Origin: a virus
IMG/VR virus record: IMGVR_UViG_3300014720_002669
Reading direction: 5' to 3' (one strand)
Length of the DNA: 64,000 nucleotides
Position numbers and translations under genes: made by a program. Under the pieces are notes generated by a model. The model ran no database searches and was not told where the DNA came from. It saw only the letters and a program-made list of their open reading frames with translations. Positions within the stretch are counted from its first letter, which is position 1, and each line of letters begins with the position of its first letter. Positions 1 through 64,000 of this stretch are shown in pieces.

Positions 1-1350
1 ACATTCGCCGCCTTGCATGGGCGCAGGCACAGCTCCGGCCAATTTGGCTTCTTGATAATATACCCAACTGCTGTAACTGCCTTCGCAGTGTTTCAAACAG
101 GCTCGCCAGAACGCCTCAGGATTGTGTGCCTTTTGATAGGCCAAGGCCCAGATCAATCTTCCTAGATTGGTAGCATGTGCTCGACACAGTCCAAAATGAC
201 TGAGTTCGCGCAGTGACGCCAACACAGTATCACGCTTGGGGTGATCACCAATCAACTGCATAAACTCATAGATCTTTTCTTCATTGCGTTTGGCAAACGC
301 TCTGCGCCACATGTCAGCGGTGTACATGTCACAGTCCAAGATGTCGGCAATCATGGTGATGGCATCATCTTCAAACACCACTGTGTCTTGTTGTATAGTG
401 TCGGCACTCCAGTCTTGAAATGCACTGGCTTTACGTCGACCCTGTGTGGCCACTGGACGGATCAGTGCAGTGGCCAGGGTACAGTCGCTCCGGCTCTTGA
501 CTTTGAGAGCTCTAAACAGTCTTTTCATGGCTGGACTTTCGCCCTGAGTCACACCCAACACATCACCACGACCCAGCAGGTCACTGGTTTTTTCATCATG
601 CTCGGGATAGTCTGTGAGTGGGCGTTGATCAATCTCCCACAGTTGACTCAGTCCACGATTGGCCAGGATATCTATTTTGAAGTGTTCAAGATCTTCAGTT
701 TCGTATTTGTCCAACAGGATTTGATTGTTGCCATTGATCAGGCTTGGAGGCACAGCACGATCAAAAATCAAAATGCCACCACAGTGTTTTGATATACAGC
801 GTTTTTTGCCCATGAGCTTGGCTGTGACTCGTTTGGCCTCCTCTATTTCTTCTGGAGGCAACACTTGGCTGAATTCAAATCCACGTTTGAGTGTGCCTTT
901 GGCTCCCAGCCGTTTGGCTGCTTCACGTTTGGCTGACTTTTCTTTGTACATCACATAGTTGCTGACTCTGGCACTTTGCCCCGGCCAGCGACGAAATATG
1001 CGATTCATCACAGTGGCCTGTTGCCAGTGTGGGAAATCCAGATCAATATCAGGAAGGTCGTCACGTTTGGGATTCATAAAACGTGCTATGGGGATGTTTT
1101 CTGCCACAGGATCTAGATCACTGATGCCCATGAGCCAGCACACCAGACTTGAGCCTGCTGATCCTCGGGTGATGTGTGGTATGTCTGTGGTGAGATCCAG
1201 TATTTCTCGCACACGCAAGAAGTGTCGAGAAAAGTTTTGATCTCTAATTAGTTCTAGTTCTTCTGCCAGTCTGTGTGCGTATTTGGGATCTTGTGGTAAT
1301 TCTCTTCTAAATTGTTTTACTAGTTGTTCAAGTTCTTTATATCTATCCAT
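1..1350 (-). CDS. dnaE: Compact family C DNA polymerase (DnaE alpha-like, no N-terminal PHP domain); 3' end runs off the window
   Basis: Hand translation from ATG at 1350 gives TRGSAGSSLVCWLMGISDLDP, RFMNPKRDDLPDIDLDF, SKHCGG, FKIDILA and FGLCRAHA..AYQKAHNP, all DnaE motifs. Absent from the ORF track because no stop lies in the window. Confidence 0.9.
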   Translation of the reverse strand, partial: MDRYKELEQLVKQFRRELPQDPKYAHRLAEELELIRDQNFSRHFLRVREILDLTTDIPHITRGSAGSSLVCWLMGISDLDPVAENIPIARFMNPKRDDLPDIDLDFPHWQQATVMNRIFRRWPGQSARVSNYVMYKEKSAKREAAKRLGAKGTLKRGFEFSQVLPPEEIEEAKRVTAKLMGKKRCISKHCGGILIFDRAVPPSLINGNNQILLDKYETEDLEHFKIDILANRGLSQLWEIDQRPLTDYPEHDEKTSDLLGRGDVLGVTQGESPAMKRLFRALKVKSRSDCTLATALIRPVATQGRRKASAFQDWSADTIQQDTVVFEDDAITMIADILDCDMYTADMWRRAFAKRNEEKIYEFMQLIGDHPKRDTVLASLRELSHFGLCRAHATNLGRLIWALAYQKAHNPEAFWRACLKHCEGSYSSWVYYQEAKLAGAVPAPMQGGEC

Positions 1351-1433
1351 TAAATGCTGCCTTGGTTGTTTTAGGAAAATATTTATGGTGTGATATTTTA
1401 TCATTCAAAGATTTTGGCACCGCTAAATATTCT

Positions 1434-2075
1434 GTGAAATCCACCATAGCCCTATTCATACATGATCCCAAGTGCTCTGTACAGAGTGGCAACGGAATTA
1501 TGCAGGCCCTGGGCAACAACTACAATTTTAAACTATTCAGCAAAAACGAAGTGGAAGATGTGTTCCTTGATGGGGTAGACATGGTTGCAGTACCAGGCGG
1601 ATTTGGTGATGCCGACAGTTATGATACTTTGTTTAAAAACAACTCAAAATCTGTGCGGCAATTCGTGCGGCAAGGCGGAAGATACTTGGGCATCTGTATG
1701 GGCGCATACTGGGCAGGCAAGCATTATCTCAACATCCTGGATTCAGTGGATGCTGTGCAATATATTCGTCGTCCAGGCACAGACACACGTAGACCGCATG
1801 CCAAATACATGCCAGTGACCTGGCGCGGCCAACCTAACAACATGTACTGGTACGATGGATGTGCCTTGGTGGGTGATCGCACCCGATTTGAAACTGTGGC
1901 AACTTACAGCAATGGTGATGCCATGGCCATCATACAGAACAGAATTGGCCTGATAGGATGTCATCCTGAAGCTGAACAGTTTTGGTACGACGATTACTCA
2001 TGGATGCGCCGGCACTGGTCTGGTGGGCATCATCGTTTACTTCAAGAGTTTGCGGACCAACTCATGCAGTCGTAA
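1434..2075 (+). CDS. Class I glutamine amidotransferase-like protein (BPL_N type)
   Basis: VPGG, GGRYLGICMGAY nucleophile elbow and C-terminal GCHPE. GTG start lies 4 nt after TAAATA. Confidence 0.75.
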   Translation: MKSTIALFIHDPKCSVQSGNGIMQALGNNYNFKLFSKNEVEDVFLDGVDMVAVPGGFGDADSYDTLFKNNSKSVRQFVRQGGRYLGICMGAYWAGKHYLNILDSVDAVQYIRRPGTDTRRPHAKYMPVTWRGQPNNMYWYDGCALVGDRTRFETVATYSNGDAMAIIQNRIGLIGCHPEAEQFWYDDYSWMRRHWSGGHHRLLQEFADQLMQS

Positions 2076-2098
2076 AAAAAGGCCCTGTTAGGCCTTTA
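2074..2098. terminator. Intrinsic terminator between convergent genes
   Basis: A-run, AAAGGCC-ctgtta-GGCCTTT hairpin; U-tail on the minus strand after the porin gene. Confidence 0.7.
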
Positions 2099-2149
2099 GT
2101 GCTGGTTACAAGTTCCAGCGCCGCTCTATCTTTGCGGCTGGTTTTTGTA

Positions 2150-3532
2150 TTAGAAGTTGATTTGTGTGCGAATGCTAACAACATCTTCCCTGCTGGTGGT
2201 GCCCATGTCAGTGGTATCCAATGGAGCAATTGCTGAGCCAAACTTGGTATAGGCATAGTTGGCCATGATTCTGGCATTGTTGTTGAGAATCCAGTTCACA
2301 CCATATGTCACTGTCTGAGCAGAATTGGCATTCTGTGTACGGTTGCCTGTCACAGCACCGTCAACACTGTTGCTGCCTGCTGCTGTGTATTCAGAAACAC
2401 GAACTCCCACTTGCCATGCACCTGTGCCATTGCCTACAACACCGCCATAGTCTTTCATAAACACTGATGATGGGGTGATACCGCCAAAGGTGCCACCTTT
2501 ATAACTTTTAGCAAAGTCTTCACCTGTGATATTGTACATGACTTCCACATACTTGGCCTGCACTCGTACGTCTTGTGTGGCCACACAAGCAGAGGTCACA
2601 CAACTGGCAGCACCTGTGACATAGTTATAGGTGTTGGCTGATGCTGAGTATTTGCTGTCAAAGTTTTCTGCTTGAATTTTGAATGGACCATGAGCCAAGG
2701 CCAATTCAATACCGTTCATGGTACGATTCACACTGGCAGCATTGTTGGCAGTGGCTCCATAGGCTGCTGTGTCAACTTTGTCACCGCCGATTTGAGCACG
2801 ATACACATTGCTCATGCCACGTGCTTCTGAGCGTAGTGCTACAATTGTACCACGTGTGGTTGTGCTGGGCGCATCAACTGTGTTGCCCGAAGTTGTTGGC
2901 ACCATCTGTGCCCGTCCACCAGTCTGTGCCACACCTACATGTAATACAGTGTTGGGATTGGATGCCAGTTGACCAAAATTCACAGCCACACGTGCCGCAT
3001 ACTGTGCGCCCAGAGTGTTGTCACTGGAACTTTCTGCGAAGTCACCTTGAAATGCTGATAATCCATAAACAAATCCTGCACTGGGTTCACCGTGCAGCAT
3101 CACACCCAGACGTTTGCCTGGAACCAATTGATTGCCATATGAACGTTCCATGAAGCCGATGTTGTTTGAACTGGTGAGTTCTTCCAGGCTAAACGGCTGC
3201 TTGAATCGACCTGTACGGAATTGTGCTGATTGATTGAAGCCATAGTTCACAAAGGCAGTGTCAATGAAGTTGGTGTTGCTGCCTACAGCATTGCCCACCA
3301 ACTCATAGTTGATCTGCTTGTTGATACTGCCATTGATACCAATTCTGGCTCTACGCAGTTCAAAGTTGTCGCCCACGCTGGCGCTGTCACGGTCTGTGGA
3401 TTTGGTCAGGTCCGAATCAAATGTTCGTGTGTCAAAATGCACACGGCCTGTGACCTTGGAATCCACCTGTGCCATTGCTGGCGCTGTCAGGGCCACAAAT
3501 GCAGCGGCCAAGATTAATTTAGTAAATTTCAT
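2150..3532 (-). CDS. Phosphate-selective porin, OprO/OprP family
   Basis: Signal peptide, FELRRARIG, GRFKQPFSLEELTSSN..FMERS, GVNW, terminal Phe; directly downstream of pstS. Confidence 0.9.
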   Translation of the reverse strand: MKFTKLILAAAFVALTAPAMAQVDSKVTGRVHFDTRTFDSDLTKSTDRDSASVGDNFELRRARIGINGSINKQINYELVGNAVGSNTNFIDTAFVNYGFNQSAQFRTGRFKQPFSLEELTSSNNIGFMERSYGNQLVPGKRLGVMLHGEPSAGFVYGLSAFQGDFAESSSDNTLGAQYAARVAVNFGQLASNPNTVLHVGVAQTGGRAQMVPTTSGNTVDAPSTTTRGTIVALRSEARGMSNVYRAQIGGDKVDTAAYGATANNAASVNRTMNGIELALAHGPFKIQAENFDSKYSASANTYNYVTGAASCVTSACVATQDVRVQAKYVEVMYNITGEDFAKSYKGGTFGGITPSSVFMKDYGGVVGNGTGAWQVGVRVSEYTAAGSNSVDGAVTGNRTQNANSAQTVTYGVNWILNNNARIMANYAYTKFGSAIAPLDTTDMGTTSREDVVSIRTQINF

Positions 3533-3596
3533 ATTTCTCCTTTAGATTTACTTTTGCGATATAACATAATATGTAGTGCAGTCAACACCACAGTGA

Positions 3597-4616
3597 TTAT
3601 TTCTTGATCTGGGACCAAACACGGTCACGAATCTGTTGAGTCAAGGTGTCTGGCAGTGGTACGTAATCCAAATCCAATGCTGCCTTTCGTCCATTTTTAA
3701 ATGCCCAATCAAAGAATTTCAATACCTCTGCACTTTGGCGAAGGTCGGTGGGATCCTTGTACATGAGAATAAAACTGGCAGTGGTCACTGGCCATACACT
3801 GTCGCCTTTTTGATCCACAATGCTCAGGGCCATGCCTGGTACTGAGAACCAATCTGCCCCAGCAGCCGCGGCAGCAAAGGTGGTGTCATCTGGTGATACC
3901 CAGCGACCATTGCGGTTCTGCATCTGCATGAACACCAATCGGTTTTTCTTTACATAGGCATATTCAACATAGCCAATGCTACCTCGGATTCGTGCCACGT
4001 TGGCTGCTACACCTTCATTGCCTTTACCGCCCACAGATGTTGCGGCAGGCCACTTCACAGCAGCACCACGACCCACACGTTCCAACCAAGCAGGACTCAC
4101 TGTGCTGAGATAATCGGTCCAGTTGAAGGTGGTGCCGGAACCATCAGCACGATGTACCACAGTGATGACTTGATCGGGCAAGGCTTTGCCGGGATTGAGA
4201 GCCATAAGCCGAGCATCGTTCCATTTGGAGATTTCGCCTAGAAAAATCTCTGCCAGCACTGGTCCAGTGACTCGGAGTTCACCTGGTCGGAATCCTGGTA
4301 AATTCACAGTAGGTACAGTACCGCCTATGACGGCAGGAAATTGCACCAGGCCTTCTTTTTCCAATTCTGCACCTGACATGGGTGCATCACTGGCGCCAAA
4401 TGTCACTGTCTTGGCCTTGATCTGTCGCAGGCCACCTGAACTGCCAATGCTTTGATAGTTTAACTGAGTGTCGTGTTTTTCACTGTAGATTTCGGCCCAC
4501 TTGCTGTAAATGGGAAAGGGGAAAGTTGCGCCTGCCCCAGTGATGATGTTTTGAGCATTTGCTGATGGACTCAACAAATACAGTGTTGCGGCCAACAAGG
4601 CCAAGATTTTTTTCAT
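3597..4616 (-). CDS. pstS: Phosphate ABC transporter substrate-binding protein
   Basis: GAGATFP, NYQSIGSSGG, FGASDAP, HRADGSGTT, GKGNEGVA, GYVEY. ATG 4616 has an AAGG SD. Confidence 0.97.
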   Translation of the reverse strand: MKKILALLAATLYLLSPSANAQNIITGAGATFPFPIYSKWAEIYSEKHDTQLNYQSIGSSGGLRQIKAKTVTFGASDAPMSGAELEKEGLVQFPAVIGGTVPTVNLPGFRPGELRVTGPVLAEIFLGEISKWNDARLMALNPGKALPDQVITVVHRADGSGTTFNWTDYLSTVSPAWLERVGRGAAVKWPAATSVGGKGNEGVAANVARIRGSIGYVEYAYVKKNRLVFMQMQNRNGRWVSPDDTTFAAAAAGADWFSVPGMALSIVDQKGDSVWPVTTASFILMYKDPTDLRQSAEVLKFFDWAFKNGRKAALDLDYVPLPDTLTQQIRDRVWSQIKK

Positions 4617-4668
4617 GTGTTTTCCTTTGTGAATATGTGCGATTGCACATGAATATTTAAACACAAAG

Positions 4669-4688
4669 ATGTTACAGTAATGTTACAG
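4669..4688 (-). promoter_or_regulatory. Pho box (PhoB site) upstream of pstS
   Basis: Minus strand CTGTAACAT-TA-CTGTAACAT, an 11-bp-period direct repeat close to the CTGTCAT-N4-CTGTCAT consensus, about 50 nt upstream of pstS. Confidence 0.75.
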
Positions 4689-4835
4689 TGGCTGGGTTTT
4701 TTTGTTCTTTTTGTCTGGACCAAGAGCTTTGGCTTCTTCCAGCCGGCGCTGTGTGGCAGGGGTTGTTTGGGGAGGACGATACACGTGGTGTTTCTGGGAT
4801 TCGTGTCGTCGCGGTGCTCGTTTAAACCAACTCAT
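4683..4835 (-). CDS. Small basic hypothetical protein (50 aa, MSWFKRAPRR...)
   Basis: Hand translation; AAAGGA SD and an upstream TAAGTA. Confidence 0.45.
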   Translation of the reverse strand: MSWFKRAPRRHESQKHHVYRPPQTTPATQRRLEEAKALGPDKKNKKTQPL

Positions 4836-4894
4836 AGACAGTTCCTTTGCAGGTCTAAATACTTATTGTGTGTGTTTGAAATATAAACTCCAGT

Positions 4895-6106
4895 TTAATT
4901 TTGTTGTAGCAGTTGGCCAATTACAACACGATGTTGACCTGTGCAATGCTGTTGCATAATGACCATGGCTTGATCTAAATTGGTCTGGTATTCTTCTATC
5001 ACTTGATCAAACAGTCCGTTGAAAAATCGTTGTTTGTTGCGTTGGGCAATCTCATGCAATTTTGTGTACAGTGCTTGTTTAGCCGCAGCATCAAGTGCAG
5101 CAATTCTTTTCATCTCTTGGATGATGGCATCTAATCTGGCTGCACCATCAGCAATGGTGTCATAAGTTTCGTCAATCACATTTGCAAACGTTTCAAAACC
5201 GTAGTTTCTCAGGTATTGCAAACTGCCTGGTGTAGCCGCCAACAAGAAAGGTTTGCCACAAGCAATGGGCCTCAGTGTTTTTTCTGTGAGATGCCAACGA
5301 TCATCATCAAACAATGTTTCCAGCACAATTTCAATGCCACAAGCAGCGTAGTCTGCGCCACAGTAATCTGCACTGCTGCCTGAATCAGCAGTGTTGGGCG
5401 GATAAAGTTGTTCCAAATTGTGTAGATGAATTTGGAATTTTTTGTTGGCAAACACATGATCTACATAATGTGTGTCATTATCCACAGCGGCAAATGCAGT
5501 TTGAGTGTGTGATGTAAGATCATGCGTTGCCAGTTGTTGGGCAAAATACAGTCGATATTCTCGTGTGCCGCTCCAGGCTCGGTTGTATACCAAAAATGTT
5601 TTTTGTATTCGGGCAACATTATAAGTCAATGCAGGATCATGTTTGGCATATCGAAACCAATCCAACGCAATCATGGCATGACTCCAGATGTATACAGGTA
5701 CAAAATTTGCTTTTACAAAATATTTTAATTGACGACTGTGCAGTTCAGAGTGTACCAACACTGTTAGATCAAACTGATTGCTGCATACCTGTGGTGGTCG
5801 TAGATGCATGCCAGCCACATAATTCAAAACAGAATGCTCAAGCATAAAAAAACTGTCTGATATTTTGGAAAAAAATGACTTTGCATTATTGTATAGTTGC
5901 TCTTTGGTGTAAAATAAAAAATCCAATGGTTCTTGGTCATGAAAAACAACCAATGGATTCTTTTCAAGTTGATATTCTGGGTAGTTGGTCAACTGTGTTA
6001 GGTCTTCCAGTTTTCTTGAGCCATGTGGCAACCAACGATAAATTACTAGATCATGGTTGACACAGTCACACAAATAGTGATATAATCTGTCTAAAGGAAC
6101 ACTCAT
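4895..6106 (-). CDS. Putative glycosyltransferase-like phage protein
   Basis: IVLET..LTEKTLRPIACGKPF..GSLQYLRNYGFETF resembles a GT-B/GT10-like C-terminus. Start taken at MSVPLDRLY. Confidence 0.5.
   Translation of the reverse strand: MSVPLDRLYHYLCDCVNHDLVIYRWLPHGSRKLEDLTQLTNYPEYQLEKNPLVVFHDQEPLDFLFYTKEQLYNNAKSFFSKISDSFFMLEHSVLNYVAGMHLRPPQVCSNQFDLTVLVHSELHSRQLKYFVKANFVPVYIWSHAMIALDWFRYAKHDPALTYNVARIQKTFLVYNRAWSGTREYRLYFAQQLATHDLTSHTQTAFAAVDNDTHYVDHVFANKKFQIHLHNLEQLYPPNTADSGSSADYCGADYAACGIEIVLETLFDDDRWHLTEKTLRPIACGKPFLLAATPGSLQYLRNYGFETFANVIDETYDTIADGAARLDAIIQEMKRIAALDAAAKQALYTKLHEIAQRNKQRFFNGLFDQVIEEYQTNLDQAMVIMQQHCTGQHRVVIGQLLQQN
6057..6086 (+). promoter_or_regulatory. Consensus sigma70 promoter inside the opposite-strand gene
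   Basis: TTGACA-N18-TATAAT followed by an AAAGGA SD and ATG 6107. Confidence 0.7.
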
Positions 6107-7348
6107 ATGAAAAAAATTGGTTTTATTGGGATCGGCAAACTGGGTCTTGATTGTGCAGAAGTCATGGCTGAACGGCATGAAGTGCGCGGTTACGATATTT
6201 ACCCACGTGAGAGCGACTCAGTAAAAATCTGTGACATTGACGAGTTGGTGAACGAAAGCGAATGGATTTTTATTGCTGTGCCTACACCACATGCTGAAGG
6301 TTATGATGGATCAGTGCCCAGCAGCCACATGGAGCCACGAGACTTTGGACATGCGGCTGTGATTGATGCAATCAAGAACGTGAACCGGTATGCAACCACA
6401 CCCAAGAAGGTTGTGTTGATCTCAACAGTGTTGCCCGGTACCACACGCCGACACTTTTATCCATTGCTGGATTGCAAGCATCAATTCCTGTACAACCCTT
6501 ACTTGATTGCCATGGGCAGTGTAAAGTGGGACATGGTCAATCCTGAAATGGTCATGATTGGCACAGAAGATGGCAACCCCAATGCACTAGCAGGTGAACT
6601 GATTGACCTGTACAAAACCATCATGGTCAACAATCCACGCTATGAAATTGGCACCTGGGACGAATGCGAAGCCATCAAGATCTTCTACAACACCTTCATC
6701 AGTGCAAAAGTTGGCCTAGTAAACATGATTCAAGACTTTGCCCTACGCATTGGCAACATCAATGTGGACGTGGTGACAGATGCACTGGCACGTAGCACCA
6801 TGCGTATCATGGGACCCAAATACATGACAGCCGGCATGGGCGATGCAGGTGCTTGCCACCCAAGAGACAACATTGCACTGCGTTGGTTGGCCAAAGAATA
6901 CAACATTGGCTATGACTTGTTTGACACAGTGATGCATGCTAGAGAAGTGCAGGCCAAGAACCTGGCCATGTACCTGTTGGACCTGAGTGTGATGAACAAC
7001 AACTTGCCCATTGTGATTCACGGCAAAGCCTACAAGCCTGACGTGGAGTATTGTATTGGCTCATACAGCACCCTGGTGGGACACTACATCGAACAAGAAG
7101 GACGTCAAGTGGTGTATGTTGATCCACTAGCAGATGATCCTACAAATGTTGTGGCCACAGTGGACACACCTGCAATCTTTTTGTGGGCACACAATCGCAA
7201 GATCACGTATGAATACACAGGTGATCAACTGGATACACTGCCCTACTGCGACATCAAGCCTGGTAGTATTATTGTTGATCCATGGCGCAAACTTGCATCA
7301 ACTCCTGAGGTTGAAGTTGTTCACTACGGTAACACCAGATCTCATTAA
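6107..7348 (+). CDS. UDP-glucose/GDP-mannose dehydrogenase family protein
   Basis: GIGKLG Rossmann motif, IAVPTP, STVLPGT, KIFYNTF, GACHPRD catalytic Cys, AYKP. Confidence 0.9.
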   Translation: MKKIGFIGIGKLGLDCAEVMAERHEVRGYDIYPRESDSVKICDIDELVNESEWIFIAVPTPHAEGYDGSVPSSHMEPRDFGHAAVIDAIKNVNRYATTPKKVVLISTVLPGTTRRHFYPLLDCKHQFLYNPYLIAMGSVKWDMVNPEMVMIGTEDGNPNALAGELIDLYKTIMVNNPRYEIGTWDECEAIKIFYNTFISAKVGLVNMIQDFALRIGNINVDVVTDALARSTMRIMGPKYMTAGMGDAGACHPRDNIALRWLAKEYNIGYDLFDTVMHAREVQAKNLAMYLLDLSVMNNNLPIVIHGKAYKPDVEYCIGSYSTLVGHYIEQEGRQVVYVDPLADDPTNVVATVDTPAIFLWAHNRKITYEYTGDQLDTLPYCDIKPGSIIVDPWRKLASTPEVEVVHYGNTRSH

Positions 7349-7844
7349 ATATCACGTCCCGGCATTCTGGGATGATGAATACAAACGGCTAGACTATGTC
7401 AACGAGTCGTTCAACGATTCAGTCAGTGTGAATCTTTGGACCAGTCAAGGCTATGCCAACCAGTTCACTGGCGACATGTGTGACATGCGCAGTCCACAAC
7501 CCAGTTGGAATCAAACATTTGTGGACATCTACACAGAGATGGGCTGGAAAGACATAGGAACCAGTTACTATAGAATGACCACTGGCACTATATTACCTGT
7601 ACATCGTGACTTGTATATTCGTTATATTCAATTGTTCAATTTACAAGGCCAAGAACATCGCATACGCAGAGTCATTGTGTTTTTGGAAGACTGGAAAAGT
7701 GGCCATTACTTTGAAGGTGCAGGAAAACCAATGACTCAATGGCATGCAGGCGATGCCATTGAATGGGTTTATGACACACCACACATGGCAGCCAACTTGG
7801 GTCTGGAGCCTAGATATACACTACAAATTACAGGATGGGTATGA
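7317..7844 (+). CDS. 2OG-Fe(II) oxygenase-like (jelly-roll) protein; start uncertain
   Basis: HxD (PVHRD), distal His (PHMAAN) and RYTLQITG; stop overlaps the next ATG. Confidence 0.6.
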   Translation: MFTTVTPDLIKYHVPAFWDDEYKRLDYVNESFNDSVSVNLWTSQGYANQFTGDMCDMRSPQPSWNQTFVDIYTEMGWKDIGTSYYRMTTGTILPVHRDLYIRYIQLFNLQGQEHRIRRVIVFLEDWKSGHYFEGAGKPMTQWHAGDAIEWVYDTPHMAANLGLEPRYTLQITGWV

Positions 7845-8755
7845 TAAGCACGTACAATGAATGGGACACACTGCGCAGAGTCATAGTGGGCCGGGCAGAC
7901 ACAGCCAACTGGCCTGTAAACGATTCAGTGTTCAAGAATGAAGGAGAGAAGACCACTTGGCGAGAAACTCCTGTGCCCAGTGGTGCTGTGCCACAGTGGA
8001 TCATAAACGAAGCCAATGAAGATCTTGACATTTTAGCAACCACATTACAAGCCATGGGAGTCACAGTGGATCGACCTAATCCTTGTTTGAATTTTCAAAC
8101 ACACGATGGTCTCAGTGCCTATTGCCCGAGAGATCGATTGTTGGCCTATGGCAGCACCATGCTAGATCCTGTGATGATGTATCCCTGCAGGGACATGGAA
8201 CTACAGTGCTACTTTGACATCCTGGCCGATGCAGACCGTGTGTTGTCAATGCCACGGGGTCAAGGCATGGTACTGGAAGCTGCCAACATCTGCAAATTGA
8301 ATGATCATTGGTTGGTGTTGGAAAGTTCAGGATGCAATGCACCAGCATTGGCATGGCTACGTGTTCAATTTCCTGATGTCAAAATAGAATCTTGCAACTT
8401 CTATGCAGGTGTGCATATTGATTCAACCATTGTGCCCATACGTGAAGGCTTGGTTCTGTTGAATGGAACCAGGGTGAATGAATCCAATTGCCCAGAAGTG
8501 TTCCGATCTTGGGACAAGATCTACGTGGATGATGTGGTGGCACAGGGCTTTTACCAATATCCTTATGCATCAAAATGGGTTGGCATGAACATGTTGGCCG
8601 TGAATCCCAACACTGTGATCATGGACCGGAACCAACCCAAACTCATTGCTGAATTAGAACAACGTGGGTTCACTGTGATTCCGTTGGAATTACGCCACAG
8701 TCGCACTTTGGGCGGCGGATTCCATTGTGTCACACTGGATTTGGAGCGCGGTTGA
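7841..8755 (+). CDS. Amidinotransferase (glycine / inosamine-phosphate amidinotransferase family)
   Basis: NEWDTLRRVIVG, CPRD, HIDST, RTLGGGFHCVTLD catalytic Cys. Confidence 0.9.
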   Translation: MISTYNEWDTLRRVIVGRADTANWPVNDSVFKNEGEKTTWRETPVPSGAVPQWIINEANEDLDILATTLQAMGVTVDRPNPCLNFQTHDGLSAYCPRDRLLAYGSTMLDPVMMYPCRDMELQCYFDILADADRVLSMPRGQGMVLEAANICKLNDHWLVLESSGCNAPALAWLRVQFPDVKIESCNFYAGVHIDSTIVPIREGLVLLNGTRVNESNCPEVFRSWDKIYVDDVVAQGFYQYPYASKWVGMNMLAVNPNTVIMDRNQPKLIAELEQRGFTVIPLELRHSRTLGGGFHCVTLDLERG

Positions 8756-8780
8756 CCATTATCTCTAAATGCTGTATAAT
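8752..8780 (+). promoter_or_regulatory. Early sigma70-type promoter, apparently leaderless for uvsE
   Basis: TTGACC-N17-TATAAT with ATG 6 nt after the -10 box. Confidence 0.75.
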
Positions 8781-8786
8781 TACAGC

Positions 8787-9824
8787 ATGACTACACCTAT
8801 TACTCCTCGCATCGGATTCTGTTGCAAGTGGCTCAATGATCCCACGGAATGTGGGGGCATGAAGGTCAATGCTCGAGACCGTGATCTAAACGGCAGATCA
8901 ACCACCATGCGATGGCTGCGCGAGCATGCGGATTTGGCTGAAGAACGCCAATGGGACATCATGAATCACAACGCTCGTGCGGCCGTCCAGCTGATTGAAC
9001 GTGTGGGCACACTACCTCCCGAACGCAGAATGGTACGCCTGGGCAGTGAAATGCTACAAGGCTACACTGAAAAGGATTGGATCAACTGGTGGCAACGTCA
9101 GGAAATACAAGAACACTGTGCAAAAATCTTTGCGCCTGTGGGCGAAGTCGCAAGACGTTTGGGTGTGCGTATTTCATTTCATCCTGGACAGTTTTGTGTG
9201 CTGGCATCAGAGTCAGACGAGATTGTGGAACGCAGTATACAGGAATTTGAATATCATGCAGACATGGCACGGTGGATGGGCTACGGTGCGTCATGGCATG
9301 ATCATGGATTTAAAATTAATGTGCATTTGTCTGGTAAAGGTGGACCGGCAAAGTTCCTAAAAACTTTGGGGCGACTCACGCCCGAAGCCAGGAATCTTAT
9401 TACCATCGAGAATGATGAGATGACAAATGGTTTGGACGTTACTCTTGCTGTGGCTGACAGTGTGGCTCTTGTTTTGGATGTTCATCACCATTGGATCAAC
9501 ACCGGTGAATATATCAAGCCCTTGGATCCACGTGCTCAACGGGTTGTTGAGTCTTGGCGTGGTGTGCGCCCTGCTCTTCACTACAGTGTCAGCCGTGAAG
9601 ATGTTGTTGTGGGACATGATCCCCATGTACGACCAGACCTCACAGCCTTACTCGGTGCAGGGCACAAAAAGCAAAAGTTGAGAGCACACTCTGACTTTAT
9701 GTGGAATCATGCTGTGAATGACTGGGCATTGCAGTTTACCGACCAGTGGGACATACAGGTCGAAGCCAAAGGCAAAAACTTGGCCAGTGAAATGCTGTAC
9801 AACCAATGGAAAACCCATGCTTAA
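8787..9824 (+). CDS. uvsE: UV-damage endonuclease (UvsE/UVDE)
   Basis: RISFHPGQF, INVH, TIENDE, LDVHHH, HYS, AHSD, VEAKGK. Confidence 0.9.
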   Translation: MTTPITPRIGFCCKWLNDPTECGGMKVNARDRDLNGRSTTMRWLREHADLAEERQWDIMNHNARAAVQLIERVGTLPPERRMVRLGSEMLQGYTEKDWINWWQRQEIQEHCAKIFAPVGEVARRLGVRISFHPGQFCVLASESDEIVERSIQEFEYHADMARWMGYGASWHDHGFKINVHLSGKGGPAKFLKTLGRLTPEARNLITIENDEMTNGLDVTLAVADSVALVLDVHHHWINTGEYIKPLDPRAQRVVESWRGVRPALHYSVSREDVVVGHDPHVRPDLTALLGAGHKKQKLRAHSDFMWNHAVNDWALQFTDQWDIQVEAKGKNLASEMLYNQWKTHA

Positions 9825-10107
9825 TGCACTATCGGGAATTTTTGAATGGATACGAAATGATTACCGCACTAATAATTTTCGTTTTTTTGTTGAGTTGTGT
9901 GCTTGGGCTATATCTATCGGGTGTAGTATTACGATGGCTGCCACGGTACCACATCCACCCCTACTTGTTCTCTATCCTGTATGGATTGTTGGTTGTGGGA
10001 TGTATGCTTGGGCTGCTTGGACTAGGAAATCATTTGGTATGTTGGCCAACTACCTGCTATTAGTCAGCATTGATTCCGTTGGCCTGGTACGAATGCTGTT
10101 AGGTTGA
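9817..10107 (+). CDS. Membrane protein
   Basis: Three hydrophobic segments; overlaps the uvsE stop. Confidence 0.6.
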   Translation: MLNALSGIFEWIRNDYRTNNFRFFVELCAWAISIGCSITMAATVPHPPLLVLYPVWIVGCGMYAWAAWTRKSFGMLANYLLLVSIDSVGLVRMLLG

Positions 10108-10617
10108 TTTTTTGTTCCTTGGTGCACGTTTGACCGGTGCTTGATTGCCTTCGTGAGCGCCTTTTTTGGTTGCTGCTTTAGCCTTGGTCACTGCCTTGGC
10201 TTTGTTGTCAGCAGTGATGTTGGCCACAGCCTCTACACGATTGGGATTTTGATCACTCACTGTCCATTCTTCAGCAGTGAGTTTGTGCAGTCCCACGCAC
10301 AAGCCTGTTGGGCTACGACCGCAGCCACATTTGGGGGCAGTGGCTTCAACTCGATCATCTGGTGATTTTCCCAACGCAACATCTGTACTCTTGACGTGGA
10401 TTTTGCCTTCGCCTACCTTGTCACCGTAAGGCCAGGGTTTGTCAGCATCAGCGTTTGAGCTAAATCGTGCCAAGGGGTGGCGCTCTGGATTTTTGCCAGG
10501 ACCACCGGGGATCCATCGATCAATGGCGTCATCCGAATTGGCTTTTGTGGTTTTTACATAACCGTTCCACAACAACACAGCTACCACAACAACTGCTATA
10601 AAAATAATAAGTTCCAT
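10099..10617 (-). CDS. Membrane-anchored CDGSH-type Fe-S protein with basic tail
   Basis: N-terminal TM, CGCGRSPTGLCVGLH (3Cys-1His), Lys/Ala-rich tail; AAGGAG SD and TAAATA upstream. Confidence 0.7.
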   Translation of the reverse strand: MELIIFIAVVVVAVLLWNGYVKTTKANSDDAIDRWIPGGPGKNPERHPLARFSSNADADKPWPYGDKVGEGKIHVKSTDVALGKSPDDRVEATAPKCGCGRSPTGLCVGLHKLTAEEWTVSDQNPNRVEAVANITADNKAKAVTKAKAATKKGAHEGNQAPVKRAPRNKKST

Positions 10618-10789
10618 GTTAAATCTCCTTGTGAATATTTACCGGCAAAATTAGTGAGCGTACACTAATCTGCCAGAAAAAGCCAAAATAATGTTGCAAT
10701 GCCACATAAATAATGCTACAATAGATCAACAAGACGCTGAATGGTTTGGGTCTTGTGTTCTAGAACTTGCTTAATTCAAGGAGAAAAAC

Positions 10790-11047
10790 ATGTTCAATTC
10801 CGTAATCGAAGCTGTGCAAACTGCACAAAAAACTTTTGTCAACACTGTGGTCCAAAACGAAGAAATCGCCAAGCCCATGATTCGCATGATTGACAGCCAG
10901 TGCGATGCTGCCAAACTCACTGCCAAGGCAGTGTTGGATATCACCACCACTATGGCCGCTGCCACAACTGAAAAAGTGCAGGAAGCAATGAAGTTTGACT
11001 TCACCAAATACACTGAAGCATTCAAGCCAGCCGCTGTTAAAAAGTAA
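10790..11047 (+). CDS. Amphipathic helical protein, possibly phasin-like
   Basis: AAGGAG SD, own promoter (TTGCAA-N17-TACAAT), Ala/Thr/Gln-rich helical sequence. Confidence 0.45.
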   Translation: MFNSVIEAVQTAQKTFVNTVVQNEEIAKPMIRMIDSQCDAAKLTAKAVLDITTTMAAATTEKVQEAMKFDFTKYTEAFKPAAVKK

Positions 11048-11123
11048 TACTCTAACATTACTTTTTGATAACCCTGCTGACGGCAGGGTTTTTCTTGACC
11101 AAAATTAGCCAAAATGCTATAAT
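11044..11123 (+). promoter_or_regulatory. Operator-terminator-promoter cassette
   Basis: GTAATAC-N4-ACATTAC, ACCCTGC/GCAGGGT hairpin with T-run, then TTGACC-N17-TATAAT. Near-copies at 30998-31077 and 21116-21173. Confidence 0.75.
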
Positions 11124-11129
11124 ACGAAC

Positions 11130-11366
11130 ATGACAAACAAACATATAGACAATATTTTACAGTGGACCGGAGCAGTGGCCATTGTGTTGGGCCACAGTTT
11201 CAACGCCATGGGTCCAAGCATGTACCCTTGGAACATCTTGGTATTTGCCATAGGCACTTTGTTGTTTTTGACCTGGGCTGTTCGAGCACGTAATCAGCCA
11301 CAGATGATGGTAAATGTAGTCTCATTGACCATTGGTCTAGTAGGGTTATACAAAGCCCTGGGTTGA
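11130..11366 (+). CDS. Small membrane protein (paralog-like to 62815-63045)
   Basis: Three TM segments, YPWN motif; leaderless ATG. Confidence 0.65.
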   Translation: MTNKHIDNILQWTGAVAIVLGHSFNAMGPSMYPWNILVFAIGTLLFLTWAVRARNQPQMMVNVVSLTIGLVGLYKALG

Positions 11367-11420
11367 CCAGAATTTACCGATCTGCTATAATTTGGTCATC
11401 AAACAAAAAAGGAGAGAGAT

Positions 11421-11633
11421 ATGCAAGCATCGATTACAGTAGCAGACATGATGGCGGCACTGAGCGCATTGCCCCCAGACGCACAACTGGTAGTGACCGA
11501 AAGCGGTTATTACAGTTATGGTGAGTTGGCCCGTGTGGGCTTGCCCGAAGCATACACTATAGACGGCGACGAGGATGACATCCCCCGTGGCACTGTGGTG
11601 TACCGTATTGGTCACAGTCACCAAAGTTATTGA
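11421..11633 (+). CDS. Hypothetical early protein
   Basis: TTGACC/TATAAT promoter from 11363 and an AAGGAG SD. Confidence 0.7.
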   Translation: MQASITVADMMAALSALPPDAQLVVTESGYYSYGELARVGLPEAYTIDGDEDDIPRGTVVYRIGHSHQSY

Positions 11634-11639
11634 TTCACA

Positions 11640-11810
11640 ACCTGATGTGGGGCAGGTCAAGGCCCCACAGTCCTATCCCAAGGATCACCTGAGCACGAAC
11701 TCAGGGCCGATGAGCATCGTTGACCTACCACGGGTGCCGATGGACGACGAATTTGGGAAGCAGTTGCAAGCAGTGGGAGGCATCGGCCGCACCGGGTGAG
11801 ACCGGTCTTT
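11640..11810 (+). ncRNA. Candidate structured RNA with two loop-mediated pseudoknots
   Basis: Intergenic and GC-rich. Stems 11646-53/11662-69, 11688-93/11700-05, 11736-42/11781-87, 11791-95/11802-06. Loop AGGTCAA pairs with TTGACCT (11720-26); TCCCAA pairs with TTGGGA (11753-58). Confidence 0.55.
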
Positions 11811-11828
11811 TGATAAAGGATAAAGAAA

Positions 11829-12068
11829 ATGGAAAAATTGTATGAAGTTTGGCAATCGCATGATCCACAAGGTTATGGTTGGTGCCAATTGTGGCAGGAC
11901 TTGGAACCAGTTCGGTTGCCCTTGCCTTGGGCTCGTGAATATGCTCGCGAACTTTTTGAACGTCAAGGTTTGCCTGTACAACTGCGATCTTTCGGTCCTC
12001 GAGCCAAAGGCAAAGTTTATGCTGGATTTGGTGCTGATTGGTGGTCATGGGCCATGGTTGACCGATAA
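11829..12068 (+). CDS. Hypothetical protein
   Basis: ORF with an AAAGGA SD. Confidence 0.55.
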   Translation: MEKLYEVWQSHDPQGYGWCQLWQDLEPVRLPLPWAREYARELFERQGLPVQLRSFGPRAKGKVYAGFGADWWSWAMVDR

Positions 12069-12092
12069 TCACCCATCTGCTATAATCACAAC

Positions 12093-12242
12093 ATGAAAAC
12101 ACTGACCTTCACTGTACAACTTTCTCGCCAGCGCCGCCGTGCGGTGGAGTTGTACAGTCGCGACACGCCGTTCCGGCCCCGAGTGGAACAGAATCGGACA
12201 GTGTACAACCGCAAAGTCAAACATCGGAATCGTGATGAATAA
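12093..12242 (+). CDS. ArfA-like basic peptide (49 aa)
   Basis: Hand translation MKTLTFTVQLSRQRRRAVELYSRDTPFRPRVEQNRTVYNRKVKHRNRDE. PFRxRVE..YxRKxKH resembles the ArfA core; leaderless ATG 6 nt after TATAAT. Confidence 0.55.
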   Translation: MKTLTFTVQLSRQRRRAVELYSRDTPFRPRVEQNRTVYNRKVKHRNRDE

Positions 12243-12483
12243 ACTGTTGACCGTATTACTAGCAGTGACCCTAGTGGGTTGTGCAAGTCAACTTTACCGC
12301 CCGCCATTGGACATCAGTACCATTCCCAATGATTGCGCCAACAAAAATTCCATCATTGCCTGGTTGGACCAGCAAGCCGCTATTCCCCAGCAAGCCTTAG
12401 AATCAAAGGAAGACTATGTTAGAAGTCGTGGACAAATTCGCTCGCGTATTTGGAGCCTGCGTTATACTTGTCAGCCTGTTTAG
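12235..12483 (+). CDS. Lipoprotein
   Basis: MNKLLTVLLAVTLVG-C lipobox. Confidence 0.7.
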   Translation: MNKLLTVLLAVTLVGCASQLYRPPLDISTIPNDCANKNSIIAWLDQQAAIPQQALESKEDYVRSRGQIRSRIWSLRYTCQPV

Positions 12484-12730
12484 TGGTTGCGCATCACGTG
12501 GCACACCCGGTGCCACAGTGATGACATATGAACAATTAAGATACTTTCAAATTGATTGCAAGATTAAAAATCAGCAGATGGCCATGCTTGAAAGCATGCG
12601 ACTGACCCCAGATGAAAAATTCATGGCATCAATGAAAGAGATCAACCCATTTGAACCCAGGACCAGCAATATCAATCGCATGATTGATTGGCATCAGCAC
12701 ATGCTGGCCTATTGTGATAGGCACTTATGA
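12416..12730 (+). CDS. Lipoprotein (start uncertain)
   Basis: LFSG-C lipobox; stop overlaps the next ATG. Confidence 0.55.
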   Translation: MLEVVDKFARVFGACVILVSLFSGCASRGTPGATVMTYEQLRYFQIDCKIKNQQMAMLESMRLTPDEKFMASMKEINPFEPRTSNINRMIDWHQHMLAYCDRHL

Positions 12731-13287
12731 AAAAATTATTATGGTTGATACTGGCACCAGTCTCAGTGATGGCATCAGAGTGTGTGTTGCAAGATCGTAC
12801 AGTAAGTCGTTCCACAGTGACCATTGCAGAACGTAGCAAGATCACACAAGAAGTAGTGCCCAGCGCCAATGGCAATCGCAGATGCATGGTCAATATGCGA
12901 GTGCGTGTTGGATCAAACTGGCACACTGCATTTGGTGAACATGAATGGCCCGGCGATCGTCCCAGAGAAGAAGCCTGTGCCGTGGCAGTAAAAAATGCCG
13001 AAGCAGATGTGATTGAGCGTGTGGGCCGGGTGAACACACTCAGCGAAAAAACCATGGTGTGTTCGGACCGACCGGACCTGCAGGCTCTACGCAGTACCAA
13101 TCCTGGCACAGTGGCCGAACTGCATCAGTTCAGACCGCATCCAGACTTTCCCCGAGAGTTTTGGCACAATGGCGCACCCTGCAGATACTTTTTGGACAGT
13201 GCTTATATTCGAAATGATGTGCGCACCTTTCAAGGAGTAATATGCAAAATACACGATGCCCGTTGGGTAGTGGTGGACAAATGGTAG
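12727..13287 (+). CDS. Secreted Cys-containing protein
   Basis: Signal peptide MKKLLWLILAPVSVMA and six Cys. Confidence 0.65.
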   Translation: MKKLLWLILAPVSVMASECVLQDRTVSRSTVTIAERSKITQEVVPSANGNRRCMVNMRVRVGSNWHTAFGEHEWPGDRPREEACAVAVKNAEADVIERVGRVNTLSEKTMVCSDRPDLQALRSTNPGTVAELHQFRPHPDFPREFWHNGAPCRYFLDSAYIRNDVRTFQGVICKIHDARWVVVDKW

Positions 13288-13345
13288 TTGACCAGAAATT
13301 CGCAATCATGTACAATCTAGCTATGTTTACAAATTGGAGGCAAAG

Positions 13346-13468
13346 ATGAGGATAGCATTAATTGTGTTGGTGGCTGCTGTTGTAACAGGCTGTGGCACAC
13401 TGGGTGGGGCAGTTGGCGGTGCTGGCAAAGATCTCAGCAAAGTCGGTGATTGGATTCAAAGCAAATAA
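13346..13468 (+). CDS. Entericidin (EcnA/B)-like small lipoprotein (40 aa)
   Basis: Hand translation MRIALIVLVAAVVTG-CGTLGGAVGGAGKDLSKVGDWIQSK; GGAGG SD; GAGKD amphipathic motif. Confidence 0.6.
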   Translation: MRIALIVLVAAVVTGCGTLGGAVGGAGKDLSKVGDWIQSK

Positions 13469-13476
13469 GGACAGAC

Positions 13477-14043
13477 ATGAAAAAGTATTTTGTAATTTTA
13501 CCACTGGTGGCCTTGGTCACTGCTTGTGGCACAACCAAAGATGACTACCAAAAACGAGCCGAGGCCGCTGAAGAAAAACGCGAAGCACAGGTCACCAAAT
13601 CTATCAGTCGATCACCATCCTGGATGACTGAGCTGCCGTCCAGTGACAGTGCTGTTTTTGCCAATGGCTCAGCAGTGAGCTCGGACATGAGCATGGCTGA
13701 TTACAAGGCCAAACTGTTTGCATACGGCAAGATCTGCATGGCCGCAGGTGGACGTGTGAGCCAACAAGCTCAGGTGTTCATGCAAGATTCAGAATCAGCT
13801 GGTGCTGAGTCCAGCGAACTGGCCATCAAAAGCATGTGCCCTGGTGTGGATTTGACTGGCATAGAAACTCGTGACATCAAGCGTGTGGGCGAAGGCAGCC
13901 GCTATCGCACCTATGTGCTGGTGGCTTTGCCCACCGGTGATGCCAACACTTTGCAAAGTCGCAAAGACAAGCTCATGCTGGACAAACGTGCTGACAAACG
14001 CAGTAAAGAAGCGTTCAAAGAGCTTGATCAAAACGCTCAGTAA
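13477..14043 (+). CDS. Lipoprotein (LPP20-like)
   Basis: MKKYFVILPLVALVTA-C lipobox, PSWM motif; terminator hairpin at 14057-14080. Confidence 0.7.
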   Translation: MKKYFVILPLVALVTACGTTKDDYQKRAEAAEEKREAQVTKSISRSPSWMTELPSSDSAVFANGSAVSSDMSMADYKAKLFAYGKICMAAGGRVSQQAQVFMQDSESAGAESSELAIKSMCPGVDLTGIETRDIKRVGEGSRYRTYVLVALPTGDANTLQSRKDKLMLDKRADKRSKEAFKELDQNAQ

Positions 14044-14090
14044 ACGGCGTATAAATAAAAGCGGCTTTCGGGCCGCTTTTCTCACTTTAT

Positions 14091-14660
14091 ATGACCACAG
14101 AAACCGAACCAGTTCAAACTCACAGTCAGGCTCTGCAACAAAATGGCATGTATGTTTTCATGGGCGAAGTTAATGACGAAAACATTTGCCCTATTGTGGA
14201 ATGGATCTTGCATGAGAACTTTGTGGTCAAGAAACGGCGCAAAGAACTGTTGTTGATGATTTGCTCGGAAGGTGGTGACATGGGAGCGGCCTTTGCCTTG
14301 ATCGACGTCATGCGCAGTAGTCTAATTCCCATTAAAACAGTGGGCCTGGGCATGATTGCCAGTGCGGGGTTGTTGATCTTTATTTCAGGCACTGTTGGTC
14401 GACGTGTGCTCACTCCCAATACGTCAATTTTGAGTCACCAGTTCTCCTGGATGAACGAAGGCAAAGCACATGAACTGTTTGCCACCATGAGAGAATTTGA
14501 ACTCACTCAACAACGCATGCTCAATCACTATAGATTGTGTACCGGACTCAGTGACGAGGAGATCAAACAACATCTCCTACCGCCCAATGACGTTTGGCTG
14601 TCAGCCTCGGATGCCCTGAGTCTACGGGTGTGTGACCATATTTCAGAACTCACACGTTAA
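14091..14660 (+). CDS. Divergent ClpP-family protease
   Basis: ICSEGGD, GMIASAG (Ser), LSHQ (His), NDVWLSA (Asp). Confidence 0.85.
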   Translation: MTTETEPVQTHSQALQQNGMYVFMGEVNDENICPIVEWILHENFVVKKRRKELLLMICSEGGDMGAAFALIDVMRSSLIPIKTVGLGMIASAGLLIFISGTVGRRVLTPNTSILSHQFSWMNEGKAHELFATMREFELTQQRMLNHYRLCTGLSDEEIKQHLLPPNDVWLSASDALSLRVCDHISELTR

Positions 14661-16189
14661 CGACTGCGGCGTTCTCTACCCAGGGTAGTTGCATCAGTTT
14701 TAGCCGCAGACTTGACCTTGGCGGCCTTGGCGCCTGGACCAGTTAGTCGCTTGTCAGTCACACGATCCAAGGCCTGCGTACTGGTTTCATTATCCCAACT
14801 GGCTTTTTTGTACTCAGTTAGTTTTTCTAGCAAGGCTTCTTTTTCAATGATGTTGCGTAGATATATGCCATTGGGTCTGTTTTCAATTTTGGTTCTGATT
14901 TTCAACAACTTGTTTTTGGGATTGCCACGCTCATGGATTATAACCTCAGGCCAAGTTTTGTCTCCCACATACGTGGCTGCTAGGTCTATGGTTGCTAATT
15001 TTTCTTTGAGTCGGTTGAAGCGCAGGATTTTAAAGCCGCCCTTGTTGAAGTCTACTAGTTCTACTCGGGGATCACCTAGGGTAGCAAAATGTGTGATGCC
15101 TTGTGCGATGCCATCAAGGATGTTGGCTTCTTGTTCAGGACTAGCGCCTTTGAGTTCACGATCAATTTGCTTGGCAGCGTACCCGTAAACTTTTTCAAAA
15201 GCTTCTCTAGAATTGCCTGCTTTGATTTCTCTTCTGAATGCCGGCAAGGCTGGATCAATATTAACACCAAAGTAGTTCCATAACGACTGTTGTGTTTCTT
15301 CACTGTCGCCCCCTACCTGACCAAACTGTCCAATGCCCCCTACTTTCAAACTGGTGTTGAGGCGCAGCTTGCGTGGTTGGCCATTTTCGTCTGTGACAAA
15401 TACCCACACATCAGTTTTTTGTTCGGTCTCTCCAGTGACACCGTCAGCCATGATGGTGATTTGATCAGCACGACCATTGATGTAAAAATAACGGCTGTAA
15501 CGTTCAGCATCCGAACTGTTGACATAAGCAGCGGCACTGGCGTATTCGTCAGCCAGCAACTTTCTTTTGGCCGGGTCCATGAGATCCTGGTAAGGTCCAG
15601 TTTTGAGTCGCAGCACAAAGGTAACACGGTCAGCATGTTCGTTGTCGTAATCTTCCACTTCAACTTCGTACTGATCCTGTCCAGTTTTTTTGAGACTGTC
15701 CAACACGCCACTGATGTCCGCGGCGGTGACAGTGCCAATGTCTTCGCCAGATTCACGTTTGACAAACTTGGCAAACATAGCCGCACCCAAGATGCCTTCT
15801 GACGTTTCGCCGCGATTGGTAATTTTGCCCACATCTTCAGGATCGTCAGTGCGGGCTCCAGTGTACACATTGAAACACGGGCCAATTTGAGAGGCAGTGC
15901 CTGTGACCAACATGAATTGGTCTGCATCGTTGGCAAACAAGTAGCCATCTCCGCCACCACTCACAGCAATGCTGGGCAGGTTTAGGATTTCTTGATCACC
16001 CAGTTCACTGGTGTCTTGCATGGTCAAGGGCGGTGTAGGATCAAACCCCTGCTGACGCATCAACTCAGCCAGGGCTTTGCCGTTCTTGGAGCCTGTGGCC
16101 ACAGCAAATTGAGTACCAGGGCCATATTTGGGTTTGGAGATGGTGACTTCGTTGAGCACAGAATCGAATATATTGAGTAGGTCGCGCAT
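14657..16189 (-). CDS. Hypothetical 510-aa protein, possibly virion-associated
   Basis: Long ORF with phage codon style; upstream TAAGTA late-type motif. Confidence 0.6.
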
Positions 16190-16240
16190 TGGTTTTTTCC
16201 AGGATTTGTGTTATACTTATGCTTTCTACAAGGAGTGTGT

Positions 16241-16834
16241 ATGCCAAATCTAGTGCCCATAGTTTTAGAACAAACTGCCAAAGGCGAACGCAGTTACGAC
16301 ATCTACAGCCGACTGCTCAAAGATCGTGTGATCATGCTGGATACCGAAGTAAGCGAACATTCGGCCAGTTTGATTGTGGCACAGATGCTGTTTTTGGAAA
16401 GTGAAAATCCTGACAAAGACATCAGCCTATACATCAACTCACCCGGCGGATCAGTCACAGCCGGCATGGCCATCTACGACACCATGCAGTTCATAAAGCC
16501 GGGTGTGCATACCATTGTCATGGGGCAGGCCTGCTCCATGGGATCATTGCTGGCACAAGCAGGTGCTCCGGGCCGGCGTTTCATATTGCCCAATGCCAGA
16601 CACATGATACACCAACCATCGGGTGGCGCAAGAGGACAGGCCACTGACATGCTGATTCAAGTGGAAGAGATTTTGGCCATGAAGCGTAATTTGACAGGTA
16701 TATACGTTAAGCACAATTCAGCAGGCCGGACATTTGAACAACTCACAGCCGACATGGAACGTGACAACTTCATGAGCGCACAGGAAGCAGTTGACTATGG
16801 TCTTGCTGACAAAATTGTAGAAAACCGTACATGA
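16241..16834 (+). CDS. clpP: ATP-dependent Clp protease proteolytic subunit
   Basis: [45 protein letters not shown]; AAGGAG SD. Confidence 0.97.
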
Positions 16835-18099
16835 CATTAAAAGACTCATTTTGCCCCAGCCCTTGGTTTCACATGCGAATCAACAACAGTGGGCACTATG
16901 AGTATTGTCGTTGGGCCGATAAAGCCCACAGAACCACTGGCTCTAACATAAGTGATACAACTCCTGCTGAATTTTTTAATCAGAATCTGATTCCTATTCG
17001 CCAACAGTTATTAAATGGCGAACGCCCAACTGGATGTGCTGAATGCTATCAAATGGAAGCACACGACAAGATAAGCGGTCGACAAAAACAACTGCTGAAA
17101 ATAGGTGTGCAGTTATGGGAGTTTGACAAGATGTTGGCCAGTTCTCCCTGGATGCCTGTGTTTGTCAATCACATGCCGCAGATGCCACAAGACTGGCAAA
17201 TTGATCTAGGCAACTATTGCAATTCGGCCTGTGTGTTTTGCCATCCAAGTTTTAGTTCACGACTGGCCACAGAATGGAAACAACTTGGTTTCATTGACAA
17301 AACACCACCGGCAAATTGGTGTAATGACCCTGTATATCTACAAATTTTTATTGATACACTGGTCAAAAGTCCGCATATACAGTATCTACATTTCATTGGC
17401 GGAGAAACTTTGATCACTCCGGCATTTAAAAAAATACTTAAAGCATTGATTGATGCAGGCTTGAACAAAACTGCTACCATTGGATTTACCACAAATCTTA
17501 TTAGTTGGGACAATGACACAATATCACTGTTGACACAATTTGTTGGAGTAAATCTTGGTGTTAGTATAGAAGCATTTGATTCTATTAACGAATACGTAAG
17601 ATGGCCAGCAAAACAACAGCAAGTTATTAGCATACTATCACAGTGGGTTGCGCTTAGTCAACAACACAATTGGTTGATGCAAATTAGAACCACTCCTACT
17701 ATACTTACAATTCACAAATTACTCACAGTTTATGACTATGCCTGGGAACATGGTATTGTGGTGGAAAGTTGCAATTTTTTAACCGAACCGTCTTATCTGC
17801 GACTAGCAGTGTTGCCACAAAAATATCGTCAACCTATAATAGATCAGATGCAGGCTTGGATTGATCAACGGCCTAACAATACAAAAACTGTGGTAAACAT
17901 TAGACACCCAGATTTTGTATACGCACAAATTGCACAAGATTTGCAAAGTTATGTGAATTATTTAAAAACTGAAACAGATCAAAGCGATCAGTTGCCGGTG
18001 TTGATACAGTTTTTAAAACGCCTTGAACTCAATAGAAAAAACAATATCTTAGACCATGTACCACAATATGAAGAACTTTTTAGATCTGCTGGCTACTGA
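16831..18099 (+). CDS. Radical SAM protein with twitch/SPASM-like N-terminal Cys cluster
   Basis: [16 protein letters not shown]; N-terminal FCPSPW..YCR..CAECY. Confidence 0.85.
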
Positions 18100-18340
18100 T
18101 TTAAAATTGCATGTGGTTGTAAACGGCAACCAGTATGAGAGTGACTTGCACACTCCGTTGACATTCAATGCCGACGATTTGGTGTCAGTCGATGGTATTG
18201 AAGTGTTGCCTAGATATCGATGTCTAACTGGCGGCAGTACACTGCAAATTTCTGAACCATTTTATCAATGGTACCATAAAGCATCTGACCAAGGATGGTT
18301 GTTGAAGCCGCGGATCAGTAATAAAAGCGTTGAGCGTTGA
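18068..18340 (+). CDS. Hypothetical protein
   Basis: ORF overlapping the 3' end of the radical SAM gene. Confidence 0.5.
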   Translation: MKNFLDLLATDLKLHVVVNGNQYESDLHTPLTFNADDLVSVDGIEVLPRYRCLTGGSTLQISEPFYQWYHKASDQGWLLKPRISNKSVER

Positions 18341-18403
18341 TGTAAGCGCGAGTCTGACGCTCGCGATTGGCAATGAATGCCTGGTAGAGTGCTTTCAAAT
18401 ATT

Positions 18404-18565
18404 TCATACTATACCTCTTTGTTGATCTTGATAGTACTGACGTTCCATCATTTCAACGTCGGCGGTATTTTGGGGATGGCGGGCGGCAATGTATTGTTCC
18501 AGCTTGCTTTGATAATTGTTGCTGGGGAACATTTCCGCCAGGCGTTTTAGTAGTTTTTCCAACAT
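18404..18565 (-). CDS. Small helical protein (53 aa), coupled to a 30-aa ORF at 18315-18407
   Basis: Hand translation MLEKLLKRLAEMFPSNNYQSKLEQYIAARHPQNTADVE...; GAGG SD; ATGA overlap. Confidence 0.55.
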   Translation of the reverse strand: MLEKLLKRLAEMFPSNNYQSKLEQYIAARHPQNTADVEMMERQYYQDQQRGIV

Positions 18566-18694
18566 GTTTTTCCTCTGTATTTGCCATGATATTTATGTCA
18601 TGGTTTCTACTGAGTACTACTTTGGTACTACTTTTGGGTGGTTGACCAATAATTCACACCATGCTACAATTAGAACATGCAAAAAGGAGTTATC

Positions 18695-18919
18695 ATGCAG
18701 AATTTGAAAGTCAAAGCCCTGGCCCTGTTGGCTGGTTGGATGGGTGCGGTGTTTGCTGGTATTGCCGTTGTGCAATTGGCGGCAAACTATTTTGGCAGCG
18801 AAACAGTACTCAATATCTTTGTTGGTGCCGTACTGGCATGGTTGATGTATCAGGTGTATAACTTGATTCTAGCCAAACTAGAATGGGACGCCCGAGTTGA
18901 CGAACTAAACAAAAAGTAA
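18695..18919 (+). CDS. Two-TM membrane protein
   Basis: Promoter at 18642-18670, AAGGAG SD, in-frame leaderless ATG at 18677. Confidence 0.65.
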   Translation: MQNLKVKALALLAGWMGAVFAGIAVVQLAANYFGSETVLNIFVGAVLAWLMYQVYNLILAKLEWDARVDELNKK

Positions 18920-19045
18920 TACAAGAGGACTTGGTATGAATTACAGCATTCGTTGGACACAACCTTTGACCAGTTGGGAACCCTTGGAATTTGAAATAAC
19001 CGACTTTACCGAGGCCCGTGCGGTTTTACAAAGGATCATGGCACT

Positions 19046-19399
19046 ATGAAATGGTTTGCTGAAACCACGGACTACCGGGACTCGGTGCCCAATGGTGTGT
19101 ACCTCTTGGATGATTCCAAGAGCAAGATGTACGCATTCCGTCCAGGCCATAAAGGCAGTGAGGTCAAAGTGTTTGCCAATCCCATTCGCATTGACATTCG
19201 CGGTCGTAAATTCAAGTTGAACTCTGTGCAGTTCAAGACCGCACTGAAAGAAGAAGAACCCGAAGGTCGTACAATCGAAGTAACCGGCAGTCGAGGTGAC
19301 ATCTACCGGGTCACAGAGTTGAATGGTAACTGGAGTTGTACCTGCAGTGGCTTTAAATTTAGATCTAAATGCCGTCATATTGAGCAGTTATCAAAATGA
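19046..19399 (+). CDS. SWIM zinc-finger protein (target gene of endonuclease cassette 1)
   Basis: GSRGDIYRV..WSCTCSGFKFRSKCRH fits the CxC-x(n)-CxH SWIM motif. Confidence 0.8.
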   Translation: MKWFAETTDYRDSVPNGVYLLDDSKSKMYAFRPGHKGSEVKVFANPIRIDIRGRKFKLNSVQFKTALKEEEPEGRTIEVTGSRGDIYRVTELNGNWSCTCSGFKFRSKCRHIEQLSK

Positions 19400-19998
19400 T
19401 ATCTATTCATGTTGCCTGGATTTGTACTTTGTTTATTACAATGAGGACATGTAATGACAGGTCTTTCTTTATTTTGTAATCTTCTAAGTTCGGCCTGTGC
19501 AAGTTTGCGTTCAGGAGTCCATGCTTTACGCATTTTGTTTTTTGAATCTTCATTACGTTTTGATCCTAACATGAATGCTCGAACCTTTTCACCAAAACCA
19601 TTTGGTTTTTTGCGACCTTTGTTTTTTAAAGATGATAGCAGAGCATTTCTTGTTTTCCCTTCGGGAGTACGAACATCTCCACAACCACGAGGACGTCCTT
19701 TACCTCCGCCATCGCCCTCTTCGATGCGTAAGTTTGCCCAGCCATCATTAGATACAACATTCCAAAGTTGGCTGTAAAAAATGCCTGTTTCTTTTATCTT
19801 ATCTTTGTCAGTCGTTTCAAATAATATTTCCGTATGAACTTGATTACCGTGTTTCTTCAAATGAAGTCTCCAATATTTTCCCGATCCTCGATAAATCAAT
19901 GGGTCTTGTTTTGTATAACCAAGATATTTCAATCCTGTGAGTTGATGCGTTTTAACGTAGAGTTTGTAAGTGTCCATGCATTTATTTATGCAGACCTT
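19349..19998 (-). mobile_element. Free-standing homing endonuclease cassette 1 carrying a replacement 3' end of the SWIM gene
   Basis: Recoded tail GFKFRSKCRHIEQLSK* at 19349-19399, antisense GIY-YIG ORF, CATAAATA promoter, then the displaced tail at 19999-20046. Confidence 0.75.
19375..19977 (-). CDS. GIY-YIG (Seg-like) homing endonuclease
   Basis: LYVKTH..TGLKYLGYT, YRGSGKYW, WANL..E.GDGG, NUMOD-like basic repeats, C-terminal CPHC..RYHFDNC; AT-rich. Confidence 0.85.
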   Translation of the reverse strand: MDTYKLYVKTHQLTGLKYLGYTKQDPLIYRGSGKYWRLHLKKHGNQVHTEILFETTDKDKIKETGIFYSQLWNVVSNDGWANLRIEEGDGGGKGRPRGCGDVRTPEGKTRNALLSSLKNKGRKKPNGFGEKVRAFMLGSKRNEDSKNKMRKAWTPERKLAQAELRRLQNKERPVITCPHCNKQSTNPGNMNRYHFDNCSI

Positions 19999-20046
19999 GG
20001 ATTCAAGTTTCGTGGCGACTGCCGACATATTAAGAGCGTAAAATGA
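19999..20046 (+). pseudogene. Displaced original 3' end of the SWIM gene
   Basis: Reads GFKFRGDCRHIKSVK*; its TGA overlaps the ATG of the next gene (20043). Confidence 0.8.
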
Positions 20047-20384
20047 TTGATTGGCAAACCAAAGATCTGCGAAACATGGGCATGGAATTGAGCCTGGGCA
20101 CACAAGAAAGCATTGAAAACTATCTTGTGCTTGGATGGGCTCCAGGCGGATATTTGGAAGACATGTTTGCACACGATTACGAACGTGCGTTTGCCTGTGC
20201 AGACACTGCCAATCGACAAACCATCTGGTTACTATGGCATTGGATAAGAGAATCGGCACCACCACTGTGCCAGGGCAGTTACAAAGCCATTAAGATGTGG
20301 CGTGATGATCTTGGTGGCTGCAGAACGGATTACGTAAAAGGTTTGGAACAGAAAGCAATTTGGCAAAAGTTGAGCACTGGGTAA
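20043..20384 (+). CDS. Hypothetical phage protein
   Basis: ORF track; followed by a terminator. Confidence 0.65.
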   Translation: MIDWQTKDLRNMGMELSLGTQESIENYLVLGWAPGGYLEDMFAHDYERAFACADTANRQTIWLLWHWIRESAPPLCQGSYKAIKMWRDDLGGCRTDYVKGLEQKAIWQKLSTG

Positions 20385-20386
20385 CA

Positions 20387-20416
20387 AGAAAGTCCCTTTC
20401 GGGACTTTCATTTTTT
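20387..20416. terminator. Intrinsic terminator
   Basis: GAAAGTCCC-tttc-GGGACTTTC followed by a T-run, between convergent genes. Confidence 0.8.
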
Positions 20417-20642
20417 ACGCGGCGTCTACAAACTTTTTAAGTTCTTCGGCCTTGGCCACTATATCCGTACTTGACGGAAAATCAGGCAAGGTTGGGAACG
20501 GATGACTTTCCCGGTTGGCATCAGTTAACTTGGAATGGTATTCCTGTAATTTGGCTTCACGGGTTTGGTAAATTGGCGTTTGAAGAATTTCTTTGGCCAG
20601 GTTCAGAAGTTCGAGACGGATCTCGTAAGGTGTTTTGCTCAT
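20415..20642 (-). CDS. Small phage protein (MSKTPYEIRLELL...)
   Basis: AAAGGAG SD preceded by a CA-rich tract; TAAATA upstream. Confidence 0.75.
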   Translation of the reverse strand: MSKTPYEIRLELLNLAKEILQTPIYQTREAKLQEYHSKLTDANRESHPFPTLPDFPSSTDIVAKAEELKKFVDAA

Positions 20643-20810
20643 ATTTTTCTCCTTTGTGTGTATGTGTGTCTAAACGAGCTGTGACTTTCATCACGCAAAT
20701 ATTTAGTTTGGCAAAACTGATACTCAAAATTTCTTGCATTGTAATACAGACCCATGTATACTTGTGGAATGCTGTTGTTTATGACAGCTATTTTTAAAAG
20801 GAACTTTTTT

Positions 20811-21077
20811 ATGACTATCAATCCAGGAACTAAAACCTACAAACTGTTTTCCGCTCTCAGCAACGGCGAACGTGTCAGTGCCAGCCAAGCCCACAAGCGT
20901 TTTGGCATCAAGAACATTTCGGCTGAAGTCAGCCGTGTTCGTCAAGCAGGTTTTGCTGTGTATGCCAACACACGCCGGGCTGGCAATGGTGTTCAAGTGA
21001 CCGAGTATCGCATTGGTGCTCCAAGCCGCAAATTGGTTGCCGCTGGTTATCGAGCCATGGCACTTGGTTTGGTCTAA
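20811..21077 (+). CDS. Putative winged-helix DNA-binding protein
   Basis: Basic, HTH-like LSNGERVSASQAHKRFGIKNISAEVSRVRQAG; AAAGGA SD; terminator after. Confidence 0.55.
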   Translation: MTINPGTKTYKLFSALSNGERVSASQAHKRFGIKNISAEVSRVRQAGFAVYANTRRAGNGVQVTEYRIGAPSRKLVAAGYRAMALGLV

Positions 21078-21179
21078 ACCAACTCGCTGTCCAATTCACA
21101 CTGGACACACATGACAAAAGCCCTGCAACTTGCAGGGTTTTTTCTTGACCATTAATTCCGTTTCGTGTATAATAAACGC

Positions 21180-21638
21180 ATGATTAAAGAACTCTTTCAA
21201 CGTTGGCATCGGCACCGTGTGATCATGGACAGACTAAACGGCGAACCGTACCTGGAACGCTACTATGTGTTCTTGAAAGACCGGAACCGATTCCCATTCA
21301 ACATCTTTGTGCATAAGTTTTTGAAGTCTGATCCAGATGATGTGCATGATCATCCCTGGCCCTACTTTACCATTATATTGAAGGGTGGCTACTATGAGTG
21401 GACGCCGCAGTTCAACGCACAAGGTCAAAAGATCAACGAAGTTGCTCGTTGGTGCAGTGCCGGATCGTTTCGCTGGGCTGGTGCCCGCACCTATCACAGA
21501 ATTGAACTGGATCCTGAAGTGGAATGTTGGACCCTGTTCGTGCCCGGCATCAAACAACGTGACTGGGGATTCCTGGTCCGAGATCAATGGGTGCAGTGGC
21601 AAGAATACTTGAACATGCGTAAAAGTCAACAAACTTGA
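21180..21638 (+). CDS. Cupin-fold phage protein
   Basis: HKF..SD..HDHPW..GGYYE..YHRIEL; leaderless ATG after TATAAT. Confidence 0.65.
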   Translation: MIKELFQRWHRHRVIMDRLNGEPYLERYYVFLKDRNRFPFNIFVHKFLKSDPDDVHDHPWPYFTIILKGGYYEWTPQFNAQGQKINEVARWCSAGSFRWAGARTYHRIELDPEVECWTLFVPGIKQRDWGFLVRDQWVQWQEYLNMRKSQQT

Positions 21639-21648
21639 AAGTAAATAA

Positions 21649-22056
21649 ATGGAAAACATAGGACAGTTCATGATGGAATTTGGCGACTTCTTGATTTACT
21701 TTGGCATTGGTTGGTTGATCTTCAGCATTGTGTTGAGTGTGTCGGAATTCCTATTGCGTCGACACATTGAACAGTCAATGGAATCAGAGCTCACAGGAGT
21801 GGGCCAGGCCTTGGATGAGGAGCGGTTGATTGCACTTACTGTGGAAGTTGACCAAGATCAGTATTTTTGTTATAATAGCATCACAAAAGATTTTGTGTGT
21901 CAGGGTTCGGACTTGAAAGAAATACGTGACCGGTTTCGTGCTAGGTATCCCGACAAGGATGCGGCCATTTATGATGGTGACAAGACAGCAGTGGCCGTGT
22001 TGAAATCACAAATCAAAGAATTAAAGAAACAAAATGAAAATAGCATTGGTATCTGA
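21649..22056 (+). CDS. Hypothetical protein with N-terminal TM
   Basis: ORF track. Confidence 0.6.
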   Translation: MENIGQFMMEFGDFLIYFGIGWLIFSIVLSVSEFLLRRHIEQSMESELTGVGQALDEERLIALTVEVDQDQYFCYNSITKDFVCQGSDLKEIRDRFRARYPDKDAAIYDGDKTAVAVLKSQIKELKKQNENSIGI

Positions 22057-22867
22057 CGTACACCTAGAATTTGGTGACCTAGACTTTGAAAACGACAGCG
22101 GCGCTGACGTGCTGATCCTGGGTGGTGACATTTGCATTGCCAACGATATGGCACAACGTGATCCTTACAACACCATGGGCGAACAATATCGTAGCAACCG
22201 ATTCCATGACTTCTTTCAACGGTGCTGTGCCCGTTTCCCACATGTGATTTTCATTGTGGGCAATCACGAACACTATCATGGTGACTTTGCCAAGACTGTG
22301 CCGCACTTTCGAGATGTCTTGGGCTACTTGCCCAACCTGCACATCCTGGACAAAGAAACCTGGGTGCTGGATGACATCACGTTCATTGGTGGCACGTTGT
22401 GGACTAACATGAACCGGCGAGATAACCGTACCTTGCATGACATCTCACGCATGATGAACGATTTCCGTTGTGTGGACAACAGTGCCAAAACTGAAGATCA
22501 TCGCGGCTGGCCAGGGCGTTTTACCACTACAGATGCGGCTGACGATCATGATGCCATGGTGGCATTCATTGACCAAACCATTGCAGCCAATCCTGCTGGA
22601 CGCTATGTTGTGGTGGGGCACCACTCACCAAGTCGCCGGAGCACTCATCCCAGGTACAAGGATCAGTTTGTCATGAATGGTGGCTACAGCAGTGAACTGG
22701 ATGACTTTATCCTTGATCATCCACAGATCCGGTTGTGGACACATGGTCACACACATGAAGATTTTGATTACCAGATTGGGTCATGCCGAATCTTGTGCAA
22801 CCCACGTGGCTATATCAACTATGAAGAAAGGGCAGACTCATGGCGCCTGAAAACAGTGGAAGTATAA
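22034..22867 (+). CDS. Calcineurin-like metallophosphoesterase
   Basis: SDVHLE, GGDI, GNHEHY, HHSP, HGHTH, NPRGY. Confidence 0.9.
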   Translation: MKIALVSDVHLEFGDLDFENDSGADVLILGGDICIANDMAQRDPYNTMGEQYRSNRFHDFFQRCCARFPHVIFIVGNHEHYHGDFAKTVPHFRDVLGYLPNLHILDKETWVLDDITFIGGTLWTNMNRRDNRTLHDISRMMNDFRCVDNSAKTEDHRGWPGRFTTTDAADDHDAMVAFIDQTIAANPAGRYVVVGHHSPSRRSTHPRYKDQFVMNGGYSSELDDFILDHPQIRLWTHGHTHEDFDYQIGSCRILCNPRGYINYEERADSWRLKTVEV

Positions 22868-23436
22868 AAAACTGGTTGCGTTATTCGGGATTCAGTGTTA
22901 TAATAGTAGGAAATCCTTGTCATTGGAGTCCCTTGCCCTGGGCTCGACAGGAACCCAATGATGGATGGCCCAGTCCCAACGAACGCACATACAGTGTGGG
23001 TTGGATTTTTTTAACAGTTAGAATATGGATTGATGATGGAACCTGGTAATTCTAAAACCCGTTTTGATCTTGAACAAGAGATCATGTCAGCATGGCAAGT
23101 GCTGGAGGATATCAAGATGCTGAAAACTCGCCAAGGCGTCACCGCCGAAGATTGGGATGCTGTGATTCGATTGTATCAACACAGATTTGAAACCCTGTTT
23201 GAAACTTTTGAACACTGCATTCGAACCGGCAACGTACTGTGAGTCTACAAATTACCCTGTCACGTGATCAAGTATCAAAAGTGGCCACATGGCTGGCTTT
23301 GAACGATCACGTCACACAGGTCCGAATTGTTGAAAAAAGCACCACAGGCATTGGCTGGGATCACATAGTGTATTTCATGGACAAAAACAATCGAACATGG
23401 AATGAAATGGACATAACTGATGTGTCAACTTGGTAA
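22840..23436 (+). other. Run of three small coupled hypothetical ORFs (22840-23049, 23030-23242, 23239-23436)
   Basis: Overlapping stop/start junctions on the + strand. Confidence 0.5.
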
Positions 23437-23531
23437 GGAGCAATCATGATTGAAGTAATTGTGATTACAGTGATATTGGTGGCAGTGATGTGGTTTATAA
23501 TAAAAACCATAGAAAACATGAGAGACGATGA

Positions 23532-24218
23532 ATGAAAATTTATAAATCTAATTATCGCAACCATTGGGTGTCACCCTACACCATCTTGGAACGGGTGTGT
23601 TTTTGGGAACGGGATCGAGACCGCATTTACAATCTTGACGATGATCCAAAAAATCCCTACGAACGTTGGGTTCGCTGGCTCACTCCGGTGTGTGGTGCTT
23701 GGAACTGGTTCTTGGATCGAGTGCATCCACAGATCAACTATGTTCGAATCGATCGCTATGATACCTGGAGCATGGATTCGACCTTGGCAGACATTGTGTT
23801 GCCCATGTTGCGACAACTGCAAGCCACCAAGCATGGTGCACCATTTGTGGACGATGAAGATGTGCCTGATGACCTTAAAAGCACTGCCGCACCACCAAAA
23901 GAAAATGAATGGGATACTGATGAAAATCATCACAAACGCTGGGACTGGGTCCTGGACGAAATGATCTTTGCTTTTGAGTGCAAAGTGCAAGACAACTGGA
24001 CCGAACAGTATTACTCAGGTGAGGCAGACTATCAGTTCAAAAAGTTGGACAAAACTCACTTCAATCCCATTACACAAAAACACGAAGGTCTCAGTGAAAT
24101 GGTGGAAGGGCCCAACCACACACAGACTGTGGACTGGGATGGTATGAAAGCCCAACAAGCCCGCATCACCAATGGTTTCCGTTTGTTTGGCCTGTACTAT
24201 GAGGCACTGTGGGACTGA
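23532..24218 (+). CDS. Hypothetical phage protein
   Basis: IDRYDTWSMD..LA..VLPML.QL..KHGAP..W..VLDEMI.AF..NGFRLFG.YY..LWD pattern. Confidence 0.7.
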   Translation: MKIYKSNYRNHWVSPYTILERVCFWERDRDRIYNLDDDPKNPYERWVRWLTPVCGAWNWFLDRVHPQINYVRIDRYDTWSMDSTLADIVLPMLRQLQATKHGAPFVDDEDVPDDLKSTAAPPKENEWDTDENHHKRWDWVLDEMIFAFECKVQDNWTEQYYSGEADYQFKKLDKTHFNPITQKHEGLSEMVEGPNHTQTVDWDGMKAQQARITNGFRLFGLYYEALWD

Positions 24219-24489
24219 TGTTTGGCACAGGATACAATGATCATCGAGCCCAACTGGGCTATTCTGTAAGAACTCAGGCCGAAGTGGATCAAGCATTTTA
24301 TGGTCGTGCTCAATGGCGTGAACAGTTTGCATGGTGGCCACATCGATGTGCGATCTCAGGTCGTTGGTGCTGGATGAACTTTCACTATCAAGGTCAGGCA
24401 GTGTGGACTGGACCCGGTGACGATGCGGTAGAAGTTCGTTGGCATGATTGCCATGAGCATTTGATTTGGACACTAAAGGGTCCACACGG

Positions 24490-25107
24490 ATGAAAATAAT
24501 TCGGGTCGAACCCATTACCCCCATGATCTCCTTGAGCTGGATGTTGGGCACCAGGTGCAACTATGATTGCATGTATTGTCCTAGTACATTACATGACACA
24601 ACCAGTAAACATCCAGATCTGAATAAGTTAATTCAAACATGGGATAATTTTTATCAACGCACCAAGGATCGACAAATACCTTACAAAATATCGTTCACTG
24701 GTGGGGAAGTTACTGCCAATCGTAGTTTTTTACCGTTACTAAAATACATCCGTAATAACAATTTTAATATTGGACAAATCCTAGTGACAACCAACGGCAG
24801 TGCAAGTAAAAATTATTATGCAAAATTAGCAGCATTGGTTGATGCCATCAGCTTTAGTACGCACAGTGAATTTTTCAACGAACAAGAATTTTTTAACAAA
24901 GTAAGTATCATACATCAAATCATGATTCGGCCAGAAAAAAGTGTGCATGTCAACATCATGGACGAATCATGGAATCAAAAAAGAATTCCTGTATATCAAT
25001 CTTGGCTAGATCAACGTGGTATCAGTTACTCTGTAAATGCAATTGATTATTCCCAACAAATTCGCAATGTAGCTGTTCAACAAGGGGTAACAAATCTTGT
25101 GGCCTAA
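24490..25107 (+). CDS. Radical SAM protein (core domain only)
   Basis: CNYDCMYC, SFTGGE, TTNGS. Confidence 0.85.
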   Translation: MKIIRVEPITPMISLSWMLGTRCNYDCMYCPSTLHDTTSKHPDLNKLIQTWDNFYQRTKDRQIPYKISFTGGEVTANRSFLPLLKYIRNNNFNIGQILVTTNGSASKNYYAKLAALVDAISFSTHSEFFNEQEFFNKVSIIHQIMIRPEKSVHVNIMDESWNQKRIPVYQSWLDQRGISYSVNAIDYSQQIRNVAVQQGVTNLVA

Positions 25108-25405
25108 CAAAGATCATGACAATCATAATTGCACAGTGACCGAAATATCGGGTCAACAACGCCGTGTATATGCCAACTGGCTACACAACAACAAATTAGA
25201 CCACTGGCGTGGATGGCGCTGCGACGCAGGAGCCACACGATTTTATATTGACGCTAATTTTGATGTTTGGAGTGGAGAATGCAAAAATGATTTCTTAGGC
25301 AACATATTTACAGAATGGCAAATAAAAAACAACACAATTTGCCATCGTCAGACCTGTACTGGCGGCACGGATGATTTAATGATAAAAAAATACCAACCGG
25401 AATAA
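25097..25405 (+). CDS. SPASM-like Cys-rich partner of the preceding radical SAM ORF
   Basis: GWRCDAG..SGEC..LGNI..ICHRQTC resembles an auxiliary-cluster C-terminal domain. Confidence 0.55.
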   Translation: MWPNKDHDNHNCTVTEISGQQRRVYANWLHNNKLDHWRGWRCDAGATRFYIDANFDVWSGECKNDFLGNIFTEWQIKNNTICHRQTCTGGTDDLMIKKYQPE

Positions 25406-25408
25406 TCC

Positions 25409-26073
25409 ATGGGTGATAATGCATTTGAAAACATGACTGCAGACTTACTGGCCATTGATGCCAGAGTAGAACGCCGAAACAGCATCCCACCGGCAGAGTA
25501 TGAAGCCTGGAAACGAGAGTTTACATTTGAAGGCATCCGGGGCACAAGATACGGACAGAGTTTTTGCAATCATTTTGGCATCACAGACTATGTGCTGTTT
25601 TACAAAGTGGATTGGGCCAGTGCTGACCAACACATAAGGATGCAGTATCTTGTACAGCCCTGAACACACACATGGCCTGACCCTGCACTGGGCTCGGGAC
25701 GACTACATGGAATTGTGGAACATGCGCATGGCTCGAGTAGTAGAACTGTTTGGCCTGCCGGGTGACAGATACATCACAGAAATCACACAAGATTACATGA
25801 CCTTTTGGTTCCGCGACCCTAACGATGCACTGCTGTTTAGATTATGCCATGGACACAGTGAACTACGTACGGCTTGATTGCGGTGCCCAACAGGCCTTGG
25901 CCCTCAAGCATCAGTTGGATCTTGATGGGCTCATAGTGAACCAAGACTACACCTGGCGCTACGAAAAGCCAGTGTATGACAACTTTGCCTGGACAGAAAG
26001 TGAAGTCAACCATGTGACATTTACTTTTCGTAATCCTGCACTGGCCACGTTCTATAAACTCAAATGGTCATAA
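25409..26073 (+). other. Three small hypothetical ORFs (25409-25663, 25650-25877, 25858-26073)
   Basis: Coupled ORFs; the last two end in the F.L.W-type motif. Confidence 0.55.
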
Positions 26074-26081
26074 CTAATAAT

Positions 26082-27014
26082 ATGACAATCACAAGCCAAG
26101 ACAATTTTAAACACAAAATCCACAACAATAAAATGATTGAGCCTAGAGACTGGATGCCCGATCAGTATCGGCGTACTCTAATTAGACAAATAAGTCAACA
26201 TGCACACAGTGAGGTTGTGGGCATGTTGCCCGAAGGAGACTGGATAGCACGGGCACCCAGTCTAAAACGCAAAGAAGTGTTGTTGGCCAAGGTACAGGAT
26301 GAAGGCGGACACGGTCTGTATCTTTATTCAGCCGCAGAAACTCTGGGTGCCAGCAGAGATAGTTTGATTCAAGATCTTCATGCAGGCCTGGCCAAGTACT
26401 CAAGTATATTCAACTATCCTACCCTTACCTGGGCAGACGTGGGTGTGATAGGTTGGTTGGTGGATGGTGCTGCCATCATGAATCAAATACCCTTGTGCCG
26501 TTGCAGTTATGGACCTTATGCTAGAGCCATGATTCGCATTTGCAAGGAAGAAAGTTTTCATCAACGTCAAGGCTATGACTTGTTGCTGACCATGATGACA
26601 GGCACTGACGAACAACGTGACATGGTACAAGATGCTGTGGACCGTTGGTGGTGGAAAACTCTAACCATGTTTGGTCCACCTGATGCAGAGAGCACCAACA
26701 GTGAACAAGGCATGGCCTGGGGCATCAAACGTCATACCAACGATGACTTACGACAAAAGTTTGTAGATGCCACTGTGCCGCAGGCTGATTATCTTGGTGT
26801 CAAATTACCAGATCCAGATCTCAAATGGAATGACACTCGTAATCACTATGATTTTGGTGAAATAGACTGGGCAGAATTTTGGCAAAATGTCAACGGCAAC
26901 GGCCCTTGCAATGTTGAACGCCTTGAGGCTCGCAGCCAAGCCTATGAATCAGGTGCATGGGTGCGTGACGCAGCCATGGCCTATGCTGAAAAACAAAAAG
27001 AAAAACAACAATAA
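26082..27014 (+). CDS. paaA: 1,2-phenylacetyl-CoA epoxidase subunit A
   Basis: [65 protein letters not shown], with both diiron ExxH motifs intact. Confidence 0.95.
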
Positions 27015-27805
27015 TGAAATATCTAGCATTGATTTTTTTATTTGTGGCCACCACAGTGTTGGCTAGAGAACCCAGTGTTTACGTGTACAACGAAACCACG
27101 GACCGGATTGAACACCAACGCAACTCAACAGAGTTTCGCAGCATTGCCAGCATCACCAAGCTGATGACTGCCATGGTGGCCCTGGATCACAGCAAGGACC
27201 TGTTTCGTCGACTGCCACTCAACACCACTGTCCGAAGCAATCTGCCACGTGGTCAATACACACGTCAAGAACTTTTTGATGCCATGCTGGTACGATCGGA
27301 CAACGCAGCCGCAGAAACTCTAGCCGCGGACTACCCTGGTGGTAGGAAAGAGTTCATATGGAAGATGAACCAACAGGCCCGAGAGTGGGGTATCAATGCT
27401 GTGTTTCGTGATCCCACTGGCCTGCATCCGGGCAACATGGCCACTGCTGGCGATGTGGGCCACCTGGCTGTGTATGCCGCTGGCTACTGGGTCATACGTG
27501 ATGCCAGTGTGAAAAAGACCGTGGCCTTTGAACGCAAATTCAAAAAGAAACTACGCAAAATACAACTCAACAACACCAACCGACCGCTGTTGATGGAGTT
27601 TGATGAGATCATTGCGTCAAAAACTGGATTTACCAACTCAGCCAGATATTGTGTCGCACTTGTGGTAGAGCATGAAAAACAACGGCGAGTGATTGTGGTG
27701 TTGGGAGAGCGCAACAAAAGCCGTAGAATGGACACAGTGCAAGACATCATGTACAATCATGTGCTGGATCAAAATTTGCAGGACCCTGGGTACATCAATA
27801 ACTAA
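27014..27805 (+). CDS. D-Ala-D-Ala carboxy/endopeptidase (peptidase S11, PBP7-like)
   Basis: Signal peptide; SITK, SDN and KTG motifs; DPTGL. Confidence 0.9.
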   Translation: MKYLALIFLFVATTVLAREPSVYVYNETTDRIEHQRNSTEFRSIASITKLMTAMVALDHSKDLFRRLPLNTTVRSNLPRGQYTRQELFDAMLVRSDNAAAETLAADYPGGRKEFIWKMNQQAREWGINAVFRDPTGLHPGNMATAGDVGHLAVYAAGYWVIRDASVKKTVAFERKFKKKLRKIQLNNTNRPLLMEFDEIIASKTGFTNSARYCVALVVEHEKQRRVIVVLGERNKSRRMDTVQDIMYNHVLDQNLQDPGYINN

Positions 27806-27807
27806 AG

Positions 27808-28047
27808 TTGATGCAACTGCAACAACCCCATGACACCATACGTCTCGGCGAAAGTTTCAACCACGCACGGGAGATTGCCAGACCTTTTGGTCAAATTGAT
27901 CGAATCATAGAGTGGTGCAAAACTGAACTTGTGGGCGACTGGCGTTGGCAGGTGATTACTACCAGCAGTGACCGCGCCCCGGGACGCTATATTTTCTACT
28001 TTGACTCAGACCGAGACGCTGCCGCGTTTGCACTGTTCTGGTCCTAA
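27808..28047 (+). CDS. Small protein of the F.L.WS family
   Basis: EWC..W..YIFYFDSDRDAAAFALFWS. Confidence 0.6.
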   Translation: MMQLQQPHDTIRLGESFNHAREIARPFGQIDRIIEWCKTELVGDWRWQVITTSSDRAPGRYIFYFDSDRDAAAFALFWS

Positions 28048-28116
28048 TACTTTTTACTACTTGACGTGATATTCCTGATCTGCTATACTACGGGTATTGT
28101 ATTGCAAAGGATTGAC

Positions 28117-28353
28117 ATGAATGACTGGGATCGTAGCAACCTGCATTTTATTCTGGATAGTGATGAGGCCACGTTAGAGGACTTTTATTCCTGGGCCACC
28201 GAAGATGACTTGGCCTATGCATTGAGTCTGGTGCGGCAAGCCAAGACAGAATTGCTGTTACAAGAAGCAGGAATCTTGGATGAACTGTTGACCGCGGCCA
28301 CAGCGGATGATGTATCAGAAGCCAACACCATGCTAAAACAATTTCAACTATGA
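28117..28353 (+). CDS. Hypothetical protein
   Basis: Promoter TTGACG-N17-TATACT at 28061 and an AAAGGA SD. Confidence 0.65.
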   Translation: MNDWDRSNLHFILDSDEATLEDFYSWATEDDLAYALSLVRQAKTELLLQEAGILDELLTAATADDVSEANTMLKQFQL

Positions 28354-28380
28354 ATCATCGGGTGTTGATCACCTAAAAGA

Positions 28381-28580
28381 ACCCGCTGGGGTAACGCCTG
28401 GCTAGTATGACCCGTACGAAGGAGAAGTGAGTTCGTGACTCAAGGGTGGTACCACTCCTACCGAAGTGGCGCTGGCAATGCGAGAACGGACCCTGTCGTG
28501 AAGCGGGTGGAAGGTGTGTGAGATTTGCGGGGCAACCCAAGAGATGATACACTAAATTACCGCCGGGGGTCGCAGAGCAT
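28381..28580 (+). ncRNA. Candidate structured non-coding RNA (~200 nt)
   Basis: ORF-free and GC-rich. ACCCGCT/AGCGGGT (28381/28502), TGAGT/ACTCA, CCACT/AGTGG, GTGTGT/ATACAC, GGG-GCAA-CCC GNRA hairpin, TGCGA/TCGCA. Confidence 0.55.
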
Positions 28581-28667
28581 CATGGTTGACAATTAAGTTT
28601 GTTGGCTATATACTGCAAGTGTTCATTAACCAATCTGGCATTGTGTCCAGTAAAGAAGGAGAAAGAA

Positions 28668-29717
28668 ATGGCTGCAAAACGCCTGGTTCGTAAATTCACA
28701 GAAGTGGTTGCCGAAGTTGAACGCCAACTCAAAGCTCACTACAATGTAACTCAAAAAGAACTTGATGCATGGCGTGCCCGTGCTCAAGCATCTGAACATC
28801 TATTTCCCCACAGCACCATGATTGCCATTGAGGACTTGTGGATTGATTATGAGGTGCAACGCGATGTTATACATAAGCACGTGATCAATATCATGCGCAA
28901 ATGGGATGCTCGTATCTGCTCACCAGGCAGTGCATGCCGCATCAATGGCTCCAACATCTATTTGTATGATGCACAACACCGTACCTTGGCCGCAGCCTTG
29001 TTGGGATTTACAGAAATTCCCTGCGCAGTGGTCGAAACAGATGATCCCAACTTTGCCAGCTATGCATTTGAAATGCTCAATGACACTGGTGTCAAACGTC
29101 TGACACCCGGGGACCTGCACCGCAACGCCTTGGTGCGTTACAAAAATGGCAGCCGTGACATCAAGGTGGTTCGTGCCAAAACCATGCAAGATCAATTTGA
29201 TTCAGCAGGCATTGACTTGCAAGACAAAGGATCACGTGCGTCTGACAATCTGCGTGGTGACAATGACTACTACTTCAGTCACTTCAAATATGCACAAAAG
29301 GGCATTGAAATAGATGACTCGGGTAAAATCTTGTTGAACATACTGTCAGCTATCAAAGATACATTTCCCATGCAAGAAGAAATTGATCAAGGTGTGTACA
29401 TTGGATTGTACGAACTGCATCGTATTTCTGGAACCAGCGCCAACACTAAGCTACCCGCAGGTTGGATGAAGTTTGTGCTGGAAGCCATAAAGCCTACATT
29501 CAAGAGTTCTAGTTTGATACATGCCAAAGGCAAAGTGCAATGGGAACATGTTAACCCAGGTTCCACTTGGAGTGCGCCCAGTGCCATGGCTAACTTTTTA
29601 CGTGAGTTATATCTGCGCAACGGTGGCACAATAAACTTGCCTTATCACGGTGAAGGTGCTAAAATGGGCATTGAAGCTGGAAATATTGCCCCTGGTCTTT
29701 TCCCCGAGGAGAAATAG
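28668..29717 (+). CDS. ParB/Srx-fold (DGQHR-like) protein
   Basis: IDYEVQRD and YDAQHR motifs, later FEMLND; promoter TTGACA-N17-TATACT at 28586 and an AAGGAG SD. Confidence 0.65.
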   Translation: MAAKRLVRKFTEVVAEVERQLKAHYNVTQKELDAWRARAQASEHLFPHSTMIAIEDLWIDYEVQRDVIHKHVINIMRKWDARICSPGSACRINGSNIYLYDAQHRTLAAALLGFTEIPCAVVETDDPNFASYAFEMLNDTGVKRLTPGDLHRNALVRYKNGSRDIKVVRAKTMQDQFDSAGIDLQDKGSRASDNLRGDNDYYFSHFKYAQKGIEIDDSGKILLNILSAIKDTFPMQEEIDQGVYIGLYELHRISGTSANTKLPAGWMKFVLEAIKPTFKSSSLIHAKGKVQWEHVNPGSTWSAPSAMANFLRELYLRNGGTINLPYHGEGAKMGIEAGNIAPGLFPEEK

Positions 29718-29718
29718 C

Positions 29719-30183
29719 ATGAATAATGCATTGACCCATACAATTTTTGGCAATGAGCTTTCAAAAATGATGTCTCTTGACAATGCTATTAATCTCTTGC
29801 TTTCTATGAATTTAATAAATGTAGGAGAATTAGCTGAGCAGGCAATCAGTAAAAAATCAGGTGTTGCAATGTGCGGTAAAAATACTGCCAATATTGATTT
29901 GGTGTCGGGGGTACAGATCAAATATTCTACTGTAAAAATGCCTGCAAGTTCAGACAGGTATTTGGCATACATCTCTATCAACACCACAGCCCCTATACTG
30001 TGCGTGATCAATAATCCTGTGCTCAATACGCAGTATTTCCTTCATATTCCTTATCGTGCCTTTGGGCATCTCAGTGGAAATTGCATTGCTATTTCTTTTG
30101 GGGTAGATGGACATCCAGGATCAAGCCAATGGTGGAATTACCAAGTAGATACTTTTGAAGAATTGTGTGAGCTGGCAAAATGA
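29719..30183 (+). CDS. Hypothetical protein, possible PD-(D/E)xK-like nuclease
   Basis: GELAE..IDL..VQIK pattern; AT-rich. Confidence 0.4.
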   Translation: MNNALTHTIFGNELSKMMSLDNAINLLLSMNLINVGELAEQAISKKSGVAMCGKNTANIDLVSGVQIKYSTVKMPASSDRYLAYISINTTAPILCVINNPVLNTQYFLHIPYRAFGHLSGNCIAISFGVDGHPGSSQWWNYQVDTFEELCELAK

Positions 30184-30758
30184 ATTTACAAGAAGCACTT
30201 GAACAATTCACTGCACCTGTGTATGGTAAGACCCGACGCACCGCGGAAACATACCAAACTGTGGCTAGCTACTGTACCCGCAACTTGACTCGTCTTGTGG
30301 CAGAATACAACGCTATTCAAAATGATCAACAACTCATGCGTGAAATACGCAATGACATTGACACTTATCTGCGCCGCTATCACGAATACTGTATCAAACA
30401 ACGTGATGGCATGCTGGCACACTATCACGAAATTGGTGCGGACGAGGAGTGTGACTTTGAACATTTGATTCCAGCGGCAAGAATCCGAGATTTGTTGTTG
30501 TCCAGAACTATCACAGTTGAGCAGGCATTGAATGCACCCACAGTGAGATTGAGCAGAATCAAACACGAATTGCTCAAGGATGCTGGTTGGGCAGCCACCA
30601 CACCCAACATGTGGTTGCCGTTCCTGAGATACACTCAGGTGTTTGTCACTGAATTTGAAACGCACGATGGCACTGCAATTGATCCTGAGAATTGGACTTT
30701 GCAAAATCATTACAACTATTTTGATCATTTGGTTATTGACCTAAAGGAATCCGCATGA
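30180..30758 (+). CDS. Hypothetical protein with HNH-like EHxxP motif
   Basis: DFEHLIPA..H..L..PFLRY. Confidence 0.45.
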   Translation: MNLQEALEQFTAPVYGKTRRTAETYQTVASYCTRNLTRLVAEYNAIQNDQQLMREIRNDIDTYLRRYHEYCIKQRDGMLAHYHEIGADEECDFEHLIPAARIRDLLLSRTITVEQALNAPTVRLSRIKHELLKDAGWAATTPNMWLPFLRYTQVFVTEFETHDGTAIDPENWTLQNHYNYFDHLVIDLKESA

Positions 30759-31009
30759 CAATGTTGCATCTCAATGCCAGGCCCTGGACTATGTTTGACC
30801 CCAATAACTCAGACCATAGACGCTACTACTATGATTTTGTTGCAACAGGTACTTGGGGTCGATGCCCGGTGCGGTTTGTAGTGCCAGATGCACAAGGTGA
30901 TTTGATTTCCATGATTCAACGCAGTCTGATCCGATGGTATGTGACACATGAGTTTGCCCCACGAAAAAAACGACGACGTAACGGTGACGAGCATGAGGTA
31001 ACACTCTAG
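30755..31009 (+). CDS. Hypothetical phage protein
   Basis: FDPNNSDHR..TWGRCPVRF. Confidence 0.6.
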   Translation: MTMLHLNARPWTMFDPNNSDHRRYYYDFVATGTWGRCPVRFVVPDAQGDLISMIQRSLIRWYVTHEFAPRKKRRRNGDEHEVTL

Positions 31010-31107
31010 CATTACTTTTTTAAGCCCTGCCCTGCGCAGGGTTATTCTAGACCAATAAAGGTCAAAAATGCTATAATATAGACATATTGTAACAAAAGGA
31101 GTGAGAA

Positions 31108-32340
31108 ATGGGAACACGCAGTCGAATTGGTGTCATGCATGGTGACAAAGTCAAATCAGTGTATTGCCACTGGGACGGGTATCTTTCGCACAATGGTCGC
31201 ATCCTGCAAGAGTACTATGACTCAGCCCGGGCTAACGAGCTGGTAGCTTTAGGCGATCTTTCCAGCCTAGCACCTTCAATTGGTGAAAAACATGCATTCA
31301 GTCAGCATGATGTGCCTGCAGAAGAAGTAGAAGAATACAAGGCCAAAACTCAAGACTGGTGCACATTCTACGGACGCGACCGTGGCGAAACCGGCACTGA
31401 GTTTAAGGTGGCGCAGACCTTTGCGGATTTCTTGGCACAGAGCGAAGGTTGTGGTGCTGAGTTCTACTATATCATGCGGGATGGTGTGTGGTATTGTGGC
31501 GACACTTACGATCACAGCCCCATAAGCAAAAAGTTAACAGTTTTGGCCGACGCATTGGCCGCAGAATCGGTTGACCAATAATTCGCCAAATGCTATAATA
31601 ATCACATACAAAGCAAAAAGGAGTTCGCAAATGGGTTTTGAACAAGTGGTATTGGACAAGGTTGCAAAAGTGCTGAAAGATAGCAATGCCGCCTGTTTCT
31701 TCTACGGTACGCTGAGTGTGACTTGCACAGAAGCAGAAGCTCGCCGAGTTTTCCACAAGTTATCCAAGGACTACGGCGTGGGCAAAGTCCAGATCAGCAA
31801 GGACGGATCCTACGGTTATAACTTTGATTTTGTTGCATAAAACAGTTGACCATTTTTCCCATTTCGGGTATAATAGTGGCATAGCGAAACAAAAGGAGCC
31901 TGCAATGAACGACACACAAGAGATCTATTACGGCATGTTTACAGATGCAGGCAATCAGGCTGTGCATGAGATTGTGAAACATGCCCGTGAAAATCAACTG
32001 GCCTGGTTGACAGTGTACCAAGAACTGTGCCGCTTGGCTGAAGTTCAAACCTTCAGCGAAGCCACAGACACCATGGTGCGTGAGTATGTGTACTCCGCAG
32101 TTGGTGCTGATCAACGCCGTGAAGCATTTTACGCCTAAGGAGACAACTGTGAGAGACAATACAAAAATCTTGTTTTGGTTTGCTGTGATCGTTTTCTTGG
32201 TCATTGCTGGCCCTTTGTGCACCATCTGGGCCTTGAACACCTTGTTTCCGGCGTTGGCTATCCCTTACACCTTGGAAACTTGGGTGGCCGCTGTGGTTTT
32301 GTTTGGCATTGCCCATTCGGGCTTCTCTGTTCGCAAGTAA
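31108..32340 (+). other. Early small-gene array (31108-31581, 31631-31840, 31905-32138, 32149-32340)
   Basis: Promoters at 31048, 31571 and 31846 (T[TA]GACC-N17/18-TATAAT) with AAGGAG SDs. Confidence 0.7.
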
Positions 32341-32349
32341 GGAGACACC

Positions 32350-33120
32350 ATGTTTGTAGATGCAACCGCAATGACAGCTCGTGAAATACAACGCCTGGGC
32401 CATGAAGATGACGAGGGTCCTGTGCAACGCCGATGGACTGCCCGACGCACAGCCGGTGGTGACCATTCAGGTTACTCAGTGAGCGATGTATGGGCCGCGG
32501 CCGCCCATGCACAACGCATCAATGGTGCCTACATCAAACAAGATATGTGGTGGGAGGTGACCCCAGAGTCGCCCACGGCTGGCCAGTTGAAACAGAAAAG
32601 CAATCGCAACATCATGATGGAAGCCTTGGAAAATCCTTTCATGATCACCGATGAGGATCGTTCAGCAGGTGAGCAGTGCCAGAGATTCATTCAAAATGAA
32701 CTCACATTCCGTGCGCTGAAAAATCAACTCTCAGACTTTGACCGCAGTGTGATAAAGATTACAGCCGTGTCGGATAGATTCTTTCCACAGGCGCATAGAC
32801 TGGAATTGGCCACTGTGGCCTGTATGCCCAACAGCCACCAACGTGCCCTCAAACGTATTGAGGACCAGGATCGAATCAATCAAACTGCTGGCTACATTGG
32901 CGCAGTGGGTGACAAGGTCACTGTGAACGTGGAAATTGTTCGCTGTGTGTTCAGCCAAAAGTGGAACACCTACTATGCCACTGCCATCTCAGACAAGAAC
33001 GAGACAGTGTTCTTTGCCTGCCGTGAACCATCAACCCCAGGCACACACCTCACAGTGCAGGGCACTGTAAAAGCACACCGCGATGGCCAAACGCAACTGA
33101 ACCGTGTGCGTGTAGTATGA
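32350..33120 (+). CDS. Protein with C-terminal OB-fold
   Basis: YIGAVGDKV..V.GTVKAH...TQLNRV. Confidence 0.6.
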   Translation: MFVDATAMTAREIQRLGHEDDEGPVQRRWTARRTAGGDHSGYSVSDVWAAAAHAQRINGAYIKQDMWWEVTPESPTAGQLKQKSNRNIMMEALENPFMITDEDRSAGEQCQRFIQNELTFRALKNQLSDFDRSVIKITAVSDRFFPQAHRLELATVACMPNSHQRALKRIEDQDRINQTAGYIGAVGDKVTVNVEIVRCVFSQKWNTYYATAISDKNETVFFACREPSTPGTHLTVQGTVKAHRDGQTQLNRVRVV

Positions 33121-33514
33121 GATTGATCGTTCTACTGGTAATACTCACAGGATGTTCGATATTGAGAGATGCCAGGGATGAAATTGGAAAAGATATCGTA
33201 GTGATGCAGGAAGAATTTGCAAGAATCAGCAACAAGGAGAAACAGCAATGAGAAACATCTTTATTGGTTTTGTTTTGGGATTGGTTGTGGCCACAGTGGG
33301 CTTTTCGGGCATTGCTCGAATTGCTGACCGAGGCGTCCAAACCATCCAAAAACAAAGCAAAGAATTGGCCCAGTGAATCGGGCAAACCAAACCAAAAATT
33401 ATGCAAAAACAGGTTGACCAATATAGACTCTTTTGCTATAATTTAGGTATGTTGAGCAGTAATGCAAGACATTTTTTCGTAAACGTGATAGACAACTTTT
33501 TGAAAGGCAACACA

Positions 33515-33868
33515 ATGTCCAATGACAAACTGTTCACCGTGGCAGGTACTGCCACAAACTCCGACGGTACTGTAAAGGTCCGTTTTGCAAACGACTTGGT
33601 AGCACGTATCAAGATTCTCAACAAGGCAGGCTGTAGCAATATCAACTTGGTTGAACTGCCCCAGGCAATGACCAAGTTGGAGGCATTGCAACATCTGCAG
33701 ACCTTGGGCATCACTGATGGTGATGCTGGCTATGCTGTGGCCAATAAACTGGCTGAGAAGAGCCGGGTAGCCAAGAAAGGTGAAGTCAAGGTCTCTGCCA
33801 AGAGTGCCAAAGCCAAGTCGGCTCCTGCAACTGTTCGATCGGATGCAGTTAAGAGCACCAACGCCTAA
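33515..33868 (+). CDS. Basic hypothetical phage protein
   Basis: FTVAG..KVRFAND..RIKIL.K; promoter at 33414; terminator at 33886-33909. Confidence 0.65.
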   Translation: MSNDKLFTVAGTATNSDGTVKVRFANDLVARIKILNKAGCSNINLVELPQAMTKLEALQHLQTLGITDGDAGYAVANKLAEKSRVAKKGEVKVSAKSAKAKSAPATVRSDAVKSTNA

Positions 33869-33938
33869 TCCGACAGGCTCCCACAACGCGGTCCATGACC
33901 GCGTTTTTTATTGGCTGCTCAAAAGAGATAATTACTGC

Positions 33939-34447
33939 ATGCACGAATTTGATGATGACCCCATTTACCAGTATGCCAAGTCAGTGATGTTTCAGATTAT
34001 GACTGTGCTGTACATCAATGGTCGTACAGAAGCACACGTGGGTGCCATCATGAGACTGTTGGGCGTGGACGAAGATCATGCTAGACTGCATGACGATGAG
34101 CGCATTGAGCTGGATGAAAATTTTGCCCGCATGGCTACAGAATTAAATATGCATGAGCTTGTGTCTGCTCAAGTCCCCCAAGGAACCACAATCCATTAAT
34201 GTCCATACCCACGTACCGTGCAGTTGAACCACTGTACATTGTGATGTTGCGTAACAACAATCAAGCAGAGCCCATGTTCAAGACTTGGATACGCAAACAC
34301 CAAATTGAACATGCCACAGTCGCAGGCAACCGAATGATGCTTCACCACCAACAAGCATTTGATCGATTCCTTGTAACCTGGTGTCATGAGTGGACAGCCA
34401 TCACGGTATGGGACACTTGGAACCGCAGACACATCTACGTGGACTAG
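33939..34447 (+). other. Two hypothetical ORFs (33939-34199, 34199-34447)
   Basis: TAATTA-N4-ATG start and TAATG coupling. Confidence 0.6.
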
Positions 34448-34529
34448 GCTGATGTGCCAAAATCCTGTGTTTTTCTTGACATGCTGATGAAAGGCATGTA
34501 TAATTACTGTTCACAACAAGGGAGTCTAT

Positions 34530-34715
34530 ATGACCAATCATGAACAAATCGTAGCCGCTTACGAACAATACATTACGGAAAATGAAAAATTCACAGCCAA
34601 AGGCGTCAAAGCCGCGGCAGCCCGTGCTCGCAAAGCCCTGCAGGAAATGAGCAAAGGCATCAAAGAGCGACGCAAAGAAATCACAGCGGAGAAAGAAGCT
34701 CTTGCAGCCAAGTAA
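34530..34715 (+). CDS. Histone H1-like (Hc1 N-terminal family) protein
   Basis: EKF..KGVKAAAARARKALQE..K..KERRKEI; consensus promoter at 34476-34504. Confidence 0.75.
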   Translation: MTNHEQIVAAYEQYITENEKFTAKGVKAAAARARKALQEMSKGIKERRKEITAEKEALAAK

Positions 34716-34789
34716 TACTCAGCCTGAGATGCAGGCTCTACACTCATGGCCCCTACATCTCACTGCCGAACTACGGCAGCGACTGTTGG

Positions 34790-35335
34790 ATGACAAACTG
34801 CGCCGAGCCCAGCACTACTGGCAGGCGCAACAGCGTTCCGCAGTCAAAGTTTCTGGAGAGCACTGTGTCAGACAGATATCCAATTTTCAAAATTCTCGAT
34901 GAATATCCAACCATAACCAGCGGCCTGGGCACAGACACCTTTACTGTGAGCACTGGTACAAGTTATCCAAATTATGGTGCTGTGCCTACCACAGGCACCG
35001 ACTGCGGCTATGTGTACACTTTGCCCAACACAGTACCTTGGATCTCCAGTGGTGGCAATGGTACCAGCATCAGTGATCCTTCTTTGAAAGTCAATCAAGG
35101 TGGAAAGATCCAAATGCAGGGACAAAATGCTGACATTGAGATCAATGGCAAAAGCATGAAGGCCTGGATGGAACAGGTGGAAGAGAGATTGAACATCTTG
35201 ACTGTCAACCCTGACATGGAAAAAGACTGGGATGACCTACGCAGACTGGGCGAACGCTACAAAAAGTTAGAGAAAAAGTGCCGAGAAAAAGCCCGCATGT
35301 GGGCAGAGTTAAAGAAAGTACAGATCAAACCATGA
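34790..35335 (+). CDS. Hypothetical protein (start uncertain)
   Basis: ADIEINGKS..IL..NP..EK.W..L coiled C-terminus. Confidence 0.55.
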   Translation: MTNCAEPSTTGRRNSVPQSKFLESTVSDRYPIFKILDEYPTITSGLGTDTFTVSTGTSYPNYGAVPTTGTDCGYVYTLPNTVPWISSGGNGTSISDPSLKVNQGGKIQMQGQNADIEINGKSMKAWMEQVEERLNILTVNPDMEKDWDDLRRLGERYKKLEKKCREKARMWAELKKVQIKP

Positions 35336-36156
35336 CACCTAAACAACGCATCAAACACATTTCAAAATGGATCCAAGACTATGCCCGACGAGCAGGTGTA
35401 GATACCTTGGTAGTGGGCATTTCAGGCGGGATTGACAGCTCGGTTGTCAGTGCCTTGTGCGCCGAAACAGGACTCCGAACCATTGTGGTACAGATGCCCA
35501 TTCGTCAAAACCGGAAGCTGGACAATCTAAGTTCAGCACAGGCTGGCTGGTTGCTGGAACAATTCCCCCACAATGTCACACACATGAGCATGGACTTGAC
35601 CACAGTGTTTTCTGCATTTGAAAAGAAAGTGCAACCATTCTGTGCACCAGAACAAGAACCCAACGAGCGTGAACAACTGGCGTTTGCCAACTCACGTGCT
35701 AGATTGCGCATGATGACCCTGTATCAAATTGCACAGAGCCATGGTGGCATTGTGGTGGGCACAGGCAACAAGGTGGAAGATTTTGGTGTGGGATTTTTCA
35801 CCAAGTACGGCGACGGTGGCGTGGATATTTCACCCATTGGTGACTGCATGAAAACTGATGTGTGGGCCATGGGACAGGAACTGGGCTTGCTGGATGCCAT
35901 AATTGATGCCTCGCCCACAGACGGACTCTGGGCTGATGACCGCAACGACGAAGATCAACTGGGCATGTCCTACCCTGACCTTGAACGCATGATGAGATTG
36001 GACCTGTTGAAAGGGGCCAAGATCGTGGATTCAAACATGCCTGGCAGTGCCAAACTCAGTGCTGATGATCGTAAAAAACTAAAACGTTATAAAGAACTAC
36101 GTGCTCAAAATCAGCACAAGATGACTCCTGTCCCTGTTTGCATGATGCCTCGTTAA
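35332..36156 (+). CDS. nadE: NH3-dependent NAD+ synthetase
   Basis: GISGGIDS, NSRARLRM, GTGNKVE, FFTKYGDG, PTDGLW, DEDQLG. Confidence 0.95.
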   Translation: MTPKQRIKHISKWIQDYARRAGVDTLVVGISGGIDSSVVSALCAETGLRTIVVQMPIRQNRKLDNLSSAQAGWLLEQFPHNVTHMSMDLTTVFSAFEKKVQPFCAPEQEPNEREQLAFANSRARLRMMTLYQIAQSHGGIVVGTGNKVEDFGVGFFTKYGDGGVDISPIGDCMKTDVWAMGQELGLLDAIIDASPTDGLWADDRNDEDQLGMSYPDLERMMRLDLLKGAKIVDSNMPGSAKLSADDRKKLKRYKELRAQNQHKMTPVPVCMMPR

Positions 36157-36229
36157 CTGCTATGTTAATGACAAAAACACACCATTTTGACAGTTTTTTG
36201 ACAGCCTTACAGCCAGATAAAATAAGTAA

Positions 36230-36540
36230 AAGTGGTGGTAGAACAACACATTGCAATCAAATAGGATCTTCTACTGCTGATTGGTACCTTGTCCAATTGA
36301 TTAAAACAAGTACCCGTAGCACTGACAAGGGTTTGTCCAAGCCCAAATCAGTGTTCGAAAGAGACTCTCGGAAAGTCTCTTCGTTGACAACTAGAATTGG
36401 ACAGGCTCATTTCCCAGGACGCGAGCTTGTCCCAAACGAGTATGCCAAGGAGGCCCGAGGTCTATCTATGCTCATCTCAACTGAACTTTTGTCAACGTGA
36501 TCTACTCGGGTCTCCGCGTACAGCCACGTATTGGCGTTTA
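36230..36540 (+). ncRNA. Candidate large structured RNA / 5' leader (~310 nt) with a long-range pseudoknot
   Basis: Stems 36234-43/36269-78, 36290-98/36395-403, 36319-25/36348-54, 36359-66/36374-81, 36449-59/36505-15. A 9-bp CGTTGACAA/TTGTCAACG pairing (36382/36489) crosses them. TAAGTA just upstream. Confidence 0.65.
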
Positions 36541-36551
36541 AAGGAAATCGA

Positions 36552-37127
36552 ATGAAGTTTGTGAAAAATCAACCCAACGTGTTAGCAACATGGGCTGGAA
36601 CAATTATCAAAAGTGCGGCCCTATTTGTAGTGGCATTTGCAGTGTGGACAGTATGTGAATCAAGACTGAAAACTCTGAGCAATGATCGAGCAGCCAACAT
36701 GGCCGGCTACGTGTCAGCTGCCGACCGATTGAAACAACTCAACTGCTTGACTCAGAACATATACTGGGAAGCTGCCTCAGAGCCTTTTGAAGGCAAAGTG
36801 GCAGTGGCCCAGGTCACATTAAATAGAGTAGAGTCAGGTAAATTTGCCAACACAGTATGCGGTGTGGTCTATCAAAAGAATGTGTTCTACGAACGAGTGG
36901 TGTGTCAGTTTAGTTGGTTCTGTGAATCCACACACCGAACTAGACCGGTACATCGACCCATGTGGCAAGAAAGCGAACTAGTGGCCAAAAAAGTCCTATT
37001 GGAAGACTTCCGATTGCCCGGCATGAAAAATGCCTTGTACTATCACGCCGACTATGTCAACCCCAACTGGCGCTTGCCCCGAATTGACCAAATTGGTCGT
37101 CACATCTTTTATGGAGAAAAAATATGA
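36552..37127 (+). CDS. Cell wall hydrolase, SleB/Hydrolase_2 family, with N-terminal TM
   Basis: CL..NIYWEA..E...GK.AVAQVTLNRV, CQFSW, ALYYHADYVNPNW, IGRHIFY. Confidence 0.92.
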   Translation: MKFVKNQPNVLATWAGTIIKSAALFVVAFAVWTVCESRLKTLSNDRAANMAGYVSAADRLKQLNCLTQNIYWEAASEPFEGKVAVAQVTLNRVESGKFANTVCGVVYQKNVFYERVVCQFSWFCESTHRTRPVHRPMWQESELVAKKVLLEDFRLPGMKNALYYHADYVNPNWRLPRIDQIGRHIFYGEKI

Positions 37128-37435
37128 GCACTTGGCCCTTTAACCTGCAGACCATTCGTGATTTTTTGAACAATCACCTGCACCGGATTTCAGCAGATAC
37201 CCTGGGCTGGTTGGCAGCCATTGTGTTGCACTGTGCCACCATTCCCAGTTTGTTGGCCCTGATGACGGGCTTGAGTGATCATGTGCCCAGCTTGGATGTG
37301 GTGGCGTTTCTTTGGTCCGGCTTGGTACTGTTGTTCCTACGTGCTATTGTGCTGAAAGACACCTTGAACATTATCACCATTGGGGTGGGTTTTATAGTGC
37401 AAGCAGGACTCATGGCCCTGATACTGTTTAGATAA
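37124..37435 (+). CDS. Three-TM membrane protein
   Basis: Hydrophobic; coupled to the hydrolase gene. Confidence 0.65.
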   Translation: MSTWPFNLQTIRDFLNNHLHRISADTLGWLAAIVLHCATIPSLLALMTGLSDHVPSLDVVAFLWSGLVLLFLRAIVLKDTLNIITIGVGFIVQAGLMALILFR

Positions 37436-37441
37436 GACACT

Positions 37442-38644
37442 GTGGTCAACAAGTACACTCATATCTCTCAAGCAGATTATGAAACAGTGGCCGGCCCAGA
37501 TTGGCCACCTTTTGATTTCTTTCAATTGCATAAAAATGTGCCTGAGTTTGTGTACAAAGAGATCAACAACATGCTTAGGCCGGTTGAAGGATTTTCACAT
37601 CCTACATTTTGTGTGTTGCCATTCTATGCTATAGAGTATCCGGATAACACCCCATGTTGTTTGCTATCTGGAGTAGAATCCGTAAAAGCAATACAACAAC
37701 AAATGTTATCGGGGCAACGTCCAGAGTCTTGCAAAAAATGTTGGAAATTGGAAGATGCTGGTTTAAAAAGTGATAGACTTATTAAAAATGAAACACTGGA
37801 TCATTTCAGCAATGTCGATCTTGAACAATTGATAACTCAAAGTCAACTAGGCAAAAATAAAATCGTTCATTACAAGATTGATACAAGCAATACTTGTAAC
37901 GCTGCCTGTATGACTTGTGGCAGTGATTCAAGTAATACCTGGGGCAAACTACAGAAAAAAAATAACTTGCCCGCAAGGAAAAATTGGAAAATATTGCCCA
38001 ATCAAACAACAGATTGGATTGATTATGCTCACGCAAAATCTATATTGTTTAGAGGTGGCGAACCTTTTTTAAGTGATACTAATTTTTATATACTTGAACA
38101 ATTAATCAAGCATGACAACACTGATTGTTTTGTAAGTTTTGTAACCAATGGCAGTTTTTCTTTGTCTCGACGTCAAAAAGAAATCCTGGCAAAATTAAAA
38201 AACTTGCATTTTTGTTTTAGCATCGATGGCATTGGGCCTGTGTTTGAATATCTAAGATGGCCGTTGAAATGGACTGATATTGAAAACAACATAGCATGGT
38301 GTCAGGCAAACAATGTGAAAGTCAGTGTGAGTTATACCTTGAGCAATATAAATTTATTGTATCATACAACAACCACTCAATGGTTCCGTGATCATAACAT
38401 AAACTACTTGGTCAATCCTGTGTATTCCCCGGGTTATTTTCGTCCTGAATCATTGCCAGCAAAAATCAAACAACAACTGAGGCAACAACACAACATTGAT
38501 GCTATCAGTCAATGGCTGGCACATTCTCCCAGTGATGACAACTGGTTTGCAAAGTTTCAAATTGAAATTGCCAAACAAGACCACATGAAAAATATCAGCA
38601 TGCAAGACTATCTGCCCGAACTTGTAGAACTGTTAAAATGGTAA
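37442..38644 (+). CDS. Radical SAM protein with twitch/SPASM-like cluster
   Basis: CNAACMTC, GGEPF, VTNGS, FSIDG..YLRWP; FCVLPF..PCC..CKKCW; paralog-like to 16831. Confidence 0.85.
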   Translation: MVNKYTHISQADYETVAGPDWPPFDFFQLHKNVPEFVYKEINNMLRPVEGFSHPTFCVLPFYAIEYPDNTPCCLLSGVESVKAIQQQMLSGQRPESCKKCWKLEDAGLKSDRLIKNETLDHFSNVDLEQLITQSQLGKNKIVHYKIDTSNTCNAACMTCGSDSSNTWGKLQKKNNLPARKNWKILPNQTTDWIDYAHAKSILFRGGEPFLSDTNFYILEQLIKHDNTDCFVSFVTNGSFSLSRRQKEILAKLKNLHFCFSIDGIGPVFEYLRWPLKWTDIENNIAWCQANNVKVSVSYTLSNINLLYHTTTTQWFRDHNINYLVNPVYSPGYFRPESLPAKIKQQLRQQHNIDAISQWLAHSPSDDNWFAKFQIEIAKQDHMKNISMQDYLPELVELLKW

Positions 38645-38692
38645 TACCAAAGTAGTATTGACCGGAAATTGCAATCATGCTATAATACAGGC

Positions 38693-38920
38693 ATGAATGC
38701 GAAAAATCCCCATTTAAAAGTCCGAGAGATACGCCAAGATGAGTCTGACTTCATGCTCAACGACGGCATGGTCATGTATCCTCGTGCAATGTTGCACATC
38801 TTGCCCGAATGCCCAACCGAGGTTCGACACACTATTCAGTGGGCAGTGACCAACGGATATGTAAAATTTTCGTCACATGTCAAAGAATCTGAACTTGTTT
38901 GGGAGCGACTGCAATCATGA
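38693..38920 (+). CDS. Hypothetical protein
   Basis: Leaderless ATG 6 nt after TATAAT (promoter at 38658). Confidence 0.6.
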   Translation: MNAKNPHLKVREIRQDESDFMLNDGMVMYPRAMLHILPECPTEVRHTIQWAVTNGYVKFSSHVKESELVWERLQS

Positions 38921-39309
38921 CCATGCACTTACATCACCCCAGTCTTAGCCTCAGCGGCAAGAAAAAAGGCCGGGTAAAATTTCGCAACGCTGAAGAAGCA
39001 CGGCGTGCCCGCGAACTGGAGGCATCATGGCAAGACTTGCTGAAGCGCCAAGGCATTGAAGCCGAAGCCAAGAAACGTAGTCGTGCGTTAAAGGCTCCTG
39101 TACTGGAATACCGACTATCAGCGCCACCCGGACGTGGCGGTACTGGCCACATTCCCAGCCGTGACACTGGGGGCAACGCCACCCTGGCCGCACCCAAAGT
39201 GTACACAGGTACCAAGGTCCGAGGCATTGCCACCATGCACAAGAGCAATGCAGTGCCCGTATTCTCAGACGAGGAGGCTGTGGAAATCAGCCGTATGCGC
39301 CGTGGCTAA
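38917..39309 (+). CDS. Basic hypothetical protein of T4-like type
   Basis: YTGT...GIATMHKSNAVPVFS..EA.EISRMRR. Confidence 0.7.
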   Translation: MTMHLHHPSLSLSGKKKGRVKFRNAEEARRARELEASWQDLLKRQGIEAEAKKRSRALKAPVLEYRLSAPPGRGGTGHIPSRDTGGNATLAAPKVYTGTKVRGIATMHKSNAVPVFSDEEAVEISRMRRG

Positions 39310-39869
39310 TCGTTGCACTTATTATTTTGTAGTGTCAAAAGACTATACCGACGGCATTGACAGTTTCAAAGCAGGTGTGTATTCTGCAGAGGGATACATG
39401 GGTGCGTTCCTGGGCTGGCAAAGCCGCCTGAGTCTGAATTGTAGTCGTGTGTGGTGCCAAGGTCCCCGAGGTGGTGTCAAGATGGTTCGGGATAGACTGA
39501 CCTGGTTAGCAGGAGAATATGGCTATGTCACAAACAACGCTAAACTTATGAAGGAGTTTGCTTGGGTCAAATTATCTGCACGAGATGTTGGGAGATAACG
39601 TGGTTAAACGCGACTACTATGGTGTGAAAGGCGACTATGCATGGCACATGCGAACCCAGCACACAGAACTGAGTTTACGCATGGCACCCAGGCTGTTTAG
39701 AGAAAGTGATGTGGTGTACTGTCAAGGACCTCGAGGCGGGGTACGACTCGTGCACGTGAATTATTGGTACGCTATGGAGCCTGCAGGCGGGTACATCACC
39801 AAAAACAGTGAAGCCATGAAACAGTTCGCGTGGGTCAAACTGCGGGCTAGAAATTTGAACTCTCCATGA
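39302..39869 (+). other. Tandem paralog pair (39302-39598, 39585-39869)
   Basis: Both share V[WY]CQGPRGGV and GY[VI]T.N...MK.FAWVKL.AR. Confidence 0.7.
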
Positions 39870-40338
39870 ACAGCCGCCAGCGACGCCGATTCAATCGACG
39901 ATTTCCACACGTGGTGTTCAGTCGTGCTGACTGGGACGACACCACGCCTTGGTTGGAAACCAATGTGGGACGGTTCAATCAAGACTGGTACAAACTGGGA
40001 CGCGACATTGTGTTCGGCATAGCAGTGGGTTGGCCCGGAGATGAATATCGTTTTAGACGTGCAGAACATGCTATGTGGTTCAAATTGCAATGGTCATGAT
40101 GGAACTTACTGGATTTTTCAAAGACCAGACGATCAATGGAGATGTATGGCACGTGGCTCATTTCAAGGCCAAACACGAACAGCGGAGAGAAATCACTCGC
40201 TGGTGCTATCAGACCTATGGTGAACCTGGATTCAGTCATCTCACACATGACACCAGGTGGAAAGACAGTATTCAATTTGGTTCGATATATTTCAGTCGCC
40301 CGGAAGACCTTGAGTGGTTTGTGTTGAGGTGGCAATGA
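39866..40338 (+). other. Two small F.L.W-family ORFs (39866-40099, 40096-40338)
   Basis: End in AMWFKLQWS and LEWFVLRWQ; ATGA overlaps. Confidence 0.6.
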
Positions 40339-40793
40339 ATCGTAAACGACAAATACTTTTTAATCAAGGAGAAGACATGGGCGTATTTCAACAAAATTCC
40401 CTGACCTGGGAACAACAAGAAGTCATGCGGCTGTTGAAATCACAGCCAGGCACCGCTTACCAAGAATCGGATGAAACTGGCAGAGCAGTGTTTAGAGATT
40501 GGATACGCAATCTGCTGATGAACACAGAAATCACAGTGACCTTTGTCAAAGCCGACGGGGCCATTCGTGACATGCGGTGTACTTTAGATCCGGATCGTAT
40601 CCCGCCCCAACCACCCCGGCCAGACCGGCCAGCCACAAAGTTGTCTGTGGATGGTATCATAAGAGAAAACCAAGAAGTCAAGCGACCCGAAGAATCGCAC
40701 ACCCAAAAAGTGTTTGACTTGGACGCAGGTGCCTGGCGCAGTTTCCGTTATGATCGGCTCCGAAAGGTCACTGCCACCATGAGTTTTGAATAA
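40335..40793 (+). CDS. WYL_2 / Sm-like SH3 beta-barrel protein
   Basis: VTFVKADG..RDMRCTL..VFDLDAGAWRSFRYD. Confidence 0.75.
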   Translation: MNRKRQILFNQGEDMGVFQQNSLTWEQQEVMRLLKSQPGTAYQESDETGRAVFRDWIRNLLMNTEITVTFVKADGAIRDMRCTLDPDRIPPQPPRPDRPATKLSVDGIIRENQEVKRPEESHTQKVFDLDAGAWRSFRYDRLRKVTATMSFE

Positions 40794-40800
40794 GTAACGC

Positions 40801-41019
40801 ATGACCAAAGAAACAACAATCAGCATGGAGGGTCGGGTACAGGAAATCCTGCCCAACACCATGTTTAGAGTATTACTAGACGATGTCAACACTGAAGTAA
40901 TTGGATACTTGTCGGGCAAAATGCGCACACACAACATCAAGGTATTGCTGGGCGACCGAGTTGCCATGGAGTTCTCCCCGTACGATTTGACTCGTGGTCG
41001 TATCACTAGACGTAGATGA
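40801..41019 (+). CDS. infA: Translation initiation factor IF-1
   Basis: 72 aa; [38 protein letters not shown]. Confidence 0.96.
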
Positions 41020-41690
41020 TTTCAAAAAAACCTATTAAAAAACATCCCATACTTCAGGGACTACTTTTACTGGATTGCGGGGAACCACAAGTACATGACC
41101 AATTTTTTATGGACAAGTATTATATAAATCTCGTTGAGAAACTTAAAAATAAAAATTTTGAGTATATAGTCAACCACTCTTATGGATTACAAATAGATTT
41201 AAATGATACTGCCATGGCCACCACCATAAAAGTTTGTGATTATGATCACAATCATCCCATCATGCGTAACTTGTTTAAAAATTCTGGCAAAGAAAAAACT
41301 TCAACGCTGCTGTCCAAATATCTACTAAATAGAATACCAACAATTAATATTTTAAATGCTGAAGATTTTGTTTGGTTCTGTACCAAATATCTGCCAATAG
41401 AGCGTGTACAAAATTGGCTGGTGGCAGGGCACACCTGGCGAATGTGTACACATGATGCTGGGCTTGGATTACAAACGTTGGCTAGATTAACAAAAATTTA
41501 TCCTTTGAATTTTTATGCCACAGATTACAGTTTTTGTACCATGACTGAGCAAACTGCAATATTAAAAGATTTTGAACAGGACAGCATGAATTGGCGTCTT
41601 ATAGAAGGTTTTGGGTATCAACTGCTACCTCAAACAATGTTTGAGGTAGCCTACCTCAAACACAAATTAGATAAATATCCACATGCGTGA
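41016..41690 (+). CDS. AT-rich hypothetical protein
   Basis: ORF track; lies between infA and sod. Confidence 0.55.
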
Positions 41691-42225
41691 ACACATTGAT
41701 CTAGTAGAAGCCAGCACAAGGCCGGCCAAATTGGAAACTACTCCCTTGCCCTACGGACCCAAGGACTTGGCTCCTGTGCTGAGTGCCGAATCCATTGACT
41801 ATCACTATGGGCACTTGGCCCGAGGCTATGCCAAGCGTTACAACGCCGGAGAAGGCAATGCGGATTTTAATCGCGCTGGCAGTTTTTTACACAATAAGTT
41901 TTTCCCTCAGCTGAGACCTGTCAAAGGTGCCAACAGACCCCGTGGTGCTGTGCTTGCCTTGATTGAAGAAAAGTTCAAGACCTGGGAAGACTTTAAGGAA
42001 CAGTTCAAAGAAGTTGCCATGAAAATCCAGGGCTCAGGTTGGGTGTATTTGAGCACCGGTGGTGACATCAAGACCATTGCCAACCATGCGGTGCGCACAG
42101 ATATCTGTGTGCTAGTTGACTGGTGGGAACATGTGTGGGCCACAGATTATCAGTGGGACAAAGAACGCTATTTAGACAATATTTGGAAAATTATTGACTG
42201 GGACGTTTGCAATGAACGCTTGTAA
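41683..42225 (+). CDS. Fe/Mn superoxide dismutase-like protein
   Basis: LPY..LAP..S..YHYGH, HNKFF, QGSGW, DWWEH. Confidence 0.85.
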   Translation: MREHIDLVEASTRPAKLETTPLPYGPKDLAPVLSAESIDYHYGHLARGYAKRYNAGEGNADFNRAGSFLHNKFFPQLRPVKGANRPRGAVLALIEEKFKTWEDFKEQFKEVAMKIQGSGWVYLSTGGDIKTIANHAVRTDICVLVDWWEHVWATDYQWDKERYLDNIWKIIDWDVCNERL

Positions 42226-42475
42226 ACATCATGTGATGTGGTTGTTGCTGGCTGTGTTGCCTGTGGCAGCACATGCAGACATGAACGATTGTGTAAAAGA
42301 GACCAATCAAGATCGAAAGAATTACTGCATGGCCACCTACAGCGGCAGTAGCACGTTCTGTGAAAAGATCCAGCACTTTGGAGATCGAACACAGTGCATG
42401 CGAATGGTAGTGGCCGCACAGCGCCGAAACGTGTACCAGACCCCTCGACCACCCCTAAAGGAAGAAACAAAATGA
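42212..42475 (+). CDS. Small secreted Cys-containing protein
   Basis: Signal peptide ending AHA and four Cys. Confidence 0.5.
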
Positions 42476-42792
42476 ACCTACTACCCCCAGCTGTTGACAA
42501 ATTAAAAGAACTTGTGGCCGAAGAAGGCAATCCTGAACTAAAACTGCGTGTGTTTGTGCAGGGCGGGGGATGCTCAGGATTCAGTTATGGCTTTACCTTT
42601 GACGAAGCCAAAAACGAAGATGACTTTGATTTTGTCTACGACACTGTGCAAGTTGTAGTAGATGCCATGAGCATGCAGTATCTACAAGGGTCAGCAATTG
42701 ACTTCAAAGAGGATGCCATGGGAGCCAGCTTTGTGATCAACAATCCGCAAGCAGTTTCAACCTGCGGATGTGGATCAAGTTTCAGCGTGTGA
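42472..42792 (+). CDS. erpA: A-type Fe-S cluster carrier (ErpA/IscA)
   Basis: [36 protein letters not shown]. Confidence 0.92.
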
Positions 42793-42991
42793 TCAACCAA
42801 CTCTGATACATGTGCATCAACACATGGTCCAAGGGTTGGCCGTGTTTGATGTGTGCAATAAATGGCGACTCAGGCATGATTTTGTCAAATAAGTCCACAT
42901 TGTCTGTGACCAATGCAAACAATTGATTTATTTCTGCAGGGCTCAGTGCAGACAACACATTTTCTGTCAGTGCTTGATACATCATATTCCT

Positions 42992-44869
42992 TTATTTAAA
43001 CAACCAAGATTTTAGTTTATATCCAATTGTGATCACGGTGACTGCTGCCAGCAACACTGACACCACACTCCATATGGTCAATATTTTCACAGGCAACGGT
43101 AACTGTTTGCCGTTCAATCTTGATATGATTCTATTTAATGGCATGCCAATGTTCATGATCAATTTGCCAGCTGGGTTGGATTGAGTATAACCCGGCGCTT
43201 GCATGCGATAGGCCATTTCTTCTGCCCAAGGTCTAGCCAGCAAGTTCATGTAGTAAATCACCATGCGTTTTTGTATATCCACACGTTTTTCAGCATCCTT
43301 CTGCCAGAACAGCACCCAACGCCGCAGTTGCTCGCTGCCTTGACCGTCCATGAGATCTACCACAGTCTGTGCCCAACGCAGATATCCGTGATAAGCCGCT
43401 GGATCTTTGACTTTTAATTCTCGTCCAAATTGTTGATCTGCTGCATTCATGGCTGAATCAAAATATCCCAGTTGGGCCAACTTGTTGCAGATAATTTTGC
43501 CGCCACCACCGCCACCATTGCCACCTTCAGTGGTGCGTGAATTGGTTCCAAAGTTCTCGTTGACGGGCGATACCACAAATGCTGGAGCATAGTTGCTGTT
43601 GGTTCCGGTCACAGGTTTCCACTCTCCTGACTGATAGATAAACACCCCTTGCACTTCTTTCCACACACCTTGATCGTTCACATAAGGCGTACTGGGGTTC
43701 CACTGACCAAATTGATACACTTGCACAGTGTCAGGTTCAATTTCCAACACAGCATAACCACCATTGCCTGCTTGAGCAACGCCACCGCCTAGGCCAGCAC
43801 CACCTGCATAATACACTGATGAGTCATTGCCAGGTGTGCGTCCCACTGGGTTGGCAATAACATCACCTATACTCAGACCAAATGCGCCTGCCAATGCCCC
43901 AGAATCTCCACCCACAGTGGCGCCACCGTTGCCCCCGCGATCTCCGCCACCACCGCCACCGCCACCGCCCCCGTCGCCACTTTTGTCTTGACCATTTTGT
44001 CCGTTGGTGGTGTATTGTATGGCTTGGCCAGCTGTGCCCGGTGCATTTTGTGCAAAATTATTGTTGTTGCCACCGCCTCCTCCGGCTGCTCCGCCTCCAG
44101 CAATGGCCTGTATATCATTTCCTACCAAAAGCACTGTGGCACCACCGCCTCCACCGCCCCCACCCGATGTGCCTGATCCACCAGCATTGCCACCACGGCC
44201 ACCACCATAGCCATCAATGTTGTTTTGGGTAACTCTCAGAGCAAACCCTGCAGGTCCACCGCCGCTGTTGACTGCCACCCAACTTAGAACATGCACACCA
44301 GCAGAGATTGACACATTTGACAAAGTAGGCGGTGGGTCAGACGCATAACTACCTGCTGTGACCACTATTGGCACACCGTCCAAACTGACCACCGCTTCAT
44401 CATCGGCTGCACAGTACCAGCTGTACAGTCCCGTAACGGGAAAATTAACATTGTAACTTCTGGAAAAAGTTCGTCCGTCAGCCCACACTGCATTGGAATT
44501 CATAAAGTCACTCCAAGATCGCCAGGTCACTGCGCCCACTGCTGCCGGTCCGGCAGGCGGATATCTAGTGTTGAATACTACGCCGGTATAACTGCCACCC
44601 CCAGCGCCGCCACCCCCAGCTGATCTACTGCTGAGTCCACCACCGCCCCCACCACCCACAGCCACAGTGATCACTTGACCGGATTGTATAGGGAATGTAA
44701 TTCTACTGAATCCACCGCCACCACCTGTGCCTCCAGGTCTACTGTCATTGCCGCCGCCACCCCCACCGCCTGCCCAGAGATAGGCAGTGACATTGCCTTT
44801 GTAGCCCACAGGCATGGTCAGTGTTTGCAGTGCACCGGTATACCCGATGGCTCGTATAATTTGTTTCAT
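42992..44869 (-). CDS. Glycine-rich tail-associated protein with PA14-like domain and KIIC-type C-terminal domain
   Basis: Poly-Gly tracts, AADD..L motif, GGGGKIICNKL domain, terminal TM. Confidence 0.65.
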   Translation of the reverse strand: MKQIIRAIGYTGALQTLTMPVGYKGNVTAYLWAGGGGGGGNDSRPGGTGGGGGFSRITFPIQSGQVITVAVGGGGGGGLSSRSAGGGGAGGGSYTGVVFNTRYPPAGPAAVGAVTWRSWSDFMNSNAVWADGRTFSRSYNVNFPVTGLYSWYCAADDEAVVSLDGVPIVVTAGSYASDPPPTLSNVSISAGVHVLSWVAVNSGGGPAGFALRVTQNNIDGYGGGRGGNAGGSGTSGGGGGGGGATVLLVGNDIQAIAGGGAAGGGGGNNNNFAQNAPGTAGQAIQYTTNGQNGQDKSGDGGGGGGGGGGDRGGNGGATVGGDSGALAGAFGLSIGDVIANPVGRTPGNDSSVYYAGGAGLGGGVAQAGNGGYAVLEIEPDTVQVYQFGQWNPSTPYVNDQGVWKEVQGVFIYQSGEWKPVTGTNSNYAPAFVVSPVNENFGTNSRTTEGGNGGGGGGKIICNKLAQLGYFDSAMNAADQQFGRELKVKDPAAYHGYLRWAQTVVDLMDGQGSEQLRRWVLFWQKDAEKRVDIQKRMVIYYMNLLARPWAEEMAYRMQAPGYTQSNPAGKLIMNIGMPLNRIISRLNGKQLPLPVKILTIWSVVSVLLAAVTVITIGYKLKSWLFK

Positions 44870-44870
44870 A

Positions 44871-46526
44871 TCAATCGATCAAGTACCAAATATCCCCATT
44901 TTGTCCACCAAACGGTAGACTGGTGCTGACTGTTCTGTTGCCAAATCCATTGCTGCCAGCAGCAATACTCAAGGTTCTGTCGGTGCTGATATCGCCACCG
45001 CCAGACAAGCCGGCTCCGGCAATAACTTGTGTGGTCTGCGAAGCTGCGCCCAGGTTAAATCTAGCAAGAGCCACATTGGCGCTGCCAGTACCTCCTGACA
45101 ACACAGGCAATGGAGTGATGCCTGAAATAGTACCACCAGTTATGCTCACACTGCCGTCATTTTGCACAGCCATGGTGCCCACTGCTGTGATAGCTCCTGA
45201 TTGCAGTCCCAAATTGAGTCTGGCAATGTTGGCAGTGGCTCCACCTGTGCCGCCAGCTGATACAGGCAGCGGTGTATCCAAGCCTGAAATTGCACCACCA
45301 GTTATGTTGATGTTGTTGGCATTTTGAGTGCTGACAGAGCCCAAGCCCAAACTGACTCTGGCATTGCTGGCACTGTTTGCCCCGGTACCACCTGAAGCCA
45401 CAGGCAACGGTGTGCCTAATCCTGTGATGGTACCGCCTGTGATGGCCACTGCAGAAGCATTTTGTACAGCCATGGTACCCACAGTGGTCACAGCACCTGA
45501 TTGCAGTCCCAAATTGGTTCTGGCCTGTGGTGCAGAATTGGCTCCTGTGCCACCATCTGCCACAGCTATTGGCACTATGTTGTTGATGGTGCCTCCGCTG
45601 ATGCTGACTGAGTTGGCGTTTTGTACAGCCATGGTGCCTACCAGCTGTCCTGGAGTCACTGCATTGGTCACAAACTCGGTGGTAGCAATTTGCGTATTTG
45701 CAGTGCCGTTGCCCGCTGTGGGTGCAGTGGGCGAACCACTAAATGCAGTACTGACTGTGGCCTGTTGCACAAATCCTGTGGTGGCAATCTGCAGATTGGC
45801 TGTGCCTGGCGGCGCAGTGGGTGCTGTGGGAACGCCTGTAAAGTCTGGCGAAACTTTCTCACTTTGTACAAAAGCTGTGGTGGCCAACTGAGTAGAATTG
45901 GTTCCTGCCGTAGCAGTGGGTGCAACAGGTGTGCCTAACAACACAATGTTGACTTTTTGTTGTTGTACAAACGCTGTGGTGGCCAACTGGGTGCTGGATG
46001 TACTGGCTGCGGCAGTGGGTGCTGTGGGTGTACCTGTGAAGTTCGGGCTGTTGGTCACAAATGCTGTGGTAGCTAATTGGGCTGTGGAAGTTCCGGCTGC
46101 GGCAGTGGGTGCTGTGGGTGTGCCTGCAAAAGCTGGACTGCTGGTCACAAATGCTGTGGTAGCTAATTGGGCTGTGGAAGTTCCGGCTGCGGCAGTGGGT
46201 GCTGTGGGCGTTCCTGTGAAAGCTGGGGATATTTTTGCATCTTCCACATAGTCTTCGCTGGCCAATTGAGACCAGGTATTTGATGTGTTGAAGTAGTTCA
46301 GCACATCTGTGCTACTGTTGTACCATAATTGCCCCAATATAGGCTGCACAGGCGCTGTGCCACGGGCAAAATTTTCCAGCAAAAACACATAGTTTTCGTT
46401 TTGAAATTCACCATAATTGGTCACAGCCCGCCCGACCAGGGCCAGATCAGTAGCGGTGGTATTTACGGTGCCATCGCCCACCACTGTGACAATTTGACCC
46501 CGACTGTTGTTGATGATATAGCTCAT
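44871..46526 (-). CDS. Tail fibre protein
   Basis: LVG....YGE..NEN...LLENFA..P..GQLWY N-terminus; repeated SPxFTGTPTAPTA..TxQLATTAFV and GGTGA..AR.NLGL. Confidence 0.85.
   Translation of the reverse strand: MSYIINNSRGQIVTVVGDGTVNTTATDLALVGRAVTNYGEFQNENYVFLLENFARGTAPVQPILGQLWYNSSTDVLNYFNTSNTWSQLASEDYVEDAKISPAFTGTPTAPTAAAGTSTAQLATTAFVTSSPAFAGTPTAPTAAAGTSTAQLATTAFVTNSPNFTGTPTAPTAAASTSSTQLATTAFVQQQKVNIVLLGTPVAPTATAGTNSTQLATTAFVQSEKVSPDFTGVPTAPTAPPGTANLQIATTGFVQQATVSTAFSGSPTAPTAGNGTANTQIATTEFVTNAVTPGQLVGTMAVQNANSVSISGGTINNIVPIAVADGGTGANSAPQARTNLGLQSGAVTTVGTMAVQNASAVAITGGTITGLGTPLPVASGGTGANSASNARVSLGLGSVSTQNANNINITGGAISGLDTPLPVSAGGTGGATANIARLNLGLQSGAITAVGTMAVQNDGSVSITGGTISGITPLPVLSGGTGSANVALARFNLGAASQTTQVIAGAGLSGGGDISTDRTLSIAAGSNGFGNRTVSTSLPFGGQNGDIWYLID
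45670..46230 (-). repeat. In-frame ~90-100 bp tail-fibre repeats
   Basis: Near-identical copies starting 46053 and 46143 (90-nt period), with degenerate neighbours. Confidence 0.85.
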
Positions 46527-46595
46527 TGCACACTCCGATTGTCAGTATTTAGTGGTATCAAGGCGTTTGGTAAATACATCACTGGAACATAAAAT

Positions 46596-48986
46596 ATGGC
46601 ACAAGAAATTATCAACATAGGACCTGCACCCAACGACGGGCTAGGGGATCCGCTGCGAACGGCGTTTACCAAAACCAACAACAACTTTAGTCAATTGTTT
46701 GCAGCCGGCGGGGTGAGTGGTATTTCAAATGGCACCAGCAATGTCACTGTGTTACAAGATGCACAAGTGAACATATCATCGGGCAACATATCCAATGTTG
46801 TAGTGGTCACTGCTGTGGGGGCCACAGTCAAAGGCACACTGATTGCCAACGCTGCCATGAGTGCCACGGGCAACATCACTGCAGGACAGTTCTTTTTTGG
46901 CAACGGTTCACAGCTGACCGGTGTGGTGTCTGTAGCTGCGGCTGCGCTGATAACTGGCAACACCCTGAGTTCAAACGTAGTAACCAGCAGTTTGACCACT
47001 GTGGGCACACTGGGCACACTGTCAGTGTCTGGCAACATAACCTCTGGCAACATCAGTTCGCCAGGGCAAGTGGTTGCCACAGGCAACATCACAGGTGGCA
47101 ACTTGTCAGCCACCACACAAATCAATGCCTCGGGCAACATAACCGGCGGCAACTTGATCACTGCAGGTGTGGTAAGTGTGGGTGGTGCTGTGAGTGCAGC
47201 AGGCAATGTCACTGGTGCTTTTCTCATTGGCAACGGCAGTCAAATCAGCGGCTTGAGCATCAGCTCAAATGCTGCACTGTTGGTGGGCACTGTGCTCAGC
47301 GCCAACGTGGTAGACAGCAGCCTGCAGAGTGTGGGTTCATTGAACAGTCTTGTGGTCAGCAATGCCCTGGGAGGTTCAGGCAATGTCACCAGCAACAACG
47401 TCAATGTTGGCACTCAAATTTCTGCCACAGGCAACATCACAGGTGGCAACATCAACACAGCCGGGGTGGTCAGTTCATCAGGCACCATAGTGGCCACAGG
47501 CAACATCACTGGTGGCAATTTGTCAGTTGGTCTAGGCAATATCATTGGTGGCAACATTGACATCAATACAGAAATCAAATCTGGTGCCACTGTCACTGCT
47601 GTGGGCAACATTACAGGCGGCAACCTGCGCACAGCAGGACAAGTATCGGCCACAGGCCTGATCACTGGTGGCAACATAACCACAGTGGGCACAGCCAATC
47701 TCAATGCAGTGACAGTGCCTACCACAGTGTCTGCAGTGGGCAACGTCACTGGTGGCAACGTCAACAGTGGCAACGTGGTATCGGCCACTGGCAACGTGGT
47801 GGCAGGCAATGTGACTTCTCTGGGACTTATCTCCAGCTCAGGCAATGTAACAGCACCCAACTTTATCGGCAATGTGATTGGCAATATCTCGGGCAACTTG
47901 TCTGCACCTGGCGCCAACACACAAGTGATATTCAATGACTCAGCCACTGCCAATGCCACTGCCAATCTGACTTTTGACAAGGCCACAAATGCACTCACTG
48001 CTGCTGGTACCATCACTGGCGGCAATTTGACCACTGGTGGTAATTTGAGCGTAACCGGCGACTCCATACTGGTTGGCAATCTTATAGTGAGTGGTACCAC
48101 CGAATACAACAACGTGACCAATCTTGCCATTCAAGATCCTATTATTACACTGGGGCGCGGTGCCAACAACTCACCATTGGTTTCCACCACCACCACCGAT
48201 CGCGGCGAACAACTGTATTATTATTCTGGCACAGAAAAATCAGCATTTATTGGATATCAATCCAGCTCAGGCAAATTGATTGCCGCGGTGTCTGCTGCTG
48301 TGACCAACGAAATAGTTACTGTAACCACTGCAGGCAGTTTTGTAGTGGGTACCTTGGAAGGTGCTGTGGTTTCAGTAACAGGCAATATCACAGGTGGCAA
48401 TGTGCTGGGTGGTGCCAATGTCAATGCCACCACACACACAGGTACCACAGTTTCAGTCACAGGCAACATCACAGGTGGCAATGTGCTGGGTGGTGCCAAT
48501 GTCAATGCTACCACGCACACAGGTACCACAGCCAGTTTGAGTGGCAACGTCACAGGTGGCAACATCAACACAGCTGGTATTGTCAGTGCTGGCAGCAACG
48601 TGATCAGCGGGGCTTTGGTTCAAGGTGCAAGTTTGAGTGTTACAGGAAACACTGCCACAGTGACCACAGCCAACTACACCATTGGCTACAGAGATCTACC
48701 ACAGATCACTTCATTTGCTACACTGGTTGCAGATGCCGGCGGCAAACACTACTACGGTTCAGGCACCATTACTATTCCTTTGAACAGTACCATTGCATTT
48801 GCTGTGGGCACTGCTGTGTTGATCATTGCCAACGGTGCAACAGTAATCTCGCCAACAGCTGGTGTGACCCTGGTTGAAGCAGGCACAGGCAACACTGGCG
48901 CTAGAAATTTGGCCAGCAATGGACAAGCAACCTTGGTCAAAGTTGGTACCAACACCTGGTATATCTCTGGCGTGGGAATAACCTAA
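46596..48986 (+). CDS. Tail fibre/baseplate protein with GNITGGN repeats
   Basis: N-terminal NDGLGDPLRTAF.K.N.NF (gp9/gp10-like) and many xGNITGGN units; 27-aa duplication near 48370-48530. Confidence 0.8.
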   Translation: MAQEIINIGPAPNDGLGDPLRTAFTKTNNNFSQLFAAGGVSGISNGTSNVTVLQDAQVNISSGNISNVVVVTAVGATVKGTLIANAAMSATGNITAGQFFFGNGSQLTGVVSVAAAALITGNTLSSNVVTSSLTTVGTLGTLSVSGNITSGNISSPGQVVATGNITGGNLSATTQINASGNITGGNLITAGVVSVGGAVSAAGNVTGAFLIGNGSQISGLSISSNAALLVGTVLSANVVDSSLQSVGSLNSLVVSNALGGSGNVTSNNVNVGTQISATGNITGGNINTAGVVSSSGTIVATGNITGGNLSVGLGNIIGGNIDINTEIKSGATVTAVGNITGGNLRTAGQVSATGLITGGNITTVGTANLNAVTVPTTVSAVGNVTGGNVNSGNVVSATGNVVAGNVTSLGLISSSGNVTAPNFIGNVIGNISGNLSAPGANTQVIFNDSATANATANLTFDKATNALTAAGTITGGNLTTGGNLSVTGDSILVGNLIVSGTTEYNNVTNLAIQDPIITLGRGANNSPLVSTTTTDRGEQLYYYSGTEKSAFIGYQSSSGKLIAAVSAAVTNEIVTVTTAGSFVVGTLEGAVVSVTGNITGGNVLGGANVNATTHTGTTVSVTGNITGGNVLGGANVNATTHTGTTASLSGNVTGGNINTAGIVSAGSNVISGALVQGASLSVTGNTATVTTANYTIGYRDLPQITSFATLVADAGGKHYYGSGTITIPLNSTIAFAVGTAVLIIANGATVISPTAGVTLVEAGTGNTGARNLASNGQATLVKVGTNTWYISGVGIT

Positions 48987-49495
48987 TGACTGGTATCATG
49001 GCTGCTGTGGCCGGCACATCACAAAACATAATTTATGCAGCCGGATTGTACAACACCACCACTGGTGTGGATCAGTCTCCCATCACTGGCAGTGTCACTA
49101 TATTCGGCGGCAGCTCCAGTGTCGATCAAACTTGGATAGGATATTTTACTCCTGACAGCACGGCCACAGTGAGTTTGAGTCTACAGACCACAGCATCCAC
49201 CGGGAATTTTTTAGACAGTGCATCAACTACCGGCAGACTCTGGTTGGGCGCCACAGCCAAGTCTGGATTCACTACTGGCAATGCCAACATCACAGCCACA
49301 GGCAATCAAACAGTCAGCGCCAGTTTCCCAATGTCTCTGGGCGTGCGGTATGCCATTCGCATTCAATGGGTTGGAAGTTATAGTGTGGGGGGAGTATTTG
49401 GAGATTCGTCTAGTGGATCGCTGACATTCTTGGCCTCAGGATCCAGCAATGTAACCAATAGAATTTTCTACAACAGCATCACCAATGGCTTCTAA
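48986..49495 (+). CDS. Tail-associated beta-rich protein
   Basis: TAATG-coupled to the fibre gene; WIGYF..P PA14-like strand pattern. Confidence 0.55.
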   Translation: MTGIMAAVAGTSQNIIYAAGLYNTTTGVDQSPITGSVTIFGGSSSVDQTWIGYFTPDSTATVSLSLQTTASTGNFLDSASTTGRLWLGATAKSGFTTGNANITATGNQTVSASFPMSLGVRYAIRIQWVGSYSVGGVFGDSSSGSLTFLASGSSNVTNRIFYNSITNGF

Positions 49496-49530
49496 CCCTA
49501 CAATAAATATGCACAAGGCACAATAATAAC

Positions 49531-52500
49531 ATGGCACAACCTGTATGGATCACTCCCGCTGGCAGCTTGGGCATCATACCCGAGGGCCTGTTCTATCAAC
49601 AGGACATGCTGGCCTATCCTGCCATAACTGGCACAGCCGTGATCAACACTGCTGTGATTGTGAACGTCACAGATTTTGACAACATTGAAATTGGTGATCA
49701 GCTGTACAGCACACTGTTTCCCACATTTACATTTGTTGTGGCTATCAACACCACAAACAAAACCATCACAGTGGATCAACAGGCCCTGAATGATGCTGTG
49801 GCCACAGACATTGCCTACATAGGTGGCCAGATATTTTACAGCGTCATCAGCGGACTGCTGCCACAGGGCATACAACTTACCAATGCTGGTACCATCACTG
49901 GAGTTTCCTTTGCATCTGCCAGTCAGCAAGGTGTGCCAGTGCCGGTCAACAAAAACGTCACCAGCAAGTTTGCCATCAGAGCATACACCACCAAAGTGGT
50001 CAATGGCCAAACAGTGGTGGCACGACTGCGTGATCGAACCTTTGATCTCACCATCAGCGGCAATGATGTGCCAGACTTTGTCACGCCTGCTGGCAGCATA
50101 GGCACGTTCTACGACGGTGACGAAGTTGACATTCAAATACAATTCACTGACGTTGACCCCGACGAAACCATTGCAGTGACTTTGCTTGATGGCTCAATGC
50201 CACTGGGTCTGACCTTGACCAGTCTGGGGCGTATTTCAGGATACATTGCTCCGTTTCCCAATGTCAACGAACCCCCGGGCTATGACTTAGATCCAATCAG
50301 TGTGTTGCCATTTGACTTTGTGGTCAGTGCCATCAACAAAAACTATCAATTTACCCTGGAAGTGTCTGACGGCAAAAGCAGCAGCATACGCACCTTTACT
50401 ATATTTGTGTATGACCGGTCTGAGCTCACAGCTGACACCACTGAGATTTTGGGCGATACCACTGAGGTGGATGCCAGCCAGACCACTGAACGAGCTCCAT
50501 TCTTGACCAATGCCGAACCCACCAGTATTGGTCGTGTGCGCAGTGACAATTATTTTGCTTATCAATTTTTAGGCGACGACTACGACACCGCAGACATTGA
50601 ATATCTCATCACAGTAAATCAAGGCCTGGGCTTGCCGCCAGGGCTTACACTGGACGCCACGTCAGGTTGGCTGTATGGCTATATTCCCGATCAGGGCATA
50701 ACTGAAATTACCTACAGCTTTTACATTCAGGTACGGCAAGTGGACAACCCAGCCATCACCAGCCAGCTGTACCCATTTACTATTACCATTATTGCCATTG
50801 ACGACGATGCTGCTTTCTGGGTGACTGACGCTGACCTTGGTGTAGTGGAAAACGGCAGCACCAGCCTGCTGTATGTGGAAGCTCAGGCTCGCAACGGGGC
50901 AGTGCTGAACTATCGTCTCAAATCTGGTGCATTCAATCAGTTGCCACAAGGACTGGAATTGTTGGCCACTGGCGAATTGGCCGGCAGAATAACTTTCAAT
51001 ACATTTGCACTGGATCTGGGATCAACCACATTTGACATTGATCTTGGAGTGACCACGGGCATAGATCCCACCACGTTTGACAGCAAATTTACATTTGAGA
51101 TCAATGCATTTGCACCTGGCAGCAATCAGGCCTTGTACAAGGTCATTGGCATCACTGTGATCAGTGGCGGCACAGGTTATAATTCAGCCACCCCGCCTAC
51201 CATTGTGTTCAGCAATCCAGCAGGTAGCACAGCAGTGGCAGCTGTGGCAGGTGCAGCAGTGATTTCAGCTGGTGTTATTGTGAGTGTGCCAGTGGTAAAT
51301 CCTGGCTCAGGATACCTGTCAACACCCACTGTGACCATCACTGCAGGATTTGGTGGCAGTGGTGCTGTGTTGCAGGCACAGATCCAACAAGTGGCCAGCA
51401 TAGATTCAATCAGTGTGTTCAAAACATTCACTGTCACTGTGGATCGTGAATACAACTATCCCTATCAAAATCTCTTTTGCCTGGCACTGCCACCAGCCAA
51501 TGATCGACTGTTGTTGAATCAACTGTTGACCAATCAAGAAATTTTTGTGCCTGAATTTATCTATCGTCCGCAAGATGCCAATTTTGGTGTGAGCACACGA
51601 GTCAAGTACGAACATGCCTATGGACTTGCACCAGAATCCATTGACACTTATGTCAGCAGCTTGTACACCAGTCACTACTGGAAAAATCTCATACTGGGCG
51701 GTATCAACACTGCTCAGGCCCTGGACGCTAGTGGCAATGTGGTATATGAAGTGGTCTACAGCAAAATCATTGACAACTTGGTCAACAATGTTGGCCAAAG
51801 CGTGAATCGCATTGTGAATTTGCCCTACAGTATCATTGATCCTGCAGATGGCAGCACCGTGGTCACACAGGTGTATCCCAACAGTTTGAAAAACATGCGG
51901 GATCAGGTCATAGACGTGGTTGGGCAGATCAGCACCAAACTACCACTGTGGATGACTAGCAAACAAACCAATGGTCGTGTGCTGGGATTCACACCAGCCT
52001 GGGTGATATGTTATGCACAACCTGGACGCAGTGCGCAGATTGCTTATTACATTCAAGAATATTTTGCACAAAATTTAAACACTGTGGATTTCAAAGTGGA
52101 TCGATATGTGTTGGATCGAACACTGAGCAAAAATTGGAACACCCAGTCTCAGACTTGGACACCACAAGGTACATTGACCACTTTTGATTTCCAGAATACC
52201 ACTGGCTTTGAAAACCTGGGATTGGTACAGTGTGCTACCAATCTAGGCTACTCGGACATAAACTATCGTACCATTGGTGAGATAAACGCCAATGGCGGTA
52301 TAGACGGGCTCACTGCTATTTCGTCACCAGGTGTGGATCCTCCACCAGGCACTAGAGTGCTGGTAACCTCAGGTACCAAGATAGTATTTGTAAAACAGCA
52401 AGATTACGGCAATTATACCACCACGGACGATGCCTGGCAGGATTATGTCATACTGTATGACAGTGTGGGATTTGATGCTCCCGGCACCACATTTGACGAG

Positions 52501-53124
52501 GCTGTGACCATACCAGGTGGAGAAAATTTGGTCTGTACAAACACTGTTGCCAGCACTGATCGTATCACCATTAGCAGCACAGCTGACATGGATCCTGGAG
52601 ACACCATATGGTTCACAGGCGATGTGTTTGGGGGTGTGATAAGCTTCAACACCAACAATCAAGTTTATTACATTTTGGATGTGCCCAGTGCCACTGAATT
52701 TCGAATCACTGCCACACCTGGCGACACTACTCCTGTGGCATTGAGCGATGCCTCAGGTTCAATGAATGCTTTCTGGGGCAACTACAGAATGGGCATTTGG
52801 GAAATCACTGTGGTGCCCGGCGCCACTGCAACAGAACCCAGCACACTGCAACTGTCACTGATACAACAAACTTCGCCCAATCAATACCTGCAGGTCACAC
52901 AAGGGCAATTCTACAACACAGCTCAGTTGTACAGACCCACAGTACCAGGTCCTGCACTCACAGTGATCAACTGGCAACCTTTTATCACAGCAGTTGTGTC
53001 AGTCACATCAGAAACCACGTTTGACACAGCCAGCATGCAATTTATCGCACCGGTTGATATGTACACCACAAGCGATGCACTGGATAAATATCTGGTATTC
53101 CCCAAGACCAATATCTTGGTATAA
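49531..53124 (+). CDS. Large baseplate/virion protein with Ig-like (He_PIG) repeats
   Basis: Repeated P.W.T.AG.LG and G.LP.GL.L...G.I.G; TAAATA upstream. Confidence 0.75.
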   Translation: MAQPVWITPAGSLGIIPEGLFYQQDMLAYPAITGTAVINTAVIVNVTDFDNIEIGDQLYSTLFPTFTFVVAINTTNKTITVDQQALNDAVATDIAYIGGQIFYSVISGLLPQGIQLTNAGTITGVSFASASQQGVPVPVNKNVTSKFAIRAYTTKVVNGQTVVARLRDRTFDLTISGNDVPDFVTPAGSIGTFYDGDEVDIQIQFTDVDPDETIAVTLLDGSMPLGLTLTSLGRISGYIAPFPNVNEPPGYDLDPISVLPFDFVVSAINKNYQFTLEVSDGKSSSIRTFTIFVYDRSELTADTTEILGDTTEVDASQTTERAPFLTNAEPTSIGRVRSDNYFAYQFLGDDYDTADIEYLITVNQGLGLPPGLTLDATSGWLYGYIPDQGITEITYSFYIQVRQVDNPAITSQLYPFTITIIAIDDDAAFWVTDADLGVVENGSTSLLYVEAQARNGAVLNYRLKSGAFNQLPQGLELLATGELAGRITFNTFALDLGSTTFDIDLGVTTGIDPTTFDSKFTFEINAFAPGSNQALYKVIGITVISGGTGYNSATPPTIVFSNPAGSTAVAAVAGAAVISAGVIVSVPVVNPGSGYLSTPTVTITAGFGGSGAVLQAQIQQVASIDSISVFKTFTVTVDREYNYPYQNLFCLALPPANDRLLLNQLLTNQEIFVPEFIYRPQDANFGVSTRVKYEHAYGLAPESIDTYVSSLYTSHYWKNLILGGINTAQALDASGNVVYEVVYSKIIDNLVNNVGQSVNRIVNLPYSIIDPADGSTVVTQVYPNSLKNMRDQVIDVVGQISTKLPLWMTSKQTNGRVLGFTPAWVICYAQPGRSAQIAYYIQEYFAQNLNTVDFKVDRYVLDRTLSKNWNTQSQTWTPQGTLTTFDFQNTTGFENLGLVQCATNLGYSDINYRTIGEINANGGIDGLTAISSPGVDPPPGTRVLVTSGTKIVFVKQQDYGNYTTTDDAWQDYVILYDSVGFDAPGTTFDEAVTIPGGENLVCTNTVASTDRITISSTADMDPGDTIWFTGDVFGGVISFNTNNQVYYILDVPSATEFRITATPGDTTPVALSDASGSMNAFWGNYRMGIWEITVVPGATATEPSTLQLSLIQQTSPNQYLQVTQGQFYNTAQLYRPTVPGPALTVINWQPFITAVVSVTSETTFDTASMQFIAPVDMYTTSDALDKYLVFPKTNILV

Positions 53125-53135
53125 CAAGGACCAAA

Positions 53136-54641
53136 ATGACAAGCAGTATCAACCCAAACAACATCGACGGCGGCTACCCCATTGCCGGCCAAGACAACAA
53201 TTCTCAAGGATTTCGTGACAATTTCACAGAAACCAAAGTGAATTTTCAGTATGCAGCCACCGAAATAACTGATCTTCAGACCAAAGCGGTGTTAAAAGCA
53301 GCATTGTCTGGTACTACTTTGGACAACAACATGGCCGACAATCTGTTGTATGCTGCCAAGATACAAGACTTTTCGGCCACTCGAGTGGCCATTACTCCTG
53401 TGAGTGGCACACTTACTCTGAACTATGCCAGCGCACACTACCAAACATATGACACTGCCACTGCAGGCAGTGTGACCTTGGCATTCAACAATCTTCCATC
53501 ATCAGGGTCTTATGGTCTAGTGCGTCTGCAACTCACAGTCAGCAGTGTGGCTCATACTTTGACTTTGCCTATCCCAGTCAGTGTGGGCATTACTGGTATT
53601 CAAGGTATTGCGCCAGGCACAGCAGGTGTGACCAATACCATAACTTTTTCTGCCACTGGGGTGTTTGAATTTGCGTTTGGCACATACGATGGCGGCTCGG
53701 CCATAACCATTTTTGACTTGAATCGTCCGCTGACCAACTACGGTGGTTCCAGTGTTGCGGTTGGCAATATTTCAGCTTCTGGCACAGCCAACGTCACAGG
53801 CAATGTCAACGGTGGTAATTTGCGCACAGCGGGTTTGATATCAGCCACTGGCAGTGTGTCGGCCACTGGCAACATACAAGGTGGCAATGTGATTGCTTTG
53901 GGCATTAGCAGTGCCATAGGCAATTTGACTGGCGGCAATGTGCTCACAGGAGGTTTGATAGCTGCTGTAGGAAATATCACTGGCTTTATCACGCCACTAG
54001 CAGGCACTGCCACAACAGCTCCCTTGAACTTTGTTTCGGGTACCTTGAATACCACTGCTATTGCTGGAGCACTAGAATATGACGGTGTGGTCATGTACGG
54101 TACCCCGCAAGGCAGTCAGCGCGGTGTGTTAGATACCACACATTTTATGTGTTTGACAGTGGACTACACTGGCAATGATTCTGCCACAGCACAGAAAGTG
54201 TTCAACGTGGGCACAGGTGCTGCAGGTGCCATCACACTGCCGGCCGCGACCAGTTATTTCATGGAAGCAGTGTACTACATCACTCGAAGCGTGGGTACAA
54301 CTTCTCACAACTTCAGCACACTGTTTGCTCTGAGCGGCACACTGACCAGTATCAGTTACACTGTGGATACCACCAGCACCACTGGTAATACCCTGGGCAC
54401 AGTCAGCAGAATCTATGCCACAGCGGCCACCGCCGTTGTGTGTACAGCAAACAGCACATCAGCCACTGAAAATATCACAGTGGTCATACGCGGCGTGATA
54501 CGAACCAACTCAGCAGGCACTTTCACTCCGCAGTTCAAGTATGACACGCCTCCTGGTGGTGCACCGTCAATATTGAAAAACAGCTATATCAAACTCACAC
54601 CCATGGGAACCAATTCTGTTACATCTGTGGGCAATTGGTAA
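53136..54641 (+). CDS. Tail/baseplate structural protein
   Basis: YPIAGQDNNSQGFRDNF N-terminus and GN.TGGN repeats. Confidence 0.7.
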   Translation: MTSSINPNNIDGGYPIAGQDNNSQGFRDNFTETKVNFQYAATEITDLQTKAVLKAALSGTTLDNNMADNLLYAAKIQDFSATRVAITPVSGTLTLNYASAHYQTYDTATAGSVTLAFNNLPSSGSYGLVRLQLTVSSVAHTLTLPIPVSVGITGIQGIAPGTAGVTNTITFSATGVFEFAFGTYDGGSAITIFDLNRPLTNYGGSSVAVGNISASGTANVTGNVNGGNLRTAGLISATGSVSATGNIQGGNVIALGISSAIGNLTGGNVLTGGLIAAVGNITGFITPLAGTATTAPLNFVSGTLNTTAIAGALEYDGVVMYGTPQGSQRGVLDTTHFMCLTVDYTGNDSATAQKVFNVGTGAAGAITLPAATSYFMEAVYYITRSVGTTSHNFSTLFALSGTLTSISYTVDTTSTTGNTLGTVSRIYATAATAVVCTANSTSATENITVVIRGVIRTNSAGTFTPQFKYDTPPGGAPSILKNSYIKLTPMGTNSVTSVGNW

Positions 54642-54685
54642 AACACAGCATTGACTATCAGCGGATAATTTAGTACAATAACACT

Positions 54686-55518
54686 ATGGAACATCCGCTG
54701 ATAGGCTCACTTGATGATCAAACGCTGGAACAACTCAGCACCCGAATCAATGATCTAGCCAAAAAATTAAGCATTGCTGCCAGATCAGGCAATGGACATT
54801 TGTGCAATCAAATACGCATGGCCATGACCAACTATCAAAATATGTATCAAACCAAACTGCAAGAAAGTTACCGCAAAGCACAAGGTGACTCCAACTTTGA
54901 CGACAAAATCAACATTCAATGAACGTTAGACTTCAATATGACATGGAATTCCTGGCAGGAATCTACTATGATCAACAACTACACATCAACAGTTATTCTG
55001 TCACGCTGAATCTTGTGACTCGTTCAACTCATGCTCAAATCACCAACATAGCCATGGATCGGTTGCGGGCTTTTGTAGTAACCGAACTGGCCAACACAGT
55101 GTTTGTAAATCAAAACCTTTTGGAACAGGCTGAAATGCTCAGTGTAATGGGCGTAAATGTCACAACATTGCCTGAGGAACCAGTTGACCAAATCATTGGC
55201 ATGATGTTATACTACAAACTCAATGCCATCATGGAAGGGCGCATGACTGTGGACAGCCTGGACTTGTCGAGTGTGTTGGGCGATTCAGTTTGGTACAGAC
55301 ACGACGAAGACGACTTGCCGGGACCGTTTGCTGATCAAGGCTGGTGGCACGAACCAAACACTCGACACCATGATCTTGGGCAGGATCAATCACATGACAA
55401 TGTGCTCAAGGTCATGCCCAACTCATGGAGTGAATACGGACTTCAATGGTTGGAAGATGCCACTGATGGCACTGGTAATACTGTGGTATTTGCAAATTTC
55501 CAAAAAAATGAAGACTGA
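54686..55518 (+). other. Two hypothetical ORFs (54686-54922, 54919-55518)
   Basis: Promoter TTGACT-N17-TACAAT with leaderless ATG; ATGA overlap. Confidence 0.65.
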
Positions 55519-56020
55519 TCAATACGGACAAATCATCTACTCAGAGTCAGATCTTGTGAACATGGTCATGCGTGGCGTGCCTGTGTCACAGATGACGGGA
55601 ATGTTGGTAGAACAGGGACTGACCTTGGAATCTGCTGCTGAATATTTGGAACAAATGCCGGACCTTGTTGCTTATCAAATGAACACTGCCACAGTGGCCG
55701 AGTGGGATGCTGTGAATCAACGCCAGTGGCACATGCCTGGGGAATACAAAAATTTGGACATTGCCGAACTGGTACTGAATCTGTGTACCACCGATGCTGA
55801 ACTTCAACGCTGTGGGGCAGAACTGCTGATGTTTCAAGAACGAGACTTGTTTAATTTGTTGCGGTACTTGAAATATCTTGTGGATACACTGGAGGCCAAT
55901 CGCATGATCTGGGGTGTGGGGCGAGGCAGTTCAGTGGCCAGTTATGTGTTGTACAAACTGAGAGTGCACAGAATTGACAGCCTTTACTATGATTTAGATC
56001 CCACAGAATTCCTGCGTTAA
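55508..56020 (+). CDS. N-terminal fragment of a split DnaE-type polymerase
   Basis: R..EL..F....L..L.YLVD....WGVGRGSSVASYVLY...HRID..YDL...EFLR*, stopping just before the PDID motif. Confidence 0.8.
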   Translation: MKTDQYGQIIYSESDLVNMVMRGVPVSQMTGMLVEQGLTLESAAEYLEQMPDLVAYQMNTATVAEWDAVNQRQWHMPGEYKNLDIAELVLNLCTTDAELQRCGAELLMFQERDLFNLLRYLKYLVDTLEANRMIWGVGRGSSVASYVLYKLRVHRIDSLYYDLDPTEFLR

Positions 56021-56042
56021 ATAGAATTTTAGGAGAGAGACA

Positions 56043-56273
56043 ATGACCAAAGATATTTACAAAAGTGCCAAAGGCAAACCGGTAGACATGGGCGCATTGC
56101 GTTTAAAAAATGAGCAAACTGTGGCCGTAGGCAACATGAAAGTCAATGCCAGAGGCGACAAAATTGACGAGCAAGGACAAATCATTGCCAGCAAACCTGC
56201 ACAAGTAAATGAGCAGTACAATCAACAGCTGGCTGACAAAATGACCAGCCATAAATGGAACCTTGAAGGATGA
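56043..56273 (+). CDS. Hypothetical phage protein
   Basis: GK.VDM..L...E...AVGNMKVNARGD; TAAATA plus AGGAG. Confidence 0.7.
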   Translation: MTKDIYKSAKGKPVDMGALRLKNEQTVAVGNMKVNARGDKIDEQGQIIASKPAQVNEQYNQQLADKMTSHKWNLEG

Positions 56274-56647
56274 AGGCAGCATATTCAGCACACAGAATTA
56301 GCAAACTACAAGCATTGAGCGATTCAGTGTTGGTAGAAGACATGACCTTTGACGAACGTATTTCAAATGGCGGCATTGTGTTGTTGAACGACAATGGCAA
56401 GAGTTCAGGTATTCGCCCTCGTTGGGGCAGAGTATATGCCACAGGCCCAGAGCAAACGGATGTACGTGTGGGTGAGTGGATACTGGTGGCACACGGACGT
56501 TGGACACGTGGCTTGGACATAGAAGATGATGAGGGCAAACGCACCATCCGTAAAATTGATCCCAAAGACATATTAATGAGTGCAGATGAACGCCCTGCAG
56601 ATGTCACCTTTTCAGACGCCATCAACGTTGAGAAAAAAGAACGATGA
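56270..56647 (+). CDS. groES: Co-chaperonin GroES-like
   Basis: L.D.VLV..ERISNGGIVL..GRVYATGP...VRVGEWILV. Confidence 0.8.
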   Translation: MKAAYSAHRISKLQALSDSVLVEDMTFDERISNGGIVLLNDNGKSSGIRPRWGRVYATGPEQTDVRVGEWILVAHGRWTRGLDIEDDEGKRTIRKIDPKDILMSADERPADVTFSDAINVEKKER

Positions 56648-57062
56648 TCATAAACTGGGATGCTGATCGAGTCATCGGCGAATGCCAAAAAATGTACCAC
56701 GGAGCAAATGATCCGTATGTCACAGGTTGGAACAATTGGCCTTGCAAACAAGACCTATATCGTGTAAAATTTGCTGTGGACGAGATGTTAAAGAATACCA
56801 GCCGATTCTCAGGCGAAGATGAATGGCTGCTGGAACAAGAAAAAGAGCAAATGTGGAAGGTATTAAAATCATGATTGAAGTTCAACCCAAAGATCCAAGT
56901 CGGGGACATTTTTATGTCAGCCTTGTCAAAAGTGCATTGCGAATCATAGCAGGTGGCTGTATAATTGCGGCAGGATATTCTATCAACCAACCTTGGCTTG
57001 TTGCAGGCGGTGCATTACTACTTGGAGCAGAACTTTTAGGTATTGTAGAGGAATTGGTTTGA
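56644..57062 (+). other. Two small ORFs (56644-56874; membrane protein 56871-57062)
   Basis: ATGA-coupled. Confidence 0.55.
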
Positions 57063-57259
57063 ACATCAACTGTGAAAAGTGCAACGCTACATTTGAATGT
57101 GGTGCTCACACTGGACACTGCTGGTGCTTTGAATTAGAACACATTACTCCCGACAATTGCGGCACAAACTGTTTGTGCCAATCCTGTTTGCAACAACTAG
57201 TAGACGACAAAAATGAAACAACTCTGGACCGAAAAGTACCGCCCCAACACACTAATTGA
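57059..57259 (+). CDS. Cysteine-rich CWC family protein
   Basis: CEKC..FEC...CWC...CLC..CL. Confidence 0.65.
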   Translation: MNINCEKCNATFECGAHTGHCWCFELEHITPDNCGTNCLCQSCLQQLVDDKNETTLDRKVPPQHTN

Positions 57260-58136
57260 TTATGTGTTTCGTGATCAAGCACAGCGAGAACAAGTAGAAG
57301 GTTGGGTACGGTCTGGTGCTATTCCGCACCTGCTGTTCTCTGGCTCACCAGGTGTGGGCAAGACCACCCTGGCCCGGATCTTGATCCAGGAACTGGGCAT
57401 TGATCCATTTGATGTGATGGAAATCAATGCATCAAGAGAAAACAACATTGACACAATCCGTGCCAAGATCACCAGCTTTGTGCAGACCATGCCATTTGGT
57501 GATTTCAAGATTGTGTTGTTGGACGAAGCAGACTACATCACGCCCAATGGTCAGGCAGCCCTGCGTGGTGTGATGGAGACGTATTCCAGCACTGCCCGAT
57601 TCATTCTCACTTGTAACTATCCCAATCGTGTTATTCCAGCCTTGCACAGCAGATGTCAAGGATTTCACATTGAGAAAGTGGATGTGACAGAGTTCACTGC
57701 TAGAATGGCCACCATACTGGTGACAGAGTCAGCGGAGTTTGATTTAGACACCTTGGACAGTTATGTCAAGGCCACTTATCCAGATCTTCGCAAGTGTATC
57801 AACTTGTGCCAAATGAACACTGTGGATAGCAGACTCAATGCACCACACGGCGACGAAGGTGGTGCAACGTCTGACTACTTGCTCACAGCAGTGGACCTGT
57901 TCAAGCGTGGTCGAACACGTGAAGCCAGAACCTTGCTGTGCCAAAATGTGCGCAGTGAGGACATGGAAAACCTGTTCCGTTGGATGTACGACAACTTGGA
58001 TTTGTGGGGCACCACACCCGAACGTCAAGACCAAGCCATCATAATCATCCGTAACAGCGCAGCCAATGCCAGTCTTGTGGCAGACCATGAAATCAACTTG
58101 AGCGCCACAATTGTAGAACTGTGTAACATAGAATGA
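57213..58136 (+). CDS. Clamp loader AAA+ subunit (RFC small / gp44-like)
   Basis: WTEKYRP, GSPGVGKTT, INAS, LDEAD, FILTCN, SRC. Confidence 0.93.
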   Translation: MKQLWTEKYRPNTLIDYVFRDQAQREQVEGWVRSGAIPHLLFSGSPGVGKTTLARILIQELGIDPFDVMEINASRENNIDTIRAKITSFVQTMPFGDFKIVLLDEADYITPNGQAALRGVMETYSSTARFILTCNYPNRVIPALHSRCQGFHIEKVDVTEFTARMATILVTESAEFDLDTLDSYVKATYPDLRKCINLCQMNTVDSRLNAPHGDEGGATSDYLLTAVDLFKRGRTREARTLLCQNVRSEDMENLFRWMYDNLDLWGTTPERQDQAIIIIRNSAANASLVADHEINLSATIVELCNIE

Positions 58137-58426
58137 GATACCTGCTGTTGACCTATATGACCAAACCCGACGGCCGAATTGACGAAGTTATGGCCGTGGC
58201 TCGAAATCTCAAAAAAAGAGACATTGCCACTTGCAATGTCATACTTGACTTCAAAACCTTGAGTGTGTTAAAATGCAGCATGGCAGGCACAACTGTGCCC
58301 AGGGATTTTGATCGCATAGCCGGTTACTATCATCAACACTATGCAGCCACCATAGAACGATTATTCAAAGAAAATGGATACCAAGTTGAAGTCAACAACC
58401 CCGAAACCAAACCTGATTTTAGTTGA
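58133..58426 (+). CDS. Hypothetical protein
   Basis: ATGA-coupled ORF. Confidence 0.6.
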   Translation: MRYLLLTYMTKPDGRIDEVMAVARNLKKRDIATCNVILDFKTLSVLKCSMAGTTVPRDFDRIAGYYHQHYAATIERLFKENGYQVEVNNPETKPDFS

Positions 58427-58994
58427 CGCAGATGGCGTCTTGCTCGACTGGGAGTTTGCTTTCTCAATCTGGATGGACGAACACGGATTTGTTAAACAGG
58501 AGGGTCACCAATTTGAATACGACATTGGTGACCGTTATGGTGTAGGACACAAACAGGGCCGCAAACTTATAAAAATGTTCAACGAATCAGCCGCAATTGG
58601 ATTCTTGCCACCCTTGCGTGATGCCATGTACTATGTGAAACGACTGCACGAAGAACATGGCTATGTGTTTCATTGCATCACCAGTCTCAGCACAGACGTC
58701 AACGCTGGCCGACTGAGAGAAATGAACCTGCGCAAATTGTTTGGCAAAACAGCATTTGAAGATGTGACTTGTTTGGCCACAGGTGCTGCTAAAAACTATG
58801 CCTTGGAACCCTATGCTGGATCAGGACTGTGGTGGTTTGAGGACAAAATTGAAAATGCGGTTGTTGGACATGAAATGGGTCTTAAATCTGTGCTAATAGA
58901 GCATGGACACAATATGACTTTTGAACACCCGAACATTCCTAGGGTAAAAAATTGGAAAGAGATTTACGATCTTATAACCAATGCCAGCCACTAA
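58374..58994 (+). CDS. HAD-superfamily phosphatase / 5'-nucleotidase-like protein (target gene of cassette 2)
   Basis: DADGVLLDW (motif I), ITS (motif II), EDKIEN (motif IV), VKNW.EI. Confidence 0.8.
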   Translation: MDTKLKSTTPKPNLILVDADGVLLDWEFAFSIWMDEHGFVKQEGHQFEYDIGDRYGVGHKQGRKLIKMFNESAAIGFLPPLRDAMYYVKRLHEEHGYVFHCITSLSTDVNAGRLREMNLRKLFGKTAFEDVTCLATGAAKNYALEPYAGSGLWWFEDKIENAVVGHEMGLKSVLIEHGHNMTFEHPNIPRVKNWKEIYDLITNASH

Positions 58995-59625
58995 CTCCGC
59001 GTTTAATTAATCCACCGATTGCTTCTGGAGTTATTCCATATGCTTTTGCAGCATCACCTCTACTTTGGAATATCTCTCCACTAGGAGAAATACACGGCTT
59101 CCTTCCATACTGTGATAATTTCATTTTTGTTTCAGCGGTATGTGGTTTTTTATATTTTATTATTCTGCCAGGCACAAAAATATCAGGTTGTGTTCCTTCG
59201 GGCACGTAAATATTTTCTGTCCCATTGTTATACCATCTAAGATTATTTTCAACAATAGCCGATCTACCAAACATTGAATTCTTAGAGCCTGTTGTGTCTC
59301 TCTTCGCCATGCCTATCCTATAATTTTCACATCTTGATGTGTCACCACCGTCTCCTGTTTCGGGACGCATATTTGCAAAATTTTGATCATTAACAACATC
59401 CCATAATTCTGAATAGTATTGTCCTTTTGTTTTAATTTCTTCAAGATTGTCGGATTCAAAAAGAATTAAGGTGGAAACATCATTACCGTGTTTGGCTAAA
59501 TGACGAGTCCACCTTAATCCAGATCCTTTATATTTGTAAGGATCTCCTGTAGTTTTACCAAGGTACTTCAGGCCAGTAACTTGGTGCGTTTTCAAATACA
59601 GATATGTTTTTATAATTTTATTTAT
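58839..59625 (-). mobile_element. Free-standing homing endonuclease cassette 2 carrying a replacement 3' end of the HAD gene
   Basis: Tail EDKIENA...VKNWKEIYDLIT at 58839-58994, antisense GIY-YIG ORF, CATAAATA, then the degenerate old tail at 59626-59689. Confidence 0.75.
58972..59613 (-). CDS. GIY-YIG (Seg-like) homing endonuclease; ATA occupies the expected start position
   Basis: (I)KTYLYLKTHQVTGLKYLGKT, YKGSG.RW, FAN.RPETGDGG, NSMFGR, WYNNG, HTAETK.KLS. Confidence 0.82.
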   Translation of the reverse strand: MKTYLYLKTHQVTGLKYLGKTTGDPYKYKGSGLRWTRHLAKHGNDVSTLILFESDNLEEIKTKGQYYSELWDVVNDQNFANMRPETGDGGDTSRCENYRIGMAKRDTTGSKNSMFGRSAIVENNLRWYNNGTENIYVPEGTQPDIFVPGRIIKYKKPHTAETKMKLSQYGRKPCISPSGEIFQSRGDAAKAYGITPEAIGGLIKRGVSGWHWL

Positions 59626-59689
59626 GAAGATAAACTAGAAAACGCTAGTTAAAAATTGGCGGGAAATCTACGCAATAATCACCTCCTAA
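59626..59689 (+). pseudogene. Displaced, internally deleted original 3' end of the HAD gene
   Basis: EDKLENA, one extra base, then VKNWREIYAIITS*; its TAA overlaps the phoH stop. Confidence 0.8.
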
Positions 59690-60420
59690 ACCGCGTAGAG
59701 TTTCAACACTGACCCAATAATGCTGTGGCGTTGCACGTCACGAGTTTGCATTTCGCACACAGCAATTCCTGCAACTGCGGTTTGTTGCAGTTTCGCACAT
59801 AGATCCAGCAAGCCGTTGTCTCCTTGAGCACGGTCTGCTTGATCCACATCTCCTGTGATCACAATTTTGGAGTTTTGTCCAATGCGTGTCATCAGCATCT
59901 TGACCTGTGCTGGTGTTGCATTCTGCATTTCGTCTGCGATGATCCACGAATTACGGAAGGTCCGGCCTCTCATGTATGCCAGAGGAGATAGGTCCAGAAT
60001 CTGATCTTCAATCATGGCCAAGATATCTTGTGGCCTATAGTATTCACGCATGACGTCCAAGAGCGGACGAGTCCAAGGTTCCATTTTGGCAACCAAGTTA
60101 CCGGGAAGAAAGCCATGGCTCTCACCCTCTACACCCACTGCGGGTCTTGTCAGCACTATTCGATCGCATACTCCTTCTCTAAGATTTTTAACAGCAGCCT
60201 GCATTGCCAGGTACGTCTTACCTGTTCCAGCGGGTCCGGCTGTGACGACAATGTGTTGATCGGGATCTTGCAGGGCCATGACCAGTCGTTCTTGATTTCG
60301 TGTTCGAGGGATCAAGTCAATGCGGCGAGGTTGTGCTCGCGGTACATTGTTAAAGGCTATGGTGTTTGCTACTTCCAGATTCATACGTTTTTGTGCTTTT
60401 TGTGCTCGTTGTCTACTCAA
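59686..60420 (-). CDS. phoH: PhoH-like ATPase
   Basis: GPAGTGKT, LTRPAV, GFLPG, LAYMRGRTF, DEMQN, TRIG, TGD..Q.D, RH; TTG start with AGGAG. Confidence 0.95.
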   Translation of the reverse strand: MSRQRAQKAQKRMNLEVANTIAFNNVPRAQPRRIDLIPRTRNQERLVMALQDPDQHIVVTAGPAGTGKTYLAMQAAVKNLREGVCDRIVLTRPAVGVEGESHGFLPGNLVAKMEPWTRPLLDVMREYYRPQDILAMIEDQILDLSPLAYMRGRTFRNSWIIADEMQNATPAQVKMLMTRIGQNSKIVITGDVDQADRAQGDNGLLDLCAKLQQTAVAGIAVCEMQTRDVQRHSIIGSVLKLYAV

Positions 60421-60586
60421 GTGTGATTCTCCTAAGCCCTGTAGGGCCAGGTATTTACGGTGCAACTTTGTACAATAACGGAGTGGTATTTTCAAGTGCG
60501 GGGTCACTAAATACTGACCAGGCCGCAAAAAACCAACCGACCAAACTCTATTGAGCGTGTGCAATCACTTTGGTAAATACAGCATT

Positions 60587-61718
60587 ATGCAAACCAAGAA
60601 CATACACGGCATCAACGACAAAGAACTGTTCAAATCACACGAAGATTATTGGCAGGTGGCCGACGTCATCCGCGGAATTTACATGAGTGACGGGTCGCTA
60701 ACCACACTACTGGACTTTGAGCGTGTGCTGGACGAAATGGACATCTACGCATTTAGAAACTGGGAAATTGGTGAACTGGTAGCAGGCCCAGACATTGGCA
60801 AATACACAGTGGGTGTGACCTTTATGTGGCCAGAGCGTATGATGCCCGACCCCCGAGGTGGCAAACGCCTGCTGCCATTTGATTGCAAGGTCACATACAA
60901 AAAGCAAAAGATCAAGATTCCCATCCGGATCAACGATCCGTCAGATTACATTCCTGGCACCAAAAAAGCCCGGATCATTGAACGACCTGTGTGGCTGGTA
61001 GAAATTGTCATGCCCAAGCGACTTATGAGTGAGATACGCACAGGAGCCATTGAGATGGAAGGCCAAGAAATTGACTTGGACGAATTGGATCAAGCCTATG
61101 AGCAGGATCTAGACAAAGAAGACACACAAAGTGATGCAAAGGCCCAAGATGCACAACAAAACTTACAACAACAACTCCAACCAGTCCCAGCTGCTTGAAG
61201 GACTACAGTATCGTGACCTAGAAGGCATGATCAAGCCCACTATTCATGTGGATGAATTTTCAGGCAAAATGGGCGATGACGAAGACATCATTGTGATCAG
61301 TTTCTTTGTGCGTGACAAACAAGCAGCCAAGGATCTTGTGGCCTGGTTTGAAAAGGGCTATGACTTTGTGCTGGATGCTGACCGATCTCCAGGCGAAATC
61401 AAACCCAGTCGTTACTTGGTATACGTGGAAATGCGCAGACGCAGTGCCGCACCACAGTATGTGGCAGAAATGCTCGATGACCTAGAAACACTCACAGAAT
61501 ATGAAGCTGAAGACTGGACCATGCGGTACAATGGTCAAACACAGCCTTGGTCAGAAGAAGCATTTGCAACAGTTGTGCCGCTCACGCCTGATGATTATCG
61601 TCGCACACATGAGTCAGACTTGAATGAGTGGCGTACTGCTGCTGGATTGCCAGTGAAACCGATTCACGAAACCCGTCCTGACATGCGAGCCTTGCAGGCC
61701 GCTGCCGGCGTTATCTAA
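60587..61718 (+). other. Two acidic hypothetical proteins (60587-61198, ~61149-61718)
   Basis: Long ORFs after TAAATA; LLDFERVLD..PDP.GG.RL and IHVDEF..KMG motifs. Confidence 0.65.
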
Positions 61719-62226
61719 TCCACTCGCAGTAGATTCTGTTGTTGCTGTCCTGTTGTAGGTCAGCAATCTCGAACCCAAACTGATCAGCATATTGATGCAA
61801 CAGTGCCGGAGTCCAAGCAAAGAAATCAATCTCTCTGCAATGGTCGTTGTCATGGTCCTGACGTCCAGGATTGCAACGCCAATAGATTCTGGCATGTGGT
61901 GTTAACAATTGAACCACATGGCCAATTTGCTTTAATATAGTCTCTTCTGATCCAAAGTTGATACTGCCCAGGCAAAAAGCCACATTGAACAGTATATTTG
62001 ATTCAAACTGTTCAATGGTGCATTTGTAGTCAGCTTGATCAAATGCAGGATCAATTCCAGTCAAATTGGCAATGCGTCCCCGAAACGGATTGGTGCCACA
62101 TCCTACATCTAATACACTTTCACTCAATTTTATCTTTTGCATCAAAGCCCATCCAGAATACTCGTATTGGTCTATGTTTGAATGCCAATGTGTGCTGAAA
62201 TATTTGTCTAGGGTGTGTTGATCCAT
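61711..62226 (-). CDS. Class I SAM-dependent methyltransferase-like protein
   Basis: VLDVGCG.N.F..GIDP..LGSINFG. Confidence 0.75.
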   Translation of the reverse strand: MDQHTLDKYFSTHWHSNIDQYEYSGWALMQKIKLSESVLDVGCGTNPFRGRIANLTGIDPAFDQADYKCTIEQFESNILFNVAFCLGSINFGSEETILKQIGHVVQLLTPHARIYWRCNPGRQDHDNDHCREIDFFAWTPALLHQYADQFGFEIADLQQDSNNRIYCEWIR

Positions 62227-62242
62227 ATAATTAATTATACAC
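62227..62242. promoter_or_regulatory. 16-bp bidirectional TAATTA promoter candidate
   Basis: CAT-ATAAT-TAATTA-TACAC-ATG: the palindromic hexamer lies exactly 5 nt from both divergent ATGs. Confidence 0.65.
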
Positions 62243-62818
62243 ATGCTTCCCAACAGAATATTTTTAACAGGCGTGCCAGGTTCACGCTGGTCAGGTATTG
62301 CACAAAATTTGGAATCTATTCCTGGCTTCAATACCACAGACCGCACACTAGCTCGCACATACAGCCATCACAACTACACCGGACACCAAGGTGCGTACTT
62401 TGGTCCAGGCATGGAGCTGGAGTGTCGGTTGAGTGCTGATTATATCGACTCAGCCTGGACTGAACCCGGTGGCACACGATTAGTGAAAAGTCATGACTGG
62501 GCATATATGTTGTCCAATGTCCAGCGTCATTTTCCCACGGATTGGATCATGCTGGTGTATCGCCCAGACATGGCCGCCTATGCTTGGTGGCACGAAGCAG
62601 GTGGATTCCAGATCCGGTATCCTTGCTATGATGCTTACCAAGACAGCACAGGTATGTTGGCAGCAATAACTCGACAGAATCAGTGTATCTTAGAATACGC
62701 ACACAGTAGAAATGCCACTTGGCATCACTTTACCCCTGACTGGGTTGAGTCAACATTTGGATATAGAGTTGAAATTAACAAGACTTTTCCAGATATTTTA
62801 GTAACGGTGTTTAAATGA
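62243..62818 (+). CDS. P-loop/sulfotransferase-like hypothetical protein
   Basis: FLTGVPGSRWS, LVKSH, LVYRP pattern. Confidence 0.5.
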   Translation: MLPNRIFLTGVPGSRWSGIAQNLESIPGFNTTDRTLARTYSHHNYTGHQGAYFGPGMELECRLSADYIDSAWTEPGGTRLVKSHDWAYMLSNVQRHFPTDWIMLVYRPDMAAYAWWHEAGGFQIRYPCYDAYQDSTGMLAAITRQNQCILEYAHSRNATWHHFTPDWVESTFGYRVEINKTFPDILVTVFK

Positions 62819-63045
62819 AGGATCACGTTTGGTATATCAAGTACGCCAGTGCCATTACAATCTTGTGTGCCATGGTGTTGCATGTTTTTGGTATAACCCC
62901 TTGGAACAGTTTTGTACAACTGATCGGAGCTGTAGGCTGGGTCTATGTGGGATACAAGTGGAATGAACGAGCCCTGATGTTGAACTTCGTGCCCCAGTTC
63001 TTTATCATTATTCCGGCACTGGTGTACATATATTTTTTAAAATGA
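62815..63045 (+). CDS. Small membrane protein
   Basis: Three TM segments, TPWN motif. Confidence 0.6.
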   Translation: MKDHVWYIKYASAITILCAMVLHVFGITPWNSFVQLIGAVGWVYVGYKWNERALMLNFVPQFFIIIPALVYIYFLK

Positions 63046-64000
63046 AACGACTACTATTACTCTTATTAATACTTCCCATTATAGCCTTAGCCTGGGAACC
63101 CACACGTCCTGTCACAGTTGTGATAGGCAATGCACCTGGTGCTGGCAATGAAATAGCATTTAGAAAACTCGCACAGATCATTAAAGGCACCAACAAAAAG
63201 ATCATGTTTGTTGTGGAGAATCGTGCAGGTGCCGACAGTGTGATTGCCATGAATCACCTGATGACTGTGGCGCCGGACGGACACACCATTGCTGCTTTCA
63301 ATCACATGAGCTTGTATGTCACACAAGATATCTGGCAGAAGAGCATCAAACGCTACGAATACAACAGTTTTGAAGATGTGCTCACAATAGGCAAGAGCCC
63401 CTTGGTGTTGGTGGCAGCAGCCACCAGTGCTGTGAACACACCTGATGAATTTGCCACACTGTTGCGCACCACAAATCATCCTGTGTTTGTGGCTGTGGGA
63501 TCAGGCGCACATCGTATCACGTTTGAATATTTGATGATGAAAACCACCGGCAATAGATCGCTGGTAAAACACGTACAATTCAACGGTCCGGCACAAGCTG
63601 TGCAAAGTGTAGCCAGCCCAGCAGGTGGTACAGAGTTTGGTATCATGCCCATTGCAGTAGCACTGCCCTTGATTGAAGCAGGACGAGTACGAGCCATCGG
63701 AATCACCGGAGATCGCAAAATAGCACTGATGCCAAATGTACCGCTATTACGACGAATTGCCCCAGGCATCAATGTGTTTGCGGCCTGGAACATTGTGCTG
63801 CCTCCACGAACAGATCGTGTGATAGTGGACTATTATGCAGATTTATTTGCTCGGGCTATAAATACAGCAGAATATCAAGAGTGGATGGATCAAAACTTGG
63901 TATTTGTGGACAGCCAGGAACTAGATCCAGATGGGTTGCGGCAACATGCTCAAGAACTGCGACGAACATTCCTACCCCTAGCAAACCAAATTAACCCCAA
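63042..64000 (+). CDS. Bug/TctC tripartite tricarboxylate transporter substrate-binding protein; runs to the window edge
   Basis: Hand translation MKRLLLLLLILPIIALAWEPTRPVTVVIGNAPGAGNE..VENRAGAD..APDGHT..GKVR-like GRVRAIGITG..P.VP. Confidence 0.85.
   Translation, partial: MKRLLLLLLILPIIALAWEPTRPVTVVIGNAPGAGNEIAFRKLAQIIKGTNKKIMFVVENRAGADSVIAMNHLMTVAPDGHTIAAFNHMSLYVTQDIWQKSIKRYEYNSFEDVLTIGKSPLVLVAAATSAVNTPDEFATLLRTTNHPVFVAVGSGAHRITFEYLMMKTTGNRSLVKHVQFNGPAQAVQSVASPAGGTEFGIMPIAVALPLIEAGRVRAIGITGDRKIALMPNVPLLRRIAPGINVFAAWNIVLPPRTDRVIVDYYADLFARAINTAEYQEWMDQNLVFVDSQELDPDGLRQHAQELRRTFLPLANQINP

Follow-up and report, generated by a model that had tools for sequence, protein, structure and literature searches.

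A conserved structured RNA upstream of the cell-wall hydrolase gene in uncultured T4-like giant phages

A folded non-coding RNA between nadE and a cell-wall hydrolase gene

A conserved, folded non-coding RNA of ~310 nt was confirmed on the plus strand at positions 36223–36551 of a 64,000-nt stretch of viral DNA (hereafter, the window), in the spacer between an NAD synthase gene and a gene of the Hydrolase_2/SleB type (Table 1). The RNA family is uncatalogued in Rfam 15 and comprises ~70 distinct homologues on uncultured T4-like giant-phage contigs. It is located essentially only just upstream of Hydrolase_2/endolysin genes, regardless of the gene that lies upstream. We lean, with slightly better than even confidence, towards a regulatory leader that acts in cis on the late endolysin mRNA and would serve as a conformational regulator of endolysin production.

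The IMG/VR virus record behind the window is 103.6 kb long and estimated to be 30% complete. Relatives of its phage were found as contigs of 320–364 kb, two near-complete ones of which encode a Gp23 capsid protein (T4-type). The hydrolase of the window matches PHROG endolysin families, and a candidate feature of the protein is an N-terminal stretch that appears hydrophobic to the eye. A single Hydrolase_2 gene is carried by the record and by each of four relatives.

An earlier note, made from the letters of the window, had described a structured RNA with at least seven stems that starts just after a TAAGTA motif and ends at the Shine-Dalgarno (SD) sequence of the hydrolase gene. Both boundaries hold, with TAAGTA at 36223–36228 and the RNA stretch beginning directly after it, and at least nine stems are predicted within the spacer. 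Compared with dinucleotide shuffles, folding of the plus strand gave a z score of -3.16 for the whole spacer and -3.82 for positions 36223–36554, while the minus strand folded no better than its shuffles (z -1.11). The plus strand is the functional strand, as judged by this difference (z -3.8 vs -1.1) and by the many G:U pairs that fit the plus strand only, several of which occur in hairpin H1.

Against the four closest relatives, nucleotide identity in the leader was 89–95%, compared with 78–86% in the flanking coding sequence. Most of the variation falls in stems, where it is compensatory. A model-based alignment of the core from 39 distinct sequences had 95.4% of cells paired and double changes in 10 of 27 pairs; none of 500 shuffles reached the observed values, and slid controls were 31–49% paired. 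Three alignments of single subtypes contained 4, 10 and 13 pairs with compensatory changes. The combination of covariation and very high nucleotide conservation indicates that the RNA structure is under selection and, together with the linkage to Hydrolase_2 genes, supports the proposal of a structured RNA tied to the cell-wall hydrolase. Of the three roles offered with that proposal (riboswitch-like leader, ribozyme or independent non-coding RNA), a leader acting in cis is favoured by the position. Covariation, folding in excess of shuffles and protein-type conservation of the open reading frame at 36138–36500 had been named beforehand as the observations on which this proposal would turn; the first two are present and the last is lacking.

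That frame belongs to a rival explanation in which the region codes for a small protein, through the 36138–36500 frame or a leader peptide, and the structure is incidental. The frame is stop-free over 91 codons in the window and over 85–88 codons in subtype C (subtypes are described below), and a mini-ORF of 10 codons, read off the sequence, follows an internal AAGGAGG in subtype A. However, variable columns are spread evenly over the codon positions (29/26/28 and 30/30/29), with no codon periodicity, and changes in the stems are compensatory. The frame is shifted by 1-nt indels in two loci (L002 and L004), stops interrupt all frames in subtypes B and D, the mini-ORF of subtypes B, C and E lacks an AUG, and no Pfam match was obtained. 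Both protein coding and a leader peptide were rejected given the even codon-position variation, the frameshifting indels, the stops and the AUG-less mini-ORF, and we assign this explanation a negligible probability.

Searches of the 64-kb window against Rfam 15 (4227 models) returned no match at the gathering threshold. At E ≤ 10, a search of positions 35900–36800 gave only snoRNA/lncRNA noise (E 0.24–7.7). Six loci with other subtypes gave no Rfam 15 matches, and ARAGORN identified no tRNA or tmRNA genes in the window. The family had likewise gone unrecognised in the earlier note. Because Rfam 15 holds no such family, the covariance model could be deposited for annotation.

Table 1. Features of the RNA and its flanking genes (positions in the window)
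Feature	Position	Strand	Description
NAD synthase gene (nadE)	35278–36156		Upstream neighbour of the RNA; Pfam NAD_synthase 1.4e-47
TAAGTAAAA motif	36223–36231	+	5' edge of conserved block; likely late-promoter variant
H1 hairpin	36234–36278	+	GGUGGUAGAA / UUCUACUGCU; variable 5' domain; 99.6% of cells paired in 25 subtype-A sequences
H2 hairpin	36283–36314	+	GGUAC-C-UUGU / ACAA-GUACC, loop CCAAUUGAUUAAA; the 'alternative pairing' of the earlier note
H3 hairpin	36315–36357	+	CACUGA.../...UCAGUG; tip variable; 100% of cells paired
Hairpin Pa	36360–36380	+	Stem AGAGAC/GUCUCU, loop UCUCGGAAA
Pa-loop UCUCGG	36366–36371	+	Candidate kissing partner of CCGAGG (36455–36460) in the P9 apical loop
P7 5' strand	36382–36389	+	CGUUGACA; one base after Pa; pairs with 36490–36497
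Arm P8	36399–36432	+	GGACAGGCUC / GAGCUUGUCC; length varies between subtypes; covaries
Arm P9	36438–36473	+	Stem GAGUAU/AUGCUC around GAGUAUGCCAAGGAGGCCCGAGGUCU, most conserved sequence
P9 apical hairpin	36451–36463	+	AGGCC-CGA-GGUCU; within P9
P7 3' strand	36490–36497	+	UGUCAACG; long-range helix P7, 8 bp
Subtype-A tail	36505–36521	+	CUCGGGUCUCCGCGUAC; complementary to P9 core 36440–36459; candidate alternative fold
Hairpin P10	36523–36535	+	GCCA-CGUAU-UGGC; last hairpin before the ribosome-binding site; conserved in subtype A
SD AAGGAAA and ATG of hydrolase gene	36541–36554	+	AGGA 36542–36545; ATG 36552
SleB-type cell-wall hydrolase gene	36552–37127	+	191 aa; Pfam Hydrolase_2 3.3e-24; downstream of leader

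Homologues, subtypes and gene linkage

Homologues were collected from pattern scans of viral and metagenome sequences, from a fetch based on the hydrolase and with a covariance model of the core (R1). The family falls into subtype A (~331 nt), which includes the window together with 25 distinct sequences, subtype B (~242 nt), subtype C (292–303 nt) and the further forms D to H. Some relatives possess the 5' domain alone, as a 'mini' leader of ~100 nt.

The gene upstream of the RNA varies, being nadE, a ferredoxin-like ORF or another gene. Downstream, a Hydrolase_2 gene was present in all subtypes tested and, with few exceptions, in the loci whose downstream gene was readable. Of 33 further model matches, 30 lie 26–63 nt upstream of a hydrolase homologue on the same strand; of the remaining three, one is cut by the end of its locus and two have their best hydrolase match ~740 nt downstream. 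In every genome examined the hydrolase gene is single and the RNA is present once at most. Scanned for the pattern, 185,579 species genomes of bacteria and archaea yielded eight loci, none of which matched the covariance model, and these were therefore regarded as chance matches, as were five loci from the viral scan (L096, L098, L099, L102 and L104). Among phage GenBank records no similar DNA was found, near or distant.

Architecture of the conserved core

From the alignments, the core common to the subtypes is modelled as hairpin Pa and, 3' of it, a three-way junction closed by helix P7 and bearing the arms P8 and P9. All cells of the Pa stem are paired, two of its pairs show double changes between subtypes (A:U/G:C and C:G/A:U/U:A), and the UCGG of its loop is invariant in every subtype. 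Pairing within P7 extends to 99.7–100% of cells in 34–39 distinct sequences, and its second pair is G:C in 23 distinct sequences, A:U in 13 and G:U in three.

The earlier note had named four complementary segment pairs, all of which are present in the sequence. One pair, CGTTGACAA (36382–36390) and TTGTCAACG (36489–36497), had been described as a 9-bp long-range pseudoknot, CGTTGACA/TGTCAACG. This helix is real, with exchanges between G:C and A:U, and corresponds to P7; however, only eight of its pairs are conserved, and 19 of 25 close (subtype-A) relatives have a mismatch at the ninth, an A:U. The proposed topology also changes, given that the helix in the family consensus is the nested closing helix of the three-way junction. 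A second pair, TGTCCAATT (36290–36298) with AATTGGACA (36395–36403), had been given as the closing stem of a multiloop. The segments exist, but the pairing lacks comparative support: it never varies among the 25 sequences and is thus uninformative, its GGACA overlaps the covarying P8, and other subtypes have no equivalent. Closure of a second domain by GGAGGCCCGAG (36449–36459) and CTCGGGTCTCC (36505–36515) fares similarly, in that the segments are present but the pairing is confined to subtype A and its mismatches are uncompensated, with pair 230:290 mismatched in 20 of 25 sequences.

Arm P8 changes in a compensatory manner within subtype A (C:G to G:C and the reverse) as well as in subtypes B and C, and seven of its eight pairs show double changes in the model-based alignment. 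The most conserved stretch of P9, from GAGUAUGCCAA to GGCCCGAGGUCU, surrounds a small apical hairpin; AGUAUGCCAA and GGCCCGAGGUCU are invariant across subtypes A–D and nearly so elsewhere. The P9 stem recurs in other subtypes within different 3' contexts, as GAGUA/UACUC, GAGUAUG/CAUACUC or GAGAG/CUCUC.

An all-against-all scan of alignment columns yielded a single conserved crossing helix, between the loop of Pa and the apical loop of P9. This pairing is 100% paired, two of its positions change in wobble-compatible fashion only, and double changes are absent, so that the contact is plausible but unproven. Its 4-bp centre, UCGG:CCGA, occurs in all subtypes, and subtype E retains just 4–5 bp. 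The docking of UCGG, invariant in the Pa loop, on CCGA, invariant in the P9 apical loop, is described as a plausible candidate pseudoknot. For the CUAG or AUGG that follows P7, no consistent covarying partner column was found.

Variable 5' domain, 3' platform and alternative pairings

The 5' domain, which consists of H1–H3 in the window, differs between subtypes, and covarying hairpins analogous to H1 occur in the others. H2 is the fourth segment pair of the earlier note, GGTACCTTGT (36283–36292) with ACAAGTACC (36306–36314), which had been presented as an alternative pairing, GGTAC-C-TTGT/ACAA-GTACC. It is present and 98.7% paired; one change is wobble-compatible, and three mismatches are uncompensated. 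Its loop, CCAAUU, has other candidate partners at 36279–36284, 36395–36400 and 36530–36534. Compensatory double changes occur at two pairs of H3, one exchanging C:G with U:A and the other A:U with G:C.

On the 3' side of the core, subtype A possesses a tail that is missing from other subtypes. Its complementarity to the core of P9 extends over ~17 bp and is used by the minimum free energy fold. The CUCGGG and GCGUAY of the tail are invariant in the 25 subtype-A sequences, and the middle varies without compensation. Pairing of the tail with the P9 core cannot coexist with P9 or with the loop–loop contact, which makes it a candidate alternative state. A different pairing, of a YCCG in the tail with the CGGA of the Pa loop, was considered; it fits subtype B (CGGC/GCCG) but is broken in subtypes F, G and H and in some members of A, and was not adopted.

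The last hairpin, P10, ends 5–10 nt before the SD. In one locus (L194) its equivalent is CAACCA/UGGUUG with an identical loop, an exchange between G:C and A:U pairs, and subtypes B, C, D and E have covarying equivalents at the matching place. The predicted probability that the SD is paired is 0.21 in the window and 0.14–0.52 across subtype A. In subtype C it is ~0.6, the consensus fold having the GGAG of the SD paired to a CUCC segment. RNAduplex comparison of the ribosome-binding site (RBS) with the leader gave only inconsistent, weak sites in subtypes A and B in place of a universal anti-SD, and no expression-platform logic common to all subtypes emerged. A mostly open RBS in the predictions for the window's subtype, together with the lack of a conserved anti-SD, is an observation that speaks against a cis regulator. 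Mimicry of the P7 5' strand by the RBS, such that the 3' strand of P7 (P7') would mask the RBS, was suggestive in subtypes C, D, G and H, where P7':RBS energies rank only in the top 4–7% of 96 background RBS windows, short of significance; nothing of the kind was seen in A and B, and the scheme was not adopted.

Promoter-like motif, leader-less relatives and descent of the leader

Relatives conserve the motif TAAGTAAAA ahead of the hydrolase gene whether or not they carry the RNA, and the exact sequence of the motif occurs only once in the 64-kb window. Of the words enriched upstream of ORFs in the window, SD-like hexamers rank first, and TAAATA, a hexamer related to TAAGTAAAA, is enriched 9.6-fold in the same place. 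More distant relatives carry TATATAAAACTAC at the position of TAAGTAAAA. Conservation of the motif, enrichment of TAAATA and the presence of TATATAAAACTAC in the distant relatives together led us to read TAAGTAAAA as a likely variant of a late promoter. Neither a sigma-70 promoter nor an intrinsic terminator was found inside the leader, and no terminator was found between the RNA and the hydrolase gene.

Eighty loci were collected through NAD synthase, and nine of these contain the element. Most of the element-free loci have a nadE–hydrolase spacer of 81–113 nt that ends in ...GAGTAAGTAAAACTACC-ATG and lacks an SD; TAAGTAAAACTACC adjoins the hydrolase ATG in most nadE-linked loci, which lack the RNA. 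It is likewise absent from two complete relatives, one of 343 kb and one of 364 kb with terminal repeats, and there the hydrolase ATG directly follows TAAGTAAAA. Leader-bearing loci have a strong SD of their own where leader-less ones carry CTACC. The leader is dispensable, being missing from the two complete relatives and from most nadE-linked loci, and since related phages manage without the RNA, its role would be modulatory at most.

A quick tree of the hydrolases places each leader subtype within one hydrolase clade. Clades with and without a leader interleave on the tree, requiring six changes, and a single origin is possible. Such interleaving, and the variable presence of the RNA among otherwise syntenic relatives, could be explained by a selfish or mobile insertion between promoter and hydrolase gene, either an ORF-less group I-like intron or another cassette. 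The crossing of P7 with the TGTCCAATT/AATTGGACA pairing in the window resembles that of helices P3 and P7, which form the pseudoknot at the core of group I introns. However, that core has no whole conserved arm between P8 and P7', where the phage RNA holds P9, and the P3-like pairing is invariant, unsupported and in conflict with the covarying P8. No match to the group I model (RF00028) was obtained from Rfam, a P4–P6-like organisation is absent, and the flanks are non-coding and show no exon continuity, with the 3' flank containing its own SD and not the CTACC of leader-less relatives. The element is also single-copy in each genome and always next to the same gene. Because one leader subtype accompanies each hydrolase clade, vertical descent with repeated loss fits better than a mobile cassette, and we consider the insertion highly improbable.

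Proposed function of the leader

In a T4-like giant phage, positions 36231–36551 would constitute the 5' leader of the mRNA for the SleB-type hydrolase, with transcription probably initiating at the late-promoter-like TAAGTAAAA, a start placed by the motif. Three parts are envisaged: the variable 5' domain (H1–H3), the conserved core, and a short 3' platform made of the tail and P10. The UCGG of the Pa loop most likely docks on the CCGA of the P9 loop, which would compact the core. In subtype A the tail could instead pair with the P9 core, giving two mutually exclusive folds. The leader would thereby set the amount or timing of enzyme translation late in infection, with a small molecule sensed in riboswitch-like fashion, or a bound protein, as the input. 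The gene context points to no specific ligand or protein partner. The analysis demonstrates conservation, covariation, strand, position and exclusive linkage to the hydrolase gene; from these we infer the transcript ends, the kissing contact, the switch and any effect on expression.

Four observations suggest a cis-regulatory role: the position of the RNA, its exclusive gene linkage, the invariance of bases in loops and junctions, and alternative folds specific to subtypes. As expected of a riboswitch-type domain, a conserved and covarying structure is combined with invariant nucleotides in junctions and loops. The position and strand of the leader relative to the hydrolase gene are, in every locus, compatible with a putative 5' UTR. 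A bolder and more tentative version, which we regard as possible but doubtful, is that the RNA represents a new class of riboswitch, possibly a ribozyme, of T4-like giant phages that reads a host or phage metabolite or second messenger and gates endolysin translation. The UCGG/CCGA loop–loop contact and P7 would then be the ligand-stabilised elements.

Alternatively, the leader could be a constitutive structural element and not a switch, protecting the 5' end of the late endolysin mRNA from RNases of host or phage, or providing a ribosome stand-by or translation-enhancing platform with no sensing. The largely accessible SD predicted for subtype A and the lack of a universal alternative pairing agree with such an element. 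So does the near-leaderless state of the RNA-less relatives (TAAGTAAAACTACC-ATG, no SD), given that each leader brings a strong SD; the cassette may simply supply another translation start. However, a constitutive element would have no need of the 20–30 invariant unpaired or loop nucleotides, kept although the hydrolases are only 55–65% identical between subtypes, nor of a conserved tail complementary to the core. We judge it rather unlikely.

An independent, stable non-coding RNA or ribozyme (e.g. self-cleaving), processed from the transcript and acting in trans or on its own backbone, is less probable again; its position before the hydrolase gene would then reflect co-transcription. The size, modular domains, pseudoknot-like contact and invariant loops of the RNA do resemble those of ribozymes and large non-coding RNAs, and the core is highly conserved. 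Against this, Rfam 15 gave no ribozyme or large non-coding RNA match, even at E ≤ 10, and none to the self-cleaving families hammerhead, twister, twister-sister, pistol, hatchet, HDV-like and glmS. The RNA has no terminator or 3' end signal of its own, the last hairpin lying 5–10 nt before the SD, and its association with one gene family, at a fixed 26–63 nt from the core, is a typical trait of cis elements.

For a phage, the timing of lysis is a central life-history trait, normally attributed to holin and antiholin proteins and to promoter timing. A large conserved RNA on the endolysin gene of a whole group of uncultured giant phages points to an additional layer of control at the RNA level, and the cis-acting leader favoured here probably adds tuning of lysis-enzyme production. 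Should the RNA sense a molecule, it would define a new class of orphan riboswitch whose read-out is clear, linking host physiology directly to lysis, and under the riboswitch reading the phage would gain an RNA-based input into lysis timing. The ~70 natural variants and modular subtypes make the RNA suited to bench tests, for which the close relatives lacking it are natural leader-less controls.

Comparison with known RNA elements

No published description of this RNA was found in the literature, and fragments of it may be included among the 8,495 short candidate RNAs catalogued in bulk from IMG/VR (PMC10690425). Structured and partly pseudoknotted bacterial RNAs, namely the c-di-AMP riboswitch (ydaO-yuaA, RF00379) and the orphan lysM-* and M23 motifs, reside in the 5' UTRs of genes for cell-wall-degrading enzymes, and the ligands of lysM-*, M23 and related motifs are unidentified (PMC5737381). 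The gene association of the phage leader is alike, but no covariance-model match connects it to these RNAs. With RF00379, which has a pseudo-two-fold architecture, the association with cell-wall hydrolases is the only common feature, and no match was seen even at E ≤ 10. The phage-leader family differs further from the bacterial motifs in occurring in phage contigs only and in its arrangement of Pa, three-way junction and candidate loop–loop contact.

For the lysozyme gene e of T4, translation of a lysis enzyme depends on mRNA structure around a late promoter. A single hairpin masks the RBS of early read-through transcripts, and the late promoter is situated inside that hairpin. Both systems concern a T4-type phage and mRNA structure at a lysis-enzyme gene. 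In contrast to gene e, the RNA described here is multi-domain, 240–360 nt in length and wholly downstream of the promoter-like motif, and the subtype-A RBS, at the SD pairing probabilities given above, is predicted to be open and not masked. The manA and wcaG motifs, attributed to Weinberg et al. in 2010, are reportedly orphan structured RNAs of T4-like cyanophages, apparently in 5' UTRs. Compared via their Rfam models only, they gave no match, and their associated genes and architecture differ.

Purine riboswitches are three-way-junction aptamers with loop–loop docking. By analogy, the phage RNA may share with them a closing helix as a possible switch, two arms and an invariant loop–loop contact. 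The resemblance is limited in that the kissing partner Pa is located outside the junction and the phage RNA is several times larger.

Translation initiation at the hydrolase gene

AAAGGA and AAGGAG were the words most enriched before ORFs in the window, and initiation in the host is therefore led by Shine-Dalgarno (SD) sequences. Across the window, the 40 nt preceding ORF starts showed a 9.6-fold enrichment of TAAATA (8 of 96 ORFs), which often stood as GTAAATA just a few bases from the ATG and looks like the core of a T4-type late promoter. A strong SD was present at every locus bearing the leader, the structured RNA upstream of the SleB-type hydrolase gene, whereas the RNA-less relatives (L008-L016 and L165-L200) had none and carried TAAGTAAAACTACC directly 5' of the hydrolase ATG. 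If TAAGTA, the promoter-like motif at the 5' edge of the leader, is a late promoter, the hydrolase mRNAs of these relatives would be nearly leaderless.

Variant leaders and their genes

At four loci (L201, L202, L209 and L213) a 'mini' leader of ~100 nt consisted solely of the 5' hairpin domain of subtypes C and E (GGGUGCAGAA...AUCUGCACC), with the SD 3' of it; this domain can thus be separated from the rest of the leader as a module. The hydrolases of these four loci formed one clade. Several members of the A8 alignment (L261, L256, L251, L253, L268, L257 and L269) showed a single uncompensated mismatch in the 3' strand of P7, the 8-bp long-range helix of the leader core. These members were collected via the P7 5' strand with a pattern that held this strand fixed, and compensated P7 variants are therefore invisible among them. 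The best hydrolase match began ~740 nt 3' of the leader core in L245 and L258, and the gene after the leader in L267 and L269 shared just 29-34% identity with the hydrolase of the window. The genes of these four loci may be leader-bearing hydrolase paralogues, either divergent or in tandem.

Coordinates of features in the window and in related phage loci
Feature	Locus	Position
nadE stop to TAAGTA	window	36157-36222
Second long gap	window	28356-28580
RNA-less hydrolase start (example)	L012	3813-3903
Mini leader	L201	1360-1470
Region with distant hydrolase match	L245	4691-5600
Region with distant hydrolase match	L258	5336-6200
Ferredoxin-like ORF insertion	L017	3843-4258
Ferredoxin-like ORF insertion	L018	3825-4260
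Ferredoxin-like ORF insertion	L074	3762-4140

Other intergenic regions

A second long gap in the window, flagged as ORF-free and structured, lies 5' of a ParB-like operon; the covariance model of the leader core (R1) had no match there, and this gap is therefore not of the leader's family. The 66 nt from the stop of nadE, the upstream NAD synthase gene, to TAAGTA were likewise conserved at 87-95%, and include the tandem TTTTGACAG / TTTTTTGACAG and a conserved block, AATGNCAAAAAC...CCATTTTG, present too in leader-less relatives. This stretch may be the nadE terminator or a regulatory site. In some relatives nadE was separated from the promoter region of the hydrolase by an inserted small 2x[4Fe-4S] ferredoxin-like ORF (C..C..C...CP motifs). 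In L086 and L092 this ORF was the one next to the leader on its 5' side.

Follow-up and report, generated by a model that had tools for sequence, protein, structure and literature searches.

The 64,000 nucleotides of DNA analysed in this study, referred to as the window, originate from an uncultured jumbo phage, in which a nuclease cassette is wedged between two convergent genes, one HAD-like and the other phoH (Table 1). An identical layout was found in L001, L002, L004 and L005, which are contigs of other metagenomes, and since it is repeated in these four further contigs, making five together with the window, it is no assembly artefact. DNA and protein searches of an annotated phage collection revealed distant relatives of the nuclease only, and no relative of the locus. 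The sequence statements of the first-pass annotation, concerning the HAD end, the antisense open reading frame, the EDKLENA piece, the remnant behind it and the stop overlap with phoH, all hold.

Table 1. Features of the two nuclease cassettes and their surroundings in the window.
Feature	Position	Strand	Remark
SWIM cassette, whole	19046-20046	.	first cassette in the window, same design
SWIM-like gene	19046-19399	+	host gene of the first cassette
Nuclease of SWIM cassette	19375-19977	-	antisense to SWIM-like gene
Box of SWIM cassette	19983-19990	-	upstream of nuclease
Native SWIM tail remnant	19999-20046	+	TGA overlaps ATG of next gene
HAD-like phosphatase gene	58374-58994	+	ORF, 206 aa; host gene with 3′ end read as exchanged
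Working HAD tail, foreign origin supported	58860-58994	+	begins directly behind the ENA codons, runs as far as the stop
Antisense overlap, 23 nt	58972-58994	.	HAD codons LITNASH* opposite nuclease codons VSGWHWL*
Predicted free-standing I-TevI-like GIY-YIG homing endonuclease gene	58972-59613	-	213 codons; first codon ATA, 59611-59613
CATAAATA box	59619-59626	-	5 nt upstream of nuclease start; TATTTATG boundary of the first-pass annotation
Motif-IV element GAAGATAAACTAGAAAACGCT	59626-59646	+	reads EDKLENA; adjoins box; cassette-borne copy of HAD motif-IV codons
Remnant VKNWREIYAIITS*, read as native HAD tail	59648-59689	+	42 nt; other frame, one base past the EDKLENA piece
Possible hairpin behind phoH	59667-59699	-	arms 59690-59699 (phoH end) and 59667-59676 (old HAD tail)
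phoH	59686-60564	-	Pfam PhoH, E 1.4e-65; co-oriented with and upstream of nuclease, convergent with HAD

The product of the HAD-like gene ends in EDKIENAVVGHEMGLKSVLIEHGHNMTFEHPNIPRVKNWKEIYDLITNASH* and matches phrog_420, a family of unknown function (E 1e-32), while a Pfam search gave no match. Motif I reads DADGV and motif IV EDKxxN throughout the family alignment, which covers 15 relatives. The structural model is of low confidence (mean pLDDT 57); its best Foldseek match has an E of 5e-4, and apart from three engineered or designed enzymes and the Mycobacterium kinase PtkA, every top match listed is a HAD hydrolase, with 5′(3′)-deoxyribonucleotidases among them. A profile of the HAD family detected nothing significant among PDB sequences, the best hit being an XMP phosphatase with an E of 0.4. 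For the neighbouring phoH gene the start is uncertain, as relatives align just from about residue 15-48 onwards.

The antisense reading frame of the nuclease is open over 58972-59634 with no stop inside, and its product matches phrog_314, annotated as homing endonuclease, with an E of 1e-12. Pfam gave no match for the window nuclease, and among 38 homologs the Pfam GIY-YIG model was not significant either (best E 0.32, four homologs; SegE_GIY-YIG 0.06, two homologs). Likewise, a profile of the 38 homologs found nothing among PDB sequences. Structure comparison was more informative: a model of the L001 protein, which is 88% identical (mean pLDDT 87), aligned to the catalytic domain of I-TevI (1mk0) with a Z of 10.3 and an rmsd of 2.5 A over 86 of 97 residues, and to the DNA-binding HTH of I-TevI (1i3j) with a Z of 7.6 and an rmsd of 1.0 A over 42 residues. 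The GIY-YIG domains of UvrC, Slx1, Eco29kI and PD-T4-3 scored below I-TevI against the same model, and in a Foldseek search with the nuclease model the three top matches were I-TevI chains, with a Foldseek probability of 1.00. The GIY and YIG motifs stand at the expected spacing of about 10 residues (YLYLKTHxxTGLKYLG), with Y6, Y17 and G19 invariant or almost so in the 38 homologs. C-terminal modules vary from one subfamily to another, NUMOD3 being present in 16 and I-TevI_DNA-bd in six of these homologs. The modelled fold, the motif spacing and the modular C-terminus thus all fit an assignment to the GIY-YIG enzymes of I-TevI type, in which the GIY-YIG domain at the N-terminus is followed by a linker and by a helix-turn-helix domain for DNA binding at the C-terminus. 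The position of the canonical catalytic Glu, after S68, varies in the family, and the invariant residues N81 and E85 are located elsewhere.

All full-length homologs examined (54-88% identity) are situated at the 3′ end of a HAD gene, in either orientation. The antisense overlap of HAD and nuclease again amounts to 23 nt in L083, L085 and L087, and to 26 nt in L089. Compared with L001, the nuclease gene has a dN/dS of 0.14, and long selective maintenance of the nuclease is shown by such codon comparison. The start codon is ATG in 81 of 82 loci if the start of L150 is corrected (80 of 82 otherwise), and the sole exception is the cassette studied here, whose nuclease, having no ATG, is probably no longer made.

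The two HAD ends of the locus were compared with those of relatives without a cassette, the closest of which is L003. Nucleotide identity of the window HAD gene to L003 is 81% before motif IV and drops to 63% past motif IV up to VKNW and 67% after it, with the break directly after the ENA codons. The working tail nevertheless retains the family-invariant residues G, GL, EHGHNM and NW. By comparison, 38 of 39 nt in the VKNW remnant agree with the functional HAD tail of L003, and 36 of 39 nt with the tails of L007, L011, L017 and L061, all with an equal register of stop overlap with phoH; its translation is identical to the L017 tail. The remnant ends in a TAA (59687-59689) that shares bases with the stop of phoH on the minus strand (59686-59688). 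Inside the window, blastn aligned tail and remnant at 25 of 36 nt (E 0.003), and the translated flank score of 54 exceeds the mismatched-flank null (95th percentile 39.5, 99th percentile 47), so that chance, which had been named as a possible objection to the remnant, does not account for the similarity. These comparisons support a foreign origin of the working HAD tail and the identity of the VKNW remnant with the native tail. The tail had been described before as a recoded host tail; it is better read as imported from another lineage. The length of the imported stretch seems to be variable, since L004 and the window have in common just the last approximately 16 tail codons.

About 27 of 80 related HAD loci, with 19 distinct endings, are empty, which means that the end of HAD meets or overlaps the end of phoH with nothing between. 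In many of these the two stops overlap by the same 3 nt. Occupied HAD sites occur in at least nine lineages, and the sequences correspond to a presence/absence polymorphism at a fixed site, HAD/phoH, with co-conversion of the flanks. At this junction a hairpin may form behind phoH, with a 10-bp stem in the minimum-energy fold and an overall z-score of -0.01. Over 14 junctions 76% of the cells pair, against 31-48% with a slid 3′ partner, and one pair covaries (AU:5 / CG:5); RNAalifold gave no consensus structure for the phoH/HAD junction. The old VKNW tail may perhaps persist as one arm of this hairpin.

Directly upstream of the nuclease, two short elements adjoin each other. A box of the form [CGT]ATAA[AG]TA precedes the ATG by 4-5 nt in each of the 12 cassettes of the HAD clade, and also in WIN1 and L368. 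We take the CATAAATA box to resemble the T4 late promoter TATAAATA. In the window, CATAAATA is not enriched (five seen, two expected) and neither is TATAAATA (two against one expected), and with counts so near expectation it is not established as a general promoter of the phage. No sigma-70-type promoter was found upstream of the nuclease on its strand, and the spacer contains neither a terminator-like site nor a match to an Rfam family. A transcript from the box would be leaderless, because the gap of just 4-5 nt that separates the box from the ATG contains no ribosome-binding site.

The motif-IV element adjoins the box in all 12 distinct cassettes, in both orientations and also where the VKNW piece is missing. 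The majority base is common to 8-12 of the 12 cassettes over about 31 nt and to 5-7 farther upstream. In the window, the element matches motif IV of L003 at 14 of 21 nt only, and the elements of other cassettes at 19-20 of 21. When the elements were compared with HAD genes that have no cassette, 11 of 11 matched best at motif IV, on the sense strand and in register; the three top scores are 18-19 of 21, and none of 60 shuffles attained the observed score. Taken singly, the elements exceed chance modestly (16-19 of 21, against a shuffle maximum of 16-17), and sharing descent they are not independent. Some of them do not read EDKPEN, for example L359 (EDK*EK) and L362 (EDKAKN), and in L004 and L005 motif-IV and tail pieces stand in one frame (EDKPENAIKNWREIYEIVTS*). 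The 76-nt spacer differs between the window and L001 at six positions, whereas 33% of the synonymous sites of the nuclease differ; against L004 the figures are approximately 8 of 75 and 58%. We infer that the motif-IV piece is a copy of the homing site, and by analogy with I-TevI it possibly serves as operator.

An exact scan of viral contigs for TTTATCTTCATAAATA, an AT-rich 16-mer, returned mostly chance matches, but also the genuine new cassettes L248 (identical to L091), L273 and L285, and two more that were already known. Occupied HAD alleles might be immune, since at motif IV they do differ from their own element, but the distinction is not a clean one: occupied alleles have 4-9 mismatches to their own element, and EDKP-type alleles without an adjacent cassette have 2-6 to the element consensus, which overlaps. 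This comparison of occupied and unoccupied alleles is confounded by clade.

A cassette of the same design lies at a SWIM-like gene in the window. This first cassette was confirmed, and so was the claim that the HAD cassette is a second one with its layout. Of the related SWIM loci, 78 extend to the end of the gene, and every one of these is empty, with native tails such as GFKFRGDCKHIKGVQ*; in many of them the stop overlaps the next start (ATGA), and four have the downstream gene of the window. The SWIM remnant matches the tails of relatives at 48-50 of 68 nt with the ATGA overlap retained. It is continuous, abuts the box and holds a piece of the conserved zinc-finger motif of the target. The working tail FRSKCRHIEQLSK is atypical in comparison with the 78 relatives, and L368 has a tail of this type too.

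To find out how common such duplications are, the nuclease family was sampled in two scans, taking the best 80 loci of at least 600 stretches each. In the first sample, with 46 unique loci (uniqueness being defined by exact nuclease sequence), no locus exceeded the null apart from the HAD-site cassettes and both cassettes of the window; in the second, one of 61 loci was clearly above it and three were borderline. The SWIM cassette recurs in another lineage (L366-368, score 53), ClpP tails are duplicated in L369 (score 49) and L371 (45), with ClpP identified by Pfam at 1e-76, and the tail of a fourth gene in L428 (score 73). Gene heads are duplicated as well, in L411, L393 and L452 at three genes. 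L106 is a possible split gene with a duplicated junction. Even in the HAD-specific clade, L088, L090, L359 and L360 are co-oriented with HAD and have no duplicated tail, and L087, L089, L092, L362 and L364 are antisense without a VKNW remnant. Since relatives leave like footprints at the tails and heads of other genes, end duplication is, by these comparisons, a recurrent outcome of the nuclease family and not an obligatory design. The proposal of a family of tail-replacing elements is borne out in these further cases, and most homologous loci have no detectable duplication; the homolog search for duplicated neighbour ends that had been suggested along with it did turn up new cases, but in the 46- and 61-locus samples the feature was not family-wide.

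Altogether, we consider it probable that the locus carries a free-standing homing-endonuclease cassette specialised for the HAD 3′ end, working as follows. In genomes without the cassette no intergenic DNA is available for an insertion, because the stops of HAD and phoH overlap, and therefore the cassette comes with a HAD 3′ end of its own, in which the final tail codons would be written antisense to the conserved C-terminus of the nuclease. The homing site presumably lies near HAD motif IV. The arrangement would have originated by repair of a double-strand break in or near the conserved motif-IV region, with homology on the HAD side alone: donor tail and nuclease would have been copied in and recipient DNA distal to the break retained, which would have left the native tail of the recipient stranded beside phoH. 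For fungal mitochondrial mobile ORFs, a break-repair model with one-sided homology has been proposed (PMC3630166). Later spread would have taken place by ordinary homing among HAD/phoH genomes, with variable co-conversion. The motif-IV copy of 18-21 nt beside the CATAAATA box would now be part of the cassette, kept either as the fixed junction or because its binding by the nuclease represses the nuclease promoter, in the manner of I-TevI.

Other explanations place the two short pieces differently. The whole of 59626-59689 might be the phage's own old HAD tail from motif IV onwards, with about 78 bp deleted from its middle, decaying neutrally and having no role. The single frame of both pieces in L004 and L005 is what a deletion derivative would show, and the SWIM remnant, continuous and abutting its box, makes such an origin plausible for the ancestral cassette. 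However, the pieces differ in history, with 14 of 21 nt matching L003 in motif IV and 38 of 39 in VKNW. Moreover, the motif-IV piece travels with the nuclease where the old tail is absent or where the piece is inverted relative to HAD, and the spacer changes several times more slowly than the neighbouring gene does at synonymous positions, a rate at odds with neutral decay. We regard this explanation as rather unlikely. Accordingly, the joint reading of EDKLENA and VKNW as old tail in the first-pass annotation stands for VKNW, while EDKLENA is not merely a decayed tail, and the internal deletion of about 80 bp was an interpretation rather than an observation. It is also unlikely that the conserved 31 nt are an extended promoter or leader, with a coincidental likeness to motif IV and VKNW as the only gene remnant. 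The scores of single elements near the shuffled maximum, the deviating elements of L359 and L362, and a conservation pattern typical of a DNA element and not of coding sequence would suit it. Coincidence, however, would hardly bring all 11 elements to motif IV, on the sense strand and in register, when each position of the HAD genes without a cassette was open to them, or place the element next to the single gene that bears this motif. In addition, the L004 element is in frame with the tail piece, and SWIM cassettes hold a genuine piece of the zinc-finger motif at the corresponding position.

The nuclease itself might have ceased to be a homing enzyme here, or never have been one, and could have been domesticated as a DNA-binding regulator of the HAD/phoH region, the duplication being a by-product of an old rearrangement. 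The missing ATG of the window copy and the non-conserved catalytic Glu point in this direction, and domesticated homing nucleases acting as regulators are reported from phage satellites (PMC8096241). We consider it very unlikely in view of several hallmarks of mobility: the presence/absence polymorphism among close relatives, the occurrence of the cassette in either orientation and in a number of unrelated contexts, the many C-terminal DNA-binding modules of the family at many genes, and the co-conversion patterns. Chance similarity or an assembly chimera, for which only the shortness of the remnant (13 codons plus 7 codons) speaks, is effectively refuted by the match of 38 of 39 nt, in register, to the functional tail of a relative, by the same structure in five contigs from different samples and by flank scores above the null.

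The cassette mechanism favoured here would show a route by which a selfish nuclease can enter a phage genome with overlapping genes and no spare DNA: the replacement gene end is brought along and, where the layout is antisense, lies partly on the strand facing the C-terminal codons of the nuclease. The stranded native ends would record the place of the break, the lineage of the tail donor and the reach of co-conversion, so homing sites in an uncultured phage group become predictable and directly testable. With its motif-IV copy at the promoter-like box, the locus also offers a candidate case of a free-standing endonuclease that mimics its target and thereby represses itself. For annotation, short orphan ORFs or apparently frameshifted ends beside such nucleases could be recognised as remnants. 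More tentatively, and with doubts on our side, a large I-TevI-like nuclease family of freshwater jumbo and other phages might invade zero-length junctions with substitute ends and a target-mimic operator at a leaderless late-type promoter. If this is true, mitochondrial mobile ORFs would have a counterpart in phages, one equipped with a target mimic of its own, and leftover native ends would be datable footprints of the cut site and donor lineage of each nuclease.

Among known systems, T4-like phages have free-standing seg and mob homing endonucleases, of GIY-YIG or HNH type, whose genes are inserted between conserved genes. They cleave a conserved gene close by in relatives that lack the endonuclease, and their spread, named intronless homing, is accompanied by co-conversion of the flanks (PMC2988022). 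These genes often overlap their neighbours, segD is antisense to them, and late promoters of TATAAATA type are common (PMC2988022). While overlaps and displaced promoters have been described for them, duplicated or replaced gene ends have not (PMC2988022). The cassette presented here differs in supplying a substitute end of the target gene while the native end persists, and its nuclease family is missed by the Pfam GIY-YIG and SegE models.

In I-TevI, the operator over the enzyme's own late promoter imitates the homing site, with an identity of 15 of 20, and the review of these systems describes self-repression by such a mimic for intron-encoded enzymes only (PMC2988022). The two-domain fold of I-TevI matches our model in both domains, and a target-like sequence lies at the TATAAATA-type promoter of I-TevI and at the putative one found here, with 15 of 20 positions in I-TevI against 16-19 of 21 here. 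However, I-TevI is encoded in an intron and its operator and binding have been demonstrated, whereas the present nuclease is free-standing and would bind and repress by analogy. In phage Aeh1, mobE splits nrdA. It resembles the present case as a free-standing endonuclease within coding DNA with the host function retained; there, two functional pieces exist without duplication, whereas here the gene is whole through its substitute end. Aeh1 mobE is shown as lying outside T4 (PMC2988022).

A full-text literature search gave no phage report of replacement gene ends borne by an endonuclease, which is not proof of absence; as far as we found, gene-end swapping by a nuclease has been described for fungal mitochondria and not for phages. 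The closest parallel is found in fungal mitochondrial mobile ORFs (mORFs), known from atp6 of Allomyces macrogynus and from atp6, atp9, cox2 and nad3 of Glomus, in which a foreign C-terminus is inserted together with an endonuclease ORF (GIY-YIG in atp9) and the native C* terminus is still present farther downstream (PMC3630166). Both systems have an endonuclease ORF at the 3′ end of the host gene with a copy of a foreign C-terminus, and both retain the native end. The identities correspond as well, being 64-81% for the inserted tail against 91-98% for the native end in the fungi, and 63-67% against 97% here; the inserted tail continues the reading frame of the host gene and has diverged further than the gene body (HAD 63-67% against 81%). 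In contrast, the host is a phage here and an organelle there, and both window nucleases are antisense to the host gene, with tail codons opposite the nuclease C-terminus, whereas the co-oriented, in-phase layout of the mORFs was found here in L369 only. Further differences are that the cassette lies between genes with overlapping stops, that a copy of the target motif stands at the promoter-like box of the nuclease, and that relatives of the cassette duplicate gene heads too.

The contig of 103.6 kb to which the window belongs is about 30% complete (CheckV), and since related contigs are up to 320-350 kb long, its virus is a jumbo phage. Re-reading of the window sequence bore out every sequence statement of the first-pass annotation on the cassette at the HAD-like gene. 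This gene ends EDKIENA...VKNWKEIYDLITNASH (stop), and its last seven codons (LITNASH and stop) lie opposite VSGWHWL and stop, the conserved C-terminus of an antisense nuclease ORF. Past this ORF, the plus strand reads EDKLENA (EDK piece) and, one base later and in a different frame, VKNWREIYAIITS (VKNW piece) with a TAA that has two bases in common with the phoH stop.

Features of the two window cassettes and of comparison contigs
Feature	Contig	Position	Strand	Remark
RFC-like clamp-loader gene	window	57213-58136	+	
97-aa ORF	window			between clamp-loader gene and HAD-like gene
HAD-like gene	window	58374-58994	+	206 aa
Antisense ORF (nuclease)	window	58972-59634	-	
TTG, next in-frame start	window	59593-59595		
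ATA, nuclease first codon	window	59611-59613	-	
EDKLENA (motif-IV element)	window	59626-59646	+	
VKNW piece	window	59648-59689	+	
Inverted repeat	window	59667-59699		
phoH	window	59686-60564	-	Pfam PhoH 1.4e-65
53-aa ORF	window	18404-18565	-	downstream of CATAAATA box
CATAAATA box	window	18590-18597	-	
Nuclease	L093, L094	3001-3660		
Related nuclease	L066	1635-2003	-	
Palindrome	L087	2940-2990		
Palindrome	L273	1-45		
Nuclease	L106	2986-3618		
Duplicated head	L411	~930-1000		MNILVTGGLGR (stop) vs MSSILVTGGLG
Duplicated head	L393	~1745-1815		MKIALITDRI (stop) vs MRIALITDTHFG
Duplicated head	L452	~1920-1990		VHISKKNEEFL (stop) vs MKISKKNEVYL; downstream gene a 506-aa ORF

In about 27 (19 distinct endings) of 80 viral contigs, chosen for the closest HAD genes, HAD directly meets phoH with nothing between them, and most of these empty sites have overlapping stop codons or an ORF overlap of 3-31 nt. 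The nuclease with the same remnant at the same place was detected in four contigs of two lineages (L001/L002 and L004/L005). L003 is the closest empty relative (phoH 92% at the amino acid level); its functional HAD tail, VKNWREIYAIITSYTA (stop), matches the VKNW piece in 38 of 39 nt. The tails of L007, L011, L017 and L061 do so in 36 of 39 nt, and that of L017 equals the remnant at the protein level. To judge by these matches, the VKNW piece represents the native tail of HAD and keeps its native register to phoH. Nucleotide identity between the window and L003 is 81% before motif IV, 63% from motif IV to VKNW and 67% after it, and breaks directly after the ENA codons. By this comparison the working HAD tail of the window is foreign, and the term recoding, used for it in the first-pass annotation, is incorrect or incomplete. 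The tail of L004 shares just the last ~16 codons (VKNWKEIYHLITNATH and stop) with that of the window, and its preceding codons are like those of L004's own relatives, a pattern consistent with homing and variable co-conversion.

The antisense ORF has no Pfam match and corresponds to a PHROG annotated as homing endonuclease (1e-12); Pfam detected NUMOD3 in 16 of 38 nuclease homologs and gave weak matches to I-TevI_DNA-bd and GIY-YIG. A structure model was obtained for the L001 protein, 88% identical to that of the window (38 homologs, mean pLDDT 87). It aligns with the I-TevI catalytic domain (Z 10.3, rmsd 2.5 Å, 86 residues) and with the I-TevI helix-turn-helix DNA-binding domain (Z 7.6), and I-TevI chains are its top three Foldseek matches. 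By its predicted fold, the ORF encodes an I-TevI-like homing endonuclease. The N-terminal domain of ~95 aa is conserved (YLYLKTHxxTGLKYLG ... GSGxxWxxH ... ANxxxExGDGG), the C-terminal modules vary across the family, and the alignment of the 38 homologs revealed no conservation at the usual position of the catalytic Glu. An ATG stands just ahead of the YLY strand in 80 of 82 nuclease loci, or in 81 once L150 is counted, where it lies three bases past the estimated start. The sole real exception is the HAD cassette of the window with its ATA; initiation at the following TTG would drop the first beta-strand. Since the ORF is otherwise intact (dN/dS of 0.14 against L001), we read it as what looks like a recently silenced copy.

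Every placeable full-length homolog (54-88% identity, same C-terminal domain) is located at the 3' end of a HAD gene. It is antisense to HAD in the window, L001/2, L004/5, L087/L273, L089, L092, L362 and L364, co-oriented with HAD and converging directly on phoH in L088/L285, L090/91 and L359, and co-oriented with two further genes before phoH in L360. Upstream of the ATG, all HAD-site cassettes carry 4-5 nt, a [CG]ATAA[AG]TA box and an element of 18-21 nt, which on the opposite strand is GAAGATAAAC[CT]AGAAAAC, i.e. E-D-K-P/L-E-N. The majority base is found in 8-12 of 12 cassettes across ~31 nt, and in 5-7 further upstream. The element is present without the VKNW remnant in L087, L089, L092, L362 and L364, is inverted relative to HAD in L088, L090, L359 and L360, and is kept in L359 and L362 although the EDKPEN reading is lost. 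The EDK piece had been taken simply as the start of the old tail, a reading that is incorrect or incomplete. It matches motif IV of L003 in 14 of 21 nt, whereas the adjoining VKNW piece matches L003 in 38 of 39, and it agrees with the elements of L004 and L087 in 19-20 of 21; on these counts, the EDK and VKNW halves of the remnant differ in history. Between nuclease start and phoH stop, the spacer of 76 nt is under strong constraint, with 6 differences between the window and L001 (nuclease synonymous sites 33%) and ~8 in 75 between the window and L004 (58%). When each of the 11 distinct elements was compared without gaps to both strands of the non-cassette HAD genes, the top match was always motif IV, in register. 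The scores are 16-19 of 21 compared with a shuffled maximum of 16-17, the observed score of the three best elements being reached by 0 of 60 shuffles; we take the likeness to be real, with moderate support. In L004, element and tail piece share one frame. The element may well have originated as the start of the old tail and now behaves as a conserved component of the cassette.

The box may function as a T4 late promoter does. If so, its fixed spacing of 5 nt would put the transcript start at the ATG, and the ATA of the window would thus abolish translation. By analogy, we propose the element as a candidate operator for self-repression: I-TevI binds an operator over its own late promoter, with 15/20 identity to the homing site, and represses itself (PMC2988022).

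Several related arrangements were observed. L087 and L273 carry the element with an inverted self-copy as a perfect 14-bp palindrome (AAGATAAACCAGAA ... TTCTGGTTTATCTT) just past the stop of the upstream gene. The window contains three other CATAAATA boxes, and one of them precedes the start of a 53-aa ORF by 25 nt. In L093 and L094, a 45%-identical nuclease stands between phoH and a homolog of the 97-aa ORF; the HAD gene is absent, and the upstream region differs, with a stem-loop and ribosome-binding site and no motif-IV element. L066 has a related nuclease (43-45% identity) elsewhere in this gene block, between clamp-loader gene and 97-aa ORF, and its HAD/phoH junction is empty. Another subfamily (e.g. 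L100, L107, L118, L143, L371) has a conserved module 60 nt upstream of the ATG, consisting of a GC-rich stem-loop, CTCTAA, a ribosome-binding site and CAGCATG; the module may be a translational control hairpin, as described for T4 endonuclease genes.

The first cassette of the window, at a SWIM gene, was confirmed by empty relatives, remnant match and recurrence. All 78 related SWIM loci which reach the gene end are empty, with native tails such as GFKFRGDCKHIKGVQ (stop); in many the stop overlaps the next start (ATGA), and four share the downstream gene of the window. The remnant matches the empty-locus tails in 48-50 of 68 nt, in register, and the working tail (FRSKCRHIEQLSK, stop) is atypical. 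L366-368 carry the cassette as well (nuclease 54%, SWIM gene 50% identical to those of the window), with a working tail of the same type (FRSQCKHLVQLSK, stop) and a native-type remnant (SGFKFRGDCKHVK) which adjoins a TATAAATA box.

As proposed in the first-pass annotation, IMG/VR contigs were surveyed for duplicated gene ends around homologous nucleases. Each locus was given the score of the strongest direct repeat, in translation, between its flanks (ungapped, 350 nt), a procedure that would miss short or old remnants, and mismatched flanks served as null. In sample 1 (75 loci, 46 unique; null 95th percentile 39.5, 99th 47), scores that stand out (46-58) are confined to the HAD-site cassettes and the two cassettes of the window. 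Two close relatives of the SWIM-cassette nuclease lie at ClpP genes (Pfam CLP_protease 1e-76): L371, ClpP antisense, has working tail VEYGLADEIITRR (stop) and remnant LDYGLIDSIITKR (score 45), and in L369, ClpP co-oriented, the nuclease ORF continues into the old tail YGLADKIIDKRG (stop; score 49). In sample 2 (61 unique loci; null 99th percentile 39, maximum 40), the tail of a 146-aa gene is duplicated around an antisense nuclease in L428 (score 73), and at three co-directional loci (L411, L393, L452) the head of the downstream gene is duplicated. At these three, the duplication spans the first 8-11 codons, and the upstream copy is a mini-ORF with its own start before a TATAAATA-type box; by eye only, the downstream gene is epimerase-like in L411 (ILVTGGLG) and phosphoesterase-like in L393 (MRIALITDTHFG). 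In L106 a gene is seemingly split: the upstream ORF ends ...KMKNKIDYSTNWMYK (stop) and the open frame resumes past the nuclease with KKEKIRYSTNWCGPINHEW..., the junction being duplicated (score 46). By these repeats, seven or more genes carry the footprint, some at the tail and others at the head. The proposal of nuclease cassettes that replace gene ends was right in outline, and the case is not a one-off. However, its generality was overstated, as most surveyed loci revealed no duplicated end with this scoring, and the HAD clade in its co-oriented form also inserts without duplication. Of the 46 unique loci of sample 1, 14 have the convergent layout with overlapping stops.

We infer that the cassette arose by repair of a break with homology on the HAD side only, in which donor tail and nuclease would have been copied in and the recipient DNA past the break retained. 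Later spread would be by ordinary homing among HAD/phoH genomes, with the conserved motif-IV DNA as the probable target. Carrying a substitute gene end would allow entry into junctions without intergenic DNA. The old HAD tail may persist because it supplies an arm of a hairpin behind phoH: at 14 junctions, 76% of cells pair compared with 31-48% after sliding of the partner, and AU/CG covariation occurs at one pair; but RNAalifold predicted no structure at the phoH/HAD junction, and the z-score of the fold is nil. In the window, the overlapping stops of phoH and HAD lie within an inverted repeat, and Tyr-Ala/Tyr-Glu codons near both protein ends co-vary in the alignment of 14 junctions (window TACGC/GCGTA, L004 TACGAA/TTCGTA); the repeat may be a hairpin common to both converging transcripts.

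One-sided-homology repair is the model for mobile ORFs of Allomyces and Glomus mitochondria, in which a divergent C-terminus has been inserted whereas the native C* terminus matches that of the sister species (PMC3630166). The same kind of element is hence already known from fungal mitochondria; a full-text literature search found no phage description of endonuclease-borne replacement gene ends. Free-standing phage endonucleases are well known, and the cassette of the window adds to them a substitute gene end. New in combination are the phage setting, the antisense overprinted tail, the head-replacing relatives and the apparent copy of the target motif at a promoter-like box.
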